Shown: in pieces, positions 1-64,000 of the stretch | Numbering within the stretch: position 1 is the stretch's first letter | How the letters are laid out: each line of letters starts with the position of its first letter | Assembly: GCA_017398595.1 (NCBI GenBank) | Contig: JAFQFR010000015.1 | Coordinates: forward strand, 32,504 to 96,503 | Origin: Clostridia bacterium | GTDB lineage: Bacteria > Bacillota > Clostridia > Oscillospirales > CAG-272 | Length of the DNA stretch: 64,000 nt | Reading direction: 5' to 3' | The notes under the pieces: model-generated | Told to the model about the DNA's origin: nothing | Database searches by the model: none | What the model saw: the letters and a program-made list of their open reading frames with translations, nothing else | Program-made: the position numbers and the translations under genes

Positions 1-162
1 CAGCACGCCGACACGGCTCATCTGCGTCACGGGCAGTCTGTTTTCGGGATACAGACGCTCGGTCTGCACCCGCGGAATATCGGGATGAAACGGCACCGTG
101 CCGCACAGCGGGCACGCCTTTTCCGTATCCGCCAGCTTCACCCCGCAGTTGATACAATACAT
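1..162 (-). CDS. Zinc-ribbon N-terminus membrane protein (DUF6320-like), runs off the window edge
   Basis: Read manually: ATG at 162 behind AGGAG; MYCINCGVKLADTEKACPLCGTVPFHP has a CxxC...CxxC ribbon. Absent from the ORF track. Confidence 0.75.
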   Translation of the reverse strand, partial: MYCINCGVKLADTEKACPLCGTVPFHPDIPRVQTERLYPENRLPVTQMSRVGVL

Positions 163-203
163 AGTTTTCTCCTTAGTAAGATAGCTGAAAGTTTATCTAT
201 GAT

Positions 204-318
204 AACAATCCCTCAGTCACCTAACGGTGACAGCTCCCTTTACACAAGGGAGCTTCTGGTGCAAATAGCGACGCAAGCGTCGCATGGGAAGGTGGCGACG
301 TAGCCGTCGGAGGGATTG
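204..318. repeat. REP-like palindromic intergenic element (caatccctc...agctccctttacacaagggagc...gagggattg)
   Basis: Terminal inverted repeat caatccctc/gagggattg and internal hairpins. The core agctccctttacacaagggagc recurs at ~42410. Confidence 0.7.
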
Positions 319-336
319 ATACCATGCTAAATTCCT

Positions 337-2496
337 TTATATTCCGTTGCTCTCGACTTCGACTTCTATGCCCATATCGCGCAGGACGGCGAAGAAGTGC
401 GATTCCAGCAAGGGCTCACGGATATTGCGAATAAAGTTGATGTACAGCGTATCCCCAAACGAGATCACGCCGCAGTTGTAGGGCGCGGTCGCCTGCGCAC
501 CGAGAATAAAATCGATCCGCTCGACATACGGCAGCATCACCTCGGGCAACGTGACCGCACCGAGATTGGAGAGGCTCAGACAGGACTTGCGCTCCCCCAC
601 CGCGTCAAACACGGCTTTCATCACGATGTTTTTGAGGAACAGCGGCGTGATCTTGAGGGCAAATACGCGCTCGCTGCCGACATTGGTGGCGATCTTCATG
701 CTCATCTGCTTGGGATTGACCTCGAGCCCCATCCAGTGGCGAACGACCTGGCAGATCTCCTCAAACGTATACTCGCCGAGCTTCGGATGGATCTCGGGCG
801 TGGTGTAGAGCGCAAAATTGCGCAGCGTGCGGCTGGGAAACAGCCGCCGCAGGTTGACGGGAAGCAGAATTTTGATCGGTTTGCGCCGACGGATGTTCGG
901 CACTTTTTCTTTTTGCAGATCCTGCAGCGCCAGCATCATCGCCGCACAGATAAACACGGTCACGCTCACGCCGCAGGCGTGTGCTTTTTCCAAAACCGTC
1001 TTTGCAGGGAGCTTCAGGCAGGTGAGGTGCAGAAAGCCTGCTGGCTCGGGCGTGCCGCAGAGCCGCCATGCGGTGTTCTCGCGGCGGCTCGCGCTGACAT
1101 TGCCCGCGTATTTGAGGAAACTGTCTTCCATCTCTTCCTCGCTCGGCTCTTCGAGTCTGCCGAGCACGCCCTGCTCCGCGGGGATCGAAATGCCATGCTT
1201 TTGCTGCAAGTACTCGGCAACCAGCGTCTTTAAAAAGATGAGCGCGCCCGTGCCGTCGGTGAGCGAATGGAAGATCTCCACCGCGACGCGCCGCTTGTAC
1301 ACGATCACGCGGAACGCGCACTGCCGCGTCTCCTTGCGCGACATACGCAGCAGCGGGTAGCTGCTCTCCTCTCGAATGGAGGGCGCCTCCGAGATCTGCT
1401 GCAAATAATACCAGAATACGCCGCGGCGCAGTCTGGTGGCAATGGACGGGAACCGCCGCACCGTTACATCCAGCGCCGACTGCAGCACCTGCACATCGAC
1501 TTCCTCGTAGAGCGTCGCGGACAGACGGAACACGTTGCTCCAGTTCTGTCGGGCGGCGGCAGGATAGATCTTCGCCGCGTTGTCCAGCCGCATCCAGCGG
1601 AGCTTGCGCTCGGGGGACATCACGCGGTTCAGGAACTGATTGATGGTGACGAAGTCCTCTTGATTTTCCTGCAGGTTATAGACCACATAGGCATGCCAGC
1701 GCTCGGGTGCGATCACCATCTCACTCTTGCAGCCAACCTTGCGCAGCCGATCGTGCATCTCCACGGTGTCGCTGCGCATGATCTCGTCGCCGCCGACAAA
1801 CAAGAGCGACGGCGGCATGCCGCGCAGGTCGCCGAACAACGGCGATACCAGCGGATCGGTGCGGTCATCGGTGTAGCTGCTTGCAAAAAAGTCGAGCTGC
1901 TCGACCGTCATCGAGGGGTCAGCTTCCTTATTTTCTATATAAGACTCGCCCGACGCGGTGAGGTCGGTCCACGGAGAAATGCCGAGGATGCCGCCGGGCA
2001 ACGTCTCACCGAGGGATTTCAGCTTCAGGCAGAGCGCATAGCAAAGACCGCCGCCCGCACTCTCGCCCGCAAGCGTGATATGCGCGGGGGCATACCCCTT
2101 TTCGAGCAGATAGCGATAGGCAGTGAGCGAATCGTCGAGCGCCGCGGGATAGCGATGTTCGGGTGCCAGGCGATAGCCGACGCAGAACACACGCACGCCG
2201 CACTGCACCGCGAGCGTCGCGGCAAAGCCCTTGGCATATTCGAGGTCGCCGCAGGTATACCCGCCGCCGTGCAGATACAGGATCACGCCCTGCCGCCGCT
2301 CGTCGCGCGGGATCACCCATGCGCCCGTAAAGTCGGCAAACGGATGGTCCTTGATGATGACCTCTTTGCGGTGCATCACTTCCATCAGCTCGCCGAGCAT
2401 ATTCTGTCCGCGCCGCATCGTCGCAAGCGAACAGCTGCAAAGCAGCGGCTGCAGGCGCTGCATTTGCTTTTGAATTGTCTTTGCCGATAATGCCAT
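337..2496 (-). CDS. Fusion of an HSL-family alpha/beta hydrolase (esterase) and an alcohol acetyltransferase/condensation-like domain
   Basis: N-half has LHGGG, GESAGG and a C-terminal catalytic D/H. C-half starts WMRLDNAAKIYP and has HxxxDG (FHSLTDG). Confidence 0.85.
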   Translation of the reverse strand: MALSAKTIQKQMQRLQPLLCSCSLATMRRGQNMLGELMEVMHRKEVIIKDHPFADFTGAWVIPRDERRQGVILYLHGGGYTCGDLEYAKGFAATLAVQCGVRVFCVGYRLAPEHRYPAALDDSLTAYRYLLEKGYAPAHITLAGESAGGGLCYALCLKLKSLGETLPGGILGISPWTDLTASGESYIENKEADPSMTVEQLDFFASSYTDDRTDPLVSPLFGDLRGMPPSLLFVGGDEIMRSDTVEMHDRLRKVGCKSEMVIAPERWHAYVVYNLQENQEDFVTINQFLNRVMSPERKLRWMRLDNAAKIYPAAARQNWSNVFRLSATLYEEVDVQVLQSALDVTVRRFPSIATRLRRGVFWYYLQQISEAPSIREESSYPLLRMSRKETRQCAFRVIVYKRRVAVEIFHSLTDGTGALIFLKTLVAEYLQQKHGISIPAEQGVLGRLEEPSEEEMEDSFLKYAGNVSASRRENTAWRLCGTPEPAGFLHLTCLKLPAKTVLEKAHACGVSVTVFICAAMMLALQDLQKEKVPNIRRRKPIKILLPVNLRRLFPSRTLRNFALYTTPEIHPKLGEYTFEEICQVVRHWMGLEVNPKQMSMKIATNVGSERVFALKITPLFLKNIVMKAVFDAVGERKSCLSLSNLGAVTLPEVMLPYVERIDFILGAQATAPYNCGVISFGDTLYINFIRNIREPLLESHFFAVLRDMGIEVEVESNGI

Positions 2497-2587
2497 GCCG
2501 TGGTTCCCTTTCGTTGTTGATTTTATTAGTATACCATAAAGCGCACTCTGTTTGCAACTATGAAAAGAAAAATGGACGGGAGTTCAT

Positions 2588-2615
2588 GCGGCGCGTCGGG
2601 GACGTCGCGCCCTAC
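2588..2615 (-). repeat. GTAG-type REP element
   Basis: Minus strand reads GTAG-GGCGCG-N10-CGCGCC: GTAG tetranucleotide followed by a palindrome. Confidence 0.55.
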
Positions 2616-2709
2616 ACGCAGATATATCCCGCCGCCAATAAAACGACAGCAAAAATGCATACCCAACCGCATAATTTTGCAAAAAGATGCATTTTTTTAC
2701 AAAAACCTC

Positions 2710-2738
2710 TTGCTTTTTGCAAGAAAGGGTAGTATAAT
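2710..2738 (+). promoter_or_regulatory. Sigma-A promoter for the riboswitch/symporter
   Basis: TTGCTT-N17-TATAAT. Confidence 0.7.
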
Positions 2739-2762
2739 AGCGTCAAATTTCATATTTCTGTA

Positions 2763-2928
2763 TGACGTTTGCAGGAAATTGCGATATGCGCAGCCGAAGG
2801 AGTAACGCTCTCAGGTGTCCGAAAGGATGAGGACTGCAAACCGACAGAACTTTGGAGAATCCCGCAAAAGCGGGTGCCGAAGGTGCAAAGCGCTGATACG
2901 CTAATCTCTCAGGCAAAAGGACAAAGTT
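2763..2928 (+). ncRNA. Tandem glycine riboswitch (two aptamers)
   Basis: Two copies of the GCCGAAGG...CTCTCAGG...AGGAC signature, each closed by a P1 stem (gtttgcag/ctgcaaac; ctttg/caaag), upstream of an alanine/glycine symporter. Confidence 0.93.
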
Positions 2929-3016
2929 GATTTTTTTCATCTCTCTTTTTGTATTCTTTGGGATCGCGTTCTATGCGCGATCCTTTTTTATTGCATCGCG
3001 GCGGAAAGGAAAAAAC

Positions 3017-4555
3017 ATGGATCAGTTTTTTAACAAGCTTGCAGCGGTCAACGATGTGATCAACACATTCGTCTGGACCAAAACCGGTGTTTGGCTGCTT
3101 GTGGCTGTCGGCATCGTTATGACCCTCATTACCTGCTGCTTCCAGGTAACCCACATCGGTCACTGGATGAAGCACACGATCGGCAGCCTCTTTAAGAAGA
3201 ATGTCATCGGACACAGCAAGGACAAGAAGTCCATCTCCCCCTTCCAGGCGCTCTGTACCGCGCTTGCGGCTACCATCGGTACCGGTAACATCGCGGGCGT
3301 TGCAGCGGCGATCGTCATCGGCGGTCCCGGCGCCGTTTTCTGGATGTGGCTCGCGGCATTTTTCGGCATGATGACCAACTACTCCGAAAACATCCTCGGC
3401 ATCTACTACCGCCGCCGCAATAAAGACGGTGAATGGTCGGGCGGCGCGATGTACTATCTCGCGGAAGGCCTCGGCAGCAAAAAGGGCTGCAAGTGGCTCG
3501 GTAAGATCCTCGCCATCCTCTTCTCCTGCTTTGCAATTCTCGCTTCGTTCGGTATCGGCAGCATGGGCCAGGTCAACAAGATCGTTGCCAATATCGCAAA
3601 CGCGTTTGACATCAAGGCACTTTCCTCTGTTACCCTTTACGAGGGTGTATCGCTTTACAACCTGATCATCGGTCTCGTGATCATGGCGCTTGCCGCTCTG
3701 ATCGTCCTCGGCGGACTCAAGAGAATCGCAGCGGTTGCGGAAAAGGTCGTTCCTTTCATGGTCGTATTCTTCGTAGCTGGAAGCCTTGTGATCATCGGCG
3801 TCAACTATGACCAGATCATCCCCGCATTCAAGGCGATCTTCGTCACCGCGTTCAAGCCTATGGCAGTCGTCGGCGGTGGCATCGGCGCCGTGATCGGCAA
3901 GGTCATGACGCAGGGCTTCAAGCGCGGCGTATTCTCCAATGAGGCAGGTCTCGGTTCCTCGGTCATGGTCCACTCGAATTCCAACGTAAAAGAGCCCGTA
4001 ACACAGGGTATGTGGGGTATCTTCGAGGTATTTGCGGATACCATCATCGTTTGCACCATGACGGCACTGGTTGTTCTCACTTCCGGCGTATATGACCTGA
4101 ACACCGGTCTTATGCAGGAAGGTCTGAGCGACGCAACGCTGGTCGCAAGCGCGTTCAACACCGTGTTCAGTTGGGGCAACATTGGCGAAAAGTTCGTTGC
4201 CATTGCTATGTTCCTCTTTGCATTCACCACCGTTCTCAGCTGGTCGCACTACGGTACAAAGGCTTGGGAATATCTCTTCGGCACCAAGACCACCATCGTT
4301 TTCAAGGTCATTCATATCATCACCATCATCTTCGGCGCACTCATGACTTCCTCGCTTGCATGGGATATTTCCGACACCTTCAACGGTCTGATGATGATGC
4401 CCAACCTGATCGGCGTTGTCACTCTGTCGGGTCTGGTTATGAAGATCACCAAAAACTATGTGGATCGTAAGATCAAGGGCAAGGATGTCGCACCGATACT
4501 CTCCTATGATCCCGCTATCCAGGCAGACATGGAAGCAAAACCCGACGACGAATAA
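3017..4555 (+). CDS. Sodium:alanine/glycine symporter (AGCS/AlsT family)
   Basis: ISPFQALCTALAATIGTGNIAGV, GGPGAVFWMW, KRGVFSNEAGLGS motifs. Start moved to ATG 3017 behind AAAGGA. Confidence 0.93.
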   Translation: MDQFFNKLAAVNDVINTFVWTKTGVWLLVAVGIVMTLITCCFQVTHIGHWMKHTIGSLFKKNVIGHSKDKKSISPFQALCTALAATIGTGNIAGVAAAIVIGGPGAVFWMWLAAFFGMMTNYSENILGIYYRRRNKDGEWSGGAMYYLAEGLGSKKGCKWLGKILAILFSCFAILASFGIGSMGQVNKIVANIANAFDIKALSSVTLYEGVSLYNLIIGLVIMALAALIVLGGLKRIAAVAEKVVPFMVVFFVAGSLVIIGVNYDQIIPAFKAIFVTAFKPMAVVGGGIGAVIGKVMTQGFKRGVFSNEAGLGSSVMVHSNSNVKEPVTQGMWGIFEVFADTIIVCTMTALVVLTSGVYDLNTGLMQEGLSDATLVASAFNTVFSWGNIGEKFVAIAMFLFAFTTVLSWSHYGTKAWEYLFGTKTTIVFKVIHIITIIFGALMTSSLAWDISDTFNGLMMMPNLIGVVTLSGLVMKITKNYVDRKIKGKDVAPILSYDPAIQADMEAKPDDE

Positions 4556-4568
4556 GCAAAGCCATACA

Positions 4569-4601
4569 AAAAGGACTTCCCACGGGAAGTCCTTTTATTT
4601 T
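4569..4601 (+). terminator. Intrinsic terminator (probably bidirectional)
   Basis: aaaaggacttccc-ac-gggaagtcctttt followed by a U-rich tail. Confidence 0.8.
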
Positions 4602-4899
4602 ATTCGGCAACAACGCGGATGCAGTCGATGCCCGCGTAATAGTTGGTTGCCGAAGCGTTTTTGCCGCTGATGCGCAGCAAAACCTTGTTGTCACCGACAT
4701 TTAGCTGCACGCCGCTCCATGCAGAACCGAAAGATGTCTTCGACTGCACAGATGCCTTGCCGCCGCTGAGCGCAGCATACACTTTCAGATCCTCGCCCTC
4801 AAAGATGTATTTCATCGGATCTCCGGTCCGTCCTTATCGGGGAGCGTACCGCTTGACCGAGGACGTCTGCCAATTTCCAAGCATGAACAAGTTATCCAT
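4600..4899 (-). pseudogene. Collapsed remnant of a carbohydrate-active protein gene (possibly DUF2961/GH172-like with a C-terminal beta-sandwich)
   Basis: ATG at 4899 behind GGGAGG reads MDNLFMLGNWQTSSVKRYAPR-stop, then in the same frame FEGEDLKV...GKNASATNYYAGIDCIRV, which resembles the last strands of a CBM-like domain. The family is a guess. Confidence 0.4.
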
Positions 4900-5022
4900 C
4901 GTATGCCCTCCCGCAGTATTTTTCTGCTTTCAGCATACAAAATTCCTTGCGGAATGCCAATAGCAGCTCTTAACAAACTTTGCGAATTCATTTAACATTT
5001 ATTGCAGTAGGGGGGTGTATAT

Positions 5023-5427
5023 ATGAACCTGAACACGATCTCACCGTATGTGCGCCGCGCGATGCGCTCACAGCTTCGCGCACCGTTCAAACTCGGACAG
5101 CGCGTGATCTTTGACTATGAGATCATCTATCTTGCCTCGGGAAAATTCCTGCTGACGGTAGAGGGAAAAGAATATATCTGCCGCAAGGGCGACGTGATGT
5201 TGCTACGCCCGGGACAGCCGCACACGCTCCAAAGCATTGATGGCATTTCCGTCTCCCAGCCGCACATCCATTTTGACATGACCTATGACGAGCACAGTGA
5301 CAAGGTGTATATTTCCTTTAAAGACCTGCCGAAATTCACCGATGAGGAGCGTACTCGGATCCGCAGAACATCTTTTTCCTATATACTCTTGAAATTCCTA
5401 CCGAAAACATGGTATACTTATGTATAG
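5023..5427 (+). pseudogene. Truncated AraC-family regulator (N-terminal cupin only, HTH lost)
   Basis: ISPYVR...RVIFDYEIIY...GDVMLLRPGQPH...HIHFD cupin. The ORF runs into the promoter of the next gene and has no HTH. Confidence 0.7.
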
Positions 5428-5448
5428 TAGAACACAGGAGGCGTTTGC

Positions 5449-7283
5449 ATGAAAAAAGCAGCTCAATTTCTGCTGATGTTGGCAGTAGCAATATGCATTT
5501 GTATCGCCGCGCCCGAGGTCTATGCCGCCGAAGGAACCTGCGGTACCAATGTCCTCTGGACACTCGACGAAGACACCGGCGCCATGACCATATCCGGCAG
5601 CGGCGCCATGACCTCCTATACAGGCTGGAAAAACTACCGGGCACAGATCAAAACGCTGACCGTGGAAGACGGTGTAAGTGCTGTTTGCGACTATGCCTTC
5701 CACAACTGTGAGAATCTGACCGATGCAAAACTGGCAGACAGCGTCACAAGCATCGGCGACTATGCCTTTTACAACTGCGACCGGCTCCGGGATCTGCAGT
5801 TGCCCGCGGTCTGCGAACTGGATGCAGGCGCCTTTTACAGCTGTTCCGCTCTGACCGAAGTAACACTGCCGAAAGCATCTGTCATAAACGAAGAGGTATT
5901 TGCCGCCTGCTCCGCACTGCAAAAGGTGACCATCCCGGAGGGATATGTATCCATATCGGACGGAGCCTTTGCATACTGTGAATCCCTGTCGGAGATCACC
6001 ATTCCCGAAAGCGTGCAGGATTTGGAGATGTTTGCATTCCACCGTTGCTCGAATCTTACGCGTATCCATGTGCTCGGAGATCTGGAAACGCTGACCGATG
6101 ATGACGGCGGTGCAACGCTTACACAGCTGGTAGGCATCTATTTTTACGGCAACGCTCCCGCTTCGATCATTACTATCATTCTACAAACACCTTTGTAGAC
6201 GGTACGGTCACCGACTACTATTGGGACCTGTCTCCCTACCAGGCGTTGGGCAATAAACTGCATATGGCGCGCAATATCGTGGGACTGGAATCGGACGGGC
6301 TGAGCTGGACGCTGAACATCAAGCTTGCCACCTATACGGTCTCAAACGTCACCATACAGGCAACTTCCTCGCGGGACGTGACCGAGGTCACCGTGCCGAA
6401 CACGATCGCCTCCTATCCCGTATCCGCCGTCTCTTTCAGAAATAACTCTACGCTGAAAAAGGTGCGGTATCAGCGCCCCGCGGTCACAGACAACGCCTTT
6501 TACCAATGCACTGCCCTCGAGGAAGTCATTTTAGAGGAAGGCGTTACCTCTATCCGTGACCATGCATTTTATGGCTGCACCTCCCTCAAAAAAGTACATC
6601 TCCCCGACACATTGACCGATATTCGCCAAATTATATTTTTGAACTGTTCCTCGCTGCAATCCGCGATCATCCCGCGTGCCGTAACGGATATCGAAAGCTA
6701 TATGTTCTTCGGCTGCACCGCCCTGCGCTGGCTGTACATCGACGGCAACTATAACGCGAACAGCTACGAATTTTCAGATTGCAACAGTCTGGAATGGATC
6801 CGCTTCTCCGACTTGGTCACCGAAATGCACAGCTGCGGTCTCAGAAACTGCACCGCAAAGACAATCATCTTCGCGGGCGAGCTGCCGACCTGCACCGATA
6901 CTGAGGAAACATTGACATGCTTCGGCAGTGCGGAAACGGTCTATTACCCCGCCGACAGTGCAAGCTGGGCTAAACTTGCCGCTGAGTGGGACTCCGAGGA
7001 CTGCGAACTCAAACCCTATCGCACGGGATTCAGCGTGGACGAACGCACCACGACCCGCCTGCAAGGCACCTATGTCCCCGAGACGCACCCCGAGGATCCC
7101 GCCCTTGTTGTGATCGCGGCATATACCGCCGACGGCAAGCTGGCAGCGGTCGATTGCTTACAGTATGATCCCGACAAAGTGCCCGTCTACTCCGTAGAAA
7201 TGCGCGGTATCTTCCACGGCGAACTGCAGTACAAAGTATTCTGGCTGTTGCAAGACAGTTACCTTCCCCGCATTGCCGCATAA
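5449..7283 (+). pseudogene. BspA-family leucine-rich-repeat surface protein, split by a frameshift near 6160
   Basis: Signal peptide, GTCGTNVLWTLD, and many (T/S)IGDYAFYxC repeats in both ORFs (5449-6198 and 6246-7283). The frame of the second ORF is open from ~6162 (FDHYYHSTNTF...). Confidence 0.75.
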
Positions 7284-7295
7284 ATCCAAAAATTT

Positions 7296-7330
7296 ACAGT
7301 AGGAATGCTTCGGCATTCCTGCTGTTTTTT
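7296..7330 (+). terminator. Intrinsic terminator
   Basis: acagtaggaatgc-ttcg-gcattcctgctgt followed by a T run. Confidence 0.85.
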
Positions 7331-7420
7331 GTTGTATCCCTGCCGAAAAAACTGCCTATCCTATTGACACACATGCGAAAACGTGATAATATAGTTTTTA
7401 AAACCATATGAGGTGATTGC

Positions 7421-8068
7421 ATGAGCAAAATCATAAAAAAAAAGCGCTACACGGTGGGCGAGGAGATCTTCAGCGCAGTGTCACACGGGATCGGCGCGGG
7501 ACTGTCGGTGGCGGCGCTCGTCACGATGATCGTGCGGGCAGCACGCAGCGGCGACGGATACGCCATCATCGCGGCGGCGATCTTCGGCGCGGCACTGGTG
7601 ATCCTCTACACCATGTCCACGCTGTATCACGCGCTCACGCCCGTGGGGGCGAAAAAGATCTTTCGCATTTTCGACCATGCCACGATCTTTCTGCTGATCG
7701 CGGGCACATACACGCCCTATTTGCTCGTGACCATGCGCGGAACGGTCGGATGGATCCTGTTCTGCATTCTGTGGGCACTCACGGCGATCGGCATCGTATT
7801 CGACGCGATCATGCTCGAACGCTTTCACAAGATCGAAATGGTACTGTATGTTGCGATGGGATGGTGCATCGTGGTCGCGAGCAAGACCCTGGTCGCAAGC
7901 CTTGCGCCGGGCGGACTGATCCTGCTGCTCGCGGGCGGCGTACTGTATACCCTCGGCATCATTTTCTATTCACGCAAAAAGATCCGCTATATGCATTCGA
8001 TCTGGCATCTCTTTGTCCTCGCCGGCTCGATCCTGCACTATTTCTCGGTGTATCTGTATGTATTATAG
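7421..8068 (+). CDS. Hemolysin III / PAQR family membrane protein (TrhA-like)
   Basis: EE..SHGIG, STLYH, DHATIFLLIAGTYTP, HSIWHLFV motifs; TTGACA promoter upstream. Confidence 0.92.
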   Translation: MSKIIKKKRYTVGEEIFSAVSHGIGAGLSVAALVTMIVRAARSGDGYAIIAAAIFGAALVILYTMSTLYHALTPVGAKKIFRIFDHATIFLLIAGTYTPYLLVTMRGTVGWILFCILWALTAIGIVFDAIMLERFHKIEMVLYVAMGWCIVVASKTLVASLAPGGLILLLAGGVLYTLGIIFYSRKKIRYMHSIWHLFVLAGSILHYFSVYLYVL

Positions 8069-8084
8069 AAACTGTCGAAAAAAC

Positions 8085-8121
8085 ACAGCAGCCGCAACTT
8101 TTTCCGTTGCGGCTGCTGTTT
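8085..8121. terminator. Bidirectional terminator between convergent genes
   Basis: acagcagccgcaac...gttgcggctgctgt. Confidence 0.75.
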
Positions 8122-8124
8122 CAT

Positions 8125-9324
8125 TTATTGCTTTTCCGTGACGATGCCATCGGCTAAGATCGATGCGGTGGCGGACTGATTCAGTCTTTCCAGGATCGCC
8201 GCACGGCTTTCCGCAGAGGCGGAGCGAGTCATACCGTCGCTGTTTTCACAGGGGATCAGCTCGATCGACTTGACCTCGCCGCTGCTTGCCAGCGTAACTT
8301 TTACGAGCGCGCTCTCGGTCTGCTGCAGATTGCTCCACAAGTTGCCGATGCTGTAAAAGATCGGCTTACCGTTATAATATTCCACGGTTTGCAGCGTGTG
8401 TGTATGCGAACCGATGACGATGTCGGCACCCGCGTCGATCAGCGCGCGTGCGCCGTCGATCTGCTCCTGCTCGAGCACCAGCGAGTTTTCGGTGCCCCAA
8501 TGCACATAGGCGACCACAAAATCCGAGTTTTCCGCCGCCTGACGGATCACCTCGGTATATGCGTCGAGCGTGTACATCTTCATCACACCCGAGCTGTTCT
8601 CCGTCGCCTCGGGCGTATTGACGTATTTTTCCGAACGCATCGCCGCGGTATACGCGATGCGCACACAGTTCACCGTGCCGTAACGCACGCGGGATGCCTC
8701 GGTGATGTTCTCCCCCGCGCCGACATGGATAATCCCGGCGTTATCGAGCGCCGAAAGCGTATCGGTAAGCCCTGCTGCGCCGTAATCATAGACATGATTG
8801 TTCGCCAGCGAAACGATGTCCGCGCCCATTTGCTTTAAGACCGAAACATTTTCCGCATCGGTGCGGAACGTATAGCGCTTATTCTCCGGCTGCGTACTGT
8901 CGGTAAAGGCAAACACATTACCAAGCATAAAGATGTTTGCATTTTGCATTTCGGTCAGCAGGGCGGCATCTATGCAGGCGTAAAGATCTCTTTGGGCAGC
9001 CGCATATGCCGACCACGAGCCGTAGTCTGCATCCAGATTGACATCGCCGCCGAACAGCAGCACTGTGTCGGGGTATTCGATCTCGACAGGTGCGCTTTGC
9101 GTCTCGGCAGTGCTCACCTCCGACGTTTCGACAGGGGCAGTTGTCTCGACAAGGTCAGTCGTCTCGATCGGTTCGGGCGGATCGGTCACCGTATCGGTCA
9201 CCGTAGGCTGCCCGAAAGTGTCGCGCACTTTTGCTTCTCTGTATTCTGCGCCCGAAAACTGCCACGCTGCCAAAAGCAGCAGGAGCATACCGAGCACCAG
9301 GAGTGCGGAAAGCAATTTTTTCAT
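8125..9324 (-). CDS. CapA-family (PGA_cap) metallophosphoesterase with an N-terminal anchor and T/E-rich linker
   Basis: FGGDV, LANNHVYDYG, VHWGTE, GSHTH, YSIGN motifs. Confidence 0.88.
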   Translation of the reverse strand: MKKLLSALLVLGMLLLLLAAWQFSGAEYREAKVRDTFGQPTVTDTVTDPPEPIETTDLVETTAPVETSEVSTAETQSAPVEIEYPDTVLLFGGDVNLDADYGSWSAYAAAQRDLYACIDAALLTEMQNANIFMLGNVFAFTDSTQPENKRYTFRTDAENVSVLKQMGADIVSLANNHVYDYGAAGLTDTLSALDNAGIIHVGAGENITEASRVRYGTVNCVRIAYTAAMRSEKYVNTPEATENSSGVMKMYTLDAYTEVIRQAAENSDFVVAYVHWGTENSLVLEQEQIDGARALIDAGADIVIGSHTHTLQTVEYYNGKPIFYSIGNLWSNLQQTESALVKVTLASSGEVKSIELIPCENSDGMTRSASAESRAAILERLNQSATASILADGIVTEKQ

Positions 9325-9348
9325 CGTCCGTTTTTCCTTTTATTTATT

Positions 9349-9597
9349 TTAGATTGCAATGATGCCCATCATCGTGCCGCGCTTCTCTCCCATACGCCGG
9401 TGCGAACCGCGACTCCGACGGTCCGTGCAGGATCACTTGGGGTGCAGTCGCGGCTTGTCTCCGCCTCATCGGCTATGCGCCGATGGTTTTGGTAAAACAC
9501 GGCGGATACTTCGGCATACTGCGCTTTGCTTTTCTGTCCTCAGATTGCAATGATGCCCATCATCGTGCCGCGCTTCTCTCCCATTCTCCGGTGCGAA
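9349..9597 (-). repeat. 58-bp direct repeat of the pgeF 3' end (9349-9406 and 9540-9597)
   Basis: 55 of 58 positions identical by manual alignment; the differences are synonymous (AGA/CGT, TGA/TAA). Confidence 0.9.
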
Positions 9598-10346
9598 TAA
9601 AAGAGCTCGCTGTCCGCATAGGTACACTCCCTCGAAAGGTCGATGTGCTCCTCGCGAAGTCCCGCCTGCATGAGCAACGTTTTGTTGACGGCGCCCAGCC
9701 CGCAGAGGAATTTGCCTTCGTTTTCGGACGGACGCAGATGTGCAAAGGTCAGCGAGTCTTCGCCAACGGCGGCAAGCACCTGCTTTGCGACCTCTTCGCC
9801 CACCTCGTAGTTTGCCATCGAAATGTGCGGACCGATCGCCGCGCGAATGTCCTCGGCGGACGCGCCGAGATAGCACATCTTCTGCACCGTCTTGCCGACG
9901 ATGTTGCCCACCGTGCCGCGCCATCCCGCATGCACCGCGGCAATGACGCCCGCACCGGGATCGGCAAGCAGGATCGGCACGCAGTCAGCCACTCTGACAC
10001 CGAGTGCCGTGCCCGTCGAGCAGCTCACAAGCGCATCGCCCTCGAACGTGGCGGGGGTATAGATGCCGTGACCGCCCATCTCGCGATCCACAACGATTAC
10101 ATTCGTCGAATGGATCTGCGGCATGATGACCAGCGTCTCGGGATCGACATCGACCGCCTCGCAGAAGCGCTCAATGTTCTTCTTCACGATGATATCCGGG
10201 TCGCCGCGGTAAAATCCGAGATTGAGCGACTTTGTATGCGCCTGCTTCGACATGCCGCCGAGGCGGGTGGAAAAGCCGTGCCGCACGGGGTACATCCCCT
10301 CGGAATAAAAATAAGTTACGCCATTATAGTCTGTGCGTTTCTGCAT
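9540..10346 (-). CDS. pgeF: Peptidoglycan editing factor / purine nucleoside phosphorylase (YfiH/YlmD family)
   Basis: HGFSTRLGG, QIHS, ADCVPILL, HAGWRG, FYSHR motifs; start moved to ATG 10346. Confidence 0.92.
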   Translation of the reverse strand: MQKRTDYNGVTYFYSEGMYPVRHGFSTRLGGMSKQAHTKSLNLGFYRGDPDIIVKKNIERFCEAVDVDPETLVIMPQIHSTNVIVVDREMGGHGIYTPATFEGDALVSCSTGTALGVRVADCVPILLADPGAGVIAAVHAGWRGTVGNIVGKTVQKMCYLGASAEDIRAAIGPHISMANYEVGEEVAKQVLAAVGEDSLTFAHLRPSENEGKFLCGLGAVNKTLLMQAGLREEHIDLSRECTYADSELFYSHRRMGEKRGTMMGIIAI

Positions 10347-10438
10347 GATAGTTCGTTTTCCTCTTTGTGAAAATTGGAATAGGGGGAGTTTGCTCGCGAA
10401 AACGTGCAAACCACAGTGAAATTTTGCTGCGGCGATGA

Positions 10439-10630
10439 ATGATTTGCACGCAGTGCGTGCATGATTTGATGCTATGCATCATGATTTGACGGCGACGCCG
10501 TCATGATTTGAATTGCCCTTAATGCGCCGCAGCGCAAATCATGGAGCAAAGCGAGAAATCATGAACATGTAGTGTTCAAATCATGCCCTGTCAGGGGCAA
10601 TTCATGCAGGTTGCCCTACAGGCAACCTGC
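10439..10630. repeat. Heptamer-hairpin array, copy A (4x ATGATTT, then 3x AAATCAT and 1x AATTCAT)
   Basis: Heptamers separated by short hairpins; homologous to 17870-18056 and 37216-37395. Confidence 0.9.
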
Positions 10631-10632
10631 TT

Positions 10633-11544
10633 TTACAAAGCAAACAATTTCACCATTTTGATCGCGCTGCCCTTTTCATACTCGCGCACCTCGCCGACGG
10701 CGAAAAAGCCGCTCTCATCCAAGAGGCGCACGCGCGTGCCGACGGGCAGCTTCGTGCCGATCTTTTTCTGGTACACCTCGCAGCCGTTGCGGCAGAGACG
10801 TGCGAAAAAGGGCGTAAGACGCACCGCCGTAAGGTCGGTAAACGCACTCTCGATCGGCAGCAGTAGCGCCGCACGCTCGGACGGCTCCATTGCCTCCAGC
10901 TCCGCAAGCGTATGTGCCGCCGCAAGGTCGAACGCGCCGCTCACCGTGCGTCTGAGCGAGGACATCACCGCACCGCAGCCGAGCGTTTCCCCGAGCTCGG
11001 TGATGACCGTGCGGACATAGGTGCCCTTGGAGACCGCGAGCAAAAGGCGGTATTCGGTGTCCGAAATCTTCGCCGCCGCGGCGGAATAGATCTCGATGGG
11101 ACGCGGCGCGACCTCTACGGTCTCGCCCGCGCGCTGGTAGTCCACCAGTTTTTTGCCGTTCACCTTGATCGCCGAGGTCATCGGCGGGGTCTGCATCCGC
11201 TTGCCGACCATGGCAGCCACAGCAGCGAGCACTGCCGACTCGTCGGGAATGGTTGCGCCCGTTTCGCGCACTTCGCCGTCGGTATCGCCCGTTTCGCTGA
11301 CCTTACCGAGCGTGAACGTCGCCTCGTAGGCTTTATCATGCTCGGAGAGATATTCGGATGCCTTGACTGCTCTGCCGCAGAGGATGGGCAGAACACCGGT
11401 CGCCATGGGATCCAGCGTCCCTGTGTGTCCGATCTGCCGCGTATCAAAGAGCTTGCGCATTTTACTGACGGCATCGTGCGAGGTAAAGCCGCTCGGCTTA
11501 TCCAGCACCAAAATGCCGCAGAGATCGGTCGGTTTACTGCGCAT
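10633..11544 (-). CDS. truB: tRNA pseudouridine(55) synthase
   Basis: LDKPSGFTSHD, GHTGTLDPMATGVL, SKGTYVR. Confidence 0.97.
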   Translation of the reverse strand: MRSKPTDLCGILVLDKPSGFTSHDAVSKMRKLFDTRQIGHTGTLDPMATGVLPILCGRAVKASEYLSEHDKAYEATFTLGKVSETGDTDGEVRETGATIPDESAVLAAVAAMVGKRMQTPPMTSAIKVNGKKLVDYQRAGETVEVAPRPIEIYSAAAAKISDTEYRLLLAVSKGTYVRTVITELGETLGCGAVMSSLRRTVSGAFDLAAAHTLAELEAMEPSERAALLLPIESAFTDLTAVRLTPFFARLCRNGCEVYQKKIGTKLPVGTRVRLLDESGFFAVGEVREYEKGSAIKMVKLFAL

Positions 11545-13333
11545 CGTCCTCGGTCTTGGTCACGGCGAGGCAGAGCTCGTCGAGCGCCTTGGGATCCGGC
11601 AGACCGGGCGCCTTGCTCATCAGCTCGGATGCGTTCTGTACCTTCGGGAAAGCGATAACATCGCGGATGTCCTCAAGGCCGAGCAGCAGCGTGACCAGAC
11701 GGTCGAGACCGAATGCCATACCGCCGTGCGGGGGTACGCCGTACTTGAAGGCTTCTACGAGGTAGCCGAACTTCTCCTGTGCATCCTCGTCCGAAATGCC
11801 GAGCGCACGGAACATGCGGCTCTGGATCTCGGCGTCATGGATACGGATGGAGCCACCACCGAGCTCGGTGCCGTTAAGCACGATGTCATACGCGATGGCG
11901 CGGCAGTTTGCGGGGTCGCTCTCGATCTTGTCGAGGTCGTCGGGGTTCGGCATAGTGAAAGGATGATGCTTTGCGCAGTAGCGGTTCTCCTCCTCGGAGT
12001 ACTCGAACAACGGGAAGTCGGTCACCCACATAAATTTGAAGTCGCGGGGATCCAGCAGGTTCAGCTTCTTTGCACAGTGTACGCGGAGCGCGCCCAGCGT
12101 GTCAAATACAACGCTGTCCTTGTCTGCGCAGACGAGGATCAGGTCGCCGTCGCACAGCTCCATGCGCTCTGCGATCGCAGCATTCTCCTCGGCACTGAGG
12201 AACTTTGCAAACGAGGAAGAAACCTCGCCGTTTGCCATCTTCGTCCATGCAAGTCCCTTTGCGCGGTAGGATTTTGCGAACTCGGCGAGTGCGTCGATCT
12301 CCTTGCGGGAGAAGGATGCGCCGCCCTTGACGTTGATCGCGCGGACGCTGCCGCCGTTTGCGATCGCACCTGCAAATACCTTGAACTCGGTGTTTGCAAC
12401 GATGTCGGAGAGATTTTTCAGCTCAAAGCCGAAGCGCAGGTCGGGCTTATCCGAGCCGAAACGCTCCATAGCTTCTTTATATTCCATGCGCAAAAAGGGC
12501 GTCTCGATGTCGATGTCAAGCATCTCTTTCCACAGCTTCTTGAGGAAACCTTCGGTCACGGCGATGACGTCATCCTGCTTTACAAAGGACATTTCCACGT
12601 CGATCTGGGTAAACTCGGGCTGACGGTCTGCGCGCAGGTCCTCATCGCGGAAGCAGCGTGCGATCTGGAAATAGCGGTCAAAGCCGGCTACCATCAGAAG
12701 CTGCTTGTAGAGCTGGGGCGACTGGGGCAGCGCATAGAACTTGCCGGGGTGTACGCGGCTGGGTACGAGGTAGTCGCGCGCGCCTTCGGGCGATGGCTTG
12801 ATGAGGTCGGGGGTCTCAATGTCGATAAAGCCGTTATCCGCATAGTAATCGCGCGCGATCTTGGAGATCTTGGAGCGCGCGATGATGTTGCCCTGCAGGT
12901 CGGGACGGCGCAGGTCGAGATAACGGTAGGTCAGACGCAGCTCGGGACGAACGTTGCTGTTCTCCTCGATCGCAAAGGGAGGGGTCTGTGCCGAAGCGAG
13001 GACGCGCAGCTCGCTGACAGCGACCTCGATCTCACCGGTGGGGAGATTCTTGTTGACGGCGCCCTCTCCGCGTGCGCGGATGGTGCCCTTTGCCAGAAGG
13101 ACGTATTCACTTCTGACAGAGAATGCGGTGTTGAATACCTCGCGGTCGGTGTTCTCGTCAAATGCAAGCTGCAAAATGCCCGAGCGGTCGCGCAGGTCGA
13201 TGAAAATGAGCGAGCCGAGGTCACGCTGACGCTGTGCCCAGCCCATCACGCAGACTTCTCTGCCGATGTCTTTTGCCGAAAATTCGGCGCAGCGCGCCGT
13301 GCGGTTGTCGTTTTGATTTAAAAGTTGTGCCAT
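11534..13333 (-). CDS. aspS: Aspartate--tRNA ligase
   Basis: FIDLRDRSG, PEGARDYLVPSR, CFRDEDLRADRQPEFTQ, PPHGGMAFGLDR. Confidence 0.98.
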   Translation of the reverse strand: MAQLLNQNDNRTARCAEFSAKDIGREVCVMGWAQRQRDLGSLIFIDLRDRSGILQLAFDENTDREVFNTAFSVRSEYVLLAKGTIRARGEGAVNKNLPTGEIEVAVSELRVLASAQTPPFAIEENSNVRPELRLTYRYLDLRRPDLQGNIIARSKISKIARDYYADNGFIDIETPDLIKPSPEGARDYLVPSRVHPGKFYALPQSPQLYKQLLMVAGFDRYFQIARCFRDEDLRADRQPEFTQIDVEMSFVKQDDVIAVTEGFLKKLWKEMLDIDIETPFLRMEYKEAMERFGSDKPDLRFGFELKNLSDIVANTEFKVFAGAIANGGSVRAINVKGGASFSRKEIDALAEFAKSYRAKGLAWTKMANGEVSSSFAKFLSAEENAAIAERMELCDGDLILVCADKDSVVFDTLGALRVHCAKKLNLLDPRDFKFMWVTDFPLFEYSEEENRYCAKHHPFTMPNPDDLDKIESDPANCRAIAYDIVLNGTELGGGSIRIHDAEIQSRMFRALGISDEDAQEKFGYLVEAFKYGVPPHGGMAFGLDRLVTLLLGLEDIRDVIAFPKVQNASELMSKAPGLPDPKALDELCLAVTKTEDDAQ

Positions 13334-13379
13334 GATTTCAAAACTCCTTCTATTTTAAAAGTTCCTGTTTGATTTTATT

Positions 13380-14798
13380 TTATTCTGCGGAAAGTCTTTT
13401 CTCAATAATGGAAAGTGCCTTTTCGTAGAGCGTTTTGCGATTGTAATAGTTGATCGCCAGCCTGTCGTCCCCCTCGCGGAGCGTATCGGCAAGCAGGCCG
13501 TCAATGTCGCCGTAGCCGAACAGCGCGCTGAGGTCGCACGCCGCCGTGTCTGCAAGGAGCGAAAGGATCTTTTCGTCCTCGGCATTGCCCGCCGTGACCT
13601 GCTGCCGCAGTACGGGTTCGATGTATCCGTAGGACAGAAATGCCATACGGCTGACCAGATATTCGATCTTGACAGGCTCTGCGGCGTTTTTCGGAATGGC
13701 AAGCATCGTCGTGTGCGCAAGGTCGATATAGCTGTGATAGTCCTCTTCTGCCGTTTTCTTCGGCAGCGGAAGAATGCCGATGTTCGTGATGGTCTCACGA
13801 ATACTGTGGATCTCCGAGAGCTTATGTACCGAGAAGAGCGCCGCCCCCTCGCTGAACGCATACGCATTTTCAACGGTGGTCTCATCCTCTGTGAGCGTTT
13901 TTACGGCAGCAAGGCACTCGCGCAGTGCAGACAGCGATACGATCGACAAAGTATCTGCATCGGTGGTTACGAAATTGCCGCCCGCACCGAAATAGAGCGG
14001 GAAAATATCCGCACTGTCGTAGCTGAACCCGTAAAACGCGCCGTCTCCGTACGCTTCGGCGAGCAGCCTTTGCTCCTCGGTGGGGACAACATAGGCAGCA
14101 CGGCTTGCCGCCAGCAGCGTCTCCACGGTGAAATCCCCCGCCAGCGCCAGCGAAGCGAGCGTCTGCCCGTCCGCAAACGGCAAATCCACGGTTTCTGCAA
14201 GCGAGCGGTTGTATACGATCACGGCAGCATTCGAGCGTGCGTCCGCCGCCGACGAGGAGATCAGGTACTTGCCGCCGTAGATGGAGAGCTCGTCCATAAT
14301 ATCGCCGTCAAACCACGCCTTTTCGCCGCGGATATAGGCGCTGTCCGACACATCCGCAAGATACCCCGCGGAAAGCAGAACCGAAAGCGAACCGGCGGCA
14401 TCCGCCGCATACAGATTATACCGATTTTCGCCCGAAAGGATGTCCTCTTTGGCGGTCTTTACAAAATCATCGGTAACGGTCACGAGCAGTGCCGCTCCCG
14501 TTTCTACCGAAAGATGCTCATTTCGTTTGGCAGCGTTTGCGGACAGGGTAGTCGTGGTGCTGCTTTCGGCAGCAAAGGTCTCGGAAGCTTCCCTGTCGCA
14601 AAGGATGTGCAGCGCAAATCCCTCCACGTCCTCCACCACCCGCTCGGGCGGTAAAACGGACGCAAGCGCTTCGCGCTGCAGGCGGTTGTCCTCTTCCGTA
14701 TCCGCATCGCGATCCGCGGTGAGCAAAAACGGCAGCGTGCCGAGCATGATCGCGCCAAGCATCAGACATACCAGTATGATTACGCCTTTTTTGGTAAT
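13380..14798 (-). CDS. Membrane-anchored extracellular solute-binding-like protein (no adjacent permease)
   Basis: Hydrophobic N-terminal anchor; YNRSL, GDFTVE and IGILPLPK resemble clostridial sugar-binding proteins. The start is uncertain (ATT at 14798 is 8 nt from a GGGGG RBS). Confidence 0.6.
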   Translation of the reverse strand: MTKKGVIILVCLMLGAIMLGTLPFLLTADRDADTEEDNRLQREALASVLPPERVVEDVEGFALHILCDREASETFAAESSTTTTLSANAAKRNEHLSVETGAALLVTVTDDFVKTAKEDILSGENRYNLYAADAAGSLSVLLSAGYLADVSDSAYIRGEKAWFDGDIMDELSIYGGKYLISSSAADARSNAAVIVYNRSLAETVDLPFADGQTLASLALAGDFTVETLLAASRAAYVVPTEEQRLLAEAYGDGAFYGFSYDSADIFPLYFGAGGNFVTTDADTLSIVSLSALRECLAAVKTLTEDETTVENAYAFSEGAALFSVHKLSEIHSIRETITNIGILPLPKKTAEEDYHSYIDLAHTTMLAIPKNAAEPVKIEYLVSRMAFLSYGYIEPVLRQQVTAGNAEDEKILSLLADTAACDLSALFGYGDIDGLLADTLREGDDRLAINYYNRKTLYEKALSIIEKRLSAE

Positions 14799-14816
14799 AC
14801 GGACAACCCCCTTTCC

Positions 14817-14935
14817 GGTAAATTCGCCTGCGGCGAGTGAAATTTGCGCCTCGCGCAAGTGAAATCCGCACCTGCGGTGCGGGCGAAATCCACGCCCTCG
14901 CGTGGGTTATGGTATAAAATCGCGCTGCGATTTTA
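14817..14935. repeat. GTGAAAT-hairpin array (sister architecture to the ATGATTT arrays)
   Basis: ggtaaat/GTGAAAT/GTGAAAT/GCGAAAT, each followed by a 5-7 bp hairpin. Confidence 0.8.
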
Positions 14936-14996
14936 GGATCTTATATCTGCACGCCGTCATTTTAAGCGGAGCATTCTCGTGCTCGTCAACTTAAAC

Positions 14997-15148
14997 GGTA
15001 GGGGAGGGGCTTGCTTCTCCCGTATACAACCATCATGTCGCGGCAAAACGGACAGTCGAGGACGCCTGTCCCTACAGGTTTGTGCGGGCAGAAACAATGT
15101 GCGTTATTGCCCTCACCAAACCGTAGGGGAACAGCGACCGAAGGTCGC
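14997..15148. repeat. Cluster of GTAG-type REP elements
   Basis: GTAGGGGAGGGGC..CTTCTCCC, the inverted unit GGACAG..CTGTCCCTAC, and a third GTAGGGG unit. Confidence 0.65.
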
Positions 15149-15174
15149 ATTAGGCTTGTTTCTCCCGAAAAATC

Positions 15175-16341
15175 TTATATCTGCACGCGTTTTACGCGTT
15201 TGCTGACGAGGCAGATGGCTTCGTAATTGATGGTACCCGCGGCTTTACACAGGCGGGCGAGGTTTTCGCCGCTGGCATCGAAGATGTAGACATAGTCACC
15301 GACCGAAACATCGGCATCGGTGACATCGACCATGCACTGGTCCATGCAGACTCTGCCGAGCAGGCGCACCGCCTTGCCGCCCGCGATGACCGTGCCGCCG
15401 TTTTTGTAGCCGCGCAAAAATCCGTCGGCATAGCCGATCGGGATCGTCGCGACCGTCATTTCTCTGTCGGCGCAGAACTCCGCGCCGTAGCTGACGCAGT
15501 CACCCGCGTGCAGTTTATGGATATGGGCAATGCGGCTCTTCAGGCGCATGACGGGAATGAGTCCGTCGTCCTTCGCCTCGTCCGAGGGCGAGAGTCCGTA
15601 AAGCACGATGCCCAGACGCACCATGTCCTGGTACATAGCGGGGAAACGCAGTGCCCCCGCGCTGTTGCAGATATGCTTGGTCGCAAAGTGTACACCCGCC
15701 GCTTCACAGCGTCTGACCACCGCGTCGTAGCGGTCGAACTGCGCCTTCGACATGGCAATATCGCCCTCGTCGGCGCAGGCAAAGTGCGAGAAGATACCGT
15801 CGATGCGGATGCCGGGCAGCTCTGCCACGGCACAGATCTCGCGCACGGTATGTTCCGCCGCTTCCGCATGCGTGTCAAAGCCGAGACGGTTCATGCCGCT
15901 GTCGAGCTTGATGTGACAGCGGATAATATCCTCGCCGCCGAGCACGCCGCTCTCGCGCAGCGCGCAGAGCGAGTCGGACAGCGCCTTGGCATATTCGAGC
16001 GAATAGACCGCCTGCGTGATCTTATGTCTTGCGAGCAGCTTGACATTCTCGTATTCCGCAGGGGTGTAGCCGAGGATCAGAATGCTTTTTGCCACGCAGT
16101 TCTTAGCGTCGAGGATCTCGTAGATCTGCTCTGCTTCCTCAATACTGGAAACGGCAAAATGCCGCGCCCCCGCCGCAAACAGTGCGGGCACGCAGATCTC
16201 GGCGGAGTGTCCGTAGGCGTCCGCCTTGACCACGCACATCGGCTCGGTCGCAGCCGATGCTTTTTGTATTTTATCGCGCAGATACCGAAAATTGTGCTGC
16301 AGGGCAGACACATCGATCTCTGCAATATTTTTTTCGGTCAC
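15175..16341 (-). CDS. alr: Alanine racemase
   Basis: VVKADAYGH (PLP lysine), HIKLDSGMNRLG, IGYADG, GRVCMDQ. Confidence 0.97.
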   Translation of the reverse strand: MTEKNIAEIDVSALQHNFRYLRDKIQKASAATEPMCVVKADAYGHSAEICVPALFAAGARHFAVSSIEEAEQIYEILDAKNCVAKSILILGYTPAEYENVKLLARHKITQAVYSLEYAKALSDSLCALRESGVLGGEDIIRCHIKLDSGMNRLGFDTHAEAAEHTVREICAVAELPGIRIDGIFSHFACADEGDIAMSKAQFDRYDAVVRRCEAAGVHFATKHICNSAGALRFPAMYQDMVRLGIVLYGLSPSDEAKDDGLIPVMRLKSRIAHIHKLHAGDCVSYGAEFCADREMTVATIPIGYADGFLRGYKNGGTVIAGGKAVRLLGRVCMDQCMVDVTDADVSVGDYVYIFDASGENLARLCKAAGTINYEAICLVSKRVKRVQI

Positions 16342-16853
16342 TGTGGATCACTCCTTTCCATGCGCGCAAAGCGCAAAACCTGTATATCGTATTCTCTGCC
16401 GTCTACCGTGCCGCAAAGGCGCAGCGGCAACCCCTCGGGATCGGTATATACCGTGTAGCTGTCCGCACCGTCACTGCCCGAAAAGCAGCGCTCGCCGTCC
16501 GTGTCGGACACAAAGCGCAAGGTATCGGCAGGCGGCACAAACAGCGCCGTGAAGCCGAACATCCCGTCTGCCGCCTCGGCGGCATAACAGAGGTCACCGA
16601 CCGTGACCGTGATCGCGCCGTCCGTTCCCCGCACTGCCGTCATGCCGCAGAGGCTCTCGGGCGCGCCAAAGACAAGCGTTTCGGTTCCCGCGGCGTTCGT
16701 ATACGTCGCCGCATAGTCTCTGCCGCCGAGCGAAAAGGCAATGTCGGCAGTAAAATCCGTGCCCGAAAGATCAGGCGCCGCAATCCCTGCCGCACATCCG
16801 CAGAGCAGGGCGCAAATAAGCGAAAGGATAACAACTTTTTTCAAACAAACCAC
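16338..16853 (-). CDS. Putative lipoprotein (position upstream of alr suggests GerS/LolA-like)
   Basis: Signal peptide with lipobox LCGC; 4-nt overlap with alr. Confidence 0.6.
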   Translation of the reverse strand: MVCLKKVVILSLICALLCGCAAGIAAPDLSGTDFTADIAFSLGGRDYAATYTNAAGTETLVFGAPESLCGMTAVRGTDGAITVTVGDLCYAAEAADGMFGFTALFVPPADTLRFVSDTDGERCFSGSDGADSYTVYTDPEGLPLRLCGTVDGREYDIQVLRFARMERSDPQ

Positions 16854-16921
16854 CTCATAAAAACATATGAGGTGAAAATATCGGAATATGAATGCGGGGC
16901 GGGATGTGCCGATGACCCGTT

Positions 16922-17461
16922 TTACTCGGGCAACGTATCCGATACCACCGTGATCGACGGAACCTGATGATAGATATTTCGGATCAGGCGTGCGGTCGCG
17001 TCAAACAGAACCGCTTTATGCGTCTTGTTCTCCTCGTACACAAGGACATACGCATTCTCGGCTGTGGGCGAAGAGCGGAAATCCAGCACCGACGTTACCG
17101 AAAAGCCATCAATGCGTCCGTCCGTGTACGGTGCGACGCGTCTGGCGCTCTTTTTAAGATCCACCGAAAGTTTCTCACGGCGGTACTGCTTGGAATAGAC
17201 GGCGGCAAAGTCCAGCGTGCTGCCAGTCTGCGTGTATTCATACTCAATAAAAGTAAAGCGCGAAAGATACCAGAGTGCAAGGCATACGGCTGCGAAGATA
17301 AGGAGTCCGAATGTAAAGCCGGCAGCAGGCAGGATCTTCCAGAAAAAGACGACGACAAACACGATTGCCAGCACGATCGACAGGCAAAGCATCAGGCGGT
17401 AACGTCCCTCTTTCTTTTTTTCCACTGCGTATTCGCAAAAATCATGCTCGTACATATGCAA
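16922..17461 (-). CDS. Conserved membrane protein (DUF6106-like)
   Basis: EYAVEKK, two TM helices, EYEYT..LD motif. Confidence 0.65.
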   Translation of the reverse strand: MHMYEHDFCEYAVEKKKEGRYRLMLCLSIVLAIVFVVVFFWKILPAAGFTFGLLIFAAVCLALWYLSRFTFIEYEYTQTGSTLDFAAVYSKQYRREKLSVDLKKSARRVAPYTDGRIDGFSVTSVLDFRSSPTAENAYVLVYEENKTHKAVLFDATARLIRNIYHQVPSITVVSDTLPE

Positions 17462-17601
17462 ACCTCCATACTTATTCAGTTTAGTATAGCATACGAGCGG
17501 CGCAATTTCAATATTTTTGCAGATTTCTTATTGAATATTCGAACGTTTTATAGTAAAATAGTATTGTTATAAAATTCACTATATATTGGAGAACCACAAC
17601 T

Positions 17602-17871
17602 ATGAAAGCAGTTATTACGGTTATCGGTAAAGACCAGGTCGGCATCATCGCTTCTGTCAGCGCAAAATGTGCAGAGCACGGTGCAAACATCACGGAGATC
17701 ACGCAGAGCGTTCTCGACCAGTACTTTGCCATGATCATGATCGCCGACATCGACGGACTGAAAGCCGATTTCGTTACATTTGCAGACGAGCTGGAAGCAC
17801 TCGGCAAGAACAGCGGTCTTGAGATCCGCTGCATGCACGAGGACATCTTCGACGCGATGCATAAGATCTGA
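17602..17871 (+). CDS. ACT-domain protein (UPF0237)
   Basis: MKAVITVIGKDQVGIIA...HEDIFDAMHKI; normal partner of DUF711. Confidence 0.92.
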   Translation: MKAVITVIGKDQVGIIASVSAKCAEHGANITEITQSVLDQYFAMIMIADIDGLKADFVTFADELEALGKNSGLEIRCMHEDIFDAMHKI

Positions 17872-18056
17872 TGCTTGCCGCAGGCAAGCATCCATGAATT
17901 GCCCCTCACGGGGCATGATTTGAACACTCCGTGTTCATGATTTGGCTGCGCCATGATTTGCGCTGCGGCGCATAGGGCAATTCAAATCATGACGGCGGTG
18001 CCGTCAAATCATGATGCCGCAGGCATCAAATCATGCGCGCAAAGCGCGCAAATCAT
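17870..18056. repeat. Heptamer-hairpin array, copy B
   Basis: ATGAATT + 3x ATGATTT + 4x AAATCAT with hairpin spacers; colinear with the reverse complement of copy A. Confidence 0.9.
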
Positions 18057-18091
18057 CCTTTCAATTCAATTATCATAAGGAATCAATTATC

Positions 18092-19450
18092 ATGATCAAC
18101 ACCCAGGACATCTTAGAAACCATCAATATGATCCGCGAGGAGAACCTCGACGTGCGCACGGTCACGATGGGCATCTCGCTCTACGACTGTGTCAGCGATG
18201 ACGTGGACAAGCTCTGCGCCAATATTTACGACAAGCTGATGACCAGCGCAAAGGATCTCGTTCCCACCGCGGAAGCAATCGAAAAGCTGTACGGTATTCC
18301 GATCGTCAACAAGCGCGTTTCGGTCACGCCGATCTCCTATATCGGCGGCAAGGCAGGCCCCGACGGCTATATCAAGATCGCAAAGACGCTGGACCGCGCT
18401 GCAAGCGATCTCGGCATCAACTTTATCGGCGGTTACTCGGCACTGGTGCAAAAGGGCATGACCCGCGGCGCCGATGCACTGATCGAATCCATCCCCGACG
18501 CGCTGGCAGAGACCAACATGGTCTGCTCCTCGGTCAACGTCGGCTCGACGCGCGCCGGCATCAACATGGATGCCGTTGCACGCATGGGCAGAACCGTTAA
18601 GGCTGCCGCCGAAAAGACAGCAGACCGCGACGCGATCGGCTGTGCAAAGCTCGTTGTCTTTGCCAACGCCGTAGACGACAACCCCTTCATGGCGGGTGCG
18701 TTCCACGGCACGGGAGAGGGCGACTGCGTCATCAATGTCGGCGTCAGCGGCCCCGGCGTTGTCGAAAAGGCGATCCGCCGCGCAGGCGACTGCGATTTTT
18801 CCGCGCTCGCCGATGTTATCAAGAAGACCGCGTTCAAGATCACCCGCGTGGGTCAGCTTGTCGCGTATGAAGCCTCCAAGCGTCTGAACGTGCCCTACGG
18901 CATCGTTGACCTTTCGCTCGCACCCACGCCCGCCATCGGCGACAGCGTGGCATGCATCCTCGAGTCCATGGGACTGGACGTTTGCGGCGGTCCCGGTACC
19001 ACCGCGGCACTCGCCATGCTCAACGACGCGGTCAAGAAGGGCGGCGTCATGGCATCCAGCCATGTCGGCGGTCTGTCGGGCGCATTTATCCCCGTCAGTG
19101 AGGACGCGGGCATGATCGCAGCAGCCGAGGGTGGCGTGCTGACGCTCGAAAAGCTCGAAGCCATGACCGCCGTTTGCTCGGTAGGTCTGGACATGATCTG
19201 CATCCCCGGCGACACCACCGCCGAAACGATCAGCGGCATCATCGCCGACGAGATCGCCATCGGCATGGTCAACAACAAGACCACCGCTGTCCGCGTGATC
19301 CCCGCACCCGGCAAGGGCGTCGGCGAGAAGGTCGAATTCGGCGGTCTGCTCGGCTATGCACCCGTTATGCGCGTAAATCCCGTCTCCTGCGAGAAGTTCA
19401 TCGCCCGCGGCGGCCGTATCCCCGCACCGATCCACTCGCTGAAGAACTAA
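18092..19450 (+). CDS. PFL-like family protein (DUF711/UPF0210)
   Basis: [49 protein letters not shown]. The start is moved to 18092 because the upstream extension is the repeat array. Confidence 0.93.
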
Positions 19451-19457
19451 GGTAAAT

Positions 19458-19483
19458 CAGTCGAAAGTCAAGACTTTCGACTG
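19458..19483 (+). terminator. Hairpin after the DUF711 gene (terminator or REP-like)
   Basis: cagtcgaaagtc-aa-gactttcgactg; no U tail. Confidence 0.45.
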
Positions 19484-19661
19484 GTGCAGATCGCATGTCT
19501 CGCGACTCGCTCACCGCTCGCGATCTGTAAGGAGTTTTAAAGCCGGCGCATGTCCGTCTTTAAAACAAATCTTTATTTAAAAATTTTAATTTAGAATTCG
19601 CATCCCTCGCGAATTCTCACCTTACCTCTTCACTCTTCCCTTTAACTATGGAGGTGATTCC

Positions 19662-20786
19662 TTGCGTATCAAGATCTACGTGCATCCCGAATCTGCACAG
19701 TCCTTCTGGTCACAGCTCTCTCTCAAGGCAGTCGGTGTGGAAATCACGCGCAAGCGGTACACCGCGGAATATATCAATGCTCCGTCTGTGAAAGACATCG
19801 ACTTTGATGCCGAATTCGAGGGATACGAAAAGCGGGTGCTGCTCTATATCGGCTATTCGCTGACCAGCGCGCCGTACGATCTGAAATACTTGACCGATCT
19901 CGGCATCCACGTCCTGCTGCTCAACTATGAGTCCTCCGTCCTCTCGGGCGGCTGCTCCAAGGTGCTGCTCAACTATCGGGACGGCATGCAAAAAAGCATC
20001 AGTTACCTCGTGGCAAATCGCCATGACCGCATCGCGCTGTTCGGTGTCAATCCGAACTCCCCCACCGATATACTCAAGGATCAGTATTTTGTGGAGTACC
20101 TGCGCGAGCGCGGCGGTAATCCTTCCCGCGACATCTACTACAACTACGGTTCGATCTCGGGTTGCTTTACCCGATTTGCCGAGAACCGCACCGACTATAA
20201 CGCGGTCATCTGCGCAAACGACGTCACCGCCCTCACGCTCCTGCGCCTGCTCAAGGAAAACGGCGTGCGCGTGCCCGAGGATCTCTATATTACCTCCTGC
20301 GGCGGCTCGACCATGCTTGCCGAGCGTTCCAACCCCACGATCACCACGATCGCAGCGGATCAGTATGAGATCGGCAGACAGGCGATCCTCACCTATGCCA
20401 ATCTGATGAAGAACCCCTGCGACATCGCCATGACAGTCAAGGTCGCGGCAAAGCTGACCGTGCGCGGCTCGACGAATTTCGATCCCAACCCCGGCATCGA
20501 CATTTTCTCCCCGCAGCTCACCGCCTACCCGAACGTCGACTTCTTCGCAGATCCCGACGCGCAGACCGCACTGAACGCGGAATCCCTGCTGCTCAGCAGC
20601 GATGAACTGGATCAGGGCATCCTCGACGGGATCCTCGCGGGCGAGACCTATCCGAGCATCGCCGAACGGCTCTATACCTCGGAAAATGTCATTTCCTACC
20701 GTATCAAACGCATGTGCAAGATCACCGGTTGCCAGAAAAAGAGCGAACTGGTGGCACTGCTGTCCCCGTATATGAAGCAGCCCTGA
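19662..20786 (+). CDS. Regulator with a LacI-type ligand-binding domain and a C-terminal LuxR-like HTH (paralog 1)
   Basis: HDRIAL, NAVICAND, RVPEDL, PTITTI, LTVRGST; C-terminal TYPSIAERLYTSENVISYRIKRM; TTG start behind GGAGG. Confidence 0.85.
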   Translation: MRIKIYVHPESAQSFWSQLSLKAVGVEITRKRYTAEYINAPSVKDIDFDAEFEGYEKRVLLYIGYSLTSAPYDLKYLTDLGIHVLLLNYESSVLSGGCSKVLLNYRDGMQKSISYLVANRHDRIALFGVNPNSPTDILKDQYFVEYLRERGGNPSRDIYYNYGSISGCFTRFAENRTDYNAVICANDVTALTLLRLLKENGVRVPEDLYITSCGGSTMLAERSNPTITTIAADQYEIGRQAILTYANLMKNPCDIAMTVKVAAKLTVRGSTNFDPNPGIDIFSPQLTAYPNVDFFADPDAQTALNAESLLLSSDELDQGILDGILAGETYPSIAERLYTSENVISYRIKRMCKITGCQKKSELVALLSPYMKQP

Positions 20787-20817
20787 GTTTGAAAAAACCT
20801 TGAAAGGAGGGGGTCTT

Positions 20818-21942
20818 TTGCATATCAAAATATTTGTACACCCCGAATCCAAGGAGTCCTTTTGGCAAATGCAGTGTCTCAAGGCGATCGCCGCAGAGAT
20901 CCTGCGCAAACGATATATTGCAGACTACCTGGATGCATCCTCGGTGACCGACATTGATTTTGACAAAGTTTTTGCTCCCGATGAAAAAAAGGTACTGCTC
21001 TATATCGGTTATTCCAAGAAAGATTCCCGACGGGATCTGATCTATCTCACAAAGCTCGGCATACACACGCTGCTGATCAACTACGGCAGCCCGAATTTCT
21101 CGGGCAGCTGTTCCAAAATACTGCTCAACTACCGTGATGCCATGGAAAGATGCATCGGTTATCTTGCGGCAAACGGGCATGATCGCATCGCGCTTGTCGG
21201 CGTGAACCCCATTTCTTCCACCGACGTCGTGCAGGAAGAATCCTTTTCGGGATACCTGCGCGATCTCGGACAGGATCCTGCCCGGGACATCTATTACAAC
21301 TACGGCTCGATCAACGATTGCTTTACAAAATTTGCCGCCGAGCGCACGCACTACAACGCGATTATCTGCACGAACAATGTTGTTGCGCTGACGCTGCTCC
21401 ACCGTCTCGGTGCGATCGGCGTGCGTGTCCCCGAGGATATTTACATCATCTCCTGCGGCTGTTCCACCCTTCTTTGCGAGCGTTCCGTGCCCTCCATCAC
21501 CTCCATCGTCGGAGATCAGAATGAGATCGGCAGACAAACCGTTTTGGCATACGCATCCTTGGTAAAGAATCCGGGAAACGTCGCCATGACCGTCCGCGTC
21601 GGCACCAAGATCGCCGTGCGCAGCTCCACAAACTTTGATCCCGATCCCGACACTGCGATTTTCCCGCCCTGCGGTACGTCTGCTTCCAAGGTCGATTTTT
21701 ATGCCGATCCCGAGGTCAAGAGCTTTTTCAGCGCGGAATCTCTGCTGCACAGCAGCGATGAGCTGGATCAGGGGATCCTCGACGGTCTGCTCGCGGGCGA
21801 GACCTATCCGAGCATTGCCGAGCGGCTTTACACCTCCGAGAATGTGATCGCCTACCGCATCAAACGAATGTTCCGCATCACAGGCTGCAAGAAAAAGAGC
21901 GATCTGATCGCCCTGCTGAACCGATATTTGAAACAATCGTAA
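20818..21942 (+). CDS. Regulator, LacI-type sensor plus C-terminal HTH (paralog 2)
   Basis: Colinear with paralog 1; TTG start behind AGGAGG. Confidence 0.85.
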   Translation: MHIKIFVHPESKESFWQMQCLKAIAAEILRKRYIADYLDASSVTDIDFDKVFAPDEKKVLLYIGYSKKDSRRDLIYLTKLGIHTLLINYGSPNFSGSCSKILLNYRDAMERCIGYLAANGHDRIALVGVNPISSTDVVQEESFSGYLRDLGQDPARDIYYNYGSINDCFTKFAAERTHYNAIICTNNVVALTLLHRLGAIGVRVPEDIYIISCGCSTLLCERSVPSITSIVGDQNEIGRQTVLAYASLVKNPGNVAMTVRVGTKIAVRSSTNFDPDPDTAIFPPCGTSASKVDFYADPEVKSFFSAESLLHSSDELDQGILDGLLAGETYPSIAERLYTSENVIAYRIKRMFRITGCKKKSDLIALLNRYLKQS

Positions 21943-21970
21943 CCATACTCTAAGAAAAGGAGGGGCTTCC

Positions 21971-23089
21971 TTGCAAATAAAGATCTATGTATTGCCCGAA
22001 TACAAAAAATCTTTCTGGTCCACGCAGTCGCTCAAGGCGGTTGCCGCCGAGATCTTACGCAAGCGGTATTCCGCGGACTATATTGAGGCATCCTCCGTCA
22101 CAGAGATCGACTTTGACAAGGAATTTGCCGACGGGGAAAAGAGAGTACTCTTATACATCGGCTATTCGCTTTGGCAAACGCCCACAGATCTGAGCTATCT
22201 CGCCGAGCACGGCATACACACGCTGCTGCTCAACTACGAATCCAACAATTTCACGGGCAGCTGCTCGCGCGTGCTGCTCAATTACCGCGACGCCATCGAA
22301 AAATGCGTCGGATACCTCACGGCAAACGGGCATGACCGCATCGCGCTCATCGGCGTCAATCCGCATTCCACCGTCGATATGCTGAAAAAAGACCGCTTCT
22401 CCGAATACCTGCGCATGAAGGGCGAGGATCCCGCGCGCAGCGTGTATTACAACAACGGATCGGTCGAAGGCTGTCTGGAGAGCTTTCTGCACAGCCGCGC
22501 GGACTACAACGCGGTCATCTGCGTAAACGATGTCAGCGCACTGGCGCTGCTCCGCCGTCTCAAAGAAACCGACTTGCGCGTGCCCGAAGATCTCTATGTG
22601 ATCTCCTGCGGCTTCTCGACCATGCTTGCCGAGCATGCCGCCCCCACGCTCACCACGGTCTCCGCCGATCAGAACGAGATCGGTGCGCAGGCGGTGCAGG
22701 CGTACGCATCCCTCATCAAAAACCCCGGCGACATCACGCTGACGGTCCGCGTCGCGCCCAAGCTGGTCGTGCGCGGCTCCACCAATTTCGATCCCGACCC
22801 GGGCACCGTCGTTGCACCGTCGCTGCCCTCTCCCGCCCCCTTGTTTGATTTTTATGCCGACCCGGACGCCAAGAGCTTTTTCAACGCGGAATCGTTGCTG
22901 CTCGGCAGTGACGAGCTGGATCGCGGCATCCTGGCGGGCATTCTCTCCGGCGAGACCTATGCCAGCATCGCCGAGCGGCTCTACACCTCCGAAAACGTGA
23001 TCTCCTACCGCCTCAAGCGCATGTTCAAGATCACAGGCTGCGAGAAAAAAAGCGAGCTGCTCGCTCTGCTTACCCCATATTTTAATTGA
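21971..23089 (+). CDS. Regulator, LacI-type sensor plus C-terminal HTH (paralog 3)
   Basis: Colinear with paralogs 1 and 2; TTG start behind AGGAGG. Confidence 0.85.
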   Translation: MQIKIYVLPEYKKSFWSTQSLKAVAAEILRKRYSADYIEASSVTEIDFDKEFADGEKRVLLYIGYSLWQTPTDLSYLAEHGIHTLLLNYESNNFTGSCSRVLLNYRDAIEKCVGYLTANGHDRIALIGVNPHSTVDMLKKDRFSEYLRMKGEDPARSVYYNNGSVEGCLESFLHSRADYNAVICVNDVSALALLRRLKETDLRVPEDLYVISCGFSTMLAEHAAPTLTTVSADQNEIGAQAVQAYASLIKNPGDITLTVRVAPKLVVRGSTNFDPDPGTVVAPSLPSPAPLFDFYADPDAKSFFNAESLLLGSDELDRGILAGILSGETYASIAERLYTSENVISYRLKRMFKITGCEKKSELLALLTPYFN

Positions 23090-23106
23090 TCCGAAAGGAT
23101 GTTCCC

Positions 23107-24609
23107 ATGTCTGATAAAAAAACAGTTGTGCTGATCGCCTTTTACAACACCAAGGCGCTCGGCGTCCGCTATCTCGAAACCGCTCTGCACAAAGCAGGCT
23201 ACGCGGTCAAAACCATCTTTTTCAAGGGCTTCAACAGCCAGAATCCCAAGGTCGCGACCGAAAAGGAGATCGAGCTGTGCGCCGCAGAGATCCGCCGTGC
23301 CGACCCGCTCTTCGTGGGACTCTCGGTCATGAGCTCGATGTATCTCGAAAGCGTGGAGCTGCTCTGCAAGAAGCTCGGCACGCTCGGCTATCCGCTCGTG
23401 TTCGGCGGCGCATTCGCCTCGATGTTCCCCGAGCGCTTCCTCGACCTCGGCGGCAGTTATGTCATCCGCGCGGACGGCGAGATCCCGATGGTCAAGCTGG
23501 CAAACGCCATGCTCGCGGGCGAGGATCCGACCGGCAATCCCTCTCTTTGCTATAAAAAGGACGGCGAAGTTGTCGTCAACCCCATCGGCGACCTGTACGA
23601 GGACATTGATCAGTACGGTCTGCCCGCCATTGAATGCGAGGACGCATGCTATATCGAGCGCGACACCATCCGCTACGGTGACCCGCAGCTTAGTGCCATG
23701 AGCTATGAAGTCATCGCCTCGCGCGGCTGCCCGTTCACCTGCTCCTACTGCTGCGTTATCAATCTGCACCGCATGTTCCCGAAGGATGTCAAATATGTGC
23801 GCACCCGTTCGGTCGAGAGCGTCATGCAGGAGCTGATCGAAGCGAAAAAGAAGCTCAAAAAATTAGTATTCGTCCACTTCTACGATGAGATCTTCCCCAA
23901 CACCCCCGGTTGGATCGACGAATTCATCGTGCAGTATAAAAAGCACATCCACCTGCCCTTTACCATTTGGTCGCATCCCAAGATGGTCAAGGTAGACGAG
24001 CTGAAAAAGCTGGTCTCGGTGGGACTGACCGAGGTCATCATGGGTATCCAGTCGGGATCGCCCTACATCCGCAAGGAGATCTTCCACCGCTACGAGACGC
24101 AGGAAGACGTCATCGAGGCGACCAGGATCATCCGTCAGAGCGGTGTATTCTGGGCAAGCTACGACTTCATGCTGCAGCATCCGTTTGAGAAGATCGAGCA
24201 TCTGAAAGAGACCTATTCCCTCGTCGAAAAGCTCGCCATGCCGCTCGAACTGCAGCTCCACGGACTCAACTTCCTGCCCGGCACCGACATCGTCGGTATG
24301 GCGATCGAGCAGGGACTGATCACCCAGGAAGAAATGGACGAGATCATGTACGCGCCGATGAAAACGCAGTTCGATGCGTACTGGAAGCGCGAGGATGAGC
24401 GCGAGAGCCGCCTGTGGTACCGCCTCACCTACTGCCTGCAGTTCCAAAACTGCCGCAAGAAGTGCGCCGAGTACTCCACCGACATCGATAAGTACGAGGG
24501 CGCGATCGACGCAATGTATCAAAAATGCCAAAAGCGCGCCAAGCTCCGCTACTATTACAAAAAAGGACGCGTCGTCCTCAAGAGCATGCGCATGCGCGTA
24601 TTCGGATAA
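23107..24609 (+). CDS. Cobalamin-binding radical SAM protein
   Basis: N-terminal B12-binding-like domain (LGVRYL...FGGAFAS), SRGCPFTCSYC, FYDEIF, MGIQSGS. Confidence 0.9.
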   Translation: MSDKKTVVLIAFYNTKALGVRYLETALHKAGYAVKTIFFKGFNSQNPKVATEKEIELCAAEIRRADPLFVGLSVMSSMYLESVELLCKKLGTLGYPLVFGGAFASMFPERFLDLGGSYVIRADGEIPMVKLANAMLAGEDPTGNPSLCYKKDGEVVVNPIGDLYEDIDQYGLPAIECEDACYIERDTIRYGDPQLSAMSYEVIASRGCPFTCSYCCVINLHRMFPKDVKYVRTRSVESVMQELIEAKKKLKKLVFVHFYDEIFPNTPGWIDEFIVQYKKHIHLPFTIWSHPKMVKVDELKKLVSVGLTEVIMGIQSGSPYIRKEIFHRYETQEDVIEATRIIRQSGVFWASYDFMLQHPFEKIEHLKETYSLVEKLAMPLELQLHGLNFLPGTDIVGMAIEQGLITQEEMDEIMYAPMKTQFDAYWKREDERESRLWYRLTYCLQFQNCRKKCAEYSTDIDKYEGAIDAMYQKCQKRAKLRYYYKKGRVVLKSMRMRVFG

Positions 24610-24616
24610 ATGTGTC

Positions 24617-24644
24617 AAAAAAAGCCGCCTTCGGCGGCTTTTTT
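24617..24644 (+). terminator. Intrinsic terminator
   Basis: aaaaaagccgcc-ttc-ggcggctttttt. Confidence 0.85.
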
Positions 24645-24656
24645 GTTTTACAAGAT

Positions 24657-24708
24657 TTGTGGGGACGCTTTTGTAAAAGCGTTCCCACACCCCCGTAAAA
24701 CTTTTTAA
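24657..24708. repeat. Palindromic intergenic element (ggg..ttttNNaaaa..ccc..aaaactttt family)
   Basis: Similar units at ~25859-25890, 42481-42530 and 50326-50382. Confidence 0.6.
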
Positions 24709-24816
24709 AAAATATATGCAGCCGTCCACGATTCAAATTTGAAAAGCAGAATTATCTTTTGCCACCCCCTTTGCATATATTGATAACAAACCGAAATGTA
24801 CAAGGGGGAAATTGCT

Positions 24817-25035
24817 TTGAAAATTGATAAAAACCTACTGGATCAGCTTGCAAATCTCGATGATACTTCGCTCTCCGCCGCCATTCGCATGATCGCCGCT
24901 TCCTCGGGCGTAAGCCTCGGCGACACAAAACTGGATCCTGCAAGCCTGAACGCACTGCGCACCGCGATGCGCGGCGCGACTGACGAGGACATCGCCAACG
25001 CCAAGAGCATTTTTGAGGGTTATTCCAACCAGTAA
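24817..25035 (+). CDS. Small hypothetical protein (putative sporulation operon gene 1)
   Basis: TTG start behind AAGGGGG; CATATATT (sigmaE/K-like -10) at 24774-24781. Confidence 0.6.
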   Translation: MKIDKNLLDQLANLDDTSLSAAIRMIAASSGVSLGDTKLDPASLNALRTAMRGATDEDIANAKSIFEGYSNQ

Positions 25036-25044
25036 GGTGCACAT

Positions 25045-25440
25045 ATGAGTGAACAGAACATAAACGACCTGCTCTCGGGGGGCGGGTTCTCCTCCCTGCT
25101 ACAAAATCCCGATATTGCCGCCAAGCTGCCGCGTATCATGGAAGCGCTCAAACCCGTGATGGAAGAAATGCGTGCCGAGCAGGGCGGCACATCGCCAAGC
25201 GCAGAGACTGCGGCAAACAACAGCGCGGAAAATACCGAAGCCGCGCCTGCATCCGCGATCGCCAATCTTTCAGCGGCTCTGTCCGTAGGCGGGGGCGGCG
25301 GCAAGCAGCGATCGAGCAGTGCGCGACGATGTGCGCTGCTCAAAGCGCTGGAACCCTATCTGTCCGACAATCGCCGTGAAGCGATGGAATATATCATCAA
25401 GGTCTCCTCACTGATCGACATTTTATCGGAGGTGATGTAG
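25045..25440 (+). CDS. Hypothetical protein with a C-terminal ALLKALEPYLS..RR motif
   Basis: Motif typical of small clostridial proteins of unknown function; tightly spaced operon. Confidence 0.7.
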   Translation: MSEQNINDLLSGGGFSSLLQNPDIAAKLPRIMEALKPVMEEMRAEQGGTSPSAETAANNSAENTEAAPASAIANLSAALSVGGGGGKQRSSSARRCALLKALEPYLSDNRREAMEYIIKVSSLIDILSEVM

Positions 25441-25441
25441 C

Positions 25442-25852
25442 TTGTACGTCAGCGTACCGAAAAATTACAGCGGGATCGCCTTTCCGCGCGGCGAGCACGC
25501 ACAGGAGATGCAGCGGCGTGACACGCAGCGGCATGACATGCCCCTGCAGCCCATGACGATGCCGCTGCCCATGCCGCCCGCACAGCCGCAACCCATGCAT
25601 GAACCGCCGAGAGAAGAATGCCGCGAGTGCCGCGAACCGCCCGCACGAGAGGAAAAGAGCCCCTGTGCCTGCGACGGCTGTCAGAAGCAGGACAAAAATC
25701 CGCTGACCTGCCTGCTCACCGCCCTGCGCGACCGCGGAAAAGCGGGCTTTGACACCGAGGATTTTCTCCTCATCGGTCTCATCGTCCTGCTCCTCGGCAA
25801 AGAGGGCAACGAGGACATCGTGCTGATCCTTGCCATGCTGCTGCTGATATAG
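25442..25852 (+). CDS. Pro/Cys-rich hypothetical protein with a hydrophobic C-terminal tail
   Basis: VPKNYSGIAF start and EDFLLIGLIVLLL...LILAMLL end; GGAGG RBS. Confidence 0.7.
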   Translation: MYVSVPKNYSGIAFPRGEHAQEMQRRDTQRHDMPLQPMTMPLPMPPAQPQPMHEPPREECRECREPPAREEKSPCACDGCQKQDKNPLTCLLTALRDRGKAGFDTEDFLLIGLIVLLLGKEGNEDIVLILAMLLLI

Positions 25853-25895
25853 ATAAAAGGGAAAAACTTTTTTCAAAAAAGTTTTTCCCTTTTTG

Positions 25896-27128
25896 TTACA
25901 GCTTTACGGTAAAGCAGATCGCATCTGTGCCGATGTACTCCGCCGTGATCGAACCGCCGCTCTGCTCGACGATCGCCTTCGCCGCCGACAGTCCGATACC
26001 GTAGCCGCCGCTGCTGCCGCCCCGCGCCGCATCGCCGCGGAAGAAGCGGTCAAACAGCTTTTCGGGCGGGCAGTTTGGCAGAGTGCTGCACTTGTTTTGC
26101 ACCTTGAGGAGCACCGCGCGGTCGCTGCTCGTGAGCGTGACCTGCACCTCGGTGTCCGCGTCCGCATACCGCACCGCGTTGTCAAACAAGGTGGAGAGCA
26201 GACGCGTGATCTGCTCGCGGCTTGCGCGGATCGAAACATTTGCACCGACATTCTCGGAAAGGGTCAGTCCCCGCTGCTGCATCGGCTCACGGAACATATC
26301 CAGCGTATCGGCAAGCAGCGCGGAGAGCGAAAACTCGGCAATATCCATCGGCTTTTTCGGTTCTTCCAGCCGCGCCAAGGTGAGCAGATTCTGCATGAGC
26401 CTTGTCAGGCGCGTGGTCTGCTCGCGGATATTGCGGCTCCACTTGCTCTCGCCCGTATGCAGTTCCAGCGCATCGGTGTTGGCAAGAATGATGGCGATCG
26501 GCGTTTTCAGTTCGTGTCCCGCGTCGGTGACGAACTGCTTCTGTCGCTCGATATTTTCGGCGATCGGGCGGATCGCCTTTTTGGAAAGCAGCACGACAAG
26601 CAGCAGCATCGCACCCCAGCAGGCAAGTCCCACGAGCAGTGAGAGCACCGCAATGCGTGCGATCGCGTACCACTCATCGACGTCGTCCAAAAAAATATAT
26701 ACCTTTCCCTCGCCCTCGGCAAGCGGCGTCACCCGATAGCGAAAGCGGTCGATCTTCCCCTTGTCTTTCTCCAGAGCCGAGACGGTAGCAACATAGTTGC
26801 GCGCCTCTTCCTCGGTGACGGTGGCAATACGGCGGGTATCCACGCGGACTACCTCGCCCGTGCCGTCGGTCTGCGCCGTGAAATACACGGCGGACATCTT
26901 GGTATCCTCGTCAAAGGGCGGTGCAAAGAAGCCGCCGCCCCGCTTATCAAAGGGATGCTGCCGCATGGCGGCGGTTTCGGTCTCGATCAGAAAGTGAAAC
27001 AGGCTGTCCGTCTGTTTGACCGACGACCACGCATTGATCCCGTTGATCACGCCGAGCAGCACGAGCAAGAGGATCGTCACGGCGATCATCGCGGTGGTGA
27101 TGAACTTTTTTTGCAACGTTTTGATCAT
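25896..27128 (-). CDS. Sensor histidine kinase
   Basis: Two TM helices; DAGHELKTP H-box, DNAVRY N-box, FDRFFRGD, GYGIGLS. Confidence 0.95.
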   Translation of the reverse strand: MIKTLQKKFITTAMIAVTILLLVLLGVINGINAWSSVKQTDSLFHFLIETETAAMRQHPFDKRGGGFFAPPFDEDTKMSAVYFTAQTDGTGEVVRVDTRRIATVTEEEARNYVATVSALEKDKGKIDRFRYRVTPLAEGEGKVYIFLDDVDEWYAIARIAVLSLLVGLACWGAMLLLVVLLSKKAIRPIAENIERQKQFVTDAGHELKTPIAIILANTDALELHTGESKWSRNIREQTTRLTRLMQNLLTLARLEEPKKPMDIAEFSLSALLADTLDMFREPMQQRGLTLSENVGANVSIRASREQITRLLSTLFDNAVRYADADTEVQVTLTSSDRAVLLKVQNKCSTLPNCPPEKLFDRFFRGDAARGGSSGGYGIGLSAAKAIVEQSGGSITAEYIGTDAICFTVKL

Positions 27129-27800
27129 TTATATCGCCTCCAACACATAGCCGATGCCGCGCTTCACGCGGATCTCGGCGTGCGCATGCAGGGAGACCAG
27201 CTTTTTGCGCAGATTGGAGATGTATACCCACACGATACCAAGCTCGGATTCGGTGTCGTAGCCCCACACCTTGGTGAGCAGATCCTCGGTGGAAAAGTAC
27301 ATCCCGCGGTGCAGCATCAACAGCTCCATGATGCGGTATTCGATCTTGGAGAGCACAAACGAACGGTCACCGCAGGAGAGCTCACTGCTCTGCATATTGA
27401 GCGACAGGTCGCCGCAGGTGATCACCTCGGGCGTGAAATTTTCGCGGCGGCGCAGTACCGCGCGCACGCGGGCAAGCAGCTCGCCCATGTCAAAGGGCTT
27501 TGGCAGGTAATCGTCCGCACCTGCGTCCAGTCCCTCCACGCGATCCTCTACTTCCGCTTTCGCCGTAAGCAGAATGATCGGCGTTTTGCATCCTTCGGCG
27601 CGCAGTGTGCGCAGGACTTCCATGCCGCTTTTCTTCGGCATCATAATATCGAGAATGATCGCGTCGTACGTCTCCGCGCGGGCAAAGGCAAGTGCCTCGT
27701 CCCCGTCGTAGACCGCGTCTACCGTATACTTATGATAGGTCAGGATGTCCGTGACCGCTTCCGACATCGCGACCTCGTCCTCCGCATAGAGAATTTTCAT
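27129..27800 (-). CDS. OmpR-family response regulator
   Basis: KILYAEDE, LDIMMP, LTAK, GADDYLPKPF, VYISNLRKKL, RGIGY. Confidence 0.95.
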   Translation of the reverse strand: MKILYAEDEVAMSEAVTDILTYHKYTVDAVYDGDEALAFARAETYDAIILDIMMPKKSGMEVLRTLRAEGCKTPIILLTAKAEVEDRVEGLDAGADDYLPKPFDMGELLARVRAVLRRRENFTPEVITCGDLSLNMQSSELSCGDRSFVLSKIEYRIMELLMLHRGMYFSTEDLLTKVWGYDTESELGIVWVYISNLRKKLVSLHAHAEIRVKRGIGYVLEAI

Positions 27801-27822
27801 GGTTTCCACCTCGCTTTATATC

Positions 27823-27854
27823 AGTATATATAAGAAACCTTAAAGCAGACTTAA
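27823..27854 (-). promoter_or_regulatory. Promoter with tandem OmpR-type boxes
   Basis: TTAAG-N6-TTAAG (11-bp period) over the -35 region, then a TATACT -10. Confidence 0.55.
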
Positions 27855-27879
27855 TGGGGGAAATGAATCCATGCATAAC

Positions 27880-27907
27880 AACGGGAGGGGAAACCCCTCC
27901 CCTACGG
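27880..27907 (-). repeat. GTAG-type REP element
   Basis: Minus strand GTAG-GGGAGGGG-TTT-CCCCTCCC; resembles 14997-15023. Confidence 0.65.
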
Positions 27908-27956
27908 ATTTTTAATCCCCATACAAAACAAGGGAAAGCGGCGCTTTCCCTTGTTT

Positions 27957-28556
27957 TTATTGCTCATACACGGCAAGCGCGTATTCGCCGTCATTTTCAG
28001 TGTAAAAGGAAAGCGCGGCGGTATCCACCGAAAGCGCCGCCGACATGCCGCTGCCCTGCCACTTTCCATAGGCTTCTTTCTTCGTCCAGACTTCGTAAAA
28101 GCGGCGCAGCAGCGCCCCGTCCTGCGCTTCTTTCGGCAGAGAAAGATCCTGCTCGGTCGGCACTTTGCCAAACACATACGCCTGTTCGGCAGGCGTAAAG
28201 AACCGCTTTGCCACGCCGAGCGAAAGCGGACGGATCCGCTCAATATCCGCGCCGATCTCGCGGTCGGACACGGCGAGGATCACCTTATCTTCGCTGTGGC
28301 TGAGGCTGAATCGAATCGGCAGAGCGGCAAAATACGGCTTGCCCGCCGCCGTGCGCAAAATCACGGGATCACTCGCACCGCAAAGCTCCTTTGCCGCGCC
28401 GAGGATCAAGAGATGACCAGCCAGCGTGCGCTTGCGGTCATCCGTGTGCGCCATGCGATCCAGCCGCGCACGAAGCTCGTCCGAGCCTGCGGCAGCAAGG
28501 CGTTCATATTCGGCATCCGACATCTGCGCCGTGTCATAGCGATAGAGCTTAATCAC
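27957..28556 (-). CDS. 4'-phosphopantetheinyl transferase (Sfp-type)
   Basis: GKP, FSLSHS, IGADIE, WTKKEAYGK. Confidence 0.92.
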   Translation of the reverse strand: MIKLYRYDTAQMSDAEYERLAAAGSDELRARLDRMAHTDDRKRTLAGHLLILGAAKELCGASDPVILRTAAGKPYFAALPIRFSLSHSEDKVILAVSDREIGADIERIRPLSLGVAKRFFTPAEQAYVFGKVPTEQDLSLPKEAQDGALLRRFYEVWTKKEAYGKWQGSGMSAALSVDTAALSFYTENDGEYALAVYEQ

Positions 28557-30051
28557 CGGTCGTCGTCACCTCTGTCGTTTCCGCGGCATATTTGGCGTCG
28601 TGTCTCTCCTTGATCAGCCCGCCGATCGCATAGATAAACTGCGTGTTGGCGCGCTTGAGATGCCCCTCGTCGAGGTTCGACATAAACACGAGCACATACG
28701 GGTGCTCCTCGTTTAAGACGACCGCGCCGTCGCAATAAGAATCCACATCCCAGCCGTATTTATGCGCGACGCGCTCGGGCGCGAGGGCACGCTGCAGCAT
28801 GACCGTCTGCTGCGAGTCACACATGATGTCCGCGAGCCACGCACCGTATTGATTTTCGCCGGTGAGATATGTATACAAAACTTCAAAAAACTTTCCGTAC
28901 TGCACGACATTCGTGCGCCACCAGAAGCCGAAGCGCGTGATCTCCAGGTCGTTTTCTTGCATAATATCTGCAAAAAAGCCGTAGCCGAATCGCTTTTGCA
29001 GCATAGAAAATGCGGTATTATCGCTGTAGCGCATGGTGTACGCGATCAGCTCCTGCACGGTAAAGGGCGTGTCGCTCTCCACCTTCTGGAAGCGTCCCGT
29101 ACCCTCCACAAACATATCCTTGGTGTAGACGATCTCCTCACCGAGATCGATCTCGCCCCGCTCCGCCAGTTGCAGGAGCGCATAGACATAGACCGCTTTG
29201 ATCATCGAAGCGCCGAAAATGACCTCGTCGGGCGCAAACACCAGCGTTTCACCGTCGGTGAGATCCTTGTAATAGAGCGCCGCCACGCCGTCGATCTGAT
29301 AGGTAATGATCTGCGGTGCCGCCGTTGTCTCGGGCACCGTAGTTGTTTCGGGCGCTACCGTTGTTTCGGGTACTGCCGTTGTTTCGGACACTGTCGTTGT
29401 CTCAGGCACCGTCGTTGTCTCGGACACTGCCGTTGTCTCAGGCACCGTCGTTGTCTCGGGCACCGTCGTCGTTTCGGGCACCGCCGTTGTCTCAGGCACC
29501 GTCGTTGTCTCGGGCACTGTCGTTGTCTCGGGCACCGTCGTCGTTTCGGGTACTGTCGTCGTTTCGGGCGGCTCGGGTGCTGCGGTCGTCACGACCATGG
29601 TCTTTGCCACGGCGGGAACCTGATGCAGCAGCAGATCTGCCAATTTGTACTCGGGCGTTTCGGGATCGTAGATCATAAAGTTCTCGATCCGACGCATGCC
29701 GTCGATCTCGGGCACGGTGGTCACGGGTACCACCGTTTCGGATGTTTCCGCAGCACCGGATGCAGTCGTCACAGGCGGGATGCCCGTCTCGGGCGATGCG
29801 GACGTTTCGGTGTGCGCAGGCGTCTCGATCGGAGCAAGCGTTTCGGGGGGTACGAAGTTCACCGTCGCCGCAGGCGTGCCGTCCGCGCTCAAAGCGGTGG
29901 TCACGGGCACATCGGCAGTGCCGATGTGCCGTACTACAAACATGCCGAAAAGCGCCACGGCGATCACCGCTATGGCGCAGATGCATACGAGCAGGATATT
30001 TCCTCTGTTTCTTTGTCTTTTGTATCTTCTTTTCGGCATTTTAATCTTCAA
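28549..30051 (-). CDS. Membrane-anchored serine hydrolase (class A beta-lactamase/PBP-like) with a PETTTV linker
   Basis: N-terminal TM helix; SxxK (ASMIK), SDN, HKYG. Confidence 0.85.
   Translation of the reverse strand: MKIKMPKRRYKRQRNRGNILLVCICAIAVIAVALFGMFVVRHIGTADVPVTTALSADGTPAATVNFVPPETLAPIETPAHTETSASPETGIPPVTTASGAAETSETVVPVTTVPEIDGMRRIENFMIYDPETPEYKLADLLLHQVPAVAKTMVVTTAAPEPPETTTVPETTTVPETTTVPETTTVPETTAVPETTTVPETTTVPETTAVSETTTVPETTTVSETTAVPETTVAPETTTVPETTAAPQIITYQIDGVAALYYKDLTDGETLVFAPDEVIFGASMIKAVYVYALLQLAERGEIDLGEEIVYTKDMFVEGTGRFQKVESDTPFTVQELIAYTMRYSDNTAFSMLQKRFGYGFFADIMQENDLEITRFGFWWRTNVVQYGKFFEVLYTYLTGENQYGAWLADIMCDSQQTVMLQRALAPERVAHKYGWDVDSYCDGAVVLNEEHPYVLVFMSNLDEGHLKRANTQFIYAIGGLIKERHDAKYAAETTEVTTTGD
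29317..29568 (-). repeat. In-frame 18-bp tandem repeat, 14 units encoding (P/S)ETT(T/A/V)(V/A)
   Basis: Counted from the translation and the DNA. Confidence 0.95.
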
Positions 30052-30337
30052 AATTGCTGAAGTAGATCACTTCTCCGGGCAGACAGTACCCAAGCTCGCG
30101 GCGTGCCACGCGCTTGACATACTCATCGTTGAACGGAGCGGCGATCTCCTCGCGCAGACGATCATTCTCCTCTTTCGCGGCGGCAACCTCTTTGGCAAGC
30201 TGCTCGCTCTTTTCGTGGATCTCATTATAGCGCATCCACAGTGCCCCCGTCAGTGCAAAGCCGAGCACCAAAACGATCACCAAAGCCATGCGCGCCGACG
30301 CAGGCGCCGTTTTTCGATTCTGTTTTGCCACGCGCAT
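30041..30337 (-). CDS. divIC: Septum formation initiator (DivIC/FtsB family)
   Basis: TM helix, coiled coil, EYVKRVARRELGY..PGE; follows yabP-yabQ. Confidence 0.85.
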   Translation of the reverse strand: MRVAKQNRKTAPASARMALVIVLVLGFALTGALWMRYNEIHEKSEQLAKEVAAAKEENDRLREEIAAPFNDEYVKRVARRELGYCLPGEVIYFSNFED

Positions 30338-30342
30338 CTCTC

Positions 30343-30927
30343 CTAACCGTTTTTACAATACCCGTTTTTCTGCATGCGCTTTTGCCGACGGCGGCGCAGC
30401 GCTTCTTCTTTCTTTTTCGACTTATATTCATTATACCGCGCAAACGTGCGGCTGACAATAGGCAATCCCGAAATTCGTACAATGATTTTTTTGGAAACGG
30501 CAAAAAGAAAGCGAAACGGCACAAGACTCTTGCGAAAGAGCCATCGGATCGCCTTTTTGCAGAGTGCCGCCAGGTACGAGCAGATGCCGATAAACAATCT
30601 GCCCACCGTGTGATAATAGAGCAAAAAGCCGCCGAGCGCGCCGAACAGTGCATACGCACGCATGCGTCCGTCCCCCGTCAGGAAGAAAAACACGCACATG
30701 CACGCCGTCGCCACGGCGAAAAATAACAGATCGCCCAGCGTGACAAACACATAGGAGAACCACGCGCCCCGCCGCCGCTTCTGCCCTTTGCCTGCAAAAG
30801 GCGAACGCACGTCCACCGAAAACAGTACGCGGGTGAAGCGGATCACATCGTACACTGCCCCAAGCAGCACGCCGACCAGTACAGACAGCGCCGCCGAGAG
30901 CGCCGCCATAGACATGGAAACTTCCAT
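30343..30927 (-). CDS. yabQ: Spore cortex biosynthesis protein YabQ
   Basis: GVLLGAVYDVIR, DLLF, G.MRAY..G; synteny. Confidence 0.85.
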   Translation of the reverse strand: MEVSMSMAALSAALSVLVGVLLGAVYDVIRFTRVLFSVDVRSPFAGKGQKRRRGAWFSYVFVTLGDLLFFAVATACMCVFFFLTGDGRMRAYALFGALGGFLLYYHTVGRLFIGICSYLAALCKKAIRWLFRKSLVPFRFLFAVSKKIIVRISGLPIVSRTFARYNEYKSKKKEEALRRRRQKRMQKNGYCKNG

Positions 30928-31188
30928 TTATGTACCCGAACGCGAAAAAATTCCTTTTTTCGCAGAGGGTTTTGCCGCGTAATACACGCCGTCGATCCTG
31001 CCCGCCACGAGCAGATCGCCGCTATCGGAAGACATGTTGAGGATACGCAGATCTCCGCCCTCGATCTCCACCTTTCCGAGCGGGGTATTCACCGCCACAA
31101 AGTCACTGTCAAAGCTCAAAACCTCGCTCACGGCGCTCATCACGACCCGCTCGCGGTTGATGACCTCAATATTCGCTCCCTTTTCCAT
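30928..31188 (-). CDS. yabP: Sporulation protein YabP
   Basis: NRE..MSAVSEVLSFD...T.LG...I.G.DL; synteny. Confidence 0.85.
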   Translation of the reverse strand: MEKGANIEVINRERVVMSAVSEVLSFDSDFVAVNTPLGKVEIEGGDLRILNMSSDSGDLLVAGRIDGVYYAAKPSAKKGIFSRSGT

Positions 31189-31257
31189 ATACATACCTCC
31201 GTTTTCTACTAAGGTATGCGGGAAAACACGCAGAAATGATTGTTTGCGCGCAAACAC

Positions 31258-31497
31258 TTACACCACTTCGTACATTTCGGCGGCGTCTGCCTTTTTGGTG
31301 CTTTCCTTTACGTCGGTGACGCGGACGCGGAGCGTCTTTTCCCCGAAGGTGATCTCGATGATGTCGCCGACCTTGACATCGTAGGATGCCTTGACGACTC
31401 TGCCGTTGACGCTGATATGCGCCGCGTCGCACGCTTCATTTGCCACGGTGCGGCGCTTGATGAGGCGCGACACCTTTAAAAATTTATCAATACGCAT
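31258..31497 (-). CDS. yabO: S4-domain RNA-binding protein (YabO/RqcP)
   Basis: MRIDKFLKVSRLIKRRTVANEAC. Confidence 0.93.
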   Translation of the reverse strand: MRIDKFLKVSRLIKRRTVANEACDAAHISVNGRVVKASYDVKVGDIIEITFGEKTLRVRVTDVKESTKKADAAEMYEVV

Positions 31498-31555
31498 GAT
31501 CTTACCTCGCTAAAACAAAAGTCGGCTCACTGCAGCGAGCCGACCCATGTTGTAC

Positions 31556-31831
31556 TTACTTGTTTACAGAATCCTTGAAAGCCTTGCCTGCGGTGAATGC
31601 AGGATACTTGGAAGCTGCGATCTTGATGGTTTCGCCGGTCTTGGGGTTTCTGCCCTCTCTTGCACCTCTGGTCTTGGTCTCGAAAGTGCCGAAGCCAACG
31701 AGCTGAACCTTCTCGCCCTTTGCGAGAGCACCCTCAACAGCATTTACAAATGCGGTAAGAGCAGCCTCTGCGTCCTTCTTTTTCAGACCGGATTCGCCGG
31801 CGATTGCTTCGATCAGTTCTGTCTTGTTCAT
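31556..31831 (-). CDS. hup: HU family DNA-binding protein
   Basis: MNKTELI, VQLVGFGTF, GRNPKTGE. Confidence 0.97.
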   Translation of the reverse strand: MNKTELIEAIAGESGLKKKDAEAALTAFVNAVEGALAKGEKVQLVGFGTFETKTRGAREGRNPKTGETIKIAASKYPAFTAGKAFKDSVNK

Positions 31832-31963
31832 GGTAGGTAATCCTTTCAATTCTAAGAAATTTTTGCCGAAAGCGGCAAACTTTTACTGTCGGTAATATTT
31901 TAGCACGCCCATACGCACAATGCAAGAGTTTTTTCAAAAAAATGACGTCCGACAGCCCCTTTT

Positions 31964-32776
31964 TTAGGCATTTTCACTACTTTTGCTCTTTTTCACCGCG
32001 TCCCAATATGCATCCAGCTCGCACAGCGGCAGATCTGCCATGTTTTTGCCGTCGGCGGTGACGCGCTCCTCGACTTTGGCAAAGCGCGCGATGAATTTAT
32101 TGGTGGCATGCGTCAGCGCTTCCTCGGCGGAAATGCCGTATTTGCGCGCGGTGTTGACCACGGCAAAGAGCAGGTCGCCGAGCTCCTCGGCGCGCGTTTC
32201 GTCGTCCGCCTCGAGCAGCTCCGCGGTCTCCTCGGTGATCTTTTTCGCCGCATCCTCCGCCGTGGCAAAATCAAAGCCGACTTTTGCCGCCTTTTTGCCG
32301 ACCTTCTCGGCGCGCATCAGGGCGGGCAGGGGCTTCGGCACGCTCTCGAGCGTTGCCGTCACGGTGTCGCGATGCTTTTCCTTTGCCTTGAGCTTATCCC
32401 AGTTGACCAGCACCTCGTCGGAAGTATCCGCAACCGTGTCGGCAAAGACATGGGGATGGCGGTAGATCAGCTTCTGCACCACGCCCGTGGTGACATCCTC
32501 CATGGTAAAGCCGTTTGTTTCCTCTTCGATCTGCGTGTGAAATACGACCTGCATCAGCACGTCGCCGAGTTCCTCACAGAGCAGCGTTTTGTCATCGGTG
32601 TCGATCGCCTCGACTGCCTCATAGGTCTCGTCGATGAAGTTCTGCCGAATACTCTTGTGCGTCTGCTCCATGTCCCACGGACATCCTCCCGGCGCACGCA
32701 GGATCGCCATCACATCGCACAAATCGCCGAAATCGTATCTTTCCTTATTTAATAATGCCTTTTTCTTGTCGGTCAT
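31964..32776 (-). CDS. mazG: Nucleoside triphosphate pyrophosphohydrolase
   Basis: LRAPGGCPWD, EELGDVL, KLIYRHPHVF, EELGDLLF. Confidence 0.95.
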   Translation of the reverse strand: MTDKKKALLNKERYDFGDLCDVMAILRAPGGCPWDMEQTHKSIRQNFIDETYEAVEAIDTDDKTLLCEELGDVLMQVVFHTQIEEETNGFTMEDVTTGVVQKLIYRHPHVFADTVADTSDEVLVNWDKLKAKEKHRDTVTATLESVPKPLPALMRAEKVGKKAAKVGFDFATAEDAAKKITEETAELLEADDETRAEELGDLLFAVVNTARKYGISAEEALTHATNKFIARFAKVEERVTADGKNMADLPLCELDAYWDAVKKSKSSENA

Positions 32777-32839
32777 GGTTGTTGTTATCCTTTGTTATAT
32801 AGAGTTATCGGCTCCCTCTGACGAGGGAGGCTATGAAAG

Positions 32840-34573
32840 TTACTTCACCAGATGCATTTTGCCGAGCAGGCGGTAGAGCGTCTGTCCCTTGGGAATGAAA
32901 TCGAAGTCCTCTTTGTCGAGCGCGCCGGTGAGCAGCAAAACGACGAGGTACACGACGGCTGCCGCCGCGATGGCAAACGCAGTCGTGACAAAATGCGACG
33001 CGATCAGCCGATCCAGGAGCGCGTACGCGCCGACCGCGGTGAGACCGCAGAGCGCCGAGGCGATCAGCGGCTTTAAGAATACCTTACGCACACTGGGACG
33101 GAAGTTTGCATACCGTGCGCAGAAATAGAAGTTGAACAGCACGACGATGACATAGCAGATGCCCGTGGAAATGGGCGCGCCGTAAATGCCGATATTCGGG
33201 TTGCCGATCAGCACATAGCTTGCGAGGATCTTCGCCGCGGCGCCTACCAGCATGGAAATGAGCGGCAGGTACGGGCGCTTATGCGCCTGCAGCACCGAGT
33301 TGGTAATGGCGAGCATGCTGACGAGGAACGAGGAGATCGCCAAAATCGAGAGCAGCGGCGCGGCAAGCGACGCGCTGGTGCCGCTCTGCCCGATATATTG
33401 CATGTACACAGAGTCGCCGAGCAGTTCGCTCTCCATGGCGACATACTTCGAGTGCAGATTGGCACTGCCGTAGATCATCGTGAGGATGGGCTCGGCGAGC
33501 ACCGCCATGCCGACCGTGCAGGGCATGGACAAAATCGCGGCGGTCTTCAGCGAGGAAGTCATGACGCGGTGCGCGCGCTGTTCCTCTTTCTGCACAAGCA
33601 AGGCACTGATCATCGGCACGAGCGAGTAGCCAATGGGGTACACTAGCACGGGGATGAGGTTGAACATCGGCACGGCAAGCGTGGTGTAGTTGCCGTAGAT
33701 CGCCGACGCGCCCGCCGCGGTGAAGCCGATGGACTGCAGTCTGCGCGAGATGACCGTGAGGTCTATCAGGTTTGCCAGCGACATGACCGAGGACGAGAGC
33801 GTGACGGGAACCGCCATGACGACAAGCTCACGCAGCAGCGACTTCGTAGACTCGGTCTGCATGGTATAGCTGTCGGGCAGCGCATACTCGGCGTTGACGG
33901 TGTTGGTATTGTAGAGCAGCTTGGTGATGAAGATAAACACCATGCCGCAGAATACACCGACCGTGAGACCGAAGATCGTCCACGCGGCGGTGATATATGT
34001 TTCGTGTCCCTGACTTGTGGACCAGATGGCAAGCAGAATGCCGATCAGCAGCTTGCCGAGCGATTCGAGAAGCTGCGAGACCGCAGTGGGCCACATGACC
34101 TGATGTCCCTGGAAGTAGCCGCGGAAGGCAGAGGTCAGACAGACGAAGAACAGCGTCGGCGCGATCGCCATGATGCAGTATTTGGACTGCGGCAGTTCGG
34201 CTACGGTATTGGCAAAGAAGTCGGCGCCGAAGAACAGCGCGAGCATGCCTGCCGAACCGATGATAAAGAAGAGCCAGAACGCAAGGCGGAAGATCTTTTT
34301 GACCTGATTGAAGTTGCCTGCGGCGCGGCTGCGGGAGACCATATACGAGATCGCCACAGGCAGTCCCGCCGTGGAGATCATAAAGAACGCCGTGTAAATG
34401 GTGTACGCCGCATTGAAATAGCCCATGCCCTCGTCGCCGAGGTAGCCGTGCAGCGGGATCTTAAAGAGCAGACCGATCACCTTGACCAGAATGTTGGAGA
34501 CGGTCAGGATCAGAACGCCGTTGACAAACAGCTTGGTACTGGTCTTTTGTCCTGTGGATGTCTTGTTACTCAA
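32840..34573 (-). CDS. Polysaccharide biosynthesis / MurJ-SpoVB(YabM)-like flippase
   Basis: Multi-TM; STAGLPVAIS, RGYFQG..M.PTAVSQ. Confidence 0.88.
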   Translation of the reverse strand: MSNKTSTGQKTSTKLFVNGVLILTVSNILVKVIGLLFKIPLHGYLGDEGMGYFNAAYTIYTAFFMISTAGLPVAISYMVSRSRAAGNFNQVKKIFRLAFWLFFIIGSAGMLALFFGADFFANTVAELPQSKYCIMAIAPTLFFVCLTSAFRGYFQGHQVMWPTAVSQLLESLGKLLIGILLAIWSTSQGHETYITAAWTIFGLTVGVFCGMVFIFITKLLYNTNTVNAEYALPDSYTMQTESTKSLLRELVVMAVPVTLSSSVMSLANLIDLTVISRRLQSIGFTAAGASAIYGNYTTLAVPMFNLIPVLVYPIGYSLVPMISALLVQKEEQRAHRVMTSSLKTAAILSMPCTVGMAVLAEPILTMIYGSANLHSKYVAMESELLGDSVYMQYIGQSGTSASLAAPLLSILAISSFLVSMLAITNSVLQAHKRPYLPLISMLVGAAAKILASYVLIGNPNIGIYGAPISTGICYVIVVLFNFYFCARYANFRPSVRKVFLKPLIASALCGLTAVGAYALLDRLIASHFVTTAFAIAAAAVVYLVVLLLTGALDKEDFDFIPKGQTLYRLLGKMHLVK

Positions 34574-34579
34574 AACTTT

Positions 34580-35491
34580 TTACTCCTTTTCCCCGATGAA
34601 CTCCCGGAAAACAGAACCCGCGGGCACATAGTTTCCGTCCAGCATCGGGATATTTTGCAGCTTTTCGCGTAAAATGTTCGCCTCGGGAAGATACACGCTG
34701 TCCGCGGGCAGCGTGTCGAGCAGAGCGAGCACATACGGCTTGATCACGCTGACCTCGTAGCCGAGCAGCGAGTCGATGCGGCGGTGTACGCCGGCAAGAT
34801 TCGGATAAATGTGCGTTTCTTCATTGGCGACCACGCCGCTCCAGAGCGAATAGGTGAACTCGGCAGTGGCACCGCGGGTGCGCGCGTCACGCACAAGACG
34901 GCGCATGAAACGGATCTCGCGCGGTGCAAAGACCGCTTCGCCGCAGGCGAGCGAATCCTCGACCGAGATAAACAGCGAGGTAAAGTTGTATGCCGCGAGG
35001 TACTTCGTCAGCTCGGGGTAGACCGCCTGGATGCCCTCAAACAGAAAAACATCGCCATCCGTCACCGTGATCTCTTCCATCGCGGCGCGCTTGCCGGTTT
35101 GAAAATCAAACTTCGGCAAGAGGACCTTGCCCTTGGCGTCAATGCGTTCGATCACCTCGCCAAACAGCGCAAGGTCGATGGTGCTCGGCGAATCGTAGTC
35201 GAGCGGTTCGCCCCGCTCCCTGGCACGCGCAATGAGCACATTGCGGTCAAAATAGAAGTCGTCGATCGAAATGGTGTGCAGCTCCTTGCCGCGCTGCAAA
35301 AATGCGTCGTCGAGGATGCGCGCGGTGGTCGTTTTGCCCGAACAGCTCGGGCCCGCCAGCGTGATGATGCTGCCGCCCGCCATGGCGATGTCACATGCCG
35401 CCTCGACCTCGGCACGATACTCCGCTTCGCAGGCATCGACATATGCCGCTGCCTGTGCCGCAGAGGAAAACTGTAATTTTGCTTGCTTCAA
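34580..35491 (-). CDS. Nucleoside (uridine) kinase family protein
   Basis: Walker A AGPSCSGKTT, SIDDFY, RFMRRLVRD. Confidence 0.85.
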   Translation of the reverse strand: MKQAKLQFSSAAQAAAYVDACEAEYRAEVEAACDIAMAGGSIITLAGPSCSGKTTTARILDDAFLQRGKELHTISIDDFYFDRNVLIARARERGEPLDYDSPSTIDLALFGEVIERIDAKGKVLLPKFDFQTGKRAAMEEITVTDGDVFLFEGIQAVYPELTKYLAAYNFTSLFISVEDSLACGEAVFAPREIRFMRRLVRDARTRGATAEFTYSLWSGVVANEETHIYPNLAGVHRRIDSLLGYEVSVIKPYVLALLDTLPADSVYLPEANILREKLQNIPMLDGNYVPAGSVFREFIGEKE

Positions 35492-35547
35492 TCCAATACC
35501 CTTTCCGGTTTACGCCACATTGTCGAAAAGAAAGTATACTCGGCAAG

Positions 35548-35661
35548 AATCCCTCATCCGGTGCTCCGCACCACCTTCCCCCAAGGGAAGGCATATGGAC
35601 CGCACTCTCAAAAAAGGCTTCCCTCGGGGGAAGCTGTCATCGCAAGATGACTGATGAGGGA
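35548..35661. repeat. REP-like palindromic element (ccctcatc...ccttccc..gggaagg / cttccc..gggaagc...gatgaggg)
   Basis: Inverted pair of hairpin units related to 204-318 and 42311-42433. Confidence 0.6.
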
Positions 35662-35698
35662 CTTCCCGGATGATAACTCTCCATCCAACATGTGGCTA

Positions 35699-37210
35699 CT
35701 ATTTCCTATCGAAAAAGTCCAGCACCTTCTCTTTATAGGATGGGATGCCTTCCTCTGCGTCGCCACGGAGGATCTTTTCAATATCTCTTATATATTCGTA
35801 TGGATATTTCGGCGAAAATATGCGTTTCATACGCAAGCCGCCGTCCAGCGACGGATCGCGCTCAACAAGCTTCGTCACGGCGCCTGCACCCGCGCCGAAG
35901 ATCGAGTGCAGTTCTTCCATCATATAAATATTATACATGCACTCGCTGCCGACCTTGGCATAGCCGACGTTTTCGAGGTTGCCGACCGCGTTTTTCTGAC
36001 GGTACATATAGTACGGCTTATACGAAGCGTTGGAAAGCATGAGCTGTGAATACTGGATGCACTTTGCCGCCATGGGCACGTCGGGCACAAAGGGGTCACC
36101 GTCGGGACGGGAGAGTGCCGCCGCGCGCTTGAAGCAGAAGGTATGTACCGTGATGTTGGTGGGATCAAGCGCCACGATGCGCTCGAGTGAGGACGAAAAC
36201 TTTTTGAAGCTGTCGCCCGGCAGACCCACGATGAGATCAGTGTTGATGTCGCGGATGCCCGACGCCTCGGCAAGTGCGTACGCACGGAAAAAGTCGTCCG
36301 CGTTATGCCGCCGTCCGATGTTTTCAAGCACATCGTCTGCAAGCGTCTGCGGATTGACGCTGACGCGCGTCACGCCGTACTCCTTGGCAATGCGCAGCTT
36401 TTCTTCCGTGATGGTATCGGGTCTGCCCGCCTCGAGCGTGAACTCGTCGAGCGCCGACACATCGGTGCACGCCGCGACCGTCGAAAGCAGCTTTTTGAGC
36501 TGACGCGCACTGAGCGTGGTGGGCGTGCCGCCGCCGATATAGACGGTGACAACGCGCTTGCCGAGTGCCTTGATCGTGGCAAACACGTTTTTGATGTCGC
36601 GCAGGAGCAGTACGAGGTAGTCGTCAAGCATGGAGAGCATTTTCTGCGACGCCGAAACGAACGAGCAGTACGCACAGCGCGTGGGGCAGAACGGGATCGA
36701 GATGTACACGCTGCAGCCGTTCGGATCCATTTCCTTGGTGAGCTTCAGCTCGTTCTGCGCGACCGCGGTGGCAAGAAACGCCTTTTTCGGATTGAGAAAA
36801 TACTCGGTGGCGAGCAGCTTGCGTGTTTTCATCACGCCGTAGCCGTCCTCAAGGTACTGCGCGGCAACCTTGGCGGGGCGCACACCCGTGAGCAGTCCCC
36901 ACGGCGAGATATAGCCGAAAAATTCCTTTGCCGCCAGCGTCATCGCATGGCCCGATGCCATCTTGCGCACGCGTTCTTTCGGGAAGATCTCCGAAAAGGG
37001 CACAAAGCACTCCGCGGCGCACTTCTTCTCGCCGAGACGGATCGTTGCATGCGAATAAATGCCGTCCTCCCGATCGACGACGACAAAATCCACCACGGGC
37101 ACATCCGCGCGTTCGACCTCGTTTTCCCCGAATTTTGCACCCGGGAAGTAAATGAGACACAGCGTCTGCGCGTAATATCTGTTTAAATTTCCTTGTATGT
37201 TTAAAATCAT
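35699..37210 (-). CDS. hemZ: Coproporphyrinogen dehydrogenase-like radical SAM protein HemZ
   Basis: PWGLLTGVRP.K, YISIPFCPTRCAYCSF, GGGTPT, PYYMYRQK. The start is moved to 37210 because the upstream extension is the repeat array. Confidence 0.9.
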   Translation of the reverse strand: MILNIQGNLNRYYAQTLCLIYFPGAKFGENEVERADVPVVDFVVVDREDGIYSHATIRLGEKKCAAECFVPFSEIFPKERVRKMASGHAMTLAAKEFFGYISPWGLLTGVRPAKVAAQYLEDGYGVMKTRKLLATEYFLNPKKAFLATAVAQNELKLTKEMDPNGCSVYISIPFCPTRCAYCSFVSASQKMLSMLDDYLVLLLRDIKNVFATIKALGKRVVTVYIGGGTPTTLSARQLKKLLSTVAACTDVSALDEFTLEAGRPDTITEEKLRIAKEYGVTRVSVNPQTLADDVLENIGRRHNADDFFRAYALAEASGIRDINTDLIVGLPGDSFKKFSSSLERIVALDPTNITVHTFCFKRAAALSRPDGDPFVPDVPMAAKCIQYSQLMLSNASYKPYYMYRQKNAVGNLENVGYAKVGSECMYNIYMMEELHSIFGAGAGAVTKLVERDPSLDGGLRMKRIFSPKYPYEYIRDIEKILRGDAEEGIPSYKEKVLDFFDRK

Positions 37211-37215
37211 ATATA

Positions 37216-37395
37216 GCACTTCGTGCAATGAATTGCGATCCTGCGGATTGCATGATTTGAGCACCTTGTGCTCATGATTTGGCTTCGCCATGATTTGCGC
37301 TGCGGCGCATTGGGGATTGCAATTCAAATCATGGAGCATCAGCGAGAAATCATGACGGCACAGCCGTCAAATCATGCGCGGGACGCGCAAATCAT
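37216..37395. repeat. Heptamer-hairpin array, copy C
   Basis: ATGAATT + 3x ATGATTT + 4x AAATCAT with hairpin spacers. Confidence 0.9.
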
Positions 37396-37399
37396 CGTC

Positions 37400-37852
37400 T
37401 TATTTTTTCCAGATTTTTGAGTCCATCAAGATGGTGACGGGGCCGTCGGCAACAAGGTCGATCTGCATATCCGCGCCGAACACGCCTTTTTCTACGGGCA
37501 CGCCCGCCGCTTGAAGCTGCTCGCAAAAGCGCTCGTAGAGCGGCTCGGCGATGGCAGGCGCCGCCGCGCCCGTAAACGAGGGGCGGTTGCCGTGCGAAAC
37601 ATCGGCGCCGAGCGTGAAATTGGAAACGACCAGCGCACTGCCGCCGATGTCGGTGACCGACAGGTTCATCTTATCGTTTGCATCGGTGAAGATGCGGAGC
37701 TTTGCAACCTTTGCCGCCAGGATGTCGGCATCCTTTTCGCCATCGCCGTCCACCACGCCGCAAAGGATAAACAAGCCCTTGCCGCATTTGCCCGCGGGGA
37801 CGCCGTCTGCCACGACCGAGGCGGACGCGGCTCTCTGAATCACTGCGATCAT
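37400..37852 (-). CDS. dtd: D-aminoacyl-tRNA deacylase
   Basis: AVIQR, VSNFTL, GNRPSF, GVFGADM, DGPVT. Confidence 0.95.
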   Translation of the reverse strand: MIAVIQRAASASVVADGVPAGKCGKGLFILCGVVDGDGEKDADILAAKVAKLRIFTDANDKMNLSVTDIGGSALVVSNFTLGADVSHGNRPSFTGAAAPAIAEPLYERFCEQLQAAGVPVEKGVFGADMQIDLVADGPVTILMDSKIWKK

Positions 37853-40056
37853 TTTCCGATACCTCTCGTGACCGAGATGACACTCGGTATATTTTTCAGT
37901 TTCGACACGATGGAGTTGTAGTGTCCGACGTTCTTACAGCCGACCGTGAGGTTGACGAGGATATTGTCCTCACCGCGCTTCTGCGTGTTGATCTGCAGAA
38001 GCGAGATCTTCATATCGGCAAGCGCCGCCGTGATCTCGGCGAGCAGCGTGATCGAATCTTCGGCATAGATGATGATGAGCGACTCGTACACATCGTTTGC
38101 GCTCTCCTCTGCCGCGCCGTACTCCCAGTGCGCATTGATAAAGCGGTCACGCGAATCGGCATTTTCCTGTCCGCGCAGGACGTTGGGACAGTCGATCTTG
38201 TGGATCGACACGCCGTAGCCGCGCGTGATAAAGCCGATGATGCTGTCGCCCGGCAGCGGGTTGCAGCAGTGCGCGAACTTGGTCACGCAGCCTTCCTCGC
38301 CGTCCACAATGACGCCGCCCGTCATCTTGACGCGGCGCTTGGTCACCGTTTTGACATCTTCGATCACCAGCGGTGTCGAAGGCACAGGCTCCTTGACCAC
38401 GCGGTCAAATTCGTCGCGCAGCTTGGATGCGATCTTGGAAAGCGGCATACCGCCGTAACCGAGCATGTTGTAGAGGTCATCCACCGTCTGCATGCCCACG
38501 CGCGCGGAAATGTTGGCAACGATCTCATTGCGCTGCTCGACCGTATACGGTCTGCCGTAGCGGTGCAGCTCGCGGTCGATGTCTGCCTTGCCGAGTGCGA
38601 TATTTTCGGTGCGCTTTTCCTTTTTGAACCAGCTGCGGATCTTGCTGCGCGCGTCACCGGTCTTGACGACGTTCAGCCAGTCGCGGCTGGGGCCCTTGGA
38701 CGAGGACGAGGTGAGGATCTCCACGATGTCGCCCGTCTGCGGTGCGCGGTCGATCGGCACGATCATGCCGTTAATCTTGGCGCCGACCATCTTGTTGCCG
38801 ACCGCCGAGTGAATGGCGTAGGCAAAGTCGATGCAGGTCGAGCCCTGCGCCAGCACGATGACGTCGCCCTTCGGCGTAAAGACGAAGGTCTCGTCGCGGA
38901 AGATGTCGATCTTGAACGCATCGAGGAATTCGTCGGGGTCGCGGGTATCGTCCTCGATCTCAAACAGACGCGAGACCCATTTGAGCTTTTCATCGATGCT
39001 CTCGTCCGCCGTTTCGCCCGACTTATACTTCCAGTGCGCGGCAATACCGAACTCGGCAACGCGATGCATCTCAAAGGTGCGGATCTGCACCTCAAAGGGG
39101 ATACCCGAGGAGCTCATAACGCTCGTGTGCAGCGAGCGGTACATGTTCGGCTTCGGCATGGAGATGTAGTCCTTGAAGCGTCCGGGGATCGAGCGGAACA
39201 TCTCGTGGATGATGCCGAGCGCGGTATAGCACTCGAGCTCGGTATCCACGATGATGCGCAGCGCATAAAAGTCGTAGATCTGATCGAAGCTCTTGTTGTG
39301 ATTATACATCTTGTTGTAGAGCGAATAGATCGACTTGACGCGGCCCGTCAGCTCAAAGTGAATGCCGTTTTCGCGCAGGCGCTGTTCGATGCTGGCTTTC
39401 GCTTCGTTGAGCAGGGTACGCGATTCGCCGTACTTTTCATTGATGCGGTTTTTGACCTCTTCATAGCCGATGGGATCCAGATAAGAAAGGCTGAGGTTTT
39501 CCAGCTCCTGCTTAATGAGGCTGATACCGAGACGGTGTGCGAGCGGCGCGTAGATATACATCGTCTCGAGCGCAATGGCGCGCTGGCGATCCTCTTTTTT
39601 CGCCGAGAGCGTGCGCATGTTGTGGAGACGGTCGCACAGCTTGATGAAGATGACGCGGATGTCCTTCGACATGGCAAGCAGCATCTTGCGGATATTCTCG
39701 ATATTCGCCTCCTGCTTATCCTCGACATCGATCAGCACGAGCTTGGTCAAACCGTCCACGAGCAGGGCAACGTCCGCGCCGAATCTCTCGCGCACGATGT
39801 CGAGATTGGTCTTGTCGGAGCAGTCCTCCACCGTGTCGTGCAGCAGTGCCGCGCAGACCGAATCAGTGTCGAGCCCCAGTTCCACCACGATGGTCGCGAC
39901 CGCAAGCGGATGCGAGATATAGGGCTCGCCGGAGAGGCGCTTCTGTCCCGCGTGCAGCTCGGCAGCATAGGTGTACGCCGCATCGATCTTCTCTCTGTTA
40001 TAGTTTCTGCCGCTTGCATCCAGCGCGGCATAAAAATTTTGCAATGCAGTATCCAT
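37849..40056 (-). CDS. rel: Bifunctional (p)ppGpp synthetase/hydrolase (long RSH)
   Basis: HD domain (LLHDTVED), synthetase (YRSLHT, EVQIRT), TGS (FTPKG, DFAY.IH), zinc finger and ACT domains. Confidence 0.97.
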   Translation of the reverse strand: MDTALQNFYAALDASGRNYNREKIDAAYTYAAELHAGQKRLSGEPYISHPLAVATIVVELGLDTDSVCAALLHDTVEDCSDKTNLDIVRERFGADVALLVDGLTKLVLIDVEDKQEANIENIRKMLLAMSKDIRVIFIKLCDRLHNMRTLSAKKEDRQRAIALETMYIYAPLAHRLGISLIKQELENLSLSYLDPIGYEEVKNRINEKYGESRTLLNEAKASIEQRLRENGIHFELTGRVKSIYSLYNKMYNHNKSFDQIYDFYALRIIVDTELECYTALGIIHEMFRSIPGRFKDYISMPKPNMYRSLHTSVMSSSGIPFEVQIRTFEMHRVAEFGIAAHWKYKSGETADESIDEKLKWVSRLFEIEDDTRDPDEFLDAFKIDIFRDETFVFTPKGDVIVLAQGSTCIDFAYAIHSAVGNKMVGAKINGMIVPIDRAPQTGDIVEILTSSSSKGPSRDWLNVVKTGDARSKIRSWFKKEKRTENIALGKADIDRELHRYGRPYTVEQRNEIVANISARVGMQTVDDLYNMLGYGGMPLSKIASKLRDEFDRVVKEPVPSTPLVIEDVKTVTKRRVKMTGGVIVDGEEGCVTKFAHCCNPLPGDSIIGFITRGYGVSIHKIDCPNVLRGQENADSRDRFINAHWEYGAAEESANDVYESLIIIYAEDSITLLAEITAALADMKISLLQINTQKRGEDNILVNLTVGCKNVGHYNSIVSKLKNIPSVISVTRGIGK

Positions 40057-40077
40057 ATAGTTCCTCTTTATGAGCGT

Positions 40078-42216
40078 TTATGAGCGCGACTGTGCGCGCA
40101 GACGGCGAAGGATCGCCGATTTTTCAAGATCGGTTCGTTTGCTCTGGTAGTGTACCTTGAAGCTGTACTTCTCGGGTGCAAGCTCCTCGATGCCGACGAG
40201 ATTCATTTCAAACAGCACGTTCAAGATCACGCGCAGCTTGACATAGCCCATCGCGCCGATCTGCTCGTCGCGCTGCAGCATCTCGCGCAGGGTGAATTCC
40301 TCTTCACCGAAGCGAACGCGGCGGCGAATGAAGTTGTACACGATGCCGAAATCGTCACGCGAGGGAATGACATTCTCCTCCGCGGCGATCGGCGCACCGC
40401 CATGGATCTCTTCGTAGCGCTTCTGCTGTGCCGCATAGAACTCGACGTCCTTTTCGCACAGGCGAATATCGCGCACAATGAGCTGTGCGGTCTTCTGCCC
40501 GCCGAACTCGTTGATGTCCACGGTGGCAAACAGGTCCACCACATCGCCCGCATACACACCCGCATCCTTGGGCGAATGCGAAAAATACATCGCGGTAAGC
40601 TCGGGCATGTCGCGGCGCGCCAGCAGGATCTTGGTATGTTTGCCGAAGCTGATCGACTGTACGTCCACGACCTGCATATTCCGCAGAATAAACGCGGGAA
40701 CCGGGTTGGAAACGCCGTAAGGCTCGAGCAGACGAAGCTCCTCAGCATTTTTGAGCGTAACTTCCTCGCCCGTAACTTCAAAGTCGGCGTCCAGCGTGGG
40801 GACAAGGTCCTCATGCGAGAAATTCTCGCGCGCATAGGCATTGATCTTTTCGCGGAAAGCGTCGATGTTTTCGCGGCGCACGCTCAATCCGGCGGCAAGC
40901 TCGTGCCCGCCGAATTTTTCGAGCAGATCGCTGCAATGTACCAGCGCGTCCACAAGGTTGAGCCCCTTGACCGAACGGCCGCTGCCCTTACCGATGTCGA
41001 TATTGCCGTCGCTCTGCGCGCCGTCAAAGGAAATGAGGATGGACGGCAGACCGTATTTTTCGGTGATGCGCGAAGCGACGATTCCGATGACGCCGTGGTG
41101 CCAGTTGTCAGCTTCGAGCACGATGACGGGATCTCTTGCAAAGTCATGGCTTGCCTCGATACGGGCATACGCCTCGAGCGCGATGCGGTTCTCCTCGGTC
41201 TGCCGCTCGCGGTTGATGTCGCAGAGCCGCGCGGCAAGCTCATCGGCTTTTTCGCGCGAATCGGTGAGAAACAGCTCGACCGCAAGGCTCGCCGAGCTGA
41301 TGCGTCCCGCCGCGTTGATGCGGGGCGCCAGCGTGTAGCCGACAAATCCCGAGGTGACCTTGGGTGCGCGGGCACTCTTTGTGCCGTCGGGCTTCTTGGC
41401 TACTGCCTCGCACAGCGCCACAAGTCCCATGCGCTCCGCTTTTTCGATCTTGTGCAGACCGTAGGCAACGATCAGGCGATTTTCGTCCTTGATCGGCATG
41501 ACATCGGCAATGGTGCCGATGGCGACCAGATCCGCGAAAGTTTCGCAGATGCGGCGCACCGCCTCCTGCTCGGAAATGTTCTTGTGCTTTGCCTCAAAGG
41601 CGCAAAGCAGCTTGAAGACCACGCCGACGCCCGCCAGTTCCTTAAAGGGATAGGCACAGTCGGGGCGGCGGGGATTGACCACCGCGGCGGCTGCCGGCAG
41701 GTCGCCGTGGCACTCGTGGTGGTCGGTGACGACCACGTCGGTGCCTCGCGCGAGCGCGTGTGCGACCTCGCTGTTGGCAGTGATGCCCGTGTCCACCGTG
41801 ACGATGAGGTTGGCGCCCTCGTCAATGAGGTGATCGACCGAGCTCTCGCTCATGCCGTAGCCCTCTCCCATGCGGTTGGGGATGTAGTAGCTGACATCCG
41901 CGCCCATCGCCGAGAGGTAAAGATACAGGATGCTGACCGAGGTCACGCCGTCCACATCGTAGTCGCCGTAGATCACGATCTTTTCCTTGTCGGCAAGCGC
42001 CCTTTCAATGCGGGCAACTGCCTTATCCATGTCGAGGAGCAGCATAGGAGAGTGCAGAAGCTCCTCTTCCATGCGCAGGAAGCGGGATGCCGCCTCTTTG
42101 GTGGCATACCCGCGGTTGGCAAGCAGCCCCGCCGTCAGCGTGCCGATGCCGAGTGACGCGGCAAGTGCCTCGGTCGCGCTGTCCCGCGTGCCGAGCACAT
42201 TCCATTTTTTTTGCAT
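40078..42216 (-). CDS. recJ: Single-stranded-DNA-specific exonuclease RecJ
   Basis: YGDYDVDG, TDHH, PRINAAGR, GSGRS, FGGHELAAG. Confidence 0.96.
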   Translation of the reverse strand: MQKKWNVLGTRDSATEALAASLGIGTLTAGLLANRGYATKEAASRFLRMEEELLHSPMLLLDMDKAVARIERALADKEKIVIYGDYDVDGVTSVSILYLYLSAMGADVSYYIPNRMGEGYGMSESSVDHLIDEGANLIVTVDTGITANSEVAHALARGTDVVVTDHHECHGDLPAAAAVVNPRRPDCAYPFKELAGVGVVFKLLCAFEAKHKNISEQEAVRRICETFADLVAIGTIADVMPIKDENRLIVAYGLHKIEKAERMGLVALCEAVAKKPDGTKSARAPKVTSGFVGYTLAPRINAAGRISSASLAVELFLTDSREKADELAARLCDINRERQTEENRIALEAYARIEASHDFARDPVIVLEADNWHHGVIGIVASRITEKYGLPSILISFDGAQSDGNIDIGKGSGRSVKGLNLVDALVHCSDLLEKFGGHELAAGLSVRRENIDAFREKINAYARENFSHEDLVPTLDADFEVTGEEVTLKNAEELRLLEPYGVSNPVPAFILRNMQVVDVQSISFGKHTKILLARRDMPELTAMYFSHSPKDAGVYAGDVVDLFATVDINEFGGQKTAQLIVRDIRLCEKDVEFYAAQQKRYEEIHGGAPIAAEENVIPSRDDFGIVYNFIRRRVRFGEEEFTLREMLQRDEQIGAMGYVKLRVILNVLFEMNLVGIEELAPEKYSFKVHYQSKRTDLEKSAILRRLRAQSRS

Positions 42217-42310
42217 TTCATCTATCTCCAATTTTTTAATAATAAACGAGAGTAAGCATGGCACTGACGCAGCCATGAGAGCAAGTTAAGGGAAAATAAG
42301 CATCTTTATC

Positions 42311-42433
42311 GGCTCCCTTGTGTAAAGGGAGCTCCCGCGGAGCGGGTGAGGGATTGTTCTAAAGCAGTGTTTCATCTTGAAAGACAATCCCTCAGTCGCC
42401 TATGGCGCCAGCTCCCTTTACACAAGGGAGCCT
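42311..42433. repeat. REP-like element with 22-bp terminal inverted repeats
   Basis: ggctcccttgtgtaaagggagc ... gctccctttacacaagggagcc; inner tgagggattgt/acaatccctca pair. Confidence 0.8.
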
Positions 42434-42539
42434 TCATGGGTGCAACATTTCCGCACAGCCATTTCTACACAAAATATTTTTCAAAAGTTTTACGGGGGCT
42501 TGGGGGCGGTTTTACAAAAACGCCCCCAACGTCTTCCCC

Positions 42540-44132
42540 TTATCCAAACGGTTTAAACCGTGCGATAATCTTTTCGGCGATGCGAACGCCGTCCACGGCG
42601 GCGGAAGTGATGCCGCCCGCATAACCGGCGCCTTCGCCGCCGGGGTAAATGTCGCTCTCGCCGAGCATGGTCAGGTCGTCCCCGCGCTGCAAACGCAAGG
42701 GCGCGCTGGTACGCGTCTCCACGCCCGAGAGCAGAGCGTGCGGCGCGTCAAAGCCCTGTATTTTTCTGCCGAAGTCCACAAGTCCCGCCGCCAGCGTGTC
42801 GCCGAGCTCCTTCGGAAACAGCGCGCGCAGGTTTGCTCCGCGCACCTTACCGCCGCGGTAGGTCGGCTGCACCGCACCGAGCGCCGTGCAGGCACGGTCG
42901 GAAAGGAAATCGCCCACGGTACAGACCGGCGCTGAGTAGTCGCTGCCGCCCGCCGTGAACGCCGCACGCTCCAGCGTGCGCTGAAACTCGATCGCGGCAC
43001 GCGGACTGTCTCCGTAGTCACTGCGGTACACCGAAATGCAGACGGCACTGTTGGAATTTCTGCCGTTTCGCGCATAGGCGCTCATACCGTTGACGCAGAG
43101 CCCGCCGTGTTCGGACGCGCCCGCAACGACCTCGCCGCCGGGGCACATGCAAAATGTATAGACGCCGCGCGCCTTCGTGTTGTATGAAAGATTATATTCG
43201 GCATAGGGCAGCGCCTTGTGCCCCGCAAAATCGCCGTAAAGCGCGCGGTCAATGTCACTTTTCAGATGCTCGATGCGCATGCCGACCGAAAAATCCTTCG
43301 GCGTGACGGTACAGCCGCGGTCGAGCAGCATCGAATAGGTGTCTCTGGCACTGTGCCCGATGGCAAGCACGGTCACGGATGCCGCCACCTCGCCGCGCGA
43401 GGTCACAAGGCGGCGCACGCCGTGCTCTACACTGCCGAGATCCAACAGCGTGGTGCGATAGAGGATCTCGCCGCCGCATTCGGTGATGCGGCGCGCCACG
43501 TTTGCCACCACGCCGCGCAAAATATCGGTGCCGATGTGCGGCTTTGCCATCGTCAGAATCTCGTCGGGCGCACCGAGCGCATGCAGCTTCTCGAGCACAT
43601 AGGCACAGCGGCTGTCGCTGATGCGGGTGACGAGCTTGCCGTCCGAAAAAGTACCCGCGCCGCCCGCGCCGAACTGAATGTTGCAGTCCGCGTCAAGCGT
43701 TCCCTGTTCGATAAAGCGCTCCACCGTGCGCACGCGGTTTTCCACATCGTCGCCGCGCTCGATGAGCAGCGGACGATAGCCGTTTTCGGCGAGCAGGAGC
43801 GCGGCAAACATGCCGCACGGTCCCATGCCGACGACGACGGGGCGCGCAGGCATCGCGGCGCTGCCGCGTACAAGACGCAGCGGCTCCGCACTGAGGCGCG
43901 AGAGCCGCAATTTCTGTTCCGTCTCTTTTTTCAGCGTGCCCGCAGTGGCAAAGCGCACTGCGTAGACCAGCCGAATGTCCTTTTTATCCCGCGCGTCCAC
44001 GCTGCGGCGGTAGAGCGAAAGCTTTTCCGCACGCACGCCTGCACGGCGCAGTTTTTTTGCGGCGACTGCCACCGCTTCCTCGGCGGGAGCGTCGAGGGGC
44101 AGCGGGATGCCGCTGATCACATATTCCGTCAT
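42540..44132 (-). CDS. NAD(P)/FAD-dependent oxidoreductase
   Basis: VVGMGPCG, GAGGAGTFSDGKL, FCMCPGG, GEGAGYAGGITSAAVDG. Confidence 0.9.
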   Translation of the reverse strand: MTEYVISGIPLPLDAPAEEAVAVAAKKLRRAGVRAEKLSLYRRSVDARDKKDIRLVYAVRFATAGTLKKETEQKLRLSRLSAEPLRLVRGSAAMPARPVVVGMGPCGMFAALLLAENGYRPLLIERGDDVENRVRTVERFIEQGTLDADCNIQFGAGGAGTFSDGKLVTRISDSRCAYVLEKLHALGAPDEILTMAKPHIGTDILRGVVANVARRITECGGEILYRTTLLDLGSVEHGVRRLVTSRGEVAASVTVLAIGHSARDTYSMLLDRGCTVTPKDFSVGMRIEHLKSDIDRALYGDFAGHKALPYAEYNLSYNTKARGVYTFCMCPGGEVVAGASEHGGLCVNGMSAYARNGRNSNSAVCISVYRSDYGDSPRAAIEFQRTLERAAFTAGGSDYSAPVCTVGDFLSDRACTALGAVQPTYRGGKVRGANLRALFPKELGDTLAAGLVDFGRKIQGFDAPHALLSGVETRTSAPLRLQRGDDLTMLGESDIYPGGEGAGYAGGITSAAVDGVRIAEKIIARFKPFG

Positions 44133-45379
44133 TGTTCGATATTCACCATTGCCGTATATTCGCCGAGGGCATAGACGCTGTCGGCATATTCCGCGGGCAC
44201 CTCTACCGTCAGAGGCACCTGCACGATGCCGCGCACGCCTGTGTAGTTGAGCTCACCCACCAGCGTAAAATCTTCGGGGAACAACATTTCCGCGATGTCG
44301 CTCGGGGCGCGCAGCGTGATGTTGATGCTGTCGGCGATGAGCGTATATTCGAGATCGTTGGGGTTTTTCAGCTCGATCTGGCTGACCGAAACGCTCTTTT
44401 TGACCGTGCCCTTATGTTTGATCGAGATCGACGCGGTCTTGGTGCCGCTCACGTTTTCCACTCCGTCGGGCAGCGTGATCGACACGATGCGCGTGGTGCT
44501 GTTATCCGTGAGCTTGGTCTCGTCCAGCGTCGCCACGGTGAGTGAATCCACATCGGTGAGGAGCTTCGGATCGGCGCGGACCGTGATCGTCTTCGGCACG
44601 ACGGTGATCTCTGCGTTCTCGGCATTCAGATAGCCGTATTTGGTATCCACCGTGATGGGCAGATCGCGCTCGACATAAACCGGAATGGTCACGCCGACCG
44701 AGCTCTGCGAAATGGTGAGATAGGGATTGTCGATGGCAATGCCCGACTCGGTAACGACTTTCAGCTCGCCGCGCGCGCTCAGGCTGGTGGTCACCGTGCC
44801 GAGATCCAGCTCCACGATCGCCGTCTGTGCCGCATCGATCACCGAAGCGGGGCCGCTGATCGTCACGGCGCTCACATCGGGCGTCAGTGCGCCGAGCGTG
44901 ATCGACTGGTCATACTGCACCGAGGTGACATTGACCTTGACCGGGATGGTCTTGGTGGAGATCTCATCGACATAGACCTCGATCGAGGTCGGATACACAT
45001 TTTTGAGCATACAGCCCTCGGGCGTAGTCACCGAAACGCTGAGGTGGTGTCTGCCCGGTTCGGTAATACCGCTGACATCCACGCTCGCCACGATGTCCTC
45101 GAGCGAATAGGAGATGACATCGCTTTTTTTACCGGTGATGGTGATGTCGGCAAGATTGCCGTAGCCGCTGATGACCGAAAGATTTTTCTCTGCCGAGAGG
45201 ACCGCCGCGTTTTCCACGGATACGGTCACGCCCGAAAAGGTGCTTTCATAGTCGGGGCTGTCGCTCGACATGGCATACAGCCAGATCACGAGCGCGAAAA
45301 ACACGCAGCAGATACGCGGGATCAGATCGGTGACGCGCAGACGCTTGCCCACGGTCTCTTTGCTTTCTGCCTTAGCCAT
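44129..45379 (-). CDS. cdaR: CdaR/YbbR-domain regulator of diadenylate cyclase
   Basis: N-terminal TM helix and repeated YbbR-like beta domains; overlaps cdaA. Confidence 0.85.
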   Translation of the reverse strand: MAKAESKETVGKRLRVTDLIPRICCVFFALVIWLYAMSSDSPDYESTFSGVTVSVENAAVLSAEKNLSVISGYGNLADITITGKKSDVISYSLEDIVASVDVSGITEPGRHHLSVSVTTPEGCMLKNVYPTSIEVYVDEISTKTIPVKVNVTSVQYDQSITLGALTPDVSAVTISGPASVIDAAQTAIVELDLGTVTTSLSARGELKVVTESGIAIDNPYLTISQSSVGVTIPVYVERDLPITVDTKYGYLNAENAEITVVPKTITVRADPKLLTDVDSLTVATLDETKLTDNSTTRIVSITLPDGVENVSGTKTASISIKHKGTVKKSVSVSQIELKNPNDLEYTLIADSINITLRAPSDIAEMLFPEDFTLVGELNYTGVRGIVQVPLTVEVPAEYADSVYALGEYTAMVNIEQ

Positions 45380-46253
45380 CGATCTTATCCTCCTTCTTCT
45401 TGTCTTTTTTGGAAAACTTCGGCATTTTCTTTGCCTGCACATCGCCGAGCAGAATGTCGGTCAGCTGCTTGCGCAGCGTAGAATAGTTCTGTCCGCCGAG
45501 CAGTTCGCCGTCGATCGCCAGCGAGATCTCGCCCGTCTCCTCCGAGACGATGACGACGATCGCGTCGCTGACCTCGCTCATGCCGACACCCGCGCGATGG
45601 CGCGTGCCCTTGTCCTTATTGAGCCTTGCGTTCTGCGTCAGGGGCAAAAAACAGCCTGCCGCCGCAACGCGGTAATCCGAAATGATGACCGCGCCGTCAT
45701 GCAGCGACGCCTTGTTGAAGAAAATATTTTTCAAGAGACTCTGCGAGACGATCGCATCGATCTGCACACCCGTTTTCATAATGTCGCCGAGCTTGGTCGA
45801 GCGCTCGATAACGATCAGCGCACCCGTGCGGTCGCGCGACATATCGCTCGCCGCGATGCAGATGTTGTCGATCACGGCGGTGTGCGCCGCGATCTCCTTG
45901 GACTCGGTCAGATTCTTGATCGAGCGCAGCGGGTCGCCGCCCACTTTTTCGAGCGCCGTGCGCAGCTCCGGCTGGAACAGGATGACCAGTGCGAGCAATC
46001 CGACCTGGAAAAAGTTATCCAGCAAAAAGCTGATCGCATGCATTTCGAGCAGGGACGCGAGCGCATACAGCATCGCAAGCAGCGCAAGACCGAGTGCCAG
46101 CTTACCCGCGCGCCGCTCACGCACAAAGCGGTAAACGTAGTAAAGCAGGAATGCAAGCACCGCAATGTCGATCACGTCCACAAAGGTCATGGACAGGATC
46201 TGCGCACCGATGTTGCTGAAAAATGTTTTCAGATAGGCAAGGATTGTCTGCAC
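45372..46253 (-). CDS. cdaA: Diadenylate cyclase CdaA
   Basis: Three TM helices, FQPELR, LHDGA, GTRHRA, VSEETG. Confidence 0.95.
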   Translation of the reverse strand: MQTILAYLKTFFSNIGAQILSMTFVDVIDIAVLAFLLYYVYRFVRERRAGKLALGLALLAMLYALASLLEMHAISFLLDNFFQVGLLALVILFQPELRTALEKVGGDPLRSIKNLTESKEIAAHTAVIDNICIAASDMSRDRTGALIVIERSTKLGDIMKTGVQIDAIVSQSLLKNIFFNKASLHDGAVIISDYRVAAAGCFLPLTQNARLNKDKGTRHRAGVGMSEVSDAIVVIVSEETGEISLAIDGELLGGQNYSTLRKQLTDILLGDVQAKKMPKFSKKDKKKEDKIDG

Positions 46254-46473
46254 GAAAGCACCTCCGTTTTTTCAGCCGAAAACCAAGAATGTCGCACGCG
46301 CGCGACGCGCGCGTATACTTATATAAATTATAGTATATCATACTTGCAGCGCACATACAAGCGTAAAATCAGCTTTTCGCACAAATTTCACATGCAATTT
46401 TTTTCAAAAAATGTGGCATATAGGAAAAATTCATGCTATACTGTAGAGTGAATAATTATGTTCGGAGGCTGGC

Positions 46474-47241
46474 ATGGCAGAAAACTACGGCGAAAAGATC
46501 GCATATTCCAAATTCGGCAGCGGAGAGAAGCTGCTCGTGATCCTGCATGGCTGGGGCTGCTACAAGGAGATGTTCGCCCCGATCGCCGAGCACCTTGCAA
46601 GATGCTATACCGTGGTAGTGCCCGACCTGCCGGGCTTTGGCGAGAGTCCCGAACCTTCCCGTCCCTTTTCGGTGGACGACTACACCGACACGATGATCGA
46701 TTTTATAAAAAGTTTCGGTTTTGACACCGTCTCGCTGCTGGGACATTCCTACGGCGGACGCATCATTATCAAGCTGTTTTCCAAAGGCGATCTCCCCTTC
46801 GAAATCGAGCGGGTCTGCCTTGTCGATGCGGCAGGCATCAAGCCGAAAAAGAGTCTCGGACAAAAGCTGTCGCTCCTTTGTTACAAAGGCGGCAGACGCA
46901 TTTTATCTCTCCCGCCGCTGCAAAAGCTTTTCCCCGATGCCATCGAAAAGTGGCGCGCAAAGCGCGGCTCCGCCGACTACAATTCGGCAAGCGAAGTGAT
47001 GAAAAAAACGCTGGTACTTGCGGTCAACGAAGATCTGACCGATTGTTTAAAAAATATCACTGCGCCCACCCTGCTTTTCTGGGGGGACAAGGACGACGCA
47101 ACGCCCCTCTCCGACGCTAAGATCATGGAGAAAAAGATCCCCGACGCAGGACTCGTCGTGCTGAAAGGCGGCAGTCACTTTTCTTTCCTCGAGAACACGC
47201 CCTATTTCCTGCGCGTCGCCGACGCATTTTTTGAGAATTAA
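46474..47241 (+). CDS. Alpha/beta hydrolase
   Basis: LHGWG, DLPGFG, GHSYGG, catalytic D and H. Confidence 0.9.
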   Translation: MAENYGEKIAYSKFGSGEKLLVILHGWGCYKEMFAPIAEHLARCYTVVVPDLPGFGESPEPSRPFSVDDYTDTMIDFIKSFGFDTVSLLGHSYGGRIIIKLFSKGDLPFEIERVCLVDAAGIKPKKSLGQKLSLLCYKGGRRILSLPPLQKLFPDAIEKWRAKRGSADYNSASEVMKKTLVLAVNEDLTDCLKNITAPTLLFWGDKDDATPLSDAKIMEKKIPDAGLVVLKGGSHFSFLENTPYFLRVADAFFEN

Positions 47242-47254
47242 AAAGAGGTAGCCT

Positions 47255-48814
47255 ATGGAACTTTCCGCACATATTCTTGCGCTTGTTTGTCTTGCGTTTT
47301 TTGCCGCACTCTCGGCGCGGTACTTCACACATATGTTTCAGCTCAATTCCTATACCGAAAAGGTGCAGCGTTCCTGGATGCAGAGAAAATTTCTGCGCCT
47401 TGTCCCCTGCGCCTTGATCGCCGTGATCGCGATCGTATGCGCGTTTTGCAAAGAGAGAAACTTTATCTACGCGTATCTGTGGCTGGCGCTCGGCGCGCTC
47501 GTGCTCTCCCTCTTTTATTTCCCGCGCAAGGCGAAAAAGCCGCTCGCCTGCACCGCACGCGTTAAGCGCCTTTGGGTGACCTATGCATTGCTGACGCTGC
47601 TCGTGGGCGCGCTTGCCGTACTGCTCGGCGGCACGGGAGAATTCGTGCTGCTGGGACTTGTCACCGCGGCAACGCCCTTCACGCTTCTGCTCGCCAACTT
47701 CTGCAATGCGCCGATCGAAAAAGCGGTGCGCAACTACTACATCCGCGACGCGAAAAAGCTGCTTGCCTCGCACAAGCGCCTGCGCATCATCGGCATCACG
47801 GGCTCGTTCGGCAAGACATCGGTAAAATACTATCTCACCGCGCTGCTCGGCGTCAAATACAACGTACTGATGACGCCCGAGAGCTACAACACGCCGATGG
47901 GCGTGGTCAAGACCATCCGCTCCTCACTGCGCGCCACGCATGACATCTTCGTCTGCGAGATGGGTGCAAAGTACGTCGGCGACATCGCGGAGCTCTGTGA
48001 CATCGTGCATCCCGAAAACGGCATCGTGACCTCGATCGGCGAACAGCACCTCGAGAGCTTCGGCAGCGTGGAAAACATCATTAAAACCAAATACGAGCTT
48101 GCGGACGCTCTGCCCGAGGGCGGCAAGCTGTACATCAACATTTCCAGCGACACCGTAAACAAGCACCGCCCCTCACGCAGCGCAGTGACCTACGGTCTGT
48201 TCCCCGACGCGGACTACTACGCCACCGACATTTCGGTATCGAGCGCAGGCACGACCTTCACGCTCTGCCACGGCGAGGAGAAACAGCAGTACACGACGCG
48301 GCTGATCGGCGAAGCGAACGTGGTCAACATCGTGGGCGCGATCGCGGCGGCAAACGATGCCTACGGCATCCCGCTGTCCGAGCTGAAAGGCGCTGTGGCA
48401 TCGCTCAAGTGTGTGCCGCACCGCATGGAACTGCTCGACCGCGGCAGCATGATCATCATTGACGATGCGTTCAACTCCAACCCCGCGGGCGCGGCGGCGG
48501 CACTGCGTACGGTCGCACTGTTCGACGCGGTCAAGATCATCATCACCCCCGGCATGATCGAGCTCGGTGCAAAGTCGGACGAACTCAATGCCGGACTCGG
48601 TAAAAATGCGGCATCCGTCTGCGACTGGATCGTAGCGGTGGGCGAGCGGCAGGCAAAGCCGATCGTTAAGGGCGCAAAAGATGCAGGCTTTGACAAAGAT
48701 CACATCCACGTGGCAAAGACCTTTACCGAAGCGATGGACTTTGTCCGCGCGATCGATGCCAAAGGCAAGAAAAAAGTCATTCTGCTCGAGAACGACCTGC
48801 CGGACAATTTTTAA
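47255..48814 (+). CDS. murF: UDP-N-acetylmuramoyl-tripeptide--D-Ala-D-Ala ligase with an N-terminal membrane domain
   Basis: GITGSFGKTS, SYNT, EMGA, DDAFNSNP, GMIELG; about 150 aa hydrophobic extension. Confidence 0.85.
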   Translation: MELSAHILALVCLAFFAALSARYFTHMFQLNSYTEKVQRSWMQRKFLRLVPCALIAVIAIVCAFCKERNFIYAYLWLALGALVLSLFYFPRKAKKPLACTARVKRLWVTYALLTLLVGALAVLLGGTGEFVLLGLVTAATPFTLLLANFCNAPIEKAVRNYYIRDAKKLLASHKRLRIIGITGSFGKTSVKYYLTALLGVKYNVLMTPESYNTPMGVVKTIRSSLRATHDIFVCEMGAKYVGDIAELCDIVHPENGIVTSIGEQHLESFGSVENIIKTKYELADALPEGGKLYINISSDTVNKHRPSRSAVTYGLFPDADYYATDISVSSAGTTFTLCHGEEKQQYTTRLIGEANVVNIVGAIAAANDAYGIPLSELKGAVASLKCVPHRMELLDRGSMIIIDDAFNSNPAGAAAALRTVALFDAVKIIITPGMIELGAKSDELNAGLGKNAASVCDWIVAVGERQAKPIVKGAKDAGFDKDHIHVAKTFTEAMDFVRAIDAKGKKKVILLENDLPDNF

Positions 48815-48844
48815 AAAAACAATCGAAAGCACATCCCCGGCAAA

Positions 48845-49085
48845 GTCCCGCCGAGATCCCGCCTTGCGGCGGTTTTGCCCCATCGTCATCTTGAGCGTAG
48901 CCCGTCCGAGATCCCGCCTACGGCGGTTTTGCTGGCGCAAAACTTCGACTTCGCTACGCTCCGCTCAGGATGACGGCGGACGGGCGCAGTCGAAACCCGC
49001 AGGGCAAACGCGAAAGCGTTTGGATCTTATGGGGCAAAACTTCGACTTCGGCTTCGCCTCTGCTCATAATGACAACGGCGGGACA
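48845..49085. repeat. Nested palindromic intergenic element (gtcatcttgagc...gctcaggatgac type)
   Basis: Two direct repeats (ccgagatcccgcc..cggcggttttgc; gcaaaacttcgacttcg) and several long-range inverted repeats. Confidence 0.7.
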
Positions 49086-49129
49086 GCCTACATCTCTCTG
49101 TAAAATCCAACCATACGAGGTATTATACT

Positions 49130-50311
49130 ATGAAAATTCAACTCGGCGTACTGTACGGCGGAAATTCCACCGAGCATGAGATCTCGGTGATCTCGGCGGT
49201 GCAGGCAATGCTCTCGCTCGACCGCGAAAAATATGACGTCATTCCGCTCTACATCACCAAAGACAGCCGCTTTTTCACGGGCGACGCGCTCTTTACCATC
49301 GAAAACTACAAGGACATTCCCGCGCTTCTGAAGCAGTGTACCGAAGTGATCTTAGTCAAGGAAAACGACATTGCGGGCATCTACAAGTTCCCGCCGAAAG
49401 CGTTTGGCAAGAACCGTCTCGGACACATCGACATTGCTTTCCCGATCGTACACGGCACGAACGTAGAGGACGGCGTACTGGCAGGCTACATCGAGATGCT
49501 CGGGCTGCCCTACGTCGGCTGCGACGTGGCATCGAGTGCGCTCGGCATGGACAAATTCGCGATGAAAGCGATCTTCCGCGAATACGGCATTCCCGTGCTC
49601 GAGAGTAAGCTCTATACAACCAAGGATCACGAGGACCCGGACGCGCTGCTCGGACGCATCGAGGATGCATTCACCTACCCCGTGATCGTAAAGCCCGTCA
49701 ACCTCGGTTCGTCCATCGGCATTTCGGTGGCGGCAGACCGCGACGCGCTGCGCAAATCGCTGGACACGGCATTCTCCTTTGCCGAGGTAGTGCTGGTCGA
49801 GCGTGCGATCACAAATTTGCGCGAGATCAACTGCTCGGTGCTCGGCGACCGTTTCAGCGCGGAAGCATCCGAGTGCGAGGAGCCGATGGCGGCAGACGAG
49901 ATCCTTTCCTTTGAGGACAAATACATTGCGGGCGCCAAGGACGGCGGCGCCAAGGGTATGGCGAGCGTCAAGCGCAAGATCCCCGCGCCGATCACCGACG
50001 AGATGCGCACCGAGATCCGCGAGATGGCAGTCAAGGCATTCAAGGCGCTGGGCTGCTCAGGCGTTGCCCGCATCGACTTTATGATCGACGGTGACGAAAA
50101 CAAGCTCTACTTAAACGAGATCAACACGATCCCGGGTTCGCTCTCCTTCTATCTTTGGGAGCCGCTCGGCGTAAAGTACACAGACCTGCTCGACCGCATG
50201 ATCGAGCTCGGCATGAAGCGCCACCGTGCGCGCAAGAACCTCACCTTCTCCTTCGAGAGCAATGTTCTTTCGGGCATTCACCTCGGCGGTGCAAAGGGTA
50301 GTAAGATGTAA
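49130..50311 (+). CDS. ddl: D-alanine--D-alanine ligase
   Basis: GGNSTEHEISV, HGTNVEDG, MDK, KPVNLGSSIG, NEINTIPGS. Confidence 0.94.
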   Translation: MKIQLGVLYGGNSTEHEISVISAVQAMLSLDREKYDVIPLYITKDSRFFTGDALFTIENYKDIPALLKQCTEVILVKENDIAGIYKFPPKAFGKNRLGHIDIAFPIVHGTNVEDGVLAGYIEMLGLPYVGCDVASSALGMDKFAMKAIFREYGIPVLESKLYTTKDHEDPDALLGRIEDAFTYPVIVKPVNLGSSIGISVAADRDALRKSLDTAFSFAEVVLVERAITNLREINCSVLGDRFSAEASECEEPMAADEILSFEDKYIAGAKDGGAKGMASVKRKIPAPITDEMRTEIREMAVKAFKALGCSGVARIDFMIDGDENKLYLNEINTIPGSLSFYLWEPLGVKYTDLLDRMIELGMKRHRARKNLTFSFESNVLSGIHLGGAKGSKM

Positions 50312-50475
50312 TAGGGATAATTTATGCGGGGGAAACTTTTCGTGAAAAGTTTCCCCCGCACCCCTTTCAAAAGCTTTTGAAAAAATGGTTCCGCCTAACA
50401 ATGGCTCCCGCAGACGAGGGAGACTTTTTGCAACAAAAAAGGCTTTCCTCTCGGAAAGCCTTTTTTTACAATATC

Positions 50476-50919
50476 TTAGTTATCCGCAGATGCGTCGAGG
50501 CAATCGAAGCGCTCCTGGCAAGAGGGGCAGATCAGATCGCGGGGATCGCAGGTCCCGTCGAAGCAAACGCTTGCGCCGCAGTGGGGGCAGGTCGCTTCAT
50601 AGAAGCCGTCGCAGTCCTCATCGCAGTTGTCGCAGTCGCCGTCGCACTCGAAGTCGTCCTCGTCGTCGCAATCATCGCAATCGCAGTCGCACTCGTCATC
50701 CGAGTAAACGAACTCCTCAACATCGCCGAGGTCCTCGTCGAGCTCCTCAACGTAATCGTTCAGCGTTGCAACGTCGTCGGCAACGTCGGTCAGGTCGTTT
50801 GCCAGCTCGTCGAGCGTTTCGATAACAGCCTTGAGCAGCTTGCCCTCAGGCTTATTGTCATCCAGATTCAGACCCTCGAGCAGGCCCTTCAAATATGCGG
50901 TTTTTTCAGTAATCGTCAT
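50476..50919 (-). CDS. CD1247-like protein with an acidic Cys-rich linker and C-terminal zinc ribbon
   Basis: EKTAYLKGLLEG...ELDEDL; CPHC...CPSC; usual neighbour of efp. Confidence 0.8.
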   Translation of the reverse strand: MTITEKTAYLKGLLEGLNLDDNKPEGKLLKAVIETLDELANDLTDVADDVATLNDYVEELDEDLGDVEEFVYSDDECDCDCDDCDDEDDFECDGDCDNCDEDCDGFYEATCPHCGASVCFDGTCDPRDLICPSCQERFDCLDASADN

Positions 50920-50995
50920 AACAATCTCTCCTTATATAATAAAATTGGAGTAAAAAAGCGCGACCGAAAAAAGTGGGCGCGCTTTTCGTTTTTCC

Positions 50996-51553
50996 TTATG
51001 CTCTGGAAAGGTACTCGCCCGTACGGGTATCAACCTTGAGGATGTCACCGGTGTTGATGAACAGCGGAACCTTGATCACAGCGCCGGTCTCGAGCGTTGC
51101 GGGCTTCAGGGTGTTGGTGGCGGTGTTGCCTGCGAAGCCGGGATCGGTATCGGTAACCTCGAGCTCAACGAACGTGGGAGGCTCAACTGCAAATACGTTG
51201 CCCTTGTAGGAAACGATGCGGCACATCATATTCTCTTTTACGAACTTGAAGTCGTCGCCGAGCTTGTCCGCATTGATGGGCAGCTGGTCATAGGACTCCA
51301 TGTCCATGAAATAATAGAGCTCGCCGTCATTGTAGAGGTACTGCATGTCTTTGCGCTCTACGTATGCGTTCTCAAACTTGTCGGTGGGGCTGAAAGTTCT
51401 TTCGACAACGGCGCCGGTGATGACATTCTTCAGCTTGGTTCTGACAAAAGCTGCGCCCTTGCCGGGTTTTACATGCTGGAATTCAACGACCTGCAGAACA
51501 TTGCCGTCCATTTCAAACGTAATGCCGTTTTTGAAATCTCCTGCTACTACCAT
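50996..51553 (-). CDS. efp: Elongation factor P
   Basis: [36 protein letters not shown]. Confidence 0.98.
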
Positions 51554-51736
51554 ATAAAAAATCCTTCTCAACGACTTATGAATTTTTTAAAAAAGTCAGG
51601 CAAGACACATGCGGTCGTTGTCACATATACTCGCCCACAATACTGTTACGTTTTATTTTACCGCATATTCTGCGTTTTTGCAATAGGTTTGTTAAAAATT
51701 ATTCCAAAAATATAATAAGAAAATGCATATCTGCCC

Positions 51737-51765
51737 TTGACATTGCAAAAAAACTCTGTTATAAT
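51737..51765 (+). promoter_or_regulatory. Consensus sigma-A promoter of rpmG-secE-nusG
   Basis: TTGACA-N17-TATAAT. Confidence 0.85.
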
Positions 51766-51924
51766 GTAAATACCTCTGCGCAAGAGGTCTTTTTTGCGTG
51801 CCTTTTTCCTTCCGCACGCAATGCCTTGTGCACCGAGGGAGGTACGGCGATGTTCGGCGGTTTCGCCGACAAGATCGCAGCTTAACGGGTATATGCCCGA
51901 AAAACAAACAGGAGGTGCCGATAC

Positions 51925-52074
51925 ATGAGAGTTAAGATTACCCTGGCATGCAGCGAGTGCAAGCAGAGAAACTACGAGACCAAGAAGAACAAGAAAAACG
52001 ATCCTGACAGACTTGAAATGAACAAGTACTGCCGTTTCTGCAACAAGCACACTCTGCACAGAGAAACCAAGTAA
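51925..52074 (+). CDS. rpmG: 50S ribosomal protein L33 (zinc-binding form)
   Basis: Read manually: [17 protein letters not shown]...[16 protein letters not shown]; below the ORF track cutoff. Confidence 0.97.
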
Positions 52075-52091
52075 TTACGGAGGAAAGAAAG

Positions 52092-52310
52092 ATGGCAGAA
52101 GCTACGAAAGAAAAGAAACCGAGCCGCATCGCAAAATTCTTCCGCGACTACAAGAGCGAGCTGAAAAAGATCACCTGGTGCCCTTTCAAGAGCGTTAAGT
52201 CCAATACCGTTTTGGTAGTCGGTCTGGTTGTCGCACTGGCAATCGTGATCGGTCTGCTGGATCTGGCATTCGGCACGGGCTTCGTTGCCTTCGGAAAGCT
52301 CTTCGGCTGA
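52092..52310 (+). CDS. secE: Preprotein translocase subunit SecE
   Basis: KSELKKITW followed by a TM helix; synteny. Confidence 0.93.
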   Translation: MAEATKEKKPSRIAKFFRDYKSELKKITWCPFKSVKSNTVLVVGLVVALAIVIGLLDLAFGTGFVAFGKLFG

Positions 52311-52330
52311 TCCCATCACGGAGGTCGGTT

Positions 52331-52870
52331 ATGAGCGATATTAACGAACTGGCAAGACTCGGCCCGAGATGGTATGTAGCACATACCTATTCCGGCTACG
52401 AGAACAAGGTGAAGACCAATCTCGAGAAGATCATCGAGAACAGAAATCTCGGACATCTGATCTTTGAGATCAGAATCCCTGTGGAAACTGTTATGGAAAC
52501 AAACAGCGCAGGTGAGGAGAAGGAAACCGAGGCAAAGCTGCTTCCCGGCTATGTGTTCGTGAAAATGATCATGAACGACGAGAGCTGGCATGTAGTTCGA
52601 AACATCCGCGGCGTTACAGGCTTTGTGGGCCCCGGATCCAAACCCGTCCCGCTGACGGAGGACGAGCTCGCCATTATGCAGGGCGAGACGACCAAGGCTA
52701 CCTTTAAGGTGGGCGAGACGATCAACATCGTCCGCGGCACTTTCGAGGGCTACAGCGGAAAGATCTACGACATTTCCGAGGACGGCGCGTCCGTGACCGT
52801 ACTGGTCAACACCGGCAAGCGCGATATGCCCGTGAAGGTCGAGATCGGCGACATCAAACTCGCAGAATAA
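52331..52870 (+). CDS. nusG: Transcription termination/antitermination factor NusG
   Basis: WYVAHTYSGYENKV, PGYVFV, GVTGFVG, KOW. Confidence 0.96.
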   Translation: MSDINELARLGPRWYVAHTYSGYENKVKTNLEKIIENRNLGHLIFEIRIPVETVMETNSAGEEKETEAKLLPGYVFVKMIMNDESWHVVRNIRGVTGFVGPGSKPVPLTEDELAIMQGETTKATFKVGETINIVRGTFEGYSGKIYDISEDGASVTVLVNTGKRDMPVKVEIGDIKLAE

Positions 52871-52915
52871 CATTTCGTCCTTTTTTAAAGGACAGCTTCG
52901 CTGATGCGAAGTACT

Positions 52916-52957
52916 GTGGGAGAGGAAAAATTCTTTTAATTCCTCGAAATAACCACA
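52916..52957 (+). promoter_or_regulatory. rplK leader (probable L1-binding autoregulatory hairpin)
   Basis: GTGGGAG...ACCAC stem with an internal loop just upstream of the rplK RBS. Confidence 0.7.
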
Positions 52958-52975
52958 TTTGGAGGTGCATTTAAC

Positions 52976-53401
52976 ATGGCAAAGAAGATTACCGGTTACA
53001 TTAAACTGCAGATCCCTGCCGGCAAGGCAACGCCTCAGCCGCCTATCGGTCCTGCACTCGGTCAGTACGGCGTTCCGATTCCGAACTTCACCAAGGAATT
53101 CAACGAGAGAACCAAGAACGACATGGGTCTTATCATCCCTGTAGTTATCACGGTTTACGCTGACCGTTCTTTCACGTTCATTACCAAGACTCCCCCCGCA
53201 GCCGTTCTGATCAAGAAGGCTTGCGGCATTGAGACCGCTTCGGGTACCCCGAACAAGACCAAGGTCGCTTCGATCACCAAGGAGCAGATCCGCAAGATCG
53301 CTGAGACCAAGATGCCTGACCTGAACGCAAGCTCTGTTGAGAGTGCTATGAGCATGATCGCAGGTACCGCGCGCAGCATGGGCGTTACCGTTGTAGACTA
53401 A
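52976..53401 (+). CDS. rplK: 50S ribosomal protein L11
   Basis: [29 protein letters not shown]. Confidence 0.98.
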
Positions 53402-53415
53402 GGAGGGGACCGAAG

Positions 53416-54105
53416 ATGACAGGAAAGAAGTATACCGAGAGCGCAAAGCTCATCGACAAGAGCAAGCTCTATGATGCATCCGAGGCAATTTCCCTCGTTT
53501 GCCAGACCGCAAAGGCAAAGTTCGACGAGACCGTTGAGCTTCACGTTCGTCTGGGTGTTGACTCCCGCCATGCAGACCAGCAGGTCCGCGGCGCGATCGT
53601 TCTCCCCAACGGTACCGGTAAGACCGTAAGAACTCTCGTTTTCGCAAAGGGTGACAAGGCTACCGCCGCTACCGAGGCAGGCGCTGACTACGTTGGTGCC
53701 GAAGATATGGTTCAGAAGATCACCAGCGAGAACTGGTTTGACTTCGACGTAGTTATCGCTACTCCCGACATGATGGGTGTTATCGGTCGTCTGGGTAAAG
53801 TGCTCGGTCCTAAGGGCTTGATGCCGAACCCCAAGGCTGGTACCGTTACCATGGATGTTGCCAAGGCTGTTAAAGAAGCAAAGGCTGGTAAGATCGAGTA
53901 CCGTCTCGACAAGACCAACATCATCCACTGCCCCATCGGCAAGGCTTCCTTCGGCGCAGAGAAGATCGGCGAGAACTTCGACGCGATCATGAGCGCTATC
54001 ATCAAGGCGAAGCCGGCTGCTGCAAAGGGTCAGTACATCAAGAGCTGCGTTATCGCAACCACGATGGGCCCCGGCGTAAAGGTAAACTACGCAAAGCTTG
54101 GCTAA
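53416..54105 (+). CDS. rplA: 50S ribosomal protein L1
   Basis: [25 protein letters not shown]. Confidence 0.98.
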
Positions 54106-54114
54106 TCAGCTATC

Positions 54115-54149
54115 AAAAAGGTGCACGCAATGTGCACCTTTTTTGTTTT
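54115..54149 (+). terminator. Intrinsic terminator after rplA
   Basis: aaaaaggtgcac..gtgcaccttttt. Confidence 0.85.
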
Positions 54150-54160
54150 GCGCGGAGCGG

Positions 54161-54189
54161 TTGACAAAGGATGGCAAATATGGTATACT
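54161..54189 (+). promoter_or_regulatory. Sigma-A promoter with extended -10
   Basis: TTGACA-N17-TATACT with an upstream TG. Confidence 0.85.
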
Positions 54190-54262
54190 AAATCCGTGAA
54201 CGGGGACGGCACCCATCAGAAAAAACGGACTCACGATAACTGCATATTTTACGGCAAAGGGG

Positions 54263-54850
54263 ATGACACCCATCGAAAAAAACGTGATTGTTGTAGATGA
54301 CACAGGCAAAGTATATGAGGCTACCTACCCCAAGAGGGCAAAGGGACTTGTTAAAAACGGCAGGGCACGCTTCATAGATGAACATACGATATGCCTTGCG
54401 TGTCCGCCAAAAAATGAATTGGAGGACAGTACAATGTCAGAAAATAAAAACATCACAACCGCTAAAACCGAGAACACCGCTCCCGCAAAGGTCGCATCTG
54501 AAAAATTTACCATGGATTACTGCCTCGGGCAGATCGAAAACATCCGTGTGCAGACCGAATATTTGAACACCGTGTTTGCAGAACTCAGCAAAGTAAAAGC
54601 GGAGGGACCCGGTGACACATGCGGTCAGGAGCGCGCAAAGGCGCTCGGCGATGTCGTAAGATGCCGCGAAACCACCAATCAAAGATTGATCGCATTTTAC
54701 GAAAAGATGTATGACGATTTAAAACCTGCTTCCTCTTTGAAAGAGCGCGCACTCCAGATCATGGAAAATGCATCGCACGGCGATCTTTCGGCAGAAGCAC
54801 TCGAACAGATCAATTATATCTTGGATGACATTCGCCACATCGACAAATAA
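54263..54850 (+). CDS. Hypothetical protein: PLMP/RRXRR-like N-terminal module plus a helical C-terminal domain
   Basis: NVIVVDDTGKVYEATYPKRAKGLVKNGRARF; own promoter and terminator. The start is uncertain (ATG 54263, ATC 54272 or 54215, internal ATG 54434). Confidence 0.75.
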   Translation: MTPIEKNVIVVDDTGKVYEATYPKRAKGLVKNGRARFIDEHTICLACPPKNELEDSTMSENKNITTAKTENTAPAKVASEKFTMDYCLGQIENIRVQTEYLNTVFAELSKVKAEGPGDTCGQERAKALGDVVRCRETTNQRLIAFYEKMYDDLKPASSLKERALQIMENASHGDLSAEALEQINYILDDIRHIDK

Positions 54851-54859
54851 ACAAACAAT

Positions 54860-54892
54860 AAAAGCAGGACAGCGAAAGCTGTCCTGCTTTTT
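54860..54892. terminator. Bidirectional terminator
   Basis: aaaagcaggacagc-gaaa-gctgtcctgctttt. Confidence 0.85.
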
Positions 54893-55505
54893 ACGTATTC
54901 TGCATCAACTGCAAATGCGCGATCCACGCATCGAGTGTTTCTGCGGTAAAGTTGCGGAGCGCGGCGGAATACAGCACAAAGGCGTCAGGGTCTTCCCGCT
55001 CCATTTTGCGCAGCGCCTTTTTGGGACCGAAATAATACTTGCCGCAAAGCTCGTAATAGATCTGCAAGCTGTCGATCAGTACCCAGTGCCAACGGTAATC
55101 CCCCTCGGCGTCGCCGCGTCCCGCGCGCAGCCGCATCTTTTCGCACCAACTGAGATCATGCGCGATCTCCTCGGCGGATTTTTTCGCCGCACCCTCAACA
55201 AACGCGGTCACGTTTGCCTTCGCCTGTTCCAATGAATCGGTGGTATCGAGCAGTATCTTACCGTCGTAGAGCTGCAAAAAGTCCTCGCAGGCAAACGGCT
55301 GCAAAAACGTATCGACAGGATAGAGAAACACATCCAGCAGCACGCCGCCGACCGTGGAATTGTCATATTTTTCTGCAGAGCGGTCGGTCAGCACCAACGC
55401 ATCGAAGTCGCTGTGTGCATTGTTGGAGCCGTCCGCATAGGAACCGTACACCACGATACCCGCGGGCGTATAGGTTTTCTGCAAATACTCGATGATCTCC
55501 TGCAT
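54891..55505 (-). CDS. Nucleotidyltransferase-domain protein
   Basis: VYGSYADG...SDFD (GS-x-DxD motif). Confidence 0.85.
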   Translation of the reverse strand: MQEIIEYLQKTYTPAGIVVYGSYADGSNNAHSDFDALVLTDRSAEKYDNSTVGGVLLDVFLYPVDTFLQPFACEDFLQLYDGKILLDTTDSLEQAKANVTAFVEGAAKKSAEEIAHDLSWCEKMRLRAGRGDAEGDYRWHWVLIDSLQIYYELCGKYYFGPKKALRKMEREDPDAFVLYSAALRNFTAETLDAWIAHLQLMQNT

Positions 55506-55641
55506 GGCGATCTCTCCTTTGTTTTCTTTTATATATACCACATGCGTGGAAAAAAGTCAATCTCCGCGTCTACAAATTGCCCTGCCCACTGGAAATTTGC
55601 GCGCCTTTGTGCTATAATCGGCATAAAGAGAGGTGTCTACA

Positions 55642-56094
55642 ATGGATCACAGCGAAAAAGCAGCAGAGCTGTTTTTATCGGGATATAATTGCGCACAGTC
55701 GGTGGCAGTCGCGTTCTGCGACGTTACGGGGCAGAATCAAAGCCTTACGGCAAGGCTCGCTTCGCCGTTCGGCGGCGGCATGGGACGCATGCGTGAGGTC
55801 TGCGGCGCGGTCAGCGGCATGTTTATGGTGCTCGGCGTGCTGTACGGCTATGACGACCCGTGCGAAAAAGAGGGCAAAAAGCAGCTTTACACCGATGTGC
55901 AAGCGCTCGCGGACAAGTTCCGCGCCGAAGCGGGCAGCATCATCTGCCGCGACATTTTGAAAAATCCCGCGTCCGACCCGAATCCGAGCGCACGCACCGC
56001 GGAGTATTACGCCAAGCGCCCCTGCGCGCGCATGGTCATGCTCGCATCCCGCCTGCTCGACGAGTTCATCGCGGCGCATCCGATAAAGTTATAA
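55642..56094 (+). CDS. C-GCAxxG-C-C family putative redox protein
   Basis: GYNCAQSV, FGGGMG, CGAVSG, C, C. Confidence 0.92.
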   Translation: MDHSEKAAELFLSGYNCAQSVAVAFCDVTGQNQSLTARLASPFGGGMGRMREVCGAVSGMFMVLGVLYGYDDPCEKEGKKQLYTDVQALADKFRAEAGSIICRDILKNPASDPNPSARTAEYYAKRPCARMVMLASRLLDEFIAAHPIKL

Positions 56095-56128
56095 AAACAG
56101 GCGTGCTTTTTATTAGCACGCCTGTTTT

Positions 56129-56800
56129 TTATCTCTGCGGTTTTCTGCCGCAGCTTTTTTTCTCGGTGCAAAAGCCCGTGACCTCGCACTTTGCCACAAA
56201 GTAGGTATCGACAAGATACTTCCACTCGTCCGAGTACGCGCTCAGTGCCTGCATCAGATCCTGCATCAGGCGGCGGTACTCCCAGTACGCTCGCGTGCAA
56301 AGGCGCTGATGCGCCATGTCGATGAGATTGCGCAGATTGGTGCGCAGCACGACCTTACTCTCCATGCCGAGGGGCAAAAGCATCGCGCAGTCCTCGCGCG
56401 GGATGTTCAGCGCTTCCAGCTTCTGCATGGCGACCTTGATCTCCTGCATCGCATCGGCATAGATCTCGCTCGCCTGTGTGTCCTTGGCAATCGCGGGCGG
56501 AACGACGTATCCAAATCCCTTTTGATAGTCAATATAGCGCGTGGACGCCTGCAAACGCGTCGGCGCGCCGCCGATATGGGTGTACAGCTCGCGGATGACG
56601 CGCGCGGAATAGCCGTCCAAAACCACATAGACCTGCGGATACTCCCAGGTTCTGCCGTGCCCGGAGACCAGGCAGTCCATGCCGCGCTTGTAATTCTTCT
56701 CCGCGTTGGTGATGTCCGCGCCCCAGCACACGCCGGCTTCTCTGCCGATCAGGCTGATCGGGTCGATGGTGGTTTCTGCTTGTATCGTGATGTTTGGCAT
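56129..56800 (-). CDS. thyX: FAD-dependent thymidylate synthase
   Basis: SGHGRTWE, LQASTRY, REDCAMLLP, NLRNL, RLCTRAYWEYR. Confidence 0.88.
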   Translation of the reverse strand: MPNITIQAETTIDPISLIGREAGVCWGADITNAEKNYKRGMDCLVSGHGRTWEYPQVYVVLDGYSARVIRELYTHIGGAPTRLQASTRYIDYQKGFGYVVPPAIAKDTQASEIYADAMQEIKVAMQKLEALNIPREDCAMLLPLGMESKVVLRTNLRNLIDMAHQRLCTRAYWEYRRLMQDLMQALSAYSDEWKYLVDTYFVAKCEVTGFCTEKKSCGRKPQR

Positions 56801-56814
56801 AGTTCGCCCTCCTT

Positions 56815-57306
56815 TTACAGCGTATGATAATACGGGCAGATGTCCTCGTAGTGCCCGTCCTGCATGCGAAATCCTTTTGGGATCGTGCCGAGCTGCACAA
56901 ATCCGAGGCGTTCATACAGATGCCGCGCGTGGATGTTCGTTGCCACGACGGCGTTGAACTGCAGCACGCCGAAACCGTGTAGCCGTCCCTGCGCCATGCA
57001 GTCGAGCACCAGCTTTTCGCCGATGTGCAGTCCCCTGCTGTCACCGCGCACCGCGTAGCTTGCGTTGCAGATATGCCCGCAGCGCCCTATGTTGTTGGGA
57101 TGCAGGATGTACAGTCCGTAAATACGGTTGGTTTCGGTATCCACCGCAACCGCGCTGTAGGTCTGCGCCGCGAAAAACCGCGCACCCGTCTCCTCGGTTA
57201 AAAGCTCCTCTTGCGGAAAGGCAATGCCCTCCGCCACGACCTCATTCCATATGGTGATCATTTCGGGCAGATCCTGCTCGGTATACGCCCGCACTGTGAT
57301 ATTCAT
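56815..57306 (-). CDS. GNAT family N-acetyltransferase
   Basis: HICNASYAV, RGLHIGE, QFNAVVATN..A..LYERLGF. Confidence 0.92.
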   Translation of the reverse strand: MNITVRAYTEQDLPEMITIWNEVVAEGIAFPQEELLTEETGARFFAAQTYSAVAVDTETNRIYGLYILHPNNIGRCGHICNASYAVRGDSRGLHIGEKLVLDCMAQGRLHGFGVLQFNAVVATNIHARHLYERLGFVQLGTIPKGFRMQDGHYEDICPYYHTL

Positions 57307-57322
57307 GTATTTTCCCCCGTTC

Positions 57323-57706
57323 TTATACGGTGATCTCGATCTGATTGCCTTCTATGCCGACAATACAGCTTTCATAGTACCCATCGCCCGTCGTGCGCGG
57401 ACCGCTGACGACCGCATATCCGTCCGCCCGCAGTCTTTCCGTGAGGGCGTCCACTGCCGCTTTGCTGCCCACTTGAAAGGCAAGATGGATATATCCTGTT
57501 CGGCTCGGCAGCTTCTCGCTGTCGTCCATCCTCGGTCTATGCATGATCTCCAGCCTTGCACCATCCGAAAACGACAGAAAGTAAGAACGAAAATCGGTGA
57601 CCTTGTTATGATACCCTTCGTTCGGTATGGCACCGAAGTACTTTACAAAGAAGTCTTTCGCGCCTTCCAGATCCTGCACATACATCGCAATATGTTCTAT
57701 GCGCAT
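57323..57706 (-). CDS. VOC/glyoxalase family protein
   Basis: IEHIAMYV.DLE, GYIHLAF, PRTTGDGYYES. Confidence 0.92.
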   Translation of the reverse strand: MRIEHIAMYVQDLEGAKDFFVKYFGAIPNEGYHNKVTDFRSYFLSFSDGARLEIMHRPRMDDSEKLPSRTGYIHLAFQVGSKAAVDALTERLRADGYAVVSGPRTTGDGYYESCIVGIEGNQIEITV

Positions 57707-57813
57707 AACCAAAACCTCCGAGCAATTCTCTTCTGCTCTATTATACCGAAAATCCGCGCAATAGTAAAGGCTAAAATTTGCGATTCGCAAATTTTAGCCT
57801 TTTTAGAATGTAT

Positions 57814-58815
57814 TTACGCGTCAAAGTCCTGCCAAAACTGCTTGACGACCGTCTCGTAGCCCTCTTTATCCACCAGATAGCTCATGCCGTGGGCGGCACC
57901 CGGTACTACAAACAGGCGCTTGGGCGATGCGCAGGCTTTATAATTCTCGTAGGTCATCTCGATCGGCACAAAGCGGTCGTCCGTGCCGTGCACAAACAAG
58001 ACCGGCACGCGGCACTGCCGCAGTGCATCCACGCAGGAATAGTCCTTAGCACCGATTTGGATCTTCTTTCTGCACATATCATTTGCGATCGCACCGTTGA
58101 TGCCGCGATAGGGGATGTGCAGATTTCGCTCCACGACATGCTGCCAGATCGCGTGCGGCGAGGTGAATCCGCAGTCCGCCATCACGCCGTGTACGTTGGC
58201 GGGCAGTTCCTGTCCCGCCGCCATCAGCACGGTGGACGCGCCCATCGAAACGCCCGCAAGGTAGATCGGCAGATCCGCACAGCCGTTTTGGTTTGCCCAC
58301 TCGACCCAGTCCAGGCAGTCGTAGCGCTCCATCAAGCCGAAGCCCATGTAGGCGCCGTCGCTTGCACCCTGTCCGCGCTGCTCCGCGTACAGAATATTGC
58401 AGTCGCTTTCCTGCCAGAAGTCCGAGATCGAACCGAAATCCTTCGTCCAGGAGGAGCGCCAGCCGTGCATCGCGATGATCACGCGCTTCGGATGGGCGCA
58501 TGTGTGCCAGTGCCCGATCAGCTTGATGCCGTCGCGGCTGGCGATCTCCACGAGCATACTGTCGCCGTTTTGCAGGTTTTGCGCCGCCTGCTCCCGCTGT
58601 TCATAATATGCACCGCTCTTTGCAGAGCCGGACAGCTTCTTTTTCGATCTCACGCTGCTTTTCGGCGCTTCGCGGTCGAGCGCGACTTTCACAAGACTGC
58701 GCGTGAGCAGATACGACGCTGCCGTGGCAGCCGCGACCGAGACAGTCACAATGCCCGCGCCGACGGCGATCTTTTTACCCGTGCTCTGCACCTTTTTCTT
58801 ACTTTTTCTCTGCAT
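57814..58815 (-). CDS. Alpha/beta hydrolase (YqkD-like) with an N-terminal anchor
   Basis: MHGW, GVSMGA, ADCGF, HGTDD, GAAH. Confidence 0.88.
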   Translation of the reverse strand: MQRKSKKKVQSTGKKIAVGAGIVTVSVAAATAASYLLTRSLVKVALDREAPKSSVRSKKKLSGSAKSGAYYEQREQAAQNLQNGDSMLVEIASRDGIKLIGHWHTCAHPKRVIIAMHGWRSSWTKDFGSISDFWQESDCNILYAEQRGQGASDGAYMGFGLMERYDCLDWVEWANQNGCADLPIYLAGVSMGASTVLMAAGQELPANVHGVMADCGFTSPHAIWQHVVERNLHIPYRGINGAIANDMCRKKIQIGAKDYSCVDALRQCRVPVLFVHGTDDRFVPIEMTYENYKACASPKRLFVVPGAAHGMSYLVDKEGYETVVKQFWQDFDA

Positions 58816-58934
58816 AAGAACCTTCCTTTCCTTCCGTTGCATCATCTTTATTCCCATTGTATCCATGCAGTCGCGCCGCAATGCAGCTTTTCTCACAGAA
58901 TACCCCTATTATAGTTGAATTTTCACCCATATCA

Positions 58935-58977
58935 TGCAAAAAGGATACGCAAGAAACTGCCTGCGTATCCTTTTGCA
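58935..58977 (-). terminator. Intrinsic terminator
   Basis: tgcaaaaaggatacgca...tgcgtatccttttgca. Confidence 0.7.
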
Positions 58978-58978
58978 T

Positions 58979-60277
58979 TTAAAACTCTGTTTTTTCCGTT
59001 TGTGAAGCGGTGAAGCTGCCGGACAAAGCAAAGCTCGAAGCCTTTGCTGCCTTCTGCAGCACCGCCGCATCAAAATCGGGAGCTAAGTACATATACGAAC
59101 TGTATCCCCAACGGAAGGAGGGGCAGGTGCGAACATCCAGCATCCTGCCGTTTTCCTCGTACAGGGCGATGAGCAACACGCTGCTGTTGCTTTTTTGGAA
59201 GCCGGTAACGGCATCCGCGCTTCTCACCCAGCCGCTCGCGGCAAAGTATCCCGTGTCGGAGATCTCCGGGCTCGTGAGGATCATACTGGGCGAATGGCTC
59301 GACGACCGACTCACCAAGAAATAGTTCTTTGTGCTGTACGCTTGCGTAGCAATGCCATTATAGACGGGATCATCCCAGGTGGGATCCGCCACATACCATT
59401 TGCCGTCCAGCCGCACAGCCGTCCAGCGATGCCCGTTTCCGGAGATCTGCACGCAGGGGACGCCGATCTTGTTGCAAAGCAGTTGAAACGCCTTGGCATA
59501 TCCCTCGCACACAGGCTCGTATCCCGACAAAAAACCGCTGATAATGCTCCAGGGCGATGCATCCCTTTTAATATATGTGCTGTCGTTTGCCGCCGTCAGA
59601 TTGTAGTCGTTATCTTCCGCAAGCCACTGATCCCAGTATCCGAGTCTTGCGACCACCGGCATGTTCTCCGTATCGTGCAGCAGCTTCTCCACGACTTTGT
59701 CGATCTCTGCCTGAAACGCATCGATCTTTGCCTGCGTGTTGCACTCGGGCATCGCGGGCGTCGTTATATAAATTTGCGCGTCCATCTCATTGCCGACATA
59801 GCTGCCGCCGTAACGCAAGTACAATTCACCGCGTATCCAAAAGTATTCGGGATGATCGAAGATAAATGCCGTGTATGCCTGTTGCAGCACGGGTTTCATG
59901 CTGCTTGCCCAACTGCTGAATTCCGATGTAGCAATCGCTTCAGAGAAGACGATGCCGATCTCCCATTCTTCCACCGTATCGGATCCGCTCGCCGTCAGCG
60001 CCTTGACAGCGCCGTTTGCAAAAGCGTTCTCGATATTCGTATAGATCGTTTTTCCCTTTTCGGTCAGCTGGTCAAAGTAGCGGGTATCTTCGCCCCATGC
60101 ATACGCAGAAGCGGTGCTCAGCAGAGATTGCTGCGCATCTTCCGTCTCATAGAATGTGTATTCGATGAACAGATCGCCCATCGACACATCGGGTTCTTCT
60201 GCAACAGTCGTGACCGACAGCATGAGCGCAAGGAGCAAAAAGAGCGCCGCAGTCACCGTAATTTTTCTTGTTTGCAT
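58979..60277 (-). CDS. Secreted transglutaminase-like domain protein
   Basis: Signal peptide; DHPEYFW; catalytic triad VCEGYAKAF / GHRW / DPTWDD. Confidence 0.87.
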   Translation of the reverse strand: MQTRKITVTAALFLLLALMLSVTTVAEEPDVSMGDLFIEYTFYETEDAQQSLLSTASAYAWGEDTRYFDQLTEKGKTIYTNIENAFANGAVKALTASGSDTVEEWEIGIVFSEAIATSEFSSWASSMKPVLQQAYTAFIFDHPEYFWIRGELYLRYGGSYVGNEMDAQIYITTPAMPECNTQAKIDAFQAEIDKVVEKLLHDTENMPVVARLGYWDQWLAEDNDYNLTAANDSTYIKRDASPWSIISGFLSGYEPVCEGYAKAFQLLCNKIGVPCVQISGNGHRWTAVRLDGKWYVADPTWDDPVYNGIATQAYSTKNYFLVSRSSSHSPSMILTSPEISDTGYFAASGWVRSADAVTGFQKSNSSVLLIALYEENGRMLDVRTCPSFRWGYSSYMYLAPDFDAAVLQKAAKASSFALSGSFTASQTEKTEF

Positions 60278-60341
60278 TCTATTTCCCTCAATGGCAAAAC
60301 AAGGGAGAAACCGATGGATCTCCCTTGCTTCGTTTCAAATG

Positions 60342-63300
60342 TTACTGTACGTTTTCTACAAAGCGTACAATGAGTGCCGCGATCTCTGCACGGGTCGCGG
60401 TGTCCTTCGGACGGATAGTGCCCTCGACATCGCCCTTGAGCAGACCAACCGAGATCGCCCAGTTCATCGCATCCACTGCCCAGTCGCTGGTCTGATCGCT
60501 GTCGGTGAAGTCGTCAAGACCGTTGTCACTGACCTTGGGCGAATCCATGTAACGATACAGCATGGTCACTGCCTGCTCGCGCGTAATATCGGCCTCGGGG
60601 TTGGTACCGTCGGAAATGCCTTCTGCAACAGCCCACTCCATGCTCTTCGCATACCAGGTATCGCCGCCGTCGGTGTCTTCACCGGCAATACGAGCGAGAA
60701 CCGTCATCATCATAGCGCGCGTGAAATTGGATCCCGGCGCAAACAGATTCGTGTCAACGCCCTTCATCAGACCCTTGCCGTAAGCGCTGTATACGGTTAC
60801 ATAGTACCAGTCGCTCTTCGCTACATCGTCGAAGATGTCGCCTTCGCCGTAAACGAAGGAAGCAGAAACGGTTACTTTCGTTGCAGGCATCGTGAAGGTG
60901 TACTTGCCGTTTGCGGTTTCGGTAACCTTAACGGCATTGCCGCTCAGATCGGTAACCGTGACCGAAAATACCGTATAATCCTCGTCAGGCGTTGCGGTAA
61001 CGGTGATCTTATCACCCTTCTTTGCAGTTGCAAAGTTTGCGATCACGCTGCCGTCTGCAATATTTTTGTCAATCACGATCTGCGAATCGCCGGAGCCGGA
61101 ATTCACACGTTTATAGAGTACAACGCTGCCGCTGAGTTCGGTGTAGTTATCGGTATCGACGGGGGTGTAGCTCCACTTGTATGCGGTGTTCGGAGCAACA
61201 ACGGTAGCATCGGAAAGTGCATTGCCCGCGTTATCTACCCAACGGATCGTACCGCCGGCAGGCGTGATGCTGCCGATCGCCAGATCAGCTGTCTTCAGCG
61301 TCTGACCGGACGCTTTCAGCAGCGTGTAGCTCGGCGTGCCTGCGCAGGCTGCCTTGGAGATGGTCCAGGTGATCTCGCCGTCAAATGCGCTTGCCCATGC
61401 GTAGTTTGCGGTATCCTTGAGCGCAACCGTCGCGGTGTAGTTGCCTGCGTTGACAGCGGAGCCGCCCTCTACGGTGTAGAGAGCACCATCGGCAACGCCG
61501 ACCTGCGCTTCGCCGCTGTATACAAGACCGGTTGCAGCGGTAGGAATCGCTACGGTCGCCTTGTTGACCGTCACAACGATCGTGGTATCCACGTCGGTGT
61601 AATTGACAATATCATCGGGTGTAAACTTAACGGTTGCGGTATAGGAATCCGCGCCGATCATGGTTGCGGGATCGGTTACAAAAGACCATGTACCTGCGAC
61701 AGAAGCGGTACCGACGATGCTGTCCGCGGTCAGTGCCGTGCCGCTGTAGGTAACGGTGATGTTCTCGACAGAAACAGTCGGTACATCACGGTCGGTGATG
61801 GTGATGGTGATCGTAATCTCGGCAGTCTCGTAGTTCTGCATCGTAACCGTAACGGGAATGCTTGCGGTCACGCCTTCTGCAAAGCTGCTCATACCGTTCA
61901 GCGTGAAGTTGACCACGCCGTCGGCAACCGTAACGGAGTCTGCAAGAATATCCTTAGCATCCGTAACGGTACCTACCGTATACGAAACCTCGCCTGCGTT
62001 CGCAGGAACGCCGCTGATGGTCACGCTCTGTGCGCCGGAAACGGTGTACTTATAGCCGGTCGCGCCCTGTACTGCCAGAGCAGGTGCAGCCGCAGGAACG
62101 ATCGCAAAGGTTGCAGATGCATCTGCAAACGTATAGTTGCTGCCTTCTTTGCTTACAACGGTAACCGAAGCGGTGCCGACGTTTTCGTTGTTTGCGCAGC
62201 TTACCGTGTAGTCCGTGTCCTTCCGGAGCGTATCGCCTGCAACAAGGTCATTGGTGCTCAGTGTAACGGTCGGCAGGATCGCCGCACCGGTAAAGGTCTG
62301 GTCTGCGATCGCATCCACCGTAACGGTGATGGTCTTCGCTGCAATGCTGAAGGCGGTCGTATCATTCGTCAAGCTGTAGTTGGTGTCCGTGGTAGAAGCG
62401 GTCGCGGTGTAATCCTTGCCCGCGCTCACAGTCTTGCCGCCGACCGTCAGAACAAGTGCGCCGTTTACGCCCTCGGCAGCAGCTACAGGTGCCTGTGCCT
62501 CGCCGTTGTAGGTCAGCTCGGTGTTGCTCCAAGTAACGGCTACGCTCTTCGGCGCGATCGTGTACTCGGTGCTTGTATTCGTCAGTGCGTAGTTGGTATT
62601 CGCGGTAGAAGCGGTCGCCGTGTAGGTCGTGCCGCCTGCATTTGCATTGGTCTCGCCGCCGTCAACGGTGATCGCAAGATCCGCAACCTCGGTCGAGGCG
62701 GTCGGCTTCTGCTCGCTGCCGTTGTAGGTCAGTGCCGTGTTGCTCCAGGCAACCGCCACGCTCTTCGGCGCGATCGTGTACTCGGTGGTCGCATTCGTCA
62801 ATGCGTAGTTGGTATTTGCAGTAGAAGCGGTTGCCGTATAGGTCGTGCCGCCTACGTTTGCATCGGTTTTTCCGCCGTCAACGGTGATCGCAAGATCTGC
62901 GATCTCGGTCGAAGCGGTCGGCTTCTGCTCGCTGCCGTTGTAGGTCAGCGCCGTGTTGCTCCAAGCAACGGCTACACTCTTCGGTGCAACGGTAACGGTG
63001 CCGGTGAACACTTCAACGCCCTGATACTTGCTGTCGGACGTTGCGGTAAACAGAACCGTATAGCTCTGCACGCCCGCATCGGGAGTGCCGCTGACATTCA
63101 GTTTGTATGTACCGGGAACCTCGGTGCCGTCTACCGAAGCCTTGATCTGATCGCTTACGGTAACGATCTGCTCCCAGGTATCGCCGTAGGTGGGATTCTC
63201 TTTCACGGTAACTGCATTCGCTGCGGTAGCATCCTGATCGCCGATCTTGAAGAGAATGTCTACCATCGTTACGGTGATGGTGTCTTCAAGCGTCTTTTCA

Positions 63301-64000
63301 TAGTTACCCGAAGCAACGAACTTGTAGCCGATCGCAGCAGTCTCACCCTTGGAGAGCTTCTGCAGCTCTGCCTCGATGTCTGCCTTGGCCATTGCGGTGC
63401 CGCCGTAGGTGTATGTCAAAGCACCGTCCACTGCCTCGCCGCCGATGCCGCTGAATACAGGAGCCGTAAAGCTGCCCACGCCGACAACAGCGTTCTGCTG
63501 GTTGGAAACAACTGCGGAAACCGCATCACTGGGCGTGATGGAAGCGGGGATCACCACGCTGTCCGCAGAAAGTGTATAGCAATTTTTCTTTGCGCCCTCG
63601 AGACTCAGCGTCAAAGTAACGGTCTTGTCGCTGCCGACATTTTTATCGGCATACTCGCCTGCCGATACTTTGAGGGTAACGTCGTCTTCACCGACCTTGC
63701 CGGTAAAGGTAACGTCTTTGTTCACGGTGCCTGCCGCCGTGGTGGCATCGTAAACCTTGGTCATGCTGACACCGTCGGAAACGACCGTCAAAGTCTTCGG
63801 TGCAACGGTCACTTCGCCTTCATATACAACAAGGCCGGTGTATCCATTGCCGTTGTACAGCACTTTGAAGGTATAGCCGCCGACATCGGGGGTGCCGCTG
63901 ACATTCAAAGTATATTCGCCGCCCGTCAGCGTCTCGTCACCGAGCTTTGCGGTGAACTTGTCACTGTCGATCGCAACGATCTCTTCCCATGTATCGCCGT
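60342..64000 (-). CDS. Large SLH-anchored surface protein with YDG/MBG-like Ig repeats (5' end outside the window)
   Basis: C-terminal SLH motifs (FAPGSNFTRA, ITREQ, ATRAE), KVYDA, and TYNG repeats; the frame appears open to the window end. Confidence 0.88.
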   Translation of the reverse strand, partial: GDTWEEIVAIDSDKFTAKLGDETLTGGEYTLNVSGTPDVGGYTFKVLYNGNGYTGLVVYEGEVTVAPKTLTVVSDGVSMTKVYDATTAAGTVNKDVTFTGKVGEDDVTLKVSAGEYADKNVGSDKTVTLTLSLEGAKKNCYTLSADSVVIPASITPSDAVSAVVSNQQNAVVGVGSFTAPVFSGIGGEAVDGALTYTYGGTAMAKADIEAELQKLSKGETAAIGYKFVASGNYEKTLEDTITVTMVDILFKIGDQDATAANAVTVKENPTYGDTWEQIVTVSDQIKASVDGTEVPGTYKLNVSGTPDAGVQSYTVLFTATSDSKYQGVEVFTGTVTVAPKSVAVAWSNTALTYNGSEQKPTASTEIADLAITVDGGKTDANVGGTTYTATASTANTNYALTNATTEYTIAPKSVAVAWSNTALTYNGSEQKPTASTEVADLAITVDGGETNANAGGTTYTATASTANTNYALTNTSTEYTIAPKSVAVTWSNTELTYNGEAQAPVAAAEGVNGALVLTVGGKTVSAGKDYTATASTTDTNYSLTNDTTAFSIAAKTITVTVDAIADQTFTGAAILPTVTLSTNDLVAGDTLRKDTDYTVSCANNENVGTASVTVVSKEGSNYTFADASATFAIVPAAAPALAVQGATGYKYTVSGAQSVTISGVPANAGEVSYTVGTVTDAKDILADSVTVADGVVNFTLNGMSSFAEGVTASIPVTVTMQNYETAEITITITITDRDVPTVSVENITVTYSGTALTADSIVGTASVAGTWSFVTDPATMIGADSYTATVKFTPDDIVNYTDVDTTIVVTVNKATVAIPTAATGLVYSGEAQVGVADGALYTVEGGSAVNAGNYTATVALKDTANYAWASAFDGEITWTISKAACAGTPSYTLLKASGQTLKTADLAIGSITPAGGTIRWVDNAGNALSDATVVAPNTAYKWSYTPVDTDNYTELSGSVVLYKRVNSGSGDSQIVIDKNIADGSVIANFATAKKGDKITVTATPDEDYTVFSVTVTDLSGNAVKVTETANGKYTFTMPATKVTVSASFVYGEGDIFDDVAKSDWYYVTVYSAYGKGLMKGVDTNLFAPGSNFTRAMMMTVLARIAGEDTDGGDTWYAKSMEWAVAEGISDGTNPEADITREQAVTMLYRYMDSPKVSDNGLDDFTDSDQTSDWAVDAMNWAISVGLLKGDVEGTIRPKDTATRAEIAALIVRFVENVQ
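62340..62990 (-). repeat. Three tandem ~72-aa MBG-like repeats inside the SLH protein
   Basis: APKSVAV(A/T)WSNT.LTYNG...YTATAST..TNY.LTN; the first two are nearly identical at DNA level. Confidence 0.88.

Follow-up and report, generated by a model that had tools for sequence, protein, structure and literature searches.

Three heptamer-hairpin arrays between co-directional genes

The window, the whole stretch of DNA that was analysed, comprises 64,000 nucleotides of a Clostridia bacterium (assembly GCA_017398595.1, contig JAFQFR010000015.1, positions 32,504 to 96,503 of the forward strand). The whole assembly studied, referred to as G000, spans 1.88 Mb in 57 contigs and is 75% complete. Direct reading of the sequence revealed three heptamer-hairpin arrays of approximately 190 nt each, located at 10439-10630 (array A), 17870-18056 (array B) and 37204-37395 (array C). 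Each array consists of ATGATTT heptamers that are spaced by short GC-rich hairpins and arranged in two inverted arms, and array A shows the reverse-complement layout of arrays B and C. The layout given in an earlier note on this DNA, in which heptamers and hairpins form two inverted arms with a centre and a terminal hairpin, was confirmed on the sequence of all three arrays, and Pfam gene calls showed that A, B and C fill gaps between co-directional genes, as that note had claimed. The features, in window coordinates, are as follows.

10439..10630, minus strand: array A, complete element, read left to right (L-to-R) on the minus strand
10633 (truB stop) and near 10409 (start of a Cu-oxidase_4/YfiH-like gene), both minus strand: neighbours of array A (Pfam)
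10606..10630, minus strand: terminal hairpin of array A with an 11-bp stem, directly after the truB stop codon
10536..10605, minus strand: L-arm of array A, with plus-strand AAATCAT at 10536, 10556 and 10578, AATTCAT at 10599 and three spacer modules
10510..10535, minus strand: centre of array A, with the 3' strand of the P1 helix (GGGCAATTC, minus strand) and the central GCGC-TGCG-GCGC hairpin
10439..10509, minus strand: R-arm of array A, with plus-strand ATGATTT at 10439, 10461, 10481 and 10503 and three hairpin spacers
17870..18056, plus strand: array B, complete element, with a terminal hairpin at 17870-17892 and ATGAATT at 17894-17900
17915, 17937 and 17953, plus strand: ATGATTT heptamers of array B, followed by the centre (17960-17983) and AAATCAT at 17984, 18006, 18028 and 18050
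17869-17871 (stop of an ACT-domain gene) and 18092 (start of a DUF711 gene), both plus strand: neighbours of array B (Pfam)
31234..31256, plus strand: heptamer-like word and GTTT..AAAC palindrome, 23 nt; the relative G006 has a full array at the same site
37204..37395, plus strand: array C, complete element, with an outer AAATCAT at 37204-37210, a short terminal hairpin at 37211-37227 and ATGAATT at 37228-37234
37252, 37274 and 37290, plus strand: ATGATTT heptamers of array C, followed by the centre (37297-37325) and AAATCAT at 37326, 37347, 37369 and 37389
37400 (dtd stop) and 37210 (start of a radical-SAM gene), both minus strand: neighbours of array C (Pfam)

In particular, the L-arm spacers of array A comprise two perfect hairpins and one GGAGC-N3-GCGAG module. 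Array C lies on the plus strand and is antisense to transcription, since dtd and the radical-SAM gene are both encoded on the minus strand; an orthologous copy of this array is present in G006 (L037). The word and palindrome at 31234-31256 are either a footprint or a seed of the element. The pattern ATGATTT-N8-22-ATGATTT was observed 15 times in the window, compared with 0.01 expected; all 15 matches lay inside the three arrays, and none of 100 shuffles reached 15. The single heptamer ATGATTT was found 27 times, compared with a shuffle mean of 8.96 and a maximum of 17. Heptamer spacing in the arrays was 16-24 bp, often 20-22, and was not constant.

Element anatomy and conserved fold

A scan of the genome, which the earlier note had recommended, revealed 14 clusters of at least three exact heptamers in G000 and 18 when ATGAATT was permitted. 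We aligned 29 full elements from G000 and two congeners, with a mean column identity of 77%. Because these full elements align well, the spacers are homologous modules, and the earlier view that they vary like the spacers of a repeat-spacer array has to be given up. The first arm of the full element contains the terminal hairpin, H1 (usually ATGAATT), hairpin A, H2, hairpin B, H3, the 3-bp hairpin C and H4; H4 is followed by the central 4-bp hairpin D and then by a segment complementary to H1 and the 5' half of hairpin A, and the second arm contains four AAATCAT units with three further spacer modules. The module GGAGC-N3-5-GCGAG or GCTCC recurs across families, invariably in the AAATCAT reading. 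The architecture had been described as a fixed 4+4, but this is only the usual form; arms of 3-5 heptamers, half elements with a single arm and a 9-heptamer run also exist, and in distant genomes the two arms are additionally arranged tail to tail.

As for the spacers, 201 of the 239 distinct ones from three genomes folded end to end (stem of at least 3, loop of at most 6), whereas 500 shuffles yielded 9.7 on average and never more than 19; the loops were mostly 3 nt long, which bears out the earlier claim of hairpins with 3-nt loops. Across the 29 aligned elements, 88.2% of the local-hairpin cells were paired, compared with 77.2% when the partners were shuffled and 25-42% when they were slid, and changes on both sides were found in 27 of the 46 local-hairpin pairs. 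The spacers are thus kept as hairpins by compensatory change. We also found a conserved 13-bp long-range helix, P1, that the earlier note had overlooked; in it, the first heptamer and the stem after it are paired with a segment immediately ahead of the second arm, and P1 was 98.6% paired, compared with 90.9% for local hairpin A. Column pair 34-131 of P1, a variable position within H1, was AU in 22 and UA in 7 of the 29 rows with zero exceptions, and the same test on the wrong strand gave merely 5-8 of 13 matches. Covariation, which the earlier note had proposed to look for, was present in the local hairpins and, without exception in the 29 elements, at this column pair of P1.

Minimum-energy folds paired the heptamers across the arms, with z-scores of -6.2 and -5.8 as RNA and -4.1 as DNA. 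A heptamer ladder across the arms is not supported as the conserved fold at its outer rung: in 22 of the 29 elements H1 is ATGAATT, yet H8 remains AAATCAT, and it is P1 that covaries. In many metagenome copies, AATTCAT in one arm is combined with AAATCAT in the other, so that the arm-to-arm pairing of heptamers is imperfect. A family of solo GTTT..AAAC terminal hairpins was also considered and discarded, as 25 matches were found compared with 34 in the reversed-genome control, which is no enrichment.

Strand-specific loop signature

Triloop hairpins accounted for 249 of 346 spacers; 156 of them read G-N-A on the strand on which the neighbouring heptamer reads AAATCAT, and only 5 did so on the other strand. 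Triloops closed as C-GNA-G numbered 133. The GNA signature was present in both arms, each in its own AAATCAT reading, and therefore lies on opposite DNA strands. C-GNA-G corresponds to the sequence class termed 'mini-hairpin DNA', which an excerpt of PMC13037366 describes as exceptionally stable in DNA form and far less stable in RNA form, and which is found at single-strand initiation sites of phages and plasmids (same excerpt); the role of the closing pair is stressed in part of PMC3201870. Since both arms carry the signature in their own AAATCAT reading, the loops hint that the spacer hairpins may be selected as single-stranded DNA. The GNA signal, which points to both DNA strands, conflicts mildly with the G.U pairs of P1, by which the L-to-R strand is favoured.

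In sister families with other heptamers, 39 triloops were collected from 10 of 27 loci and assigned by heptamer, row by row. Arms in the ..TCAY reading contained 7 GNA, 0 TNC and 6 other loops, and arms in the opposite reading from the same sample contained 12 TNC, 0 GNA and 1 other. These counts agree in direction with the GNA signature and, given the small sample, are suggestive only.

Distribution, copy number and insertion sites

Among 41 relatives, the three-heptamer pattern was found in four, all members of the same genus (G000, 30 matches; G006, 92; G014, 7; G005, 1), which corresponds to 4 of the 19 genomes of that genus. The reversed-pattern control over the same 41 relatives gave two matches, both in G019. 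An even sample of 301 genomes from the whole order contained five matching genomes, two of them with single, chance-like matches; true arrays were present in three of the 301, namely G000 and two genomes of another family, G057 (26 matches) and G083 (2 matches). In a scan of one genome per species, at least 12 loci with hairpin-spaced arrays were found among the matches listed, and the metagenome-assembled genomes concerned were labelled, among these listed matches, as Acutalibacteraceae, Oscillospiraceae, Faecousia, Ruminococcaceae and Clostridia. A metagenome scan returned 15 stretches, 11 of them with full arrays. Carriage by phages was rejected, as a scan of viral contigs gave six matches and all six were simple tandem repeats with no true array.

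The contigs of G006 break off within identical array copies, as is expected after a recent burst. The earlier note had called for a search for empty orthologous sites, and such sites were found. The gap between the ACT-domain and DUF711 genes, which holds array B, measures 15-24 bp in seven congeners and carries the array in G000 and G006; elsewhere it contains a sister array with another heptamer (G005) or unrelated repeats. When copies from G006 were mapped with their flanks to G000, two sites were cleanly empty (L048 and L051b) and showed no target duplication, although there are two such pairs only. Other sites filled in G006 were occupied in G000 by the 23-nt heptamer and palindrome at 31234-31256 (one site), by a two-heptamer mini-array (one site) and by unrelated repeat elements (five sites). 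Both flanks were callable in 31 of 54 listed copies, of which 11 were sense, 13 antisense, 5 convergent and 2 divergent; the orientation to transcription is unbiased between co-directional genes. Only some G006 copies have a 12-nt word at one outer end and its complement at the other.

As is characteristic of MITEs, the arrays are small (150-200 nt), non-coding and multicopy, and they are present or absent at orthologous sites. Target-site duplication, another MITE property, was absent at both clean filled/empty pairs, and two pairs are few. The longer gene-bearing relative with the same ends that is expected of a MITE is provided by the arrays linked to PF05635 (see below), although this gene is no known transposase. 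The 'non-autonomous element' of the earlier note is accordingly supported by the copy number, the patchy presence among congeners, the empty sites, the assembly-breaking near-identical copies and the gene-linked version.

A PF05635/TIGR02436 gene accompanies the arrays elsewhere

The PF05635/TIGR02436 proteins form a large family for which structures have been solved and no function is known; the genes are annotated as '23S rRNA intervening-sequence protein' or 'four helix bundle protein'. The family emerged from a search for genes that the arrays repeatedly flank, which the earlier note had advised. Clustering of the neighbouring genes of 17 distant loci revealed no recurrent gene. With 13 metagenome loci added, one real cluster appeared, the PF05635 gene; the other large clusters were mostly spurious frames through the arrays. 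The encoded protein has 114-122 residues, matches Pfam PF05635 with E-values of 1e-23 to 3e-26 as well as NCBIfam TIGR02436, and matches PDB entry 2rld, which has five chains, with an E-value of 4e-23. The ATGATTT array ends 16-20 nt upstream of the PF05635 start codon in G014 (L013) and in the metagenome contigs L238, L240 and L241, and in L241 the gene is flanked by arrays on either side.

PF05635 was found in 15 of the 19 congeners (32 matches), and an inverted heptamer array lies upstream of almost every one of these copies, with a heptamer that differs by paralogue. AAATCAT, ATTTCAT, ATATCAC, ACTTCAC, GCTTCAT, ACGATGT, CATCATT, ATATCGC, TATATCA and others were observed, so ATGATTT/AAATCAT is one heptamer type among at least a dozen. 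All seven PF05635 genes of G057 and G083 have their own heptamer array, and in three of the seven the arms flank the gene. Heptamers that abut one another without hairpins precede other PF05635 genes in G000 (contigs C19 and C27), G002, G008, G011 and Nostoc. Within the order, at least three direct copies of one 7-mer were present within 300 nt upstream at 31 of 36 PF05635 loci, compared with 10 of 55 control windows approximately 1 kb away; the controls thus carry repeats fairly often. Outside the order, in two Nostoc genomes and one genome each of Pedobacter, Flavobacterium and Adhaeribacter, the same count gave 13 of 24 PF05635 loci and 6 of 48 controls, and most of the repeats there abut, with inverted copies often following the gene. 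For example, one Nostoc PF05635 gene is preceded by a tandem run of TGGGGAC, in which three copies are exact and two differ by one base.

In a PF05635 protein tree of 29 rows, seven of the nine multi-member heptamer types were monophyletic, and the four AAATCAT-linked proteins formed one clade with support of 98/93. Since kin share both the gene and the array, this agreement reflects co-inheritance and not recognition. Of the 36 gene-linked loci, 16 lie within approximately 650 nt downstream of co-oriented tRNA genes. G000 has two PF05635 fragments, on contigs C3 and C11, that together make up a single gene located behind a GTGAAAT array. No PF05635 ORF is present within the three arrays of the window; such ORFs occur only in the gene-linked relatives. 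Moreover, no PF05635 gene linked to ATGATTT was found in the assemblies of the three genomes with the most orphan arrays, G000 (75% complete), G006 (84%) and G057 (97%), whose five, one and three PF05635 genes, respectively, all have other heptamers. From this, either a cognate gene for ATGATTT is not needed in the same cell or it is unassembled.

In several sister loci, a sigma-70-like promoter appears by eye to separate the array from the gene, and the array may for this reason be absent from the mRNA there.

Comparison with known repeat classes

A search of the whole window against Rfam 15 at gathering thresholds passed only the (tandem) glycine riboswitch, and E-value searches over arrays A and B gave chance-level matches only; the Rfam query that the earlier note had suggested thus assigned the arrays to no family at threshold. 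The sole CRISPR match in Rfam scored 14.7 bits against a cut-off of 40. CRISPR arrays are composed of repeats of approximately 23-50 nt and unique spacers of similar length and are accompanied by cas genes. In contrast, the repeats of the present arrays are 7 nt long and their 9-17-nt spacers are conserved modules.

REP/BIME elements have a GTAG-type tetranucleotide before an imperfect palindrome, alternating units and a cognate Y1 transposase gene (PF01797) flanked by the repeats. The arrays resemble them in being short, palindromic and extragenic, in placing a conserved single-stranded word next to a hairpin and in having many intergenic copies in operons; both also form species-specific families and leave no target duplication. 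The arrays differ in that they have no GTAG, are tandem-direct within an arm and show no link to PF01797, the linked gene encoding a four-helix-bundle protein. The earlier statement that neither CRISPR nor GTAG-REP fits therefore stands, given the 7-nt repeats, the lack of GTAG and the fact that PF01797 does not track the carriers.

A resemblance in gene content is that to intervening sequences (IVS) of 23S rRNA that encode an ORF of the PF05635 family, the same protein family as in the gene-linked copies. According to an excerpt of PMC4990558, the terminal inverted repeats of such an IVS form a stem that is cut by RNase III, and three to four tandem heptamers, whose number varies between strains, lie just before the ORF; likewise, the present elements have stem-forming inverted repeats and direct heptamers before the ORF. 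The excerpt also describes a sporadic, horizontally patterned distribution, which the arrays share, and a view of the IVS as selfish elements; it cites Ralph and McClelland 1993 for the idea that the ORF serves mobility and Lin et al. 2006 for the homopentameric ring of the family (PMC4990558). As in IVS-type elements, the arms are inverted and the folds pair the heptamers, with P1 conserved and the outermost rung unconserved. Unlike them, the window arrays are ORF-less and lie between protein genes of mRNA operons instead of inside rRNA helix 25 or 45; their heptamers are spaced by hairpins, whereas the IVS heptamers in the excerpt of PMC4990558 abut. In addition, the genus studied here usually has both arms upstream of the gene, and 16 of the 36 gene-linked loci follow co-oriented tRNA genes, as stated above.

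The PF05635 family, which forms a pentameric ring, also resembles Avd, the accessory protein of diversity-generating retroelements. Avd binding is not known to be heptamer-specific. In TRAP, a ring of identical subunits reads triplet-repeat RNA with one repeat per subunit; this protein offers an analogy of mechanism only, as its fold is unrelated, the present repeats are 7 nt long with hairpin spacers and heptamer binding by PF05635 is putative. Cyanobacterial heptamer repeats bear the name STRR. An excerpt of PMC4692102 describes hundreds of intergenic heptamer runs in Xanthomonas (GGGAATC) and Nostoc/Anabaena (GGGGAYT), many of them convergent pairs, with a function 'to be elucidated'. These runs and the arrays have in common a 7-nt unit, an intergenic location, large numbers and, often, two inverted runs; the runs abut without hairpin spacers (same excerpt), whereas the ATGATTT arrays are hairpin-spaced. 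A term search of PMC4692102 found no mention of the PF05635 family, and the supplements of that paper, which list genes beside the repeats, may bear on the Xanthomonas link.

Interpretation and alternatives

The three arrays of the window are probably ORF-less, orphan, MITE-like copies of a module that is at home beside PF05635/TIGR02436 genes. The alignment, folds, scans and neighbouring loci described above establish the family membership, the conserved fold, the patchy presence and the gene-linked form. Overall, the arrays are a real structured repeat family, a hairpin-spaced, orphan-forming variant of an intervening-sequence-type element, and belong neither to REP nor to CRISPR nor to any Rfam family.

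The module comprises two inverted arms, each with about four copies of one heptamer and GC-rich hairpins between them, together with the long-range helix P1, and each protein paralogue has its own heptamer. In a few species, the ATGATTT type has multiplied without the gene into gaps between housekeeping genes. The heptamer runs may serve as multivalent binding sites for the cognate homopentameric ring, with one heptamer per subunit and the hairpins as rigid spacers; the multivalent protein-binding ssDNA/RNA scaffold of the earlier note thereby becomes a concrete hypothesis, with the pentameric PF05635 protein as candidate partner. The inverted arms may pair with each other, in the manner of the terminal repeats of rRNA intervening sequences prior to cleavage by RNase III. 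Orphan copies would then be structured intercistronic inserts and possible protein sinks. Spread may proceed via a single-strand or recombination-based route, which fits better than cut-and-paste because no target duplication is left. We know of no catalytic activity in PF05635, and for this reason the protein does not explain the mobility.

Several observations would also be compatible with a cis-acting RNA element of the host, such as an intercistronic stabiliser, processing site or attenuator, that is selected at each operon and is immobile. In particular, 24 of the 31 copies with both flanks called sit between co-directional genes, inside operons; the RNA folds are strong (z of -6.2 and -5.8); and contigs from two RNA libraries reach into arrays A and B from the genes on their flanks, although these contigs give no transcript ends, strand or level and cannot show transcription. 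One RNA-library contig (depth 2) joins 10346 to 10645 via 39 other letters, and it is taken as a relative without array A and not as processing. We consider an immobile host element improbable, as sense and antisense copies are about equally frequent (11 versus 13), most congeners are array-free at the same operons with genes just 15-24 bp apart, and the same sites in other species are filled by different, unrelated repeats. Recognition of double-stranded DNA, in which the array is an operator or nucleoid-protein array with heptamer sites about two helical turns apart and hairpins as a by-product, is the least probable of the alternatives. Compensatory changes that maintain the spacer hairpins are unexpected for duplex recognition, as are strand-specific GNA loops and a spacing that is not constant, even though this spacing is 16-24 bp, often 20-22, and in several sister loci the array appears by eye to lie upstream of a promoter-like site of the PF05635 gene.

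Movement of a REP/BIME-type family by a RAYT-like Y1 (HUH) transposase, with the heptamer and hairpin corresponding to GTAG and its palindrome and the proximity of PF05635 being incidental, is also very doubtful, slightly more so than a host RNA element. The arrays are extragenic, palindromic and multicopy, leave no target duplication, lack a clear terminal inverted repeat and have a loop signature that is strand-specific, as is typical of folded ssDNA, all of which such a family would share. However, PF01797 occurs in 11 of the 19 congeners without relation to carriage: it was not found in G006, the richest carrier (84% complete), and is present in the non-carriers G001, G008, G015 and G017. 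The sole strong PF01797 copy in G000 has no surrounding arrays. A RAYT/Y1 transposase was therefore rejected as the mobiliser. Moreover, the units of each arm form a direct tandem and do not alternate, the only change of orientation being at the centre; the conserved word is ATGATTT/AAATCAT and not GTAG, and the link to PF05635 holds across a dozen heptamer types.

Novelty and wider association

Our literature search found no paper linking heptamer arrays in general to PF05635. The earlier suggestion of a possibly undescribed element holds in part: there is no Rfam, REP or CRISPR match and the hairpin-spaced, orphan-forming variant is new, but tandem heptamers before one homologous intervening-sequence ORF (excerpt of PMC4990558) and dispersed inverted heptamer repeats (excerpt of PMC4692102) were known already. 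Members of PF05635/TIGR02436 have been met in rRNA intervening sequences, beside retroelement reverse transcriptases and in cas loci (excerpts of PMC4990558, PMC10053308 and PMC3936711, respectively); 18 PF05635 genes are reported in cas loci (PMC3936711), and PF05635 is likened in fold and family to Avd of diversity-generating retroelements (PMC10053308).

The wider association between PF05635 and heptamer arrays is more interesting than the arrays alone. A paralogue-specific heptamer array beside almost every PF05635 copy provides a testable candidate ligand together with an intrinsic code of specificity. The same association suggests an origin for the orphan heptamer arrays, which occupy intergenic gaps, interrupt short-read assemblies and may affect the expression of operons. 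We tentatively propose a broader reading, which is possible but on balance doubtful, that PF05635/TIGR02436 pentamers are sequence-specific heptamer readers and that the protein and the inverted arms constitute one widespread and hitherto unrecognised class of selfish or regulatory module, uniting rRNA intervening sequences, cyanobacterial and Xanthomonas heptamer runs and hairpin-spaced arrays. The hairpin-spaced form would be folded ssDNA with C-GNA-G mini-hairpins on the AAATCAT-reading strand, and orphans would be bound or moved in trans. If the link reaches the cyanobacterial and Xanthomonas runs, it would address repeats whose role is given as 'to be elucidated' in the excerpt of PMC4692102. 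The GGGGAYT repeat of Nostoc is, read in another frame, the TGGGGAC found before one Nostoc PF05635 gene.

Occupancy of intergenic sites

The gap between the ACT and DUF711 genes, which holds array B (window 17871-18091; orthologous loci L184-L202), was found to be a hot spot. This gap was only 15-24 bp long in seven species, and at least five distinct fillings were observed in other species, including heptamer arrays of two types, a ~115-bp hairpin element common to five species and a five-fold 55-bp tandem repeat in genome G003. At five mapped intergenic sites, the source assembly, G000, contained ~250-bp repeat elements with long inverted ends, unrelated to the ATGATTT arrays, and the congener G006 contained ATGATTT arrays. 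Such repeats in G000 were located as follows:

Window about 134-389 (C12:32637-32892), unrelated ~250-bp repeat
C12:23111-23460, unrelated ~250-bp repeat
C27:44699-44986, unrelated ~250-bp repeat
C38:98608-99018, unrelated ~250-bp repeat

In a single RNA-library contig (n = 1, depth 2), 39 other letters replaced window 10346-10645, including array A; this contig probably represents a related strain or species without array A.

Structural variation among array copies

Three G006 copies contained an insert of ~105 nt at the identical point of the central hairpin. The insert includes an 8-bp inverted repeat as well as a hairpin of its own; it is a small element nested in the array or else was inserted site-specifically. 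G000 also carried arrays in the mreB-mreC gap and following mreD; the post-mreD copy was reduced to a truncated L-arm (one of the two heptamer arms), whereas the matching site in G006 carried the full element. In L203 (G057 C4:1-7747), from a genome of another family, five consecutive intergenic gaps were filled by arrays inside 5 kb.

L038:380-680, array with ~105-nt insert (G006)
L040:370-680, array with ~105-nt insert (G006)
L056:380-720, array with ~105-nt insert (G006)
G000 C38:56902-58587, arrays in the mreB-mreC gap and following mreD

PF05635 genes with other heptamers

Two further heptamers were found in G000, and at least one array of each lies in front of a PF05635 (23S rRNA intervening-sequence protein) gene:

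C12:31150-31506 (L255:1486-1842), PF05635 gene with a dedicated inverted array upstream, GTGAAGT/ACTTCAC
C11:182-373 and C17:36262-36365, second hairpin-spaced family, GTGAAAT/ATTTCAC

The former locus lies ~1 kb outside the left edge of the window and directly follows the gene for tRNA-Arg and a hairpin resembling a terminator; downstream of the C11 copy is a PF05635 gene broken across contigs C11 and C3. Co-oriented tRNA genes were present upstream, within about 650 nt, at 16 of the 36 PF05635 loci, and one locus had a tRNA-Leu gene downstream. The PF05635/array module seems to prefer the tails of stable-RNA operons. Separately, a glycine riboswitch with tandem aptamers (34.9 and 64 bits) was detected at window 2762-2934 on the plus strand.

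What the first reader, a model, noticed from the sequence alone, without database searches (positions are those of the whole stretch)
54263..54850. Stand-alone PLMP/RRXRR-like (IscB N-terminal) module fused ahead of an independently initiated domain
Seen: residues 6-45, KNVIVVDDTGKVYEATYPKRAKGLVKNGRARFIDEHTICL, follow the pattern of the IscB/IsrB N-terminus (V.V.D..GKPLMP..P.RAR.LLK.GKA.......TI.L) as I recall it, but there is no RuvC or HNH. A strong GGAGGA-N7-ATG at 54434 starts the C-terminal domain in frame. Known: the PLMP domain contacts omega-RNA in OMEGA systems. Inference: a domesticated RNA-binding module giving long and short isoforms and binding its own repeated leader, possibly a portable regulatory cassette fused to different cargo domains. 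This is a strong candidate for an undescribed system.
Basis: partly seen in the sequence, partly recalled or inferred. Interest (0 to 1): 0.75.

Follow-up and report, generated by a model that had tools for sequence, protein, structure and literature searches.

The report
Self-regulating two-start gene with RNA hairpins
This is an uncharacterised gene family of gut Clostridia in which a small IscB-like nucleic-acid-binding domain, repeated RNA hairpins over its own start site, and a second internal start codon always occur together, and it probably controls its own translation.

Summary
ORF 54263-54850 (195 aa) is a real, conserved gene: 2435 relatives, no Pfam or NCBIfam family.

- **N-domain.** Residues about 1-49 resemble the first 35 positions of Pfam RRXRR, the IscB/IsrB PLMP region, only below threshold. 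61 of 65 N-domains match at E<=1, best 0.0015. hhalign against IscB N-termini gives 65%. No RuvC or HNH follows.
- **Internal start.** GGAGGA-N7-ATG (54421-54436) is conserved at nucleotide level. GGAGG is present in 76 of 77 sequences and an in-frame ATG follows in 75 of 77.
- **Leader RNA.** The "repeated leader" is an RNA motif absent from Rfam. It is two tandem hairpins with a near-invariant 25-nt core. The second encloses the Shine-Dalgarno sequence and start codon, and the stems covary.
- **Portability.** Motif, N-domain and internal start also precede an unrelated cargo domain.

Best reading (about 0.5): translational autoregulation, with the N-domain binding its own tandem hairpins, plus a long and a short isoform. 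RNA binding, the two isoforms and the fold are untested.

The parts
54115..54143 (+). Terminator hairpin of the upstream rplK-rplA unit (rplA ends at 54105)
   Evidence: 12-13 bp inverted repeat followed by a T run.
54161..54189 (+). The gene's own sigma-70-type promoter: TTGACA, 17 nt, TATACT, with TG before the -10. The predicted transcript start is about 54196, at the foot of hairpin 1.
   Evidence: 11 of 12 matches. In 74 of 77 related loci a TAnnnT hexamer ends 10-16 nt before the core of copy 1, and 66 of these also have a -35-like TTG element.
54195..54235 (+). Leader hairpin 1 (motif copy 1). Outer stem GUGA/UCAC; core GGGGACGGCACCCAUCAGAAAAAAC at 54202-54226, which contains the invariant GGG/CCC mini-hairpin and the A-rich tail. 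ACG stands where copy 2 has AUG.
   Evidence: Covariance model R1 scores 57.1 bits, E 2.8e-13.
54248..54297 (+). Leader hairpin 2 (motif copy 2). Core GGGGAUGACACCCAUCGAAAAAAAC at 54259-54283 holds the SD-like GGGG, the annotated AUG (54263) and the family-wide start position AUC (54272). The 3' arm of the outer stem lies in codons 8-12.
   Evidence: native duplex -9.3 kcal/mol; found by the model built from copy 1 only, E 0.0015. Codons 2-7 are near-invariant, with third positions of Pro3, Lys6 and Asn7 fixed.
54263..54850 (+). Full-length ORF, 195 aa (long isoform, if it starts at 54263 or 54272)
   Evidence: The frame is open for at least 150 codons from codon 1 in 81 of 81 loci.
54263..54409 (+). 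N-domain (residues 1-49): basic, near-invariant, with sub-threshold likeness to RRXRR/PLMP. Ends in the conserved motif CLACPP.
   Evidence: (mean column identity 84%). Third-codon positions vary far more than first and second in codons 8-49, which indicates selection on the protein.
54323..54329 (+). ACCUACC (codons 21-23), complementary to the internal GGAGG with one bulged A. A possible long-range mask of the internal ribosome-binding site (weak).
   Evidence: RNAalifold: 5 pairs kept in 76-77 of 77 sequences, almost no covariation. Thr21 is ACC in 75 of 76. Not kept in several class B loci (read by eye).
54359..54408 (+). Hairpin inside the coding sequence: GGCAGGGCACGC (codons 33-36) pairs with GCGUGUCCGCC (codons 46-49), just upstream of the internal SD.
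   Evidence: 9 pairs kept in 76-77 of 77; changes are GC/GU/AU. Low synonymous variation at these codons. The same bases occur in the divergent locus L135.
54421..54436 (+). Internal ribosome-binding site: GGAGGA (54421-54426), 7 nt, then ATG (54434-54436) = Met58, in frame.
54434..54850 (+). Short isoform / C-terminal cargo (residues 58-195, 138 aa). Has the conserved motif RETTNQ.L..YEKMYDDL. No known family.
   Evidence: Several databases call the gene from this ATG (P0003, P0189, P0228; Atlas record).
54860..54891 (.). Terminator hairpin shared with the convergent downstream ORF (54891-55541, minus strand).
   Evidence: RNA-library contigs stop at about 54853-54874.

Best explanation
This is a monocistronic gene cassette under self-control of its translation.

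The mRNA starts at about 54196 with hairpin 1, followed by hairpin 2. Both hairpins display the same 25-nt core: GGGG, NNG, RNA, CCCAU, NNN, AAAAAAC. In hairpin 2 that core is itself the translation start region of the N-domain.

The small basic N-domain is a distant relative of the PLMP domain of IscB/IsrB. I infer that it binds these cores, probably one domain per hairpin, and so blocks ribosome entry at the first start. That would be negative feedback on the long isoform.

A strong internal GGAGGA-N7-AUG produces the cargo domain alone, as a short isoform without the RNA-binding domain.

Shown: the conserved motif and its covarying stems; the exclusive two-way association of motif and N-domain; the nucleotide-level conservation of the internal ribosome-binding site; the preserved reading frame.

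Inferred: RNA binding by the N-domain, repression, production of two isoforms, and any interplay between them.
For: **The RNA motif**
- Two copies are found in 76 of 79 class A loci that have at least 200 nt upstream.
- The core is near-invariant even in the non-coding copy 1.
- The outer stem has 7 pairs, all with changes on both sides. There are 172 compensatory cells against 71.9+-6.3 in shuffles (0 of 500), and the covariation score is 0.278 against 0.04-0.117 for slid controls.
- Native stem arms pair better than swapped arms: -5.9 against -3.6 kcal/mol for copy 1, and -8.75 against -6.2 kcal/mol for copy 2.
- A model built from copy 1 alone finds copy 2 on the start codon.

**Association of the motif with the N-domain**
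- The own genome holds only these two copies.
- Across the class, 17 pattern matches lie in 10 of 401 genomes, with 0 in the reversed control.
- Every one of these lies at an N-domain gene, one of them decayed.
- Conversely, 29 of 29 loci fetched with a class B protein have model hits at the start of the N-domain.

**Likeness of the N-domain to PLMP**
- Searches give the sub-threshold matches.
- As controls, hhalign against IF3-N gives 5% for this N-domain and 1.5% for IscB PLMP.

**Published precedent**
- In IsrB the PLMP domain contacts the tandem terminal hairpins of the omega-RNA. The last of these holds the Shine-Dalgarno sequence of isrB (PMC9581776, passages read).

**Internal start**
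- for class A, and for class B.
- Rare out-of-frame or split versions exist (L113; P0370 and P0381).
- In P0268 a lipoprotein signal peptide begins exactly at the internal Met.

**Transcription unit**
- The gene has its own promoter and terminator and no conserved neighbours: at most 7 of 80 loci share one.

**Expression hint**
- Metatranscriptome contigs identical to the window cover 54271-54853 in 2 runs of one study. They do not cover the flanking spacer or the downstream gene. This is a weak hint only.
Against: - No binding data exist and no structure could be predicted.
- The PLMP likeness is below every curated threshold. The P-L-M-P residues are not present. The family profile finds no IscB chain in the PDB at E<=10.
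- The GGG/CCC mini-hairpin never varies, so its pairing is unproven.
- The leader does not fold more stably than shuffled sequence (z -0.33).
- The leader shows no sequence likeness to the omega-RNA 3' ends of IscB loci in the same class (by eye).
- An invariant single-stranded core is equally what a ligand pocket or a ribosome contact would look like.
- Why a feedback domain should be fused in frame to its cargo is not explained.
Confidence: 0.5

Rival explanations
1. The tandem hairpins are a riboswitch-like or other trans-factor sensor (small molecule, ion, tRNA or another protein) that gates the first start. The N-domain does something else and does not bind its own leader.
For: The motif is a small hairpin with an invariant unpaired core and an A-rich tail, in tandem, with the second copy holding the ribosome-binding site. 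This is the general look of small tandem riboswitches (recalled knowledge). No Rfam family matches, so it would be a new class.
Against: In every sample the motif sits only at N-domain genes, whatever cargo follows. Riboswitches normally precede enzymes and transporters of one pathway (established knowledge). Part of the motif is codons 1-7 of the very domain it always accompanies.
Confidence: 0.15
2. The repeated element needs no regulator. It is a duplicated translation start region acting as a ribosome standby or enhancer site, and as a 5'-terminal stem-loop that protects the mRNA. The conserved core reflects contacts with the ribosome.
For: The predicted transcript start lies at the foot of hairpin 1 in most loci. 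Each copy has an SD-like GGGG, an AUN and an A-rich stretch. In distant members the start is a canonical GGGGAGGA, then about 6 nt, then AUG, inside the motif.
Against: This does not explain why the motif occurs nowhere else in the genomes searched, nor why it always travels with this one domain. The SD-like G's are predicted to be paired with CCC. In the window's clade the first start is poor: the AUG is 1 nt after GGGG, or the start is AUC/AUA. That suits repression better than enhancement.
Confidence: 0.15
3. The N-domain is not related to PLMP at all. The likeness is a chance or convergent pattern of a short basic beta-alpha unit, and the domain may bind DNA or a protein.
For: All matches are below threshold. 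hhalign gives only 65% over 33 columns, with shallow alignments. There is no P-L-M-P motif and no IscB in the PDB sequence search.
Against: Three methods point to the same family and the same register. Pfam matches 61 of 65 members with RRXRR as the commonest family, hhalign gives E 6e-5, and language-model features score 0.94 with 19 of 30 hits carrying PF14239. The IF3-N controls score far lower.
Confidence: 0.25
4. The internal GGAGGA-ATG is not a start. It is a conserved Leu-Glu-Asp...Met peptide, or a pause site, and only one protein is made.
For: No protein-level data exist. The frame is kept open across the site in 81 of 81 loci, so a single fused product is certainly possible.
Against: The residue before Glu54 varies (L, T, S, M), yet its third base is G in 77 of 77. 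Glu54 is GAG in 76 of 77, while other Glu codons are mostly GAA. The same SD-ATG stands before the unrelated class B cargo. Split or out-of-frame versions and a signal peptide at the internal Met exist.
Confidence: 0.1

Closest known systems
PLMP domain of IscB/IsrB (OMEGA RNA-guided nucleases; N-terminal part of Pfam PF14239 RRXRR) with the terminal hairpins of the omega-RNA
   Same: An N-terminal domain of about 50 aa with the same register of conserved residues (V.V.D..G......KRA..L...GRA), seen. In IsrB the domain contacts tandem hairpins directly upstream of its own coding sequence, and the last hairpin holds the Shine-Dalgarno sequence (PMC9581776, passages). Here tandem hairpins also sit directly at the gene's own start.
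   Different: There is no RuvC, bridge helix, HNH or TAM-interacting domain. There is no long omega-RNA or guide: the leader is about 70 nt. There are no P-L-M-P residues. There is one copy per genome and no PF14239 match in the own genome. The hairpin sequences are unlike those upstream of IscB genes of the same class. The start codon lies inside the hairpin, not after it.
Autogenous translational operators, such as ribosomal-protein leaders and the thrS operator with two tRNA-like stem-loops bound by a dimer (recalled knowledge)
   Same: A structured, covarying 5' element overlaps the gene's own ribosome-binding site, is specific to that gene, and has duplicated binding units.
   Different: The protein is not a known RNA-binding housekeeping factor. 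No cellular RNA that the operator could mimic was found: the motif occurs nowhere else in the genome. Binding is not shown.
Nested in-frame isoform genes, such as Tn5 transposase/inhibitor, ClpB and IF2 (recalled knowledge)
   Same: A conserved internal SD and start in the same frame would give a shorter protein lacking the N-terminal nucleic-acid-binding domain.
   Different: The two products have not been observed. The cargo is of unknown function and differs between subfamilies.
IF3 N-terminal domain and the infC AUU start (fold likeness of PLMP to IF3-N stated in PMC9581776; infC autoregulation recalled)
   Same: Possibly a small beta/alpha domain of the same fold. In at least 9 of 80 loci the only plausible first start is a non-canonical AUC or AUA.
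   Different: hhalign finds no relation to IF3-N (5%). There is no IF3 C-domain. No link to initiation-factor function has been tested.
Small hairpin-plus-A-rich-tail riboswitches such as preQ1-I, and tandem mini-hairpin riboswitches such as guanidine-II (recalled knowledge)
   Same: Small size, an A-rich 3' tail, tandem units, and the second unit overlapping the ribosome-binding site.
   Different: No Rfam match at E<=10 on the 181-nt leader. The proposed tail-to-loop pairing showed no covariation (read by eye). The gene association is with one protein domain only.

Membership tests
IscB/IsrB PLMP domain (Pfam PF14239 RRXRR) | Match to PF14239 at or above the curated cut-off (25 bits) | tested here: not met
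   13.1 bits for the whole protein and 15.9 bits for residues 1-55. 61 of 65 N-domains match at E<=1 (best 0.0015), all below the cut-off. The whole-genome scan of the own genome found no match at E<=0.01.
IscB/IsrB PLMP domain (Pfam PF14239 RRXRR) | Profile-profile likeness to genuine IscB N-termini | tested here: inconclusive
   hhalign of A3 (65 sequences) against A4 (7 IscB N-termini) gives 64.9% probability, E 6.1e-5, 33 columns, 33% identity. Controls against IF3-N give 5% and 1.5%.
IscB/IsrB PLMP domain (Pfam PF14239 RRXRR) | Conserved P-L-M-P residues in the second strand | tested here: not met
   The aligned stretch reads (N/K)-x-Y-E-A-T in the family. IscB loci of the same class have KPLMP.
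IscB/IsrB PLMP domain (Pfam PF14239 RRXRR) | Four-stranded antiparallel sheet plus one helix, like IF3-N (PMC9581776) | not testable with these tools
IscB/IsrB (OMEGA effector) | RuvC-like nuclease with bridge helix (plus HNH in IscB) after the PLMP domain, and a long omega-RNA upstream | tested here: not met
   There are no such Pfam hits and no IscB chain in the PDB sequence search. The protein is 195 aa with a C-part of no known family. The leader is about 70 nt with no Rfam hit.
Autogenous translational operator (leader bound by the gene's own product) | Conserved, covarying RNA structure overlapping the gene's own ribosome-binding site and specific to that gene | tested here: met
Autogenous translational operator (leader bound by the gene's own product) | The gene product binds the leader and represses translation | not testable with these tools
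   Needs a gel shift or filter binding assay and reporter assays.
Riboswitch | The same aptamer upstream of functionally linked metabolic or transport genes | tested here: not met
   Every motif occurrence examined lies at an N-domain gene. These are the 2 of 2 matches in the own genome and the 17 matches in 10 of 401 genomes of the class.
Nested in-frame isoform gene | Conserved internal Shine-Dalgarno sequence and in-frame start | tested here: met
   GGAGG in 76 of 77 sequences, with an in-frame ATG 5-11 nt after it in 75 of 77 (68 at 8 nt). Also present in class B loci L104-L112.
Nested in-frame isoform gene | Two protein products detected | not testable with these tools
   RNA contigs cannot show translation.

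The most novel reading that the evidence does not exclude
The unit is a portable, self-contained translational feedback cassette. It consists of a free-living PLMP-like RNA-binding domain, its own tandem operator hairpins built around the start site, and an internal restart that releases whatever cargo gene lies behind it.

It would be the cellular relative of the PLMP contact with the omega-RNA terminal hairpin and Shine-Dalgarno sequence seen in IsrB/IscB. It could be a source of that contact or a domesticated derivative of it. That would show what the PLMP domain did, or does, outside RNA-guided nucleases.

The frequent lack of any canonical first start codon (AUC/AUA) may be part of the control.
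Probability: 0.3. Interest if true: 0.8.

Novelty: new variant of a known kind. Interest (0 to 1): 0.66.

Why it matters
**Spread.** The family is widespread in animal and human gut Clostridia. It gave 495 matching stretches in a collection holding one genome per species, and 1036 clusters at 50% identity. It has no name, no Pfam family and no Rfam entry for its leader.

**If the model holds, it adds three things.**
- A new structured cis-regulatory RNA class.
- The first role for a PLMP-like domain outside OMEGA/IscB elements, which bears on how IscB and Cas9 ancestors acquired that domain.
- A compact natural module that places a gene under negative feedback and could be reused with other cargo.

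**Annotation.** Gene callers disagree on the start, choosing the long or the short form. In some genomes no canonical first start exists.

Tried and rejected
**Structure.** There is therefore no model and no fold search.

**Complex prediction.** A homodimer of residues 78-195 gave no verdict (score 0.12, mark 0.42). This says nothing either way.

**Searches that found nothing useful**
- Rfam on 7 kb and on the 181-nt leader: nothing relevant.
- RNAalifold on the MAFFT leader alignment found only the invariant GGG/CCC pairs, because the outer arms were misaligned. This was solved with a covariance model.
- PDB sequence search: only spurious designed armadillo repeats.
- NCBIfam, PADLOC and PHROGs: nothing useful.
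- Atlas search with the C-domain: best score 0.75, uninformative.
- Earlier findings of this scan: none.

**Ideas considered and dropped**
- An upstream ORF or ribosome bypass between the two copies. The spacing is 41-101 nt and falls in all three phases (37/24/15). Copy 1 usually has ACG.
- A pseudoknot between the A-rich tail and the loop. No covariation, by eye.
- A conserved operon. No shared neighbours.
- Sequence homology between the leader and omega-RNA 3' ends. None, by eye.

**Literature.** Three searches listed no paper on stand-alone PLMP-like proteins or on this motif. Only listings were seen, apart from passages of PMC9581776. Subscription journals are not covered.
Full report
**1. 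The observation**

The + strand ORF 54263-54850 encodes 195 aa, and residues 6-45 are as quoted. It lies after secE, nusG, rplK and rplA (rplA ends at 54105). It is a separate unit:
- a terminator hairpin at 54115-54143;
- a near-consensus promoter, TTGACA at 54161, 17 nt, then TATACT ending at 54189, with an upstream TG;
- a terminator hairpin at 54860-54891 after the stop codon.

GGAGGA is at 54421-54426 and the in-frame ATG (Met58) at 54434. The leader holds two 29-nt direct repeats, 83% alike and 57 nt apart. The second overlaps the annotated start.

**2. A large, unnamed family**
- 2435 proteins match at E<=1e-3 among 2604 candidates. The 120 best that were listed carry no Pfam domain, and the only source name is 'hypothetical protein'.
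- An exhaustive search of 50%-identity representatives gives 1036 hits at E<=1e-3.
- In a collection with one genome per species, 495 stretches encode a relative. The 80 fetched are from Acutalibacteraceae, Oscillospiraceae, Ruminococcaceae and unclassified Clostridia, mostly gut MAGs.
- The own genome has one copy.
- Neighbouring genes are not conserved. The commonest neighbour cluster is shared by 7 of 80 loci.
- The N-domain (residues 1-49) is near-invariant, with mean column identity 84% over 65 distinct sequences. Its third-codon positions vary much more than first and second in codons 8-49, so it is selected as protein.
- The C-part is conserved around RETTNQ.L..YEKMYDDL and matches no family.

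**3. Is the N-domain PLMP/RRXRR-like?**

Pfam's only hit is RRXRR, below threshold. It scores E 0.09 for the whole protein and E 0.012 for residues 1-55. Residues 8-42/43 align to profile positions 1-35/36 of 174.

Of 65 N-domains scanned singly, 61 hit RRXRR at E<=1 (best 0.0015). The next commonest family, B3, is hit by 30.

I fetched genuine IscB-type genes (455-540 aa open frames) from other genomes of the class and aligned 7 N-termini. hhalign of the family N-domain against them gives 64.9% probability, E 6.1e-5, over 33 columns at 33% identity.

As controls, the same N-domain profile against 12 IF3 N-domains gives 5%, and IscB N-termini against IF3-N give 1.5%. So the likeness to PLMP is specific, although these alignments are shallow.

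A language-model feature search with residues 1-56 returns short proteins carrying PF14239 as its three best hits (0.94, 0.93, 0.92). 19 of 30 hits belong to that set.

Against membership:
- the P-L-M-P residues are absent;
- no curated threshold is met;
- the family profile finds no IscB chain in the PDB at E<=10;
- no RuvC or HNH follows.

I rate homology at about 0.7.

**4. The leader is a new structured RNA motif**

Aligning the upstream regions of 76 distinct loci shows two copies of a near-invariant core: GGGG, NNG, RNA, CCCAU, NNN, AAAAAAC. By a pattern count, 76 of 79 loci with enough upstream sequence have two copies, 2 have one and 1 has none.

Each core is flanked by arms that pair and differ between species, for example GUGAGU/ACUCAC, GUGAUA/UAUCAC, AUGACA/UGUCAU and GCGGC/GCCGC. 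For copy 2, the 3' arm lies in codons 8-12.

A covariance model was built from 56 copy-1 sequences only. It finds copy 1 in the window and 78 loci. It also independently finds copy 2 on the start codon of most loci. Only 3 weak hits lie elsewhere in 628 kb.

On the model-fitted alignment:
- all 7 outer-stem pairs show changes on both sides;
- there are 172 compensatory cells against 71.9+-6.3 in shuffles (0 of 500 shuffles reach this);
- the covariation score is 0.278, against 0.040-0.117 when partners are slid by 1-3 columns;
- the two innermost pairs are mostly unpaired;
- the alignment leans towards the model's structure.

An alignment-free control agrees: native arms pair better than arms swapped between loci.

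The internal GGG/CCC mini-hairpin is invariant, so its pairing is unproven. The single sequence is not unusually stable (z -0.33). Rfam has no match.

A -10-like hexamer ends 10-16 nt before the core of copy 1 in 74 of 77 loci. The transcript should therefore begin at the foot of hairpin 1.

**5. Motif and N-domain go together in both directions**
- The own genome holds only the two copies, even at 3 mismatches.
- In 401 genomes drawn across the class, a looser pattern matches 17 times in 10 genomes, with 0 in the reversed control.
- All of these lie at N-domain genes. One (L136) is a decayed copy.
- All 29 loci fetched with a class B protein have model hits at the start of the N-domain, in 2 or 3 tandem copies.

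**6. Where the first start is**

Codons 2-7 are near-invariant (third positions of Pro3, Lys6, Asn7 fixed), which is an RNA constraint.
- Codon 1 is ATG in 55 of 80 loci. It is otherwise GAG, GCG, AAG, AGG, ACG, GTG, GGG or CTG.
- The ATG follows GGGG after a single base, which is poor spacing for a Shine-Dalgarno sequence.
- Codon 4 is always ATN: ATC 48, ATA 20, ATG 6, ATT 2, of 76.
- In class B and in distant members the start is an ATG at exactly this position, with normal spacing, for example GGGGAGGACACCCAUG.
- In at least 9 of 80 loci (L030, L046, L050, L051, L058, L066, L067, L069, L081) there is no ATG, GTG or TTG at codon 1, at codon 4, or in frame upstream back to the previous stop. 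The intact N-domain can then only start at AUC or AUA.

This is unexplained. It suggests a deliberately weak, regulated first start. In the window the candidates are AUG 54263 and AUC 54272.

**7. The internal start**
- Among 77 distinct sequences, 76 have GGAGG.
- 75 have an in-frame ATG 5-11 nt after it, 68 of them at 8 nt.
- The codon before Glu54 encodes L, T, S or M, but always ends in G (77 of 77).
- Glu54 is GAG in 76 of 77, while other Glu codons of the domain are mostly GAA.

This is selection on the RNA sequence GGAGGA, not on the peptide.

The frame stays open from codon 1 through the internal ATG in 81 of 81 loci. So the fused long form is also under selection.

Rare exceptions put the two parts in different frames: L113, and P0370 and P0381 on 50-kb and 196-kb contigs. 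They may be sequencing errors.

**8. Other cargo**

A search with residues 1-56 among longer proteins found 91 proteins of 343-690 aa. I clustered the parts behind the N-domain of the 295 retrieved proteins that carry the N-domain motif:
- class A, like the window: 212;
- class B, an unrelated domain of about 200 aa beginning MSKVINFNAREF, often followed by GDGC-type repeats or coiled coil, with no Pfam family: 82;
- one singleton, P0268.

Class B loci have the leader motif and an internal SD-ATG at the domain junction.

In P0268 the internal Met begins a lipoprotein signal peptide and a periplasmic binding protein domain. It rests on one 1775-nt contig and could be a chimera.

**9. Expression hint**

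Two metatranscriptome runs of one bovine-gut study hold contigs identical to the window over 54271-54721, 54271-54779 and 54692-54853. They hold none over 54123-54169 or beyond 54875. Contigs cannot prove transcription, ends or strand.

**10. Mechanism**

The simplest model that uses all parts is autogenous translational control. The N-domain binds the repeated core, once on a decoy at the 5' end and once on its own start site, and limits synthesis of the long form. The internal site makes the cargo alone.

The published IsrB structure offers a precedent. Its PLMP domain contacts the tandem terminal hairpins of the omega-RNA and the Shine-Dalgarno sequence of its own gene (passages of PMC9581776).

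Two further conserved RNA features inside the coding sequence may tune the internal start: a hairpin at 54359-54408, and ACCUACC at 54323-54329, which is complementary to the internal GGAGG. Both are nearly invariant, so they are only leads.

I put the autoregulation model at about 0.5. A riboswitch or other trans factor gets 0.15, and a regulator-free standby or stabiliser element gets 0.15. The remainder is unknown.

**11. Novelty**

Autogenous operators and nested isoforms are known kinds. The RNA motif, the protein family, a PLMP-like domain outside OMEGA elements, and their fixed combination before different cargo were not found in Rfam, Pfam or NCBIfam, nor in three literature searches (listings only).

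Noticed in passing
window 54359-54408: A hairpin inside the coding sequence, GGCAGGGCACGC with GCGUGUCCGCC (codons 33-36 with 46-49), shows very low synonymous variation. The same bases occur in the divergent locus L135. It sits just before the internal ribosome-binding site.
   Followed up: partly
window 54323-54329 with 54421-54425: ACCUACC in codons 21-23 is complementary to the internal GGAGG with one bulged A. Thr21 is ACC in 75 of 76 sequences. It may mask the internal start until the N-domain is translated. It is not kept in several class B loci.
   Followed up: partly
L030, L046, L050, L051, L058, L066, L067, L069, L081 (start regions): These loci have no canonical start codon for the intact N-domain at codon 1, at codon 4, or in frame upstream. 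AUC or AUA at codon 4 is the only conserved candidate.
   Followed up: partly
L113 (G209:C27); proteins P0370, P0381, P0418: Here the N-domain ORF and the cargo ORF are in different frames (split form). These may be real two-gene versions or homopolymer sequencing errors.
   Followed up: no
P0268 (445 aa, one 1775-nt contig): A class A type N-domain runs in frame into a lipoprotein signal peptide that begins at the internal Met, followed by a Peripla_BP_6 domain. It is either a third cargo or an assembly chimera.
   Followed up: no
L136 (G123:C1:156212-159236): A decayed copy. Motif copy 2 is intact, but the frame is shifted after codon 7 and the N-domain breaks off into unrelated sequence.
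   Followed up: no
L090, L091, L085, L094 (IscB loci), about 60 nt before the ATG: The 3' ends of the presumed omega-RNAs show two small G/C hairpins (one is CUCC-GAAA-GGAG, holding the SD) and an A-rich stretch before the start. The layout is similar to the window's leader, but the sequence is not.
   Followed up: no
window 51925-54105 and 54891-55541: rpmG, secE, nusG, rplK and rplA are followed by this gene and a convergent 216-aa ORF, not directly by rplJ-rplL. I did not look for where rplJ-rplL lie.
   Followed up: no
window 54271: RNA-library contigs of two runs both begin at 54271, inside motif copy 2. The repeat probably breaks the assembly graph, so this is not a transcript end.
   Followed up: no
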